Source of the DNA: an uncultured virus (IMG/VR IMGVR_UViG_3300017754_003767)
Lineage: Duplodnaviria; Heunggongvirae; Uroviricota; Caudoviricetes
Reading direction: 5' to 3' (one strand)
IMG/VR virus record: IMGVR_UViG_3300017754_003767
DNA length: 21,650 nt
The position numbers and the translations under genes were made by a program. The notes below the pieces were generated by a model, which worked only from the letters and a program-made list of their open reading frames with translations, did no database searches and was not told the DNA's origin. This document shows positions 1-21,650 of this stretch, in pieces. The first letter of the stretch is position 1, and each line of letters begins with the position of its first letter.

Positions 1-1539
1 CAAAATAATTTAACAGCTAGTGGAACAATTAGTGGCCAGACCATTACAGGTCAAGCGCTGCAATCTGTAACCATTAATGCAACAACAGGCACATTCACAA
101 CAGTTACTGGTGCCACAGCAAATTTTGTTAGCGGTGACTTTAGTACTCGTGTATCGGGTGCAACAATTACTGGCAACATTTTACAAGCAACGTCTGGACA
201 GTTTAATTATTTAAGTGGTAACACCGTTACCGGTAATACCGTTCAGGGCACCAGTGGTGTTTTTGGTACGCTGTCAACGCCGCTGCTAAACGTAAGCGGT
301 AACCTATCCGTTGCCAGTGGCTTAACGGTTACCGGTTTAGCTCAATTTGGTAGCGGTGTACAAGTAACAGGAACGTTATCTGGAACAACCGTTACAGGTA
401 CAGCGGCACAATTTACAAGCATCACAGGTGCAACTGGTGTATTCACATCAGTTGTATCAGGCGCGTCAATTACTGGTTCGGTTGTTAACGCAACTCAGAT
501 CACGGGCATCTCTGGAACTTTTACGTCAAGGGTATCTGGCGCAACCGTTACCGGTAACGTAGGTGCATTTGGTTCAATCACTGGCATCTCGGGCGTATTC
601 ACCCAGGTTTTGTCTGGTGCCGTAATCACAGGTAACACGGGACTTTTCTCCGTAGTTACTGGAGTTTCTGGAGTCTATACGAATTTATCAGGTGCAACAG
701 TCACGGGAGACGTTGTACTTGCCGCCACTTTTACAGGTGTAACTGGTGTATTTACCAGTCGTGTGTCGGGTACCACGATTACCGGTAACACTGCCTTGTT
801 CACAAGTGTCACTGGTGTATCTGGTGTATTTACTACACAGGTATCAGGCGCAACCGTTACAGGCACTAGTGGTTTATTCACAAACTTAACGGCAGGCACT
901 GGAGTTTTTACTCTTGTTTCAGGTTTTACTGTTACTGGTAACGCAGGTGCGTTTACAACAGTTAGTGGTATTGACGGTGTTTTTACAGGAAACATCTCAG
1001 GTTCCAGTGTTACTGCTACAACAATCTCTGCAACAACCGGAACGTTTACCAGCGTAACGGGAACGACTGTTAACGCACCTACGGGTATCTTTACGTCTGT
1101 AGTTAGTGGCGCAACCATAACGGGAAATACGGGTTTATTCACGGTAGTAACAGGTGCTACTGGCGTTTTTTCCCAGGTTTCCGGCACCACAATCAATGCA
1201 AACAATTTCTTAGGCGGAACTTTTTCAGGTGAGCAATACAAGGTTTCGGGCGATTTAACAATTATTGATGCCTCTGGTGGTGTCAAACCGTACGGTCAGT
1301 TTACTTTTCCAGCGTCTCCTGGTACTAACAACTACATTCTCACCAGTAATGGTGATGGCACCACAATGTGGCGCTCTACATCATTCCCTAGTCAGGGCAT
1401 TATTCTTGAAAGCATTATCGAGATTATTGTCAACACTGCCATTACTAATGGAAACCATGGTTTATCTGTTGGCCCCGTATCGGTTGCATCCGGTGTGGTA
1501 GTCACTGTACCTTCTGGGTCTTATTGGAGAATCGTTTAA
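1..1539 (+). CDS. Phage tail fibre-like protein, Gly/Thr/Ser-rich (5' partial)
   Basis: Frame 1 reads from base 1 (QNNLTASGTISGQTITG...) into the 610..1539 ORF. It has 25-26 aa repeats (VSGATVTG..GLFT.VTG.SGVFT). The C-terminus GLSVGPVSVASGVVVTVPSGSYWRIV resembles a common phage fibre C-terminal motif. Confidence 0.75.
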   Translation, partial: QNNLTASGTISGQTITGQALQSVTINATTGTFTTVTGATANFVSGDFSTRVSGATITGNILQATSGQFNYLSGNTVTGNTVQGTSGVFGTLSTPLLNVSGNLSVASGLTVTGLAQFGSGVQVTGTLSGTTVTGTAAQFTSITGATGVFTSVVSGASITGSVVNATQITGISGTFTSRVSGATVTGNVGAFGSITGISGVFTQVLSGAVITGNTGLFSVVTGVSGVYTNLSGATVTGDVVLAATFTGVTGVFTSRVSGTTITGNTALFTSVTGVSGVFTTQVSGATVTGTSGLFTNLTAGTGVFTLVSGFTVTGNAGAFTTVSGIDGVFTGNISGSSVTATTISATTGTFTSVTGTTVNAPTGIFTSVVSGATITGNTGLFTVVTGATGVFSQVSGTTINANNFLGGTFSGEQYKVSGDLTIIDASGGVKPYGQFTFPASPGTNNYILTSNGDGTTMWRSTSFPSQGIILESIIEIIVNTAITNGNHGLSVGPVSVASGVVVTVPSGSYWRIV

Positions 1540-1567
1540 ACTGTTATGATGGTAAATAAATAACACT

Positions 1568-1921
1568 ATGGCATACGGATCAGTAAAAAGTGATTACCTT
1601 GTTTACAGCACCATCACAGGTGATGTAACTCTTACCGTATCCGGCATTAACGATAGTTCTACTCTTGCCGGCATTGTTAATTCCACTACCAAAAATATTA
1701 CAACCACTGGCGTTATCTCTGGGTATACGTATAAAACCAGTGGCAACGTTACGGTCATTAGCGGCTCTGGTGACGTGCGTCCCTACGGCCAGTATTCTTT
1801 TCCGACAACGATTGGCACTTCGGGTAACGTGTTGATTACTAATGGAGATGGTACAACGTCTTGGGGGAGTATTGGTGGTGTTACATATGCAACTCTCGGT
1901 CAAATTGTTGCCTTGAATTAA
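1568..1921 (+). CDS. Small tail-fibre-associated structural protein (117 aa)
   Basis: ATG ORF. Shares the YKTSGNVTVI..SG.V.PYG...FP...G module with both neighbouring genes. Confidence 0.7.
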   Translation: MAYGSVKSDYLVYSTITGDVTLTVSGINDSSTLAGIVNSTTKNITTTGVISGYTYKTSGNVTVISGSGDVRPYGQYSFPTTIGTSGNVLITNGDGTTSWGSIGGVTYATLGQIVALN

Positions 1922-2278
1922 ATGACTACCTTAAAGATTGACAATATAATTTTCAGCACTGCGTCAGGTGACGTATCTACGGCAATTTCTGGTGCCATTA
2001 CAAATGCTGAATACGCCATTATTACAGGCATTATTAATTCCACCAACGGGAATATAGCAACAACTGGGGTGATCTCGGGTGGTTCTTTTAAGACCAGTGG
2101 GAACGTCACTGTTATTGATTCGGCAGGTGGGGTTAGTCCCTACGGTTTGTATACGTTGCCAAGTGGTGTAGGCATTTCTGGATATGTTGCAACGAAAGGT
2201 GGAACAACCACATCGGCATGGGAAACCACTACATCTGGTTATTCAACTGCCTTTTCAATTGCACTAGGTAAGTGCTAA
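1922..2278 (+). CDS. Small tail-fibre-associated structural protein (118 aa), paralog of the preceding gene
   Basis: Directly abuts the previous stop. GIINSTNGNIATTGVISGGSFKTSGNVTVI aligns with GIVNSTTKNITTTGVISGYTYKTSGNVTVI. Confidence 0.7.
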   Translation: MTTLKIDNIIFSTASGDVSTAISGAITNAEYAIITGIINSTNGNIATTGVISGGSFKTSGNVTVIDSAGGVSPYGLYTLPSGVGISGYVATKGGTTTSAWETTTSGYSTAFSIALGKC

Positions 2279-2302
2279 TATAAAGAAAAAGTTGGTTTAA
2301 AA

Positions 2303-2638
2303 ATGCCAGAAGCTTTTACAAATAGTGGTGTTAAGTTAACATCTACGGGAGTAACCACAATTTATCAAGCACCTACAGCGGCAAATGCAAGGGCTGTTGT
2401 GTTGTCTTCTTTGGCGGCAAATGCTTCTGGTGTTTCGAGCGTTAACTATAGTGTTGATTTAACTGATAGTGCTGATACTGTTGTTGCTACAATTGCAAAG
2501 ACAATTGCAGTACCGGCGAACGCAACCCTGGAACTGATTCCTAATAAAGTTGTGTTGTCTTCTGGCCAGAAGCTGCGAGCTACATCAAGTGTGGCAAGCG
2601 GTATTCATGTGGTTACTTCCGTTTTAGAAATTACCTGA
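2303..2638 (+). CDS. Small beta-rich virion or adaptor protein (111 aa)
   Basis: MPEAFTN...IAKTIAVPANATLELI..KVVL..G..L......VVTSVLEIT resembles a widespread ~110-aa family in aquatic phage tail clusters (recognised from memory). Confidence 0.65.
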   Translation: MPEAFTNSGVKLTSTGVTTIYQAPTAANARAVVLSSLAANASGVSSVNYSVDLTDSADTVVATIAKTIAVPANATLELIPNKVVLSSGQKLRATSSVASGIHVVTSVLEIT

Positions 2639-2645
2639 TTTAGCA

Positions 2646-5600
2646 ATGGCATTAGAGACTTTCGAAGCAGGCTACGCGGGTTCGCGTCCACCCCGCACTG
2701 GTGCCCAGTGGTCGGGCATGTGGAAGCTTGGTCAAGTCACTGATCGCCTTATTGATGGCAAATGGCCCAGTGCCTGGTCTGTTACTGGTGGCAATCAACA
2801 AAAATCATTTGCAATTGTACAGGGAGATGGAACACCTACTGATGTTCAATTTAATGATGACGGAACCAGGTTTTATGTAATTGGAAATGCAAAAGATACA
2901 ATTTATCAATATACATGTACCACTGCATGGGACGTAAGTACTGCAGTATATGCAGGTAAATCGTTTTATGTTGGTACACAAGAAATAACTCCAAATGCAT
3001 TATTTTTTAAATCGGACGGCGCTAAATTTTACATTGTAGGCAGTACAAACGACACAGTTTATCAGTATTCATGTGCAACTGCATGGGATGTAAGCACTGC
3101 ATTTTATGACAGTAAATCATTTAGTGTTGCTGCGCAAGAAACAACTCCAAATGCATTATTTTTTAAATCGGATGGCACTAAATTTTATGTTGTAGGCCCT
3201 TCAACTGCTAGGGTACATCAATACTCCTGCGCCACTGCATGGGATGTAAGCACTGCATTTTATGATAGCAAGTTATTTAATGTTCTTGCACAAGAATCAA
3301 ATCCATTTGGATTATTTTTTAAATCAGACGGCACTGCGTTTTACATTGTAGGTCCTACAAACGACACAGTTTATCAATACACATGTGCTACGGCATGGGA
3401 TATTAGTACTGCATCTTATTCAAGTAAATCGCTTGTTGTCAATGGACAGGAAACGCAACCACAAGCATTATTTTTTAAATCAGACGGTACAGCTCTTTAT
3501 GTTGTTGGCCAAACAAACGATGCAGTATTTCAATACACCTGTGCTACTGCGTGGGATGTAAGCACAGGATCTTACAGTCAGAAAGCGTTTTATATTGGCG
3601 GTGGACAGGAAACAAACCCTAGCGAGGTACAATTTAATGATGATGGAACTAAATTTTATGTAATTGGTAATACAAATGACACAGTTTATCAATACACATG
3701 TGCCACTGCATGGGATGTAAGCACCGCGTCATTTGCTAATAAATCATTTTTCGTTGGGCTGCAAGAAACAGGCTCAACTGGATTATTTTTTAAACCAGAC
3801 GGCACTAAGTTTTACATTGTAGGTACTACTAACGACACCGTATATCAATACTCATGTGCTACTGCCTGGGACGTAAGCACTGCAGCATATGACAGTAAAT
3901 TATTTAGTGTTGGTGTGCAAGAAACAAGCCCGCAAGGTTTATTTTTTAAACCAGATGGCACTACATTTTATATTGTAGGAACTATAAATGATACGGTATA
4001 TCAATACTCATGTGCTACTGCATGGGATGTAAGTACGGCATCTTATGCAAGTAAATCATTTAGTGTTGCAGGCCAAGATACATTTCCACAAGGATTATTT
4101 TTTAAATCAGATGGTACTGCGTTTTATATTGTAGGCCAAGCAAACAGAACAGTTTATCAATACTCCTGCGCTACGGCATGGGATATTAGCACTGCATCTT
4201 ATGCAAGTAAAGCATTTAGTGTTGCCACACAGTTAACGTCAGAAACCCTTGCTGGTATCTGTTTTAAATCAGATGGAACCAAATTATACATTTTAGGCGC
4301 TAATTTGAGGATAGTTTATCAATACACATGCTCTACCGCCTGGGATTTAAACACTACTTCTACGTATGACAGCAAATCATTTAGTGTAAATGCTCAAGAT
4401 ACAGCTCCAGTAGACGTACAATTTAAAGATGATGGCACTAAATTTTATATTTTAGGTGCTGGTACTGATACAGTATTCCAATACTCCTGTGTTACGGCAT
4501 GGGATGTCAGTACTGCATCCTATGACAGCAAATCATTTAGTGTTAACGCACAAGAATCAAATCCACAAGGATTGTTTTTTAAATCAGATGGTACTACATT
4601 TTATATTGTAGGAGTTGCAAGTGATACTGTATATCAGTATTCTTGTGCAACTGCATGGGATGTTAGCACCGCATCTTATGCAAGCAAATCATTTAGTATT
4701 GCTGCGCAAGAATTAACTCCAAATGGAATATTTTTTAAATCGGATGGTTTAAAATTTTATGTTATCGGTTCAAATTCAGGCAGAGTGCAGCAATACTCAT
4801 GCGCTACTGCATGGGATGTAAGCACTGCATCATATGACACTAAATCGCTTAGTGTTACAGGCCAAGACACAACTCCAAATGGAATATTTTTTAAATCTGA
4901 TGGCACTAAATTTTATATTATAGGAGCAACAAATGATAATGTATATCAATACTCCTGTGCCACTGCATGGGATGTAGGCACTGCGTCATATGATACTAGA
5001 TTGTTTAGTGTTGCTTCGCAAGAAACAAATTCACAAGGTTTATTTTTTAAACCTGATGGTGCTAAATTTTATATTGTAGGTTCTACAGGTGATACTGTAT
5101 ATCAGTATTCAACTGTTGCCGCATGGGAAATCCAATCTCCTTTTTATGACAACAAATTTTACAGAACAGCTACAGAAGAAACAACGCCATATGGGTTAAC
5201 TTTTAAAACAGACGGTACCAAGTTTTACATTGTTGGTAATACATACGACACAATTTTTCAATACTCATGCTCTACCGCATGGGACATCAGTACTGGGTCT
5301 TATGACAACAAAACGTTTACTACTACAGCACAAGAAGGACAGCCCACTAGTTTATTTTTCAAACCAGACGGCACCAAGCTATATGTAATTGGCGGTTCAA
5401 ATGATACAGTATATCAATACTCATGCGCAACAGCGTGGGACGTAAGTACTGCGTCATACGATAGCAGATCATTTAGTGCTACTACACTGGAAAGTTCAGC
5501 GGAAGGATTGTTTTTTAAACCAGACGGCACTAAGTTTTATATTGTTGGTAGCATAAACGACACCGTATATCAATTTGCTTGTGGCATAGCTTGGGATATA

Positions 5601-5906
5601 AGTACCGCCTACTACGAAACAAAATCATTTAGTATTCGCGCACAAGAAGGTAATCCGTTTGGTTTATATTTTAAAGATGACGGAACCAAATTTTATATGT
5701 TAGGCAGTTCAAATGATTCAGTATACCAATACTCCTGTACTACTCCTTGGGACGTAAGCACCGCTTCCTATGACGGTGTATCGTATAGTGTTGCAACACA
5801 AGACACTACAAGCCATGAGATTCAATTTAAACCTGATGGCACTACATTTTATGTATTAGGTGATAACACCGACACAATCTATCAATACTCGGGTCTATTA
5901 CAATAA
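2646..5906 (+). CDS. Multi-beta-propeller repeat protein, putative receptor-binding/adhesin (20 x 52-aa repeats)
   Basis: Twenty repeats of SY.SKSFSV..QE..P.GLFFK.DGTKFYIVG..NDTVYQYSCATAWDVSTA. The F..DG..(L/F)Y pattern is typical of YVTN/lactonase-like blades. Lies in the tail module. Confidence 0.8.
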   Translation: MALETFEAGYAGSRPPRTGAQWSGMWKLGQVTDRLIDGKWPSAWSVTGGNQQKSFAIVQGDGTPTDVQFNDDGTRFYVIGNAKDTIYQYTCTTAWDVSTAVYAGKSFYVGTQEITPNALFFKSDGAKFYIVGSTNDTVYQYSCATAWDVSTAFYDSKSFSVAAQETTPNALFFKSDGTKFYVVGPSTARVHQYSCATAWDVSTAFYDSKLFNVLAQESNPFGLFFKSDGTAFYIVGPTNDTVYQYTCATAWDISTASYSSKSLVVNGQETQPQALFFKSDGTALYVVGQTNDAVFQYTCATAWDVSTGSYSQKAFYIGGGQETNPSEVQFNDDGTKFYVIGNTNDTVYQYTCATAWDVSTASFANKSFFVGLQETGSTGLFFKPDGTKFYIVGTTNDTVYQYSCATAWDVSTAAYDSKLFSVGVQETSPQGLFFKPDGTTFYIVGTINDTVYQYSCATAWDVSTASYASKSFSVAGQDTFPQGLFFKSDGTAFYIVGQANRTVYQYSCATAWDISTASYASKAFSVATQLTSETLAGICFKSDGTKLYILGANLRIVYQYTCSTAWDLNTTSTYDSKSFSVNAQDTAPVDVQFKDDGTKFYILGAGTDTVFQYSCVTAWDVSTASYDSKSFSVNAQESNPQGLFFKSDGTTFYIVGVASDTVYQYSCATAWDVSTASYASKSFSIAAQELTPNGIFFKSDGLKFYVIGSNSGRVQQYSCATAWDVSTASYDTKSLSVTGQDTTPNGIFFKSDGTKFYIIGATNDNVYQYSCATAWDVGTASYDTRLFSVASQETNSQGLFFKPDGAKFYIVGSTGDTVYQYSTVAAWEIQSPFYDNKFYRTATEETTPYGLTFKTDGTKFYIVGNTYDTIFQYSCSTAWDISTGSYDNKTFTTTAQEGQPTSLFFKPDGTKLYVIGGSNDTVYQYSCATAWDVSTASYDSRSFSATTLESSAEGLFFKPDGTKFYIVGSINDTVYQFACGIAWDISTAYYETKSFSIRAQEGNPFGLYFKDDGTKFYMLGSSNDSVYQYSCTTPWDVSTASYDGVSYSVATQDTTSHEIQFKPDGTTFYVLGDNTDTIYQYSGLLQ

Positions 5907-8410
5907 GTAAATAGAGCAGACTAAAAATGAAAGGAAATTACATCGGTAAAAAACCCTCTGGTTACAGCGCCATCTCTGCTAGTAAAACAGGGGCTTGGGA
6001 AATTTACGACCAAGGGCAAATGGTGCGTGATACCCAATGGACCGGACAACCGTGGGACGTAAATAATGGGTACTACCTAAATAAAAAATGGACAGTTGGG
6101 TTAAATGAAACAACTCCTGGCGATGTTCAATTTAATGATGATGGAACAAAACTTTACATTATTGGTTCTAACACTGATGCTATTTACCAATATACATGCT
6201 CTACCGCATGGGATTTAACCACAGCTTTTTACACGGGTAAATCATTTAGTGTTGCTACGCAAGAAAATAATCCACAAGGTTTATTTTTTAAATCAGATGG
6301 CACTAAATTTTATATTGTAGGCCAACAAAATAACACAGTTTATCAATACTCTTGTGGTACAGCATGGGACATAAGCACTGCTTTTTATGAAAGAAAAGCG
6401 TTTAGTATTACTAGCCAAGACGCGCTTCCACGGGGATTATTTTTTAAATCAGATGGCACTGCGTTGTATATTGTAGGGGGTACTAATAACAGAATTTTTC
6501 AATACTCCTGCGCTACTGCATGGGATGTAAGTACCACGTCTTACGATAATAAATCATTTCTTGTTTCTTCCCAAGATTCAGTTGGAACTACTTTATTTTT
6601 TAAACCTGACGGCACTAAATTTTATATTACAGGAACAACAAATGATAATGTCTATCAATACTCCTGCGCTACTGCATGGGATATTAGTACTGGGTCTTAC
6701 GATAATAAAATTTGCCGTCTTTCTGGTATAGAAGGAACGGCAAATGGATTATTTTTTAAATCAGATGGTACCAAATTGTATGTTATTGGTTCTACAGGTA
6801 ATACAGCAATTGAATTCACCTTGTCTACAGCCTGGGACGTAAGTACTAATAATGGGGCGGGCGGTGTGTTTTATGTAGGGGGACAAGAATTAACTCAACA
6901 AGGTATTACTTTTAAACCTGACGGCACTACATTTTATATTGTAGGAACTTCAAATAAAACGATTTATCAATATTCCTGCGCCACTGCATGGGATGTAAGC
7001 ACTGCATCATATGCAAGTAAATCATTCAGTGTAAATGCTCAAGAAACAAATCCAACAGACGTACAATTTAAAGATGATGGCACTAAATTTTATATTGTAG
7101 GCACTGCAAACGATACTGTATTTCAATACTCATGTGCTACAGCATGGGACGTAAGTACTGCGTCATATGACACTAAATCATTTAGTGTTGCAGGCCAAGA
7201 AACAAATACAAATGGATTATTTTTTAAATCAGACGGTACTACATTTTATATTGTAGGCCAAACAAATGCAATAGTTTATCAGTACACATGTGCTACGGCA
7301 TGGGATGTTAGTACTGCATCATATGCAAGTAAGTCGTTTAGTGTTATTGCACAAGACTCAAACCCACGAGGATTATTTTTTAAACCAGATGGTACTAAGT
7401 TTTATGTTGTTGGTGGTACTAATGCAAGAGCATATCAATACTCTTGTGCTACAGCATGGGATGTAAGTACTGCATCTTATGACACTAAATCTTTTAGTGT
7501 TGTAGAACAAGATAATACCATGAATGGACTTTTTTTTAAACCGGACGGAACCAGGTTATATGCGGTAGGTCAAGTAAGTGATAACATTAGTCAATACGAC
7601 CTACCCCTGGCATGGGACGTGGTTAATGCTGGGTTTGGTATTAAAGCTTTTGCGGTTAATTTACAAGATACAGGTCCAAATGATTTAACTTTTGGTTCGG
7701 ATGGTACTAAACTTTATGTTATTGGTAATACGGGTGATGCAGTATATCAATACACATGTTCTACAGCCTGGGACATAAACACTGCAGTTTTTAATTACAA
7801 CTCAAGTGGTGCTTATGGACGCGCTCGTGTTAGTACGCAAGAAACAAATCCAACTGGATTATTTTTTAAGCCAGATGGTACTAAGTTTTATATTGTAGGC
7901 ACTACAAACGATACTGTATTTCAATACTCATGTGCTACAGCATGGGACGTAAGTACTGCGTCATATGACACTAAATCATTTAGTGTTGCGGCACAAGAAA
8001 CAACGCCAAATGGATTATTTTTTAAACCAGATGGTACAACATTTTATATAGTGGGAAATTCAACTGATACAGTCTATCAATATTCATGTGCTACTGCGTG
8101 GGATATAAGTACTGCATCCTATGCTACTAAATCATTTGGTGTAAACGCACAAGATTCAAATCCAGTTGGATTATTTTTCAAACCTGATGGCACTAAATTT
8201 TATATTGTAGGTATTACAAATGATACCGTCTTTCAATATGCCTGTGCTACAGCATGGGATGTTAGTACTGCATCTTACGAAAATAAATCGTTTAGTATTC
8301 AACTACAAGAAGGAGTCCCAGCTGGAATAGCAATTGATGATTTAGGTAGCTTTTTGTACATTTGCGGTATTACATCCCCACAAGGTGTGTACCAATATTC
8401 TTTAGTTTAA
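2790..8410 (+). repeat. Coding tandem repeats with a ~156-bp unit, 35 copies over two genes
   Basis: gcatgggatgtaagcactgc, ttattttttaaa(t/c)cagatgg and tatcaatactc recur at about 156-bp spacing. Confidence 0.9.
5927..8410 (+). CDS. Multi-beta-propeller repeat protein, paralog (15 x 52-aa repeats)
   Basis: Fifteen copies of the same repeat, plus a short N-terminal leader similar to that of the preceding gene. Confidence 0.8.
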   Translation: MKGNYIGKKPSGYSAISASKTGAWEIYDQGQMVRDTQWTGQPWDVNNGYYLNKKWTVGLNETTPGDVQFNDDGTKLYIIGSNTDAIYQYTCSTAWDLTTAFYTGKSFSVATQENNPQGLFFKSDGTKFYIVGQQNNTVYQYSCGTAWDISTAFYERKAFSITSQDALPRGLFFKSDGTALYIVGGTNNRIFQYSCATAWDVSTTSYDNKSFLVSSQDSVGTTLFFKPDGTKFYITGTTNDNVYQYSCATAWDISTGSYDNKICRLSGIEGTANGLFFKSDGTKLYVIGSTGNTAIEFTLSTAWDVSTNNGAGGVFYVGGQELTQQGITFKPDGTTFYIVGTSNKTIYQYSCATAWDVSTASYASKSFSVNAQETNPTDVQFKDDGTKFYIVGTANDTVFQYSCATAWDVSTASYDTKSFSVAGQETNTNGLFFKSDGTTFYIVGQTNAIVYQYTCATAWDVSTASYASKSFSVIAQDSNPRGLFFKPDGTKFYVVGGTNARAYQYSCATAWDVSTASYDTKSFSVVEQDNTMNGLFFKPDGTRLYAVGQVSDNISQYDLPLAWDVVNAGFGIKAFAVNLQDTGPNDLTFGSDGTKLYVIGNTGDAVYQYTCSTAWDINTAVFNYNSSGAYGRARVSTQETNPTGLFFKPDGTKFYIVGTTNDTVFQYSCATAWDVSTASYDTKSFSVAAQETTPNGLFFKPDGTTFYIVGNSTDTVYQYSCATAWDISTASYATKSFGVNAQDSNPVGLFFKPDGTKFYIVGITNDTVFQYACATAWDVSTASYENKSFSIQLQEGVPAGIAIDDLGSFLYICGITSPQGVYQYSLV

Positions 8411-8452
8411 TTAGCCGCATTAAAAATAAAAACACCACAAGCAAAAGGTAAA

Positions 8453-9565
8453 ATGCCAATTAAATTAGTTGATGCTGCAAAATATGACGAGCAACTTGAG
8501 CATCAAATAGATGCGTGGAATTGGCTTCAATCCCAAATTCCTCCTGAAATCCTAGAATCTTTTGCTGTTAAGTACCGCAGTAAATCTGTTACGCCTTCAG
8601 ATTATTCCAATAGTTGGGACGGTGTTTTACAAGCAGCAAAACAAGTTGGTGCCAAATATCCAGAAGTTGTTGCTGCTCAATGGGCACTTGAATCTGGGTG
8701 GGGTAAACACACCTCAGGTAAAAATAACTTCTTTGGTCTTAAAGGGTCTGGGTCAACCGTAAACACTCAAGAGTTTTTAAACGGTCAGTGGATAACAATT
8801 CAGGCTGGTTTTATTGATTTTCCTGACATTGACACATGCATTTGTTACCTTGTTGATCGCTGGTACAAAGACTACGGCACTTACAAGGGTGTAAACCGTG
8901 CCACAAGTAGGAACAACTGTGCTCAGTTATTGGTCACAGAAGGATACGCTACTGATCCTAGCTATAGCACCAAGCTAATCCAGATCATGGACAAACAACT
9001 TGGGACACCTGGCGTAAATGCAGCTGATACGACAACATCTAAAACACTGTCCGTACCTTATTTCTACCAGCTTGACAACCAGTCTGGCACTGGATATCGC
9101 GAGTGCTTCTCTTCGAGTTGTGCCATGATTGCTGCTTATTACAACTTAGTAAAATCGGATGACGAATACAATAAAATTCGCGCCAAGTACGGAGACACAA
9201 CCAACAAAGACGCTCAGCTAGCAACTCTGCGATCCCTGGGACTCAAAGCAACTTTTATTACCAATGGTAATTCAGCGTTACTAGAAAATGAAATCCGCAA
9301 CGGCAGGCCGGTAGCTGTTGGTTGGCTGCATCACGGGAGCGTTAAGCAGCCAACAGGTGGAGGACACTGGACATGTTGCATTGGTTTCACGGCTGATGTG
9401 TTTGTCCACAACGATCCAAACGGAGAAGCTGACTTAGTAAACGGAGGGTATGTCAGCACTTCTGCAGCAAAGGGGAAAGGGGTTAAGTACAGTAAGAAAA
9501 ACTGGCTGCCCCGATGGGAATGTGACGGCAGTGGCACAGGCTGGGCAATTATCGTATCAAAGTGA
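8453..9565 (+). CDS. Endolysin / cell-wall hydrolase: GH73 glucosaminidase (FlgJ-like) plus C39-like cysteine peptidase domain
   Basis: AAQWALESGWG, NNFFGLKG and GYATDPSY (GH73). VPYFYQLDN...ECFSSSCAM...GGGHW...HNDP (C39-like Cys/His/Asp). Confidence 0.85.
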   Translation: MPIKLVDAAKYDEQLEHQIDAWNWLQSQIPPEILESFAVKYRSKSVTPSDYSNSWDGVLQAAKQVGAKYPEVVAAQWALESGWGKHTSGKNNFFGLKGSGSTVNTQEFLNGQWITIQAGFIDFPDIDTCICYLVDRWYKDYGTYKGVNRATSRNNCAQLLVTEGYATDPSYSTKLIQIMDKQLGTPGVNAADTTTSKTLSVPYFYQLDNQSGTGYRECFSSSCAMIAAYYNLVKSDDEYNKIRAKYGDTTNKDAQLATLRSLGLKATFITNGNSALLENEIRNGRPVAVGWLHHGSVKQPTGGGHWTCCIGFTADVFVHNDPNGEADLVNGGYVSTSAAKGKGVKYSKKNWLPRWECDGSGTGWAIIVSK

Positions 9566-9723
9566 AACGTAATAAAGATTTAAGGATTCGCGTCAATATC
9601 TGCTGGGAAGTTGGCGACGAAAAAAAATGCGTAACCCTCAGTAAAGAAGAGGCTTACGCAACTAGAAAATGGGTGGAAGACAACGATGGTGTTGTGTTCT
9701 GGAGCCAGGTACTACCTGATTAA
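9562..9723 (+). CDS. Hypothetical protein (53 aa, not in ORF track)
   Basis: GTG start overlaps the lysin stop (GTGA). Reads MKRNKDLRIRVNICWEVGDEKKCVTLSKEEAYATRKWVEDNDGVVFWSQVLPD. Confidence 0.6.
   Translation: MKRNKDLRIRVNICWEVGDEKKCVTLSKEEAYATRKWVEDNDGVVFWSQVLPD
9620..9660 (-). terminator. Possible intrinsic terminator for the minus-strand block
   Basis: Minus strand TGCGTAAGCCTC-N9-GAGGGTTACGCA (one mismatch) followed by T8, 60 nt after the endonuclease stop. Confidence 0.4.
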
Positions 9724-10421
9724 TCAGCGTTTTTTAAATACTGAATAGCGTTTTCTAAATTAGAAATATCATCAAAGAACAAGCCCAACCCTGTATTGCA
9801 ATGTGAACACAATAAGCCCCTTACTTTATTTGTTTCGTGATCGTGGTCAACACACAAGATACCAGGAGAGGCCCCAACGCCAGGAGCCCGAGCTGATGGC
9901 ACGCCACAAATTTTACACTTATGGTTTTGTTTATCTAACAAATTAAAATAGTCATCAAGGGTGAGACCATATTTTTTGAGATTTGCATTTCGAATTTTAT
10001 CTTTGTATACGGTTTTATTTTTTAAACTACAGCACTGTTTACACCAAGCTCCTACCTTTCCAATTTTTCTTCCATTAGGTTCAGGTGGAAAATTTTCAAA
10101 GGGCTGAATTAAATTGCAGCTGCCACATACTTTGACATTGTCCTGGGCCAGTGCATATTGAGTTTTATACCTCACTGCATTAATCTGTTCTTTTGCGCAT
10201 TTTTGACAACCCTTGCCGGCAAGGTGGTTTGTTGCCAATTGTTGAAATTCACCGTGCTTTAAACAAACGATTGTAACAGCGCTTTGCTGTCGACTAAAAG
10301 TTGTGGGCACTAAAGAATAATCGTACAGATCACCGTGAATACCCCTAGCCCTATCGATAAAATACTCGGCTCGCTGTTGCCGACTTGCACCCCTAGGGAG
10401 TTGTTGCTTATACTTGGTCAT
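9720..10421 (-). CDS. Endonuclease VII-family (HNH) homing-type endonuclease with N-terminal zinc-binding domains
   Basis: C-terminal KYGLTLDDY..LL..Q...CKICG...LCVDHDHETNKVRGLLCSHCNTGLG. N-terminal HGDLYDYS...IVCLKHGEF.Q....HL.GKGC..C domain. ATG 10421 preferred; 10469 is an alternative start. Confidence 0.85.
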   Translation of the reverse strand: MTKYKQQLPRGASRQQRAEYFIDRARGIHGDLYDYSLVPTTFSRQQSAVTIVCLKHGEFQQLATNHLAGKGCQKCAKEQINAVRYKTQYALAQDNVKVCGSCNLIQPFENFPPEPNGRKIGKVGAWCKQCCSLKNKTVYKDKIRNANLKKYGLTLDDYFNLLDKQNHKCKICGVPSARAPGVGASPGILCVDHDHETNKVRGLLCSHCNTGLGLFFDDISNLENAIQYLKNAD

Positions 10422-10447
10422 GGCCACACGTATCCTGTGGTTATTTG

Positions 10448-10477
10448 GCAGTGATGTTTGCGGCATCACTGCTTTTT
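10448..10477 (+). terminator. Hairpin plus T-tract (plus-strand terminator, or regulatory hairpin of the endonuclease gene)
   Basis: GCAGTGATG-N7-CATCACTGC, a perfect 9-bp stem followed by TTTTT. Confidence 0.55.
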
Positions 10478-10487
10478 ATTTTAACTA

Positions 10488-10652
10488 TTAACGATCTTTG
10501 GCGCGGCCCACAAGTAAACCGCCAATTTCAATAAGACGATAAACCTTGCGCAAGAACTGGTCATCACGCGGATTGGGAGTCATCGCGCAGATTGCTGAAC
10601 AAGCAGCGTGAATAGCAAGGGCGACTTCGAGATACTGATTAATGTGAGCCAT
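10488..10652 (-). CDS. Small membrane-associated protein, possible holin (54 aa, not in ORF track)
   Basis: MAHINQYLEVALAIHAACSAICAMTPNPRDDQFLRKVYRLIEIGGLLVGRAKDR. Hydrophobic helix followed by a TP.P.DD motif seen in small phage proteins. TAGAAT lies upstream. Confidence 0.6.
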   Translation of the reverse strand: MAHINQYLEVALAIHAACSAICAMTPNPRDDQFLRKVYRLIEIGGLLVGRAKDR

Positions 10653-10680
10653 GGTTACTTGATGTTTTCTCTATTCTAGT

Positions 10681-11097
10681 TTATTTGCTATACAAAAAGT
10701 ATTTGAATTCATCATTGATAATCCAATTGCCATCTTCGTGTTTTGTAAACCATTTACGCCAAACTTTAAATTGTTTATCGGAAACACATGACTCACACAC
10801 AACAGTAATAAAATCCCCCTTGGGGATTACATAAACCCATTGGCGCAATTGACGCACAGCAATTGCCTGCACTTTGGGACCTGCTTTGCCTGTTAGTGTG
10901 TTATTTAATTGTTTAGAACGTTTGTTTTTCTTTTTATTTAACCAATCATTTATTTGATGTTTTGATTTGCTGACAGCAAGTGATACAAGCCACACATATT
11001 GCTTGCCTGTTTTACACCAAGGCAACAGGCGCATTTTTAGGTAAGCGTTATCTTCAAGCTTAATTGTTAGTACTTTTTTATGGCGTTTAGTCTTCAT
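10681..11097 (-). CDS. Hypothetical basic protein
   Basis: ORF track 10681..11112. The ATG at 11097 (MKTKRHKK) overlaps the end of the upstream gene. Confidence 0.6.
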   Translation of the reverse strand: MKTKRHKKVLTIKLEDNAYLKMRLLPWCKTGKQYVWLVSLAVSKSKHQINDWLNKKKNKRSKQLNNTLTGKAGPKVQAIAVRQLRQWVYVIPKGDFITVVCESCVSDKQFKVWRKWFTKHEDGNWIINDEFKYFLYSK

Positions 11098-11200
11098 AAA
11101 TACGGCATTCACGTGCCCATGGATTGTTTTCGCAATATGTTTTGAATGCTTTGGTTGGGTTGTGTTTTTTCTTAAGCAAATGCAAGATAAATTTAAACAT
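11087..11200 (-). CDS. CP12 C-terminal-like peptide (37 aa)
   Basis: MFKFILHLLKKKHNPTKAFKTYCENNPWARECRIYED. The end matches the CP12 motif (Y/F)C..NP...ECR.Y(D/E)D. ATG lies 4 nt after the upstream stop. Confidence 0.65.
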   Translation of the reverse strand: MFKFILHLLKKKHNPTKAFKTYCENNPWARECRIYED

Positions 11201-11204
11201 GTGC

Positions 11205-11969
11205 TTAGGGGCGATCAGTAAGGGGAACAAAAAGTTCTGGTAGGTGCGCATCGGGATCTCGTTCACGTTGCCATGCTTTTGTCCATTCAGCCAATGAGTG
11301 ATCATGTTCTACATCTGTAGTGTAGCTGTCGCTAGGCTCCAGGTCAAAGTTAAAAGCATCTGTGAGCGTTTCTTGAATTAAGAAGCTGCAGTCTAGATCT
11401 TCCAACAAGATGTATGAAACAGGAGCGGAAAATTCAACAACTAAACCTAAAGTATAGTCAAGCGGTTCATTCCTGGTACTAGAAACACAGATTAAATAAC
11501 TCCCTGTTTCTAAAACAAAATAAAGGTCGTTACCTTTGTTTACCGTAAAATTGTTGAAGGTATTTGCCAGGTCTGAACCGGCACCCATTACGTGCCCTAA
11601 GTAAGGATAAAAGGTTTCTCCATCCGCAAGCGTACGAGAGACACTGTCCGCTTGAAAGATCATCCGTCCTTCAATTGGGTTTTTATTTAAATCAAACGCA
11701 GAAACTTCAATGTAATTAGGACGAGGTCCCCCTTTACGCGTAATGATCCAGGCTGGGCTTGTGATATTGATTTGAAACCAATGGTTCATGGTGCCGCCAC
11801 CAAAGCCACCGTTTGAATATTGATTTGTATCTGCGCGACCAACGACCTTATTCTCTGGTCCTAATGAACCACGTAATTCACGCAAAGAAGTTTCGCTAAA
11901 CGTCCCAAGGACTAGCGGATTTTCTTTTGTGCGTTGGCGTTGAGACGTGCTAGTTGAATAACGGGACAT
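11205..11969 (-). CDS. Hypothetical protein (254 aa, beta-rich with acidic C-terminus)
   Basis: Long ATG ORF with TAAAAT and an A-rich leader upstream. No family recognised. Confidence 0.75.
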   Translation of the reverse strand: MSRYSTSTSQRQRTKENPLVLGTFSETSLRELRGSLGPENKVVGRADTNQYSNGGFGGGTMNHWFQINITSPAWIITRKGGPRPNYIEVSAFDLNKNPIEGRMIFQADSVSRTLADGETFYPYLGHVMGAGSDLANTFNNFTVNKGNDLYFVLETGSYLICVSSTRNEPLDYTLGLVVEFSAPVSYILLEDLDCSFLIQETLTDAFNFDLEPSDSYTTDVEHDHSLAEWTKAWQRERDPDAHLPELFVPLTDRP

Positions 11970-11996
11970 TATTTATTTATTACCTATCATTCCATT

Positions 11997-12650
11997 TTAC
12001 TCTTCGGTTTCTTTTAGTAATTCAGGTTTGGTGATAGAAAATTTGTACTGGCGTTTAAGGAAAGAACTAAGTGTTCCCGCCTCTTGTTGCTGGGCATAAA
12101 ACACAAGTTTATTAGCTTTGAACTCGGGTTCAAAAGGGGCAATTACTTGTGGTGGTGTGGTGCGATTAAAGCTTGACACCATGTGCAGTGGGTTAAAGCA
12201 CTGCTTATTTCCACATGTTCGCGTGACGCTAAGAGTGCCGACATCGCCCCAGGCGCATTGGTATATGGCCTTGTGCAGGGTGACATTTTCGGCTGCTTGC
12301 TTGCTGTATGCCGCACGATAAGAGGGCATGCAGACACGCTTCAGTTCTTTTTGGTTTGATCGCTTGGGGCGCCAGCAGTCAACTGTTTTACCAGTCTCAA
12401 TTGAGTCCCAGATTGTGGCGTATTTGTGTTTGTAGCGGGCATCGAGGTAGTTGAGGTCAAAGCCACAGATGTTTGACACGATCTTGTGGACGCACTCATA
12501 GCACCAATGTTGGTCTTGTTTGCGAATAGTGTGACCATGGGCGCAGGGGTAGCCAACGTAGTAGCCGGCCCGCTCTAGGTCATCTTCCGATAGTTTGGTT
12601 AAGTCTCCTAAGTATTGAAAGGAGACAACCGCTTCAACTGTATTAGCCAT
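11997..12650 (-). CDS. Zinc-finger plus degenerate HNH-fold protein (217 aa)
   Basis: GYPCAHGH...WCYEC zinc finger. HKAIYQCAWG......TRTCGNKQCFNPLHM resembles HR..Y....G....V.HxC.N..CxNP.HL but lacks the His before the Cys. Start moved to ATG 12650, which overlaps the upstream stop. Confidence 0.7.
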   Translation of the reverse strand: MANTVEAVVSFQYLGDLTKLSEDDLERAGYYVGYPCAHGHTIRKQDQHWCYECVHKIVSNICGFDLNYLDARYKHKYATIWDSIETGKTVDCWRPKRSNQKELKRVCMPSYRAAYSKQAAENVTLHKAIYQCAWGDVGTLSVTRTCGNKQCFNPLHMVSSFNRTTPPQVIAPFEPEFKANKLVFYAQQQEAGTLSSFLKRQYKFSITKPELLKETEE

Positions 12651-13023
12651 TTTCAGGATTGGTGTTGGGGTTGAAATTTGAACGCGTGGTGCGGGGCTTG
12701 GCTGCTTTGGGCTTTTTCCTGGCAAAAAGGTAGAGAAGCTTCCGGTTGTCTTTCTGCGGATTGTCATCACCATGAATGACATCCATGTTGCCGGGATCCT
12801 TACCAGTGCGCAGGTAGTACACGATGCGATGGGCGTGAAACTGGTCACCATTCATGCGAATGACGTAGTACTGACCAGTGCTGTTCCACTTGCCAGCCAT
12901 GTCACCAGCCTGATGGCGGCCTGTTGTCTCCCTCCATTCCAGGGCACTGGGGTACTTGAGAGACAACTTGAGCTTGGCTCTGAGGTACCAGAGGGGTAGA
13001 AGAGGTTTGTATGCCCTTGGCAT
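12643..13023 (-). CDS. HNH_3-like protein, probably degenerate (126 aa)
   Basis: AGDMAG.....QYYVIRMNGDQFHAHRIVYYLRTGKDPGNMDVIHGDDNPQKDNR follows the phage HNH pattern. Start MPRAY at 13023 (alternatives 13032 and 13074). Confidence 0.7.
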   Translation of the reverse strand: MPRAYKPLLPLWYLRAKLKLSLKYPSALEWRETTGRHQAGDMAGKWNSTGQYYVIRMNGDQFHAHRIVYYLRTGKDPGNMDVIHGDDNPQKDNRKLLYLFARKKPKAAKPRTTRSNFNPNTNPENG

Positions 13024-13085
13024 GGACTCCATAATCGGATATCCAATCATACATGCCGTGATTGGGTCCGTCAAGAAGCTGGGGA

Positions 13086-13320
13086 GGTGGGTGGAAAAAC
13101 CGACTATACCCCTATTTTATCTTTTATATAACCAGGATTACATTTTGGTCCATTTTGTAATGATGCTCCGCCTAGGTGCCTTGTATAATCGGAATCTCAG
13201 CCCTGTCTCAAACTTGTCTCACTACACAGGTACAATCGGAAAACATTACATTTTTGCCCAAAATGTAATGCTGGCCATATAAGGGTTGAAACGGGGGTAT
13301 AGTCGGAAAAACCACCCACC
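13086..13320. repeat. Long imperfect inverted repeat (non-coding)
   Basis: Arms 13086-13162 and 13244-13320 pair without gaps: GGTGGGTGG/CCACCCACC, CCGACTATACCCC/GGGGTATAGTCGG, ATTACATTTTGG/CCAAAATGTAAT and TGTAATG/CATTACA. Confidence 0.9.
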
Positions 13321-13425
13321 CTTTGCCCCTCCAGCCACCCTTATCCGTACCGACTTCGCATAAGATCCCCATCCCCTGGTACAAACCAACTATTTTTCCT
13401 GTGTTCATCAGTCTCATCACCCAAT

Positions 13426-13451
13426 AAAAAGCCCCCGCCGAAGCAGGGGCT
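13426..13451 (-). terminator. Rho-independent terminator of the primase-speD-glycosyltransferase unit
   Basis: Minus strand AGCCCCTGC-TTCG-GCGGGGGCT followed by TTTT. cUUCGg tetraloop, 20 nt after the glycosyltransferase stop. Confidence 0.9.
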
Positions 13452-13471
13452 CTTGTCTCACCAATATCAAC

Positions 13472-14767
13472 TCACTTGCCAAGGCGCTTTTTCTTACGCT
13501 TGCTACGTGGCTCAGGTGCCTTCTGGGGAGCGGGCTCCCTAATGTCATGGGCAGTGCCATAGGAGCCATCCAGAACCTCCTGGAACAGCCCTGAGAACTG
13601 AGGTGCGATGTTGTCCCAGTCGTAGTAGGAGGAGGTGGCACGCTCGTAGCAGAGGCGTGCAGTCTCATCAAGCTTCTCACGGTTCTCGTATAGATCCGTC
13701 AAGATTTCAGCGAGGTGATCAGAGGAAGGGCATGGCATTTCCCGTGCGTAGTTCGTATCCACATCAACGTGGTCGCAGCGGATCAGGCGTCCAGCACCCT
13801 CAAAGATCTCCTTACATGACGTATGGTCGGGCACCACCTGAGCAACGCGGCAACCAGCGTGTTCATGGTTGACCAGGCCGTGGCCCTCACCCTTGCAAGT
13901 GTTGACACCCACGTCGGCTGAGTTGTAGATGGCATTAAGGACATCCACCTCCACATTGGGGGGCCCATCCGTTTGTGCTGTAAGGATGATGCGTCCATTG
14001 GGATCTAGCCCTTCTCGCCTCATGGCCCTGGCAAACATGGGCATCAAGTCCCAACCCTGATCTTTGAGTCCCATATGTAGATACAGTTGCGTATCCGGTT
14101 TGTCCTTAGCAAACTTGGCAAAACCCTCAACCGTAATATCGATTCGTTTACGGAACTGGTTGCGGTTACCGTTGAACACTACAAAGATGTCATCCGATAA
14201 ACCAAGCCGTTTACGAGCCTCACTCTTATCCATGGGATAGAACTGACCTTTGGTGACGCCGTGAGGAATCACAGCGACAGGCTTCTGGTAGCCAGCGGCC
14301 ACAATTTCTTTTGCGCCAAATTCCGTATAACAAATGGACGCATCCCATTCGTTCATGGTCTCAAGGATGCACCCAGTCCAGCCATAGCTGTCCATGGGGT
14401 AGTACCCAATAAACTTGAAGGCGCCAGTCTTATGGATGTCTTGGATCTGACGATACAACTCATTCAGAATCCACAGATCATTCATGATGAAGACAAGATC
14501 TGGCTTCTCTTTCTCCACAATCTCCCTGATGCGTTGCTCACCAAAGGGTGCAGTCTGGTATCGATTAGATGAGGGATAAATCAAATACTTATCACAGAGC
14601 GGATGCGGGTCACCCCACCAGTTATTACCGAGCACTACAACTTCATAATCATCGCAAAGACGCTCAAGCACATTTTCCGTGACACGAGCAAACCCGGTCT
14701 TGGCAATGATGTCACCCGACCAGAGCAGTTTAGGACGTTTTGTTTTTTTCAAGATACTCAATTGCAT
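13472..14767 (-). CDS. GT-B fold glycosyltransferase (GT4-like)
   Basis: KLLWSGD....TGFARV, IPHGV....FYP, NRNQFRKRID and YNSADVGVNTCKGEGHGLVNHEHAGC (E-x7-E). Start is ATG 14767 or TTG 14752, both inside the upstream endonuclease gene. Confidence 0.9.
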   Translation of the reverse strand: MQLSILKKTKRPKLLWSGDIIAKTGFARVTENVLERLCDDYEVVVLGNNWWGDPHPLCDKYLIYPSSNRYQTAPFGEQRIREIVEKEKPDLVFIMNDLWILNELYRQIQDIHKTGAFKFIGYYPMDSYGWTGCILETMNEWDASICYTEFGAKEIVAAGYQKPVAVIPHGVTKGQFYPMDKSEARKRLGLSDDIFVVFNGNRNQFRKRIDITVEGFAKFAKDKPDTQLYLHMGLKDQGWDLMPMFARAMRREGLDPNGRIILTAQTDGPPNVEVDVLNAIYNSADVGVNTCKGEGHGLVNHEHAGCRVAQVVPDHTSCKEIFEGAGRLIRCDHVDVDTNYAREMPCPSSDHLAEILTDLYENREKLDETARLCYERATSSYYDWDNIAPQFSGLFQEVLDGSYGTAHDIREPAPQKAPEPRSKRKKKRLGK

Positions 14768-15185
14768 TTCTAAAATAATCTACATCATCTTTGAAATAAC
14801 CAAGGCCAAGGTTGCATGTTGAACAAAGGACTCCTCTTACTTTGTTAGTTTCATGGCAATGATCTACATGCCAATCCTTTGCTCCTGGACTTTTTGTTTT
14901 GCAAATTGCGCAACAATGTCCTTGTTTGGCTAGCAGGTTATTTCTTTCTTCAAGTGTTACCCCGTAAAGGCGCATTAGATTACCGGACTTTCTTTTGTCT
15001 GCGTTGTTTTCTTTCCACTCTTTTGCTTTATTTTTAGTACATTCTTTACAGATATAAGAAAGATACCCCACCCTCCTGCTGGGACCATTTTTTTTGGACG
15101 CATAGAACTCAGCGGCTTTTTTAATAACCTTGCAACAGTTGCATTGCTTTTGCGTCAAGGGCTCGGTTCGCTTGGGCCACGCCAT
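14730..15185 (-). CDS. Endonuclease VII-family homing-type endonuclease (151 aa)
   Basis: CNCC...ICKEC zinc finger and LYGVTLEE...LL..Q...CAICK......WHVDHCHETNKVRGVLCSTCNLGLG. More AT-rich than its flanks. Confidence 0.9.
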   Translation of the reverse strand: MAWPKRTEPLTQKQCNCCKVIKKAAEFYASKKNGPSRRVGYLSYICKECTKNKAKEWKENNADKRKSGNLMRLYGVTLEERNNLLAKQGHCCAICKTKSPGAKDWHVDHCHETNKVRGVLCSTCNLGLGYFKDDVDYFRNAIEYLEKNKTS

Positions 15186-15205
15186 TTACTTAATGTCAAA
15201 AAACC

Positions 15206-15214
15206 ATTGTAACA
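15206..15214 (-). promoter_or_regulatory. Extended -10 promoter element for the endonuclease gene
   Basis: TGTTACAAT, 20 nt upstream of ATG 15185. Confidence 0.55.
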
Positions 15215-15239
15215 GTTTACTGGTTTTGTTGACTTTTAA

Positions 15240-15599
15240 CTATACAGAAGTGCAAGGAGTTGTTGATCGTACTAATTCTTTTTGTTCGGCTATTTCCGCC
15301 TTGAGTTTTGTTTTTAAAAACTCAGCTGCTCGATGCGTTTGTGTTGTATCACCACAGGTGTACAAATCGATTGCCGCATACCCAATCTCTGGCCAAGTGT
15401 GCACACTTGCATGGGACTCAGCCAACAATGCAAGCAGCGTCACGCCTTGCGGCTCAAATTTTTCACCAATGATCCGTAGGATATTGGCTTTAGCCATGAC
15501 AAGAGAAGCCTCAAGCAATCGTTGAAGCTCCTCATAATCATTCAAAACCTCTGGGTTACACCCATAGAGATCTAAGATTAAATGGCGGCCGTTGCTCAC
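15240..15599 (-). CDS. speD: S-adenosylmethionine decarboxylase proenzyme
   Basis: GRHLILDLYGC, F.PQGVT...LLAESHASVHTWPE.GYAAIDLYTCG with the ESH autocleavage site. Confidence 0.92.
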   Translation of the reverse strand: MSNGRHLILDLYGCNPEVLNDYEELQRLLEASLVMAKANILRIIGEKFEPQGVTLLALLAESHASVHTWPEIGYAAIDLYTCGDTTQTHRAAEFLKTKLKAEIAEQKELVRSTTPCTSV

Positions 15600-18223
15600 A
15601 TTTCTTCTGCAGCAACTTCCATTGTCTCATTAGTAGGTACATCTAGGGTAGCCCCGTAGAAATCTCGATACTTTTGACGATCAGAAGACACTTCTACAAT
15701 TGACGGATAAGCCTCATACTTTTGATTTGACTCCCGTACAGCTGCATTAAATACCCGCATACCTTTGGTGTTCTTGGTGGCATACACATTTAACTTGAGC
15801 TGGTGTTTGCAGATGTCAAGGAACAAGGGTTCAAACCGGCCACGAGACATAATGCCTACATTGCAGCTACGACAAAACTCTGCATAGCTTGCATACATCC
15901 ACTGGTTCCAGTTCATGTACGCACCTGAGCTTCCACCTGGTAGCGGCTTACAGAAACCAACAGGAGCAGATGCACCTGGGTCAAATACAACCTTGTGATC
16001 CAACCAATCCAGCAACGGGTTGGAACGCAGGCTTTGCTGCTTCTCATACCGCTGGAAGAAATCAACTTTCTTGCCGGTTTCCATCAGGTATGTCCGCATT
16101 TCTTCTGCAGACATATCCAATAACCAGTTCACCAGACCAGGCAGCATGGGTGCAAACACACCTTGCGGCATACCCTTGGCATCAAACTTGATCAGTTCTT
16201 TTTGCTCGGCTTGTCCACCTTCGAATGGACGATCAAACGGAACAGTGAGACGGCGACGAGCAAGACCAGAAGTATAGTCGGTTGACTGAATAGCTTCGTT
16301 GGCCGTGATCATAACAACCCCGTGGTACTGGAAGGGATCTTGACTTTCAGTCTGATACTTGCGTTCAGAACGAATCCAGTCATTACCAGTGATCGCCTTC
16401 AGTTTTGATACCGACCCACCCCAACGGTCTGCATCTTGGAACAGCAACAGCTTTTTACCCATGTAGCTAGCTGCTTCAAACCTGTTCTTCTCCAGATTTT
16501 CAAAGTCTGTTGAGTAGGTGTTCTGTTTACCGACCAGTGCTACAGCCAGGTTTGCATAGGTGGATTTACCAGATTTACCTGGACCTACAATTTCAATAAA
16601 CTTCTGGATCTCATAGCAGCCAAGGAGTGTGGCCCGCAACCATGCACGTAGAACCTGAGCACGTTGCCAGCTACCGTGTTGAGTGTGCTTCAACCAGATA
16701 ACAATTTCTTCACAAGTGGCAGATGCGTCATAGTTGTACGGCATCTGTTGGATCATGTGAAGCTCCCTGTCAAAAGGAAGTAGTTCACGTGTATCAATAT
16801 TTAGGACACCATTGGTGAACAAGAGGTATTCACCACCTTCATACCAATTATCAAATGCCAGCTCAGCCTGCAGCTGAGCAAAGACATCATTCATAAGGTT
16901 TGTACTGAACCCCTTAGGAAGGAAGTCACCCAACTCCTTGAGCTTGCCCCTTATATCACCAAGCACGTCGATCTTGGTCAACGGTGACCAGAGGCCTTTC
17001 TTTTTGTCCTTCTCATATAAGAAGAACTGACCATGGGGTTGACTGTACAGCAGATTGCCCCTATACATTTGGAGCAATACATCCGTGACCTTATCCGATG
17101 AAGGGTTCCGTCCTTTGGAGTCTTCTCCTTCTTTGTCTACCTGTTTTGCCGGCACATGCTTCGTCTTCTTTTCAAAGACAGGAGCCTGTTCTAATGTGGT
17201 TGCCTGACTCATCTCTAGATCCTGTTCTAATTCTTCCAGCAGTTTCGACACATGTTCTAATGTCGCATCATCGACATTCATCGCCCTGTGATCCTGGGGA
17301 GGCTGCCAACCGTTCTCCTTCGCAATGTGAACAAGAGAACCAATCCCACGACCACCCCCACGACTAAACGACAGCCACCGGCGGTGACATTCGCCATCTT
17401 TATACTTATCCGATTGCCTGGACCAGTTATCCCATTCATCTAATAGGGATTCATCCAGCGAGTGAAGCGACTGACCGACCGTGATCCAAATGTCATAGTC
17501 ATCAGTTGCTTCCGGAGGCAGTGCCCACATTGCCTCCCTTGCCAACTTCATGTCCCGATCAAGATCGATCTGAACATTGACTGCAAAACTTGGGCCAACA
17601 AGCCGAGTAGTTTCCTTGGCAGGGACCCCCTGCTTTACATTTTTATTGATGATGGCATTCAGCAGCCATTCCGGAAACTCAGGCAGTTCCTGGACCCACT
17701 CAAAACCACAGTCCTCACCCGTAAAGTAACCATCGGTCTCAGGGTGCAGACCCATTAGCACACCCTGGTGCCGCTTCCAAAGAATCTCAAGTTTTTCCTT
17801 GTTTTCTTTCCCGTGCCAGGTGTATTTATTTCTGACGAAATGCTTATGATTTTCCCGTTTCAGGCGATAAAGCTTGCGTTCACGCCCGATTTTGCCACTG
17901 AAAACGGTCAGCGTTTGGGGCAATGCTTCATTAAGAGGCAAGCCAGAGAGTTGTTCAATAAGTGGATAGACGCTCGGTCCATCAACATCAACCCAGACCA
18001 AGCCATAAGGATAGTTGTAGACAGGGCCGCCAAGTAAACCGACAGCTTTGCATTTGCCGGTAAGGATTTCCTCCTCAATTTCCTGTGGACTAAATGGCTT
18101 GTTTTGCCAACCTGATACATATGGATCTTTGTTTGCGCCGAGCGGCGTAAGCGGCCAATCCTTGGGGATGTAGTCAAGACGTACCTCGCCGGGTTTCAGG
18201 GTCAATTGTTGTTTGCTTGTCAT
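15596..18223 (-). CDS. Primase-polymerase / PriCT-2 / D5-type SF3 helicase fusion (P4-family primase)
   Basis: N-terminal prim-pol (VWVDVDG, HPETDGY), PriCT-2 (DYDIWITVGQSLH...WDNWSRQSDKY), D5_N (FTNGVLNI.T.EL.P), Walker A GPGKSGKST and ARRR arginine finger. Confidence 0.92.
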   Translation of the reverse strand: MTSKQQLTLKPGEVRLDYIPKDWPLTPLGANKDPYVSGWQNKPFSPQEIEEEILTGKCKAVGLLGGPVYNYPYGLVWVDVDGPSVYPLIEQLSGLPLNEALPQTLTVFSGKIGRERKLYRLKRENHKHFVRNKYTWHGKENKEKLEILWKRHQGVLMGLHPETDGYFTGEDCGFEWVQELPEFPEWLLNAIINKNVKQGVPAKETTRLVGPSFAVNVQIDLDRDMKLAREAMWALPPEATDDYDIWITVGQSLHSLDESLLDEWDNWSRQSDKYKDGECHRRWLSFSRGGGRGIGSLVHIAKENGWQPPQDHRAMNVDDATLEHVSKLLEELEQDLEMSQATTLEQAPVFEKKTKHVPAKQVDKEGEDSKGRNPSSDKVTDVLLQMYRGNLLYSQPHGQFFLYEKDKKKGLWSPLTKIDVLGDIRGKLKELGDFLPKGFSTNLMNDVFAQLQAELAFDNWYEGGEYLLFTNGVLNIDTRELLPFDRELHMIQQMPYNYDASATCEEIVIWLKHTQHGSWQRAQVLRAWLRATLLGCYEIQKFIEIVGPGKSGKSTYANLAVALVGKQNTYSTDFENLEKNRFEAASYMGKKLLLFQDADRWGGSVSKLKAITGNDWIRSERKYQTESQDPFQYHGVVMITANEAIQSTDYTSGLARRRLTVPFDRPFEGGQAEQKELIKFDAKGMPQGVFAPMLPGLVNWLLDMSAEEMRTYLMETGKKVDFFQRYEKQQSLRSNPLLDWLDHKVVFDPGASAPVGFCKPLPGGSSGAYMNWNQWMYASYAEFCRSCNVGIMSRGRFEPLFLDICKHQLKLNVYATKNTKGMRVFNAAVRESNQKYEAYPSIVEVSSDRQKYRDFYGATLDVPTNETMEVAAEEM

Positions 18224-18408
18224 GCTTCCGTGTGCTGCTTGATCTCTACTTTAAAGTCCCGCTCAGGGAATACCGCCTCTTTTACCAACATATACGCATG
18301 AAAATGCATGTTGGTAGGCAGACAAAAACAATCTCCGTCAGCCGCATTCATCATGAGGCTTTGGAGCGTATTCATCCACTCACCAACGGAAATAACGTGG
18401 ATTTCCAT
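18220..18408 (-). CDS. Hypothetical protein (62 aa)
   Basis: ATGA overlap with the primase start. TAGGAT lies upstream. Confidence 0.7.
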   Translation of the reverse strand: MEIHVISVGEWMNTLQSLMMNAADGDCFCLPTNMHFHAYMLVKEAVFPERDFKVEIKQHTEA

Positions 18409-18479
18409 CGGGGGGTTGGGTTGTGTGTCTTCTTATCCTACGGCCCCCAATTCAAGCTGCTCGCAAATAATTCTGTAGA

Positions 18480-18653
18480 TTACTTGGTCTCACCAGACGC
18501 AGCTTGAGCTTTTTCAATTTCCTCATCCCACTCTTTCATGATCTGGTTGTAGGAATCTACTGGGTCTCTACCGTTCTCAATACAAGACGAAGTTGCGACA
18601 GACCAAGCAATACGCTTGCGCAGCTCGAGGGGATCATTTGGATTCCAGACCAT
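18480..18653 (-). CDS. Hypothetical protein (57 aa, not in ORF track)
   Basis: MVWNPNDPLELRKRIAWSVATSSCIENGRDPVDSYNQIMKEWDEEIEKAQAASGETK. Starts 3 nt after the nuclease stop. Confidence 0.65.
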   Translation of the reverse strand: MVWNPNDPLELRKRIAWSVATSSCIENGRDPVDSYNQIMKEWDEEIEKAQAASGETK

Positions 18654-18656
18654 AAC

Positions 18657-19511
18657 TCAAATCAAATCAGGATCATAAACATTACAGCGTTCGATCTGGC
18701 TGTAGTACTCCTCTACCACCTTCAACCAGTCACCCCTTAACGAATCTAAAAACTTCCTGGAGATCTTAAAGACTTGAGTGCGGACAGGCGTGGACACTAA
18801 GATGGCTGCCTGCTGGACCCGCATCCCAAGAGTCTGCTCGATACCAAGGTCGTACGCAGCAAGTTGCTTGCACGTCTTTTTAAATTTCATGTGCCCACCG
18901 AGGATGTCGCGCCACTCCATTGACCCCTTCTCCAGGTCCTTGGGCCACTTGCGACTGTAGGGTTTGACACTGGTCTTAAGGTCGGCAAGCGTCAGTTTGT
19001 TCCCTACAACACCAATGATGTCAGGCGAACCAACCCAAGCCCTGCCCTCGTCATCGTGTGCCCACACCCTACCGATACCATCGTCTGATAGTGTGAATTG
19101 ATGCTTGTCGAGCAGAGGAGTTTCAGCCCATAGCACCTCGTCAAACTGATCGAGAATCCCTGGCATACCAGCCCAAAAGTCCTGGTACTCCTCCGCAATT
19201 TCAGGGTTCTTATCCCCTTTTAAGTAGCATTCCATGCCATAGTGGATAGCTGTACCGCGCTCGGCAGCAGCTTCTTTTACGCCTGGATTGTTCTTACTCC
19301 ACATCTCCAGCTTCCGTTTGTTTGCTTCGGATGCTGTCTCTGAGATAATTGTTGTGACCGATGGCGCCGGCCCTGTTACAAACGGTGTATGGTAGTGTCG
19401 CTTTCCGTTAATTGTAATACGGGCGGGGCGGCTGTTCAGCTCCCGCATCAACTCTGGTTGCTCTTGATATTTCAGCGACCATGGATCGCTTGTTTCAATT
19501 CTAGCAACCAT
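18657..19511 (-). CDS. PD-(D/E)XK family exonuclease
   Basis: PSVTTII, RGTAIH, GSPDIIG, ADLKTS and QLAAY motifs. Confidence 0.88.
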   Translation of the reverse strand: MVARIETSDPWSLKYQEQPELMRELNSRPARITINGKRHYHTPFVTGPAPSVTTIISETASEANKRKLEMWSKNNPGVKEAAAERGTAIHYGMECYLKGDKNPEIAEEYQDFWAGMPGILDQFDEVLWAETPLLDKHQFTLSDDGIGRVWAHDDEGRAWVGSPDIIGVVGNKLTLADLKTSVKPYSRKWPKDLEKGSMEWRDILGGHMKFKKTCKQLAAYDLGIEQTLGMRVQQAAILVSTPVRTQVFKISRKFLDSLRGDWLKVVEEYYSQIERCNVYDPDLI

Positions 19512-19563
19512 TGAAGGTTTTGTATATTGCTGTTATCCTAGCGTATATGCCTAGCTATTGACG

Positions 19564-19668
19564 ATGGAAAACCAAAGGCGGACAATTATGTGGCTGATTG
19601 CAGCTATTGTTCTTGTCGTAGGGCTTGACGCCTACCTGTTTATTGCCGAAGTTTTTAAAAACCAATGA
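19564..19668 (+). CDS. Small single-helix membrane protein (34 aa, not in ORF track)
   Basis: MENQRRTIMWLIAAIVLVVGLDAYLFIAEVFKNQ. ATGA overlap with hli. Confidence 0.55.
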   Translation: MENQRRTIMWLIAAIVLVVGLDAYLFIAEVFKNQ

Positions 19669-19904
19669 ACAAATCAGTGCTCTGGATCCAAGGCTGGTAC
19701 AACTGCCTGTCCTGGATCATTCAAGAAATTATCAGCCGCTACTGCCCAGACCTAAACATTGCAACCTTGCCAACCCACCCTGAGGATTACCTCTGGTACG
19801 CCGAGCGTTTTAATGGTCGCGCCGCCATGCTTGCCGTGATCTTCATCTTGCAATGGGAGTTTGTAACCCACAAATCCATCTGGGAGTTTGCAGGTGTCTA
19901 TTAA
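19665..19904 (+). CDS. hli: High-light-inducible (HLIP/CAB-like) protein
   Basis: AERFNGRAAML followed by a hydrophobic helix and E..T, matching the ExxNGRxAM chlorophyll-binding motif. Confidence 0.8.
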   Translation: MNKSVLWIQGWYNCLSWIIQEIISRYCPDLNIATLPTHPEDYLWYAERFNGRAAMLAVIFILQWEFVTHKSIWEFAGVY

Positions 19905-20055
19905 CCTCACCAGGTTTTATTACGACATCGATGACGAGCAGCGCACCGGCCTCTTGAATCAATGCGTGGTTGACGACGTTGAGACGATTGAAGCCGATGC
20001 GTTTGAATTGGAGTTACAATCCAAGGATATTGAATACATCCGAGTCGACCTGTGA
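19894..20055 (+). CDS. Small acidic protein (53 aa, not in ORF track)
   Basis: GTG start, MSINLTRFYYDIDDEQRTGLLNQCVVDDVETIEADAFELELQSKDIEYIRVDL. The stop overlaps the next start (GTGA). Confidence 0.6.
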   Translation: MSINLTRFYYDIDDEQRTGLLNQCVVDDVETIEADAFELELQSKDIEYIRVDL

Positions 20056-20648
20056 CCCAAGCAACGGACTGGACCACGTATTTTTCTACGGTCAAACCTA
20101 GGCTTGGCGCTCGGGCTGATGGCTTCCAAAAAATTTTCCAACACCTAAATGGGGTCAAAAATCCCATTATTATTGAGACAGGTACGTACCGAGAGGAAGA
20201 CAACTACACGGGCGATGGCTGCTCTACCCTCCTTTTTGACGCGTACGTTAGTGCCCATAGCGGCCAGTTGATTTCCGTTGACATTGACCCAAATGCTTGC
20301 GAGCTAGCCAGTTCAAGTACCAGCAGTAACACTGAGGTTATTGAGTCAGACTCGATTGAGTTTCTTGGCACCCTGGAGGGGCGCTGTGATCTGTTGTACT
20401 TGGACTCGTACAACATCACAAATTGGAATAAGGATTGGGCACCAGCAGCTCATCACCTCAAGGAGTTGTTTGCTGCTAAGAACATCATCAATCCTGGCAC
20501 CTTAATCATTGTTGATGACAACATCACAACACCACAAGGCAAACGTCTTGGCAAAGGACGTTTGATTTATGAACTAATGGAATCTCTTGGTATCCCTGCG
20601 TTTCTTGACAGCTATCAAGTGGGTTGGATTTGGGAAGAACTACAGTAA
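20052..20648 (+). CDS. Class I SAM-dependent methyltransferase (Methyltransf_24-like)
   Basis: IIETGT, SVDID, DSIEFL, DLLYLDS and GTLIIVDD motifs. Confidence 0.8.
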   Translation: MTQATDWTTYFSTVKPRLGARADGFQKIFQHLNGVKNPIIIETGTYREEDNYTGDGCSTLLFDAYVSAHSGQLISVDIDPNACELASSSTSSNTEVIESDSIEFLGTLEGRCDLLYLDSYNITNWNKDWAPAAHHLKELFAAKNIINPGTLIIVDDNITTPQGKRLGKGRLIYELMESLGIPAFLDSYQVGWIWEELQ

Positions 20649-20777
20649 ACCCTACTGTTTTTTCCGGTATATCCCATAGGTATATCCACAAAAATGCGTC
20701 ACACTTAAGATAGTGCTACTGTTGAGGATAGAATGCCACAAGTAATTCTTTTACCACGAAACCCCAAAGGTTCTGAA

Positions 20778-20984
20778 ATGACTCTTTCCAATCAGGTTAA
20801 ACAAGCCCTTGATAATGCCACGGCAAATCTGCGCGAAGCCCTTGCGTTTGCCGCACGTACCGAGCATCCTGTAACGATCAGCACACTAACCGACATCCTG
20901 GTACGCCTAGAGTCCTTGGAGTCCATCGAGGAAATTATGCACAAGTTTGGTAAGCAGCACGACATCCCCACCAACTTTGGCTAA
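20778..20984 (+). CDS. Hypothetical helical protein (68 aa), resembling a conserved cyanophage family
   Basis: MTLSNQVKQALDNATANLREALAFAARTEHP. ATG 20778 preferred over 20733. Confidence 0.7.
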   Translation: MTLSNQVKQALDNATANLREALAFAARTEHPVTISTLTDILVRLESLESIEEIMHKFGKQHDIPTNFG

Positions 20985-21147
20985 GTATAAACTTCCAACG
21001 GAGGCTGAACGCCTCCAAAATTATTTTTGGGAACTCGAAGCAAAGATCCCTAACCCTGGTAAGGACTGGGCACGGTCTGCCAAAGAATGTAAGTGGCTTA
21101 AAATATTAAAAGAAAGAGAACTAAAGTCGAGTGGCTCAAGACGATAG
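20977..21147 (+). CDS. Hypothetical protein (~56 aa)
   Basis: Probable TTG start overlapping the upstream stop; reads MAKYKLPTEAERLQNYFWELE... Confidence 0.5.
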   Translation: MAKYKLPTEAERLQNYFWELEAKIPNPGKDWARSAKECKWLKILKERELKSSGSRR

Positions 21148-21229
21148 CAAGTATTCCAAACCGGAATTACGTGAGCGCATCAAAGATCGTGTGATGGCTG
21201 GCTCTAAGGGTGGCAAGCCAGGCCAGTGA
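21131..21229 (+). pseudogene. N-terminal fragment (32 aa) of a conserved protein (DUF5872-like), interrupted
   Basis: MAQDDSKYSKPELRERIKDRVMAGSKGGKPGQ*. From memory, this family continues ...GGKPGQWSARKAQ; here TGA replaces the Trp codon. Confidence 0.65.
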
Positions 21230-21234
21230 TTTTG

Positions 21235-21243
21235 TGCTATAGT
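21235..21243 (+). promoter_or_regulatory. Extended -10 promoter element for the downstream endonuclease gene
   Basis: TGCTATAGT, 21 nt upstream of ATG 21265. Confidence 0.55.
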
Positions 21244-21264
21244 AAGAAAAGCACAAACCAACCA

Positions 21265-21650
21265 ATGCAAAAACTTTGCCGGGAATGCGGAACTAGAAAG
21301 CCGTATGAAAATTTTGCAAACAAAGGGTACAACTCAGCCGGCAATATAAAAAGAGACAGCGTATGCAAGGATTGCAGATCTTTGATCAACCGTCGATTTA
21401 GATTATTGTATGGAGCAGACGGTCAAAAACAATGCTCTAAATGTGCTCATTATTTAGATTGGGATTGCTTTAGAAGAAGAAAGCAAGACGGTAAATTATA
21501 TCTTCATTCTTCATGCAAAACTTGCAATAAGTTAAGTTGGGATAAATGGGTAGATAACAATAAAGAACATTATCAAAAAGTTAAAAAACAAGGGCAAGAT
21601 TTATTACATCACAATCACAAAAAATATGAGCGCAGAGGAATAACAAAAGA
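21265..21650 (+). CDS. Zinc-finger protein, probable Endonuclease VII-family homing endonuclease (3' partial)
   Basis: MQKLCRECG...VCKDC...KQCSKC...SSCKTC...KKYERRGITK. Two C4 fingers, then GIT where the other two EndoVII genes have YGLT/YGVT. AT-rich; the catalytic domain would lie outside the window. Confidence 0.7.
   Translation, partial: MQKLCRECGTRKPYENFANKGYNSAGNIKRDSVCKDCRSLINRRFRLLYGADGQKQCSKCAHYLDWDCFRRRKQDGKLYLHSSCKTCNKLSWDKWVDNNKEHYQKVKKQGQDLLHHNHKKYERRGITK

What the first reader, a model, noticed from the sequence alone, without database searches (positions are those of the whole stretch)
21131..21650. Second case: conserved gene broken at GQ|W, with remnant codons turned into the endonuclease promoter
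Seen: the ORF ends GGKPGQ-TGA, and in frame after the stop come TTT TGT GCT ATA GTA AGA AAA GCA CAA (FCAIV-RKAQ). The family motif recalled is GGKPGQWSARKAQ, so TGT GCT...AGA AAA GCA CAA looks like decayed S-A-R-K-A-Q. The inserted ATAGTA creates the extended -10 TGCTATAGT, 21 nt before a zinc-finger endonuclease ATG. This repeats the architecture at 14709-15230 and suggests a recurrent insertion or regulation strategy for these EndoVII genes. Whether the host gene is rescued (splicing, split protein, or restart downstream) cannot be seen in this window.
Basis: partly seen in the sequence, partly recalled or inferred. Interest (0 to 1): 0.8.

Follow-up and report, generated by a model that had tools for sequence, protein, structure and literature searches.

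The report
Endonuclease cassette with likely ribosome hop
A small conserved cyanophage gene is cut by a mobile nuclease cassette that, in relatives, carries a replacement gene start and a 20-30 base untranslatable gap, which ribosomes most likely hop over as in the phage T4 gene 60 bypass.

Summary
Window 21131-21229 encodes 32 codons ending GGKPGQ-TGA. An ORF with two CxxC pairs starts at 21265 and runs off the window.

Relatives show what the window cannot:
- Uninterrupted alleles read ...GGKPGQWSARKAQ... (71 sites). L287 is an empty site whose 5' part matches the window's remnant.
- The interrupting DNA is a roughly 765-nt mobile cassette. Window 21227-21650 is 424/424 identical to L002, while the flanks are 81-94% identical.
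- The cassette holds a hairpin, a 202-aa Endonuclease_7-domain homing endonuclease, a replacement 34-codon 5' segment with its own ATG, and a gap.
- The gap runs: take-off TCG, UAG, a UAGCC-GNRA-GGCUA hairpin, an AU-rich tail, then landing TCG fused to the resident SARKAQ... part.
- In 51 IMG/VR loci plus L035 the gaps are 20, 21, 24, 25, 26 or 30 nt. Both flanks stay open and show purifying selection.
- The arrangement survives endonuclease decay and is the only full-length copy in 5 of 5 complete genomes.

Best reading (0.65): a phage T4 gene 60/MobA-like translational bypass cassette in a new gene, with a different endonuclease family. No bench evidence exists.

The scan noted endonuclease-linked micro-gaps on other DNA before (e1-5879515, e1-5956807), but not this family.

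The parts
21131..21229 (+). 5' remnant of the resident small gene (phrog_17747 / DUF5872-like): 32 codons ending GGKPGQ, then TGA where uninterrupted alleles have the Trp codon TGG
   Evidence: The empty-site allele L287 is identical over a 51-nt exact pattern and aligns to the window up to 21228. Uninterrupted relatives are shown.
21227..21650 (+). Left part of the mobile cassette; the window ends inside it. In L002 the whole cassette runs about 765 nt, from the stop that replaces Trp to the landing TCG.
   Evidence: 424/424 nt identical to L002 while the 1.6 kb of flank is 81-94% identical. The last mismatch is at 21223.
21231..21257 (+). Inverted repeat TTTGTGCT / AGCACAAA (8 bp, 11-nt loop) 7 nt upstream of the endonuclease ATG.
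   Evidence: Fold. Conserved across cassettes, with a T-A to C-G compensatory change in L042 and L048. Unrelated-sequence hairpins occupy the same place in L044 (-27 kcal/mol) and L046. Function not shown.
21235..21243 (+).
   Evidence: Present. Not called by the promoter scan. It is TATTGT in most cassettes and absent in L044 and L046.
21265..21650 (+). N-terminal 128 codons of the homing endonuclease, with two CxxC...CxxC zinc-ribbon-like units. The ORF runs off the window.
   Evidence: 100% aa identity to L002:7210-7593. The full 202-aa protein has Endonuclease_7 PF02945 at residues 122-196, E 7e-23. PHROG endonuclease VII families match.

Best explanation
The 32-codon ORF is the leftover 5' end of a small, widely conserved phage gene. 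A mobile homing-endonuclease cassette has invaded that gene precisely at its most conserved motif (GGKPGQ|WSARKAQ).

From left to right the cassette carries:
1. A stop codon in place of Trp.
2. A hairpin.
3. An Endonuclease_7-type (His-Me finger) endonuclease gene.
4. Overlapping that gene's stop, a new ribosome-binding site and ATG with a diverged replacement copy of the first 34 codons (ending ...GGKPGEWS).
5. A 20-30 nt untranslatable gap that ends at a second TCG, fused to the resident ARKAQ... remainder.

Shown:
- The insertion and its boundaries.
- Its horizontal spread.
- The endonuclease domain.
- The replacement segment and the gap in relatives.
- Purifying selection on both coding flanks.

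Inferred:
- The window continues like L002 beyond 21650.
- The gene is expressed from the new ATG. At take-off codon UCG, with UAG and a UAGCC-GNRA-GGCUA hairpin in the A site, peptidyl-tRNA-Ser detaches, the ribosome slides over the gap, and the tRNA re-pairs at the landing UCG. This restores ...GEWSARKAQ... as one protein.
- The gap separates the two halves of the endonuclease's target, so cassette-bearing DNA is immune to its own nuclease, as reported for T4 MobA/gene 60.
For: Insertion and mobility:
- Empty site versus filled site is shown.
- There is an identity break exactly at the junction: 424/424 inside versus 81-94% outside.
- 21 pairs of loci with 5' segments no more than 2% divergent sit on 3' parts up to 30% divergent.

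Architecture:
- 39 of 39 endonuclease relatives (at least 51% identity) with downstream DNA have TGGTCGTAG exactly 91 nt after the endonuclease match. This search was blind to the gap.

Gap (51 IMG/VR loci, plus L035):
- The landing codon was not fixed by any search pattern. It is TCG in 49 of 51 and TCT in 2 of 51, and TCG in L035.
- By haplotype it is TCG in 40 of 42 and TCT in 2, while neighbouring Ala/Arg/Lys codons vary synonymously.
- In uninterrupted genes that Ser codon is TCG in only 4 of 71.
- Gap lengths (51 analysed loci: 50 of the 51 pattern loci plus L035; L101 is cut at its contig start) are 20 (2), 21 (14), 24 (21), 25 (7), 26 (6) and 30 (1), covering all three phases.
- The frame that would connect the flanks is closed by stops in 20 of 21 distinct gaps.
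- The loop, left free in the search pattern, is GNRA in 51 of 51, with 5 variants.
- There are 0 TC dinucleotides in the 21 distinct gaps against 46 CT.
- Tails are 73-100% A+T.

Coding:
- The 5' segment has pN/pS 0.26 and the 3' part 0.215. Neither has a stop in any of 51 loci.
- The post-landing ORF is open for 48-63 codons in 51 of 51.
- The 5' segment matches phrog_17747 positions 16-44 and the 3' part positions 44-63. Both serines map to the same profile position.

Persistence:
- The endonuclease is reduced to a stub or absent in about 12 of the 51 pattern loci, through several different deletions, while the gapped gene stays intact.
- In 5 of 5 complete genomes the gapped copy is the only full-length copy.
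- L227 shows what real decay looks like.

Comparison with T4 gene 60:
- T4 reads GGA-UAGCC-UUCG-GGCUA, the same 5-bp stem starting at the UAG.
- GNRA loops and a 20-nt gap also occur among MobA cassettes (Manning & Atkins preprint, section 4).

RNA:
- One RNA-library contig (696 nt) spans the gap without a deletion. This is weak evidence.
Against: - No protein or ribosome data exist. Bypass is inferred from sequence alone.
- The hop lies outside the window. It is inferred for this genome from L002, whose cassette is identical over the 424 nt that overlap.
- Take-off TCG, UAG and the stem were fixed in the DNA patterns, so their invariance is only partly independent. The independent support is the 39 of 39 from the protein-based search.
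- No alternative take-off/landing codon pair was found, so there is no true covariation of the two codons. All cases may descend from one cassette.
- The SD-like (A/G)AGG lies 9-19 nt from the landing codon, not 5-7 nt as in T4.
- Folding energies of 70-nt segments are not better than shuffles (z -0.35 and +0.79). Only the small 5-bp hairpin is conserved, and it is lost in L035.
- No nascent-peptide signal could be tested.
- Much of the 3'-part diversity predates insertion, so its low pN/pS is only partly post-insertion evidence.
- It is unknown whether cyanobacterial ribosomes bypass.
Confidence: 0.65

Rival explanations
1. The gene was simply killed by the endonuclease insertion. The second 5' segment, the gap and the 3' part are a non-functional wreck that has not yet decayed.
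For: The gene's function is unknown and the gene is small. Gaps contain 2-4 in-frame stops. One locus, L227, is clearly decayed. Many insertions look recent.
Against: There are no stops or frameshifts in either flank in any of 51 loci, with pN/pS 0.26 and 0.215 and pS 0.57-0.81. The cassette-borne 5' segment has itself diverged under constraint. The gapped gene outlives the endonuclease in about 12 of the 51 pattern loci. It is the only full-length copy in 5 of 5 complete genomes. Landing TCG is kept in 40 of 42 haplotypes against 4 of 71 in intact genes.
Confidence: 0.1
2. Two pieces are made: the 34-aa peptide ends at UAG, and the C-terminal 48-63 residues are made separately by re-initiation near the landing site. 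The pieces then work together.
For: An SD-like AAGG/GAGG/GGAGG lies 9-19 nt upstream of the landing codon. Some gaps end in ATT ATT just before TCG. Split genes are known for other endonuclease insertions, for example MobE/nrdA as described in the Manning & Atkins preprint, section 12.
Against: There is no conserved ATG/GTG/TTG in frame at or near the landing codon. In the 25- and some 26-nt gaps the in-frame codon just before TCG is TGA. This model does not explain why the landing Ser codon must match the take-off codon, nor why both serines map to one profile position.
Confidence: 0.1
3. The gap, or the whole cassette, is removed from the RNA by an intron or other processing, and the mRNA is then translated normally.
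For: Endonucleases inside genes are usually carried by group I introns. The gap holds a GNRA hairpin, a common intron element.
Against: An Rfam E-value scan of L002 and L009 finds no group I or II intron. A whole-cassette intron cannot regenerate the Trp codon: the base before the landing TCG is T or A. It would also leave the internal 5' segment without a reason for purifying selection. Loci L073, L088 and L104 have no remnant exon at all yet keep the gap. No bacterial mechanism is known to me for a 20-30 nt intron in mRNA. An RNA-library contig retains the gap and no joints were seen (weak).
Confidence: 0.07
4. The flanks are joined by stop-codon readthrough or by a single programmed frameshift.
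For: In the 20-nt gap (2 of 51 loci) a single -1 shift before UAG gives an open connecting frame.
Against: In 20 of 21 distinct gaps (49 of 51 loci) the connecting frame has one to four stops. Gap lengths fall in all three phases. Either route would also insert 7-10 residues into the invariant WSARKAQ motif.
Confidence: 0.03

Closest known systems
Phage T4 gene 60 coding gap with the MobA homing-endonuclease element. (Sources: Manning & Atkins, bioRxiv 10.1101/2022.08.31.505936, of which I read sections 3, 4 and 12. Bonocora et al. 2011 is known to me only as that preprint's reference 19 and by recall. T4 sequence.)
   Same: - An endonuclease gene and a coding gap form one mobile unit inserted in a conserved gene.
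- The element brings a diverged homologous stretch of the target in front of the gap (T4's HomR).
- The new ORF's ATG overlaps the end of the endonuclease gene.
- Take-off and landing codons match.
- UAG follows the take-off codon directly.
- The hairpin has the same 5-bp stem UAGCC/GGCUA capped by a stable tetraloop.
[quoted passage not shown] - The gap persists after endonuclease decay.
   Different: - The target is a small gene of about 94 codons and unknown function, not topoisomerase II.
- The hosts are S-EIV1-like freshwater cyanophages, not T4-like myoviruses.
- The endonuclease has an Endonuclease_7 domain with zinc ribbons. It shows no similarity to the T4 mobA region, whose stub hits PF01844 HNH.
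- The take-off codon is Ser UCG, not Gly or Asp.
- The gap is 20-30 nt, not about 50.
- The loop is always GNRA.
- The SD-like motif lies inside the hairpin, 9-19 nt from landing.
- The gene is not split into two working subunits with C- and N-terminal extensions. Its whole 5' end is re-supplied and the old 5' end is left as a 32-codon remnant.
Free-standing or intron-less homing endonucleases that split or re-start host genes, for example MobE in nrdA of phage Aeh1 (as described in section 12 of the Manning & Atkins preprint)
   Same: The endonuclease sits inside a coding region without an intron or intein. The cassette supplies new termini so that the host gene still works.
   Different: Here the two parts are not separate subunits. 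No start codon exists for the downstream part, and a matched-codon gap links it to the cassette-borne segment.
Group I intron-encoded homing endonucleases of phages
   Same: Precise insertion at a conserved coding site. Presence/absence polymorphism. Flanking exon sequences serve as homology arms.
   Different: No intron core was detected. The boundaries lack the exon-terminal U and intron-terminal G. The interior contains a selected protein-coding copy of the 5' exon.
Mitochondrial 'byp' elements of Magnusiomyces capitatus (27-55 nt; known to me from the Manning & Atkins preprint introduction)
   Same: Short gaps of similar size that must be bypassed for a functional product, and that behave as mobile inserts.
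   Different: The byps are many copies across many genes, without an endonuclease, in a eukaryotic organelle. Here there is one site in one gene, linked to an endonuclease.

Membership tests
Gene 60-type programmed translational bypass (coding gap) | Matched take-off and landing codons flanking a non-coding gap | tested here: met
   Take-off is TCG. Landing is TCG in 49 of 51 loci and TCT in 2 of 51, TCG in L035, and TCG in 40 of 42 haplotypes. The landing codon was not fixed by any search pattern. Intact genes use TCG there in 4 of 71.
Gene 60-type programmed translational bypass (coding gap) | [quoted passage not shown] | tested here: met
   UAG in all 52. It was fixed by the DNA patterns. 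Independent support: 39 of 39 loci found by the endonuclease protein search.
Gene 60-type programmed translational bypass (coding gap) | Take-off stem-loop with a stable tetraloop starting at the A-site codon | tested here: met
   UAGCC-GNRA-GGCUA in 51 of 52. The loop was free in the pattern and is GNRA in 51 of 51, with 5 variants. Lost in L035. The stem was fixed by the pattern, so stem covariation was not testable.
Gene 60-type programmed translational bypass (coding gap) | Coding flanks collinear with uninterrupted homologues and under purifying selection; no other route across the gap | tested here: met
   phrog_17747 positions 16-44 and 44-63. pN/pS 0.26 and 0.215 with no stops. Connecting frame closed in 20 of 21 gaps.
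Gene 60-type programmed translational bypass (coding gap) | Mini Shine-Dalgarno 5-7 nt upstream of the landing codon | tested here: not met
   SD-like AAGG/GAGG/GGAGG is present in 20 of 21 gaps but lies 9-19 nt from landing.
Gene 60-type programmed translational bypass (coding gap) | Nascent-peptide signal and a demonstrated bypassed protein product | not testable with these tools
   Needs reporter assays and mass spectrometry. The only fixed peptide difference seen is Q to E before Trp: 52 of 52 gapped versus 0 of 71 intact.
MobA mobile element (sensu Manning & Atkins) | Inserted in the topoisomerase II large-subunit gene, splitting it into two ORFs with C- and N-terminal extensions | tested here: not met
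   The target is a phrog_17747/DUF5872-like gene. The 5' end is replaced rather than the gene being split.
MobA mobile element (sensu Manning & Atkins) | MobA-type HNH endonuclease (or a replacement) adjacent to the bypass cassette | tested here: not met
   The endonuclease has PF02945 Endonuclease_7. tblastn against the T4 gene 39-60 region gives nothing better than E 0.09. The T4 mobA stub hits PF01844. T4 mobA is a pseudogene, so this test is weak.
Homing endonuclease gene (mobile, site-specific) | Nuclease domain; presence/absence at one fixed site; sharp identity break at the insert boundaries | tested here: met
   Cleavage activity and target were not tested.
Group I intron | Conserved ribozyme core; exon-terminal U and intron-terminal G | tested here: not met
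   No Rfam match at E up to 1 in L002 and L009. The base before the landing codon is T or A.
Pfam DUF5872 (host gene) | Score at or above the gathering threshold | tested here: not met
   24.8 bits against a 27.5-bit cut-off for the intact 94-aa protein of L011. phrog_17747 matches at E 4e-21.

The most novel reading that the evidence does not exclude
This is a second, independent natural lineage of efficient programmed translational bypassing. It is a minimal 20-30 nt hop at Ser UCG codons, carried by an Endonuclease_7-type homing cassette in freshwater cyanophages. It works as a 'translational intron' that lets a selfish nuclease sit inside a gene's most conserved motif. Its UAG-CC-tetraloop-GG-CUA take-off hairpin is the same as in T4 gene 60. 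That points either to a portable hop module exchanged between unrelated endonuclease cassettes, or to convergence on the one RNA design that makes bacterial ribosomes take off.
Probability: 0.6. Interest if true: 0.9.

Novelty: new variant of a known kind. Interest (0 to 1): 0.85.

Why it matters
Programmed long-range bypassing in phages is known from one system, T4 gene 60 and its MobA relatives, all in topoisomerase genes of T4-like myoviruses. The 2022 preprint that catalogued them says the cassette "remains unique" and that the elements are "exclusively" in that gene.

A second family would differ in target gene, endonuclease family, take-off codon (Ser UCG), gap length (20-30 nt, varying naturally) and host ribosome (cyanobacterial). 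It would give an independent natural experiment on which signals are essential. Candidates are the shared UAGCC/GGCUA hairpin, the matched codons and the AU-rich, decoy-free gap.

It also matters for annotation. Gene callers will report such genes as two fragments or as pseudogenes. In addition, it shows a third way, besides introns and inteins, for homing endonucleases to invade coding sequence.

My literature searches (open-access library only) found no report of this case.

Tried and rejected
- The window's own assembly is not held. The nearest record, G001, has no match to 20650-21650.
- Megablast of 19600-21650 against GenBank phages gave no match.
- An exact search for the window's junction in IMG/VR gave no match, because L002 differs at two flank bases.
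- I could not read the window's own DNA beyond 21650. The single metagenome scan returned an empty-site relative, L287, and not the window's contig.
- Group I/II intron: no Rfam hit.
- Alternative take-off codons, or Q instead of E before Trp: one search found only the same 51 loci plus 3 unrelated chance hits. One search added L035, the decayed L227 and 2 chance hits.
- The hairpin-plus-tail module in other genes: in 8 contigs it is read in frame as ordinary coding sequence of a gene whose ...ILELK... motif looks PD-(D/E)XK-like by eye only (no domain search run). L323 has a matched CTG pair but only 6 codons downstream. I treat all of these as chance.
- TGGTCGTAG behind the distant endonucleases L054-L056 is in-frame coding sequence.
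- RNA evidence: only Logan contigs of 4 RNA-library runs with small shares were available. One contig bridges the gap, no joints were seen, parts are uncovered, and DNA carry-over cannot be excluded.
- No tRNA genes occur in the window.
- I ran no structure prediction or complex prediction; none was needed for the question.
Full report
**Observation**

Window 21131-21229 reads VAQDDSKYSKPELRERIKDRVMAGSKGGKPGQ followed by TGA. In frame after the stop come FCAIVRKAQ. An ATG at 21265 opens a 128-codon ORF with two CxxC...CxxC units that runs off the window.

The window is a piece of a cyanophage-like genome. It encodes an endolysin, a prim-pol primase, S-adenosylmethionine decarboxylase, a weak hli-like ORF and three Endonuclease_7 ORFs. 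Its primase is closest to Synechococcus phage S-EIV1, at 58.5% amino-acid identity. The 32-aa peptide matches phrog_17747 positions 17-42 of 63, so it is a truncated member of a real family.

**What the relatives show**

The window's own assembly is not held. I therefore fetched loci around relatives of the neighbouring methyltransferase.

- Eight of the ten that hold the small gene carry an uninterrupted 92-95-codon form reading ...GGKPGQWSARKAQLVAQEY...GGGY....
- Across 91 loci there are 71 distinct uninterrupted PGQWSAR sites.
- Two loci, L002 and L009, are interrupted like the window.

In L002 the peptide and the 128 endonuclease residues are 100% identical to the window. At the DNA level, window 21227-21650 is 424/424 identical to L002, whereas the preceding 1.6 kb is 81-94% identical. 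The last mismatch is at 21223.

A metagenome contig, L287, has a 5' part matching the window's remnant (51-nt exact pattern). It continues ...CCAGGCCAG TGG TCA GCA CGT.... It aligns to the window up to 21228 and to L002 again from L002:7937.

So there is an empty site and a filled site. The insert is about 765 nt, has sharp boundaries, and has moved recently between diverged genomes.

**Anatomy of the insert (L002 coordinates)**

- A stop replaces the Trp codon at 7172-7174.
- An 8-bp inverted repeat lies just upstream of the endonuclease ATG (window 21231-21257).
- The endonuclease occupies 7210-7818. It is 202 aa with Pfam Endonuclease_7 at residues 122-196, E 7e-23.
- Overlapping its stop (...GGAAGTTATGGCTGA) is a new ATG at 7811. 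This opens 34 codons that re-encode the gene's N-terminus in diverged form, ending ...GGKPGEWS (62.5% identical to the remnant).
- Then comes TCG (7910-7912), then the 24-nt gap TAGCCGTAAGGCTAACTAATTATT (7913-7936), then TCG (7937-7939).
- This is followed directly by GCA CGT AAA GCT CAA..., the resident ARKAQ... remainder, which stays open to the normal stop at 8120-8122.

In L009 the same layout has a 20-nt gap, so the two flanks are in different frames.

**How general it is**

A protein search with the endonuclease, blind to the gap, gave 47 loci. Of the 40 relatives at 51% identity or more, 39 have downstream DNA. All 39 have TGGTCGTAG exactly 91 nt after the endonuclease match. The seven distant endonucleases have none: L054-L056 carry a chance in-frame match.

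A DNA pattern with a free loop found 51 IMG/VR loci. L035 has the same layout with a decayed hairpin. Findings across these loci:

- The loop is GNRA in 51 of 51 (GTAA, GTGA, GGGA, GCAA, GAAA).
- For the 51 loci analysed (50 of the 51 pattern loci plus L035; L101 is cut at its contig start), gap lengths are 20 (2), 21 (14), 24 (21), 25 (7), 26 (6) and 30 (1).
- The landing codon, which no pattern fixed, is TCG in 49 of 51 and TCT in 2. By haplotype it is TCG in 40 of 42 and TCT in 2, while the next Ala, Arg and Lys codons vary freely.
- In uninterrupted genes this Ser codon is TCG in only 4 of 71.
- The gap tails are 73-100% A+T and contain no TC dinucleotide, so no decoy Ser codon (0 TC against 46 CT in 21 distinct gaps).
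- The frame that would connect the flanks is closed by stops in 20 of 21 distinct gaps, which is 49 of 51 loci.

**Evidence that both flanks are translated**

- Among 42 distinct sequences the cassette-borne 5' segment has pS 0.57 and pN/pS 0.26. The 3' part has pS 0.81 and pN/pS 0.215. Neither has a stop in any of 51 loci.
- The post-landing ORF is open for 48-63 codons in 51 of 51.
- The 5' segment matches phrog_17747 positions 16-44 and the 3' part positions 44-63. The take-off and landing serines occupy one and the same profile position.
- The endonuclease is full length in 37 of the 51 pattern loci. It is cut by contig ends in 2, reduced to a C-terminal stub by several different internal deletions in about 9, and absent together with the remnant in 3 (L073, L088, L104). 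In all of these the ATG, 5' segment, gap and 3' part stay intact.
- In five CheckV-complete genomes the gapped copy is the only full-length copy, beside the remnant.
- L227 shows what decay looks like: indels in the 5' segment, a broken hairpin and a lost landing codon.
- Divergence of the 5' segment and the 3' part is correlated (Mantel r 0.675, 0 of 2000 permutations). However, 21 pairs with 5' segments no more than 2% divergent have 3' parts up to 30% divergent. This indicates both long vertical co-inheritance and horizontal homing.

**Mechanism**

One mechanism joins the flanks in all variants: translational bypassing. Peptidyl-tRNA-Ser takes off at UCG with UAG and the hairpin in the A site, and re-pairs at the landing UCG.

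This is the design of T4 gene 60, whose take-off reads GGA-UAGCC-UUCG-GGCUA. The 5-bp stem starting at the UAG is identical.

The Manning & Atkins preprint (sections 3, 4 and 12 read) describes the MobA element as follows:

- An endonuclease plus a diverged homologous region plus the bypass cassette, with the insert ending at the landing codon.
- GNRA loops in some clades and a 20-nt gap in one clade.
- Persistence of the gap after endonuclease loss.
- Protection from self-cleavage by the gap (its reference 19, which I did not read).

It also states that the elements are exclusively in the topoisomerase gene of myoviruses.

The present case differs in several ways:

- Target gene.
- Phage lineage.
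- Endonuclease family. It is Endonuclease_7. There is no similarity to the T4 mobA region, and the T4 stub hits PF01844.
- Take-off codon, gap length and SD position (9-19 nt from landing).
- Overall architecture. The whole 5' end is re-supplied and the old one is left as a remnant, instead of the gene being split into two subunits.

**Rivals**

- A whole-cassette intron fails. There is no Rfam core. The boundaries are wrong and cannot regenerate the Trp codon. The interior carries a selected coding segment. Three loci lack the upstream exon altogether.
- Readthrough or a single frameshift works for only 2 of 51 loci.
- Re-initiation lacks any conserved start codon. In the 25-nt and some 26-nt gaps a TGA directly precedes the landing codon.
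- A dead gene is contradicted by the selection data above.
- An RNA-library contig of 696 nt spans the gap without a deletion, and no joints were seen. This is only a weak hint against RNA-level removal.

**Limits**

- There are no bench data.
- The hop lies outside the window and is inferred for this genome from L002.
- Take-off TCG, UAG and the stem were fixed in most DNA patterns.
- No second take-off/landing codon pair exists to show covariation.
- Fold energies of 70-nt segments are no better than shuffles.
- The literature searches cover an open-access library only.

The FCAIVRKAQ codons belong to the cassette and are not decayed resident codons. They form the hairpin. That hairpin shows a compensatory T-A to C-G change in L042 and L048, and hairpins of unrelated sequence occupy the same place in L044 and L046.

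The -10-like TGCTATAGT is present, but the promoter scan does not call it and it is not conserved in all cassettes. The stretch may still be an ancient vestige of the target carried by the cassette; I could not decide this.

The other EndoVII gene at 14730-15185 is a separate insertion, absent from L002, L011 and L001. It replaces the start of the glycosyltransferase gene with a new ATG inside its own 3' end. That is a shared trick, but it involves no remnant and no gap.

**Earlier notes of this scan**

Two earlier notes describe endonuclease-linked micro-gaps of 4-9 nt on other DNA (e1-5879515, e1-5956807). I did not test them. A sequence look-up found nothing like this locus.

**Verdict**

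The finding is best read as a new variant of the endonuclease-plus-ribosome-hop cassette. Confidence is 0.65 for bypass and about 0.95 for the mobile cassette itself. Interest is 0.85.

Noticed in passing
window 14730-15185 (-), with 14745-15237 as the inserted block: A second Endonuclease_7 ORF (151 aa) is an insertion absent from L002, L011 and L001. It sits between the SAM decarboxylase stop and the glycosyltransferase start. The glycosyltransferase now starts at an ATG inside the endonuclease's 3' end (MQLSILKKTKR... instead of MNKK... in L002).
   Followed up: partly
window 9720-10469 (-): A third Endonuclease_7-domain ORF (249 aa, E 6e-20) with an N-terminal extension hitting HNH/endonuclease PHROGs. 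I did not check whether it is also an insertion.
   Followed up: no
L002:8820-8856 (+), about 700 nt beyond the gapped gene: Rfam abiF RNA motif, 52.2 bits (gathering score 37), E 3e-7.
   Followed up: no
L227 (about 100 nt up- and downstream of position 1201): A decayed copy of the gapped gene: indels in the 5' segment, GGCCA instead of GGCTA in the hairpin, and a lost landing codon. It is a useful negative example of what relaxed selection does to this locus.
   Followed up: partly
L291, L292, L308, L315, L320, L321, L322, L327 (position about 401 in each): The 19-nt hairpin-plus-tail string occurs in frame (…VVAERLTKAGAKDEGD…) inside a different phage gene that carries a motif which by eye (no domain search run) looks PD-(D/E)XK-like (...ILELK...). 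There is no break in that ORF, so this is most likely chance.
   Followed up: partly
L044:868-918 and L046:2453-2503: Upstream of the endonuclease ATG these diverged cassettes have hairpins of unrelated sequence (a 15-bp stem at -27 kcal/mol in L044) where the window has TTTGTGCT/AGCACAAA. This suggests a conserved structural role, perhaps control of endonuclease expression.
   Followed up: partly
window 2646-5906 and 5927-8410 (+): Two very large adjacent ORFs (1086 and 827 aa) give many overlapping Pfam hits with high whole-protein scores but mostly no single significant stretch (SGL, LPD24, Phage_TTP_11 and others). They look like tail-fibre proteins rich in repeats.
   Followed up: no
L083, L085, L099 (upstream of the 5' segment ATG): Three different internal deletions fuse the remnant or the endonuclease N-terminus directly to the last roughly 20-35 codons of the endonuclease. 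Each keeps the ribosome-binding site of the gapped gene. These are independent snapshots of endonuclease loss.
   Followed up: partly
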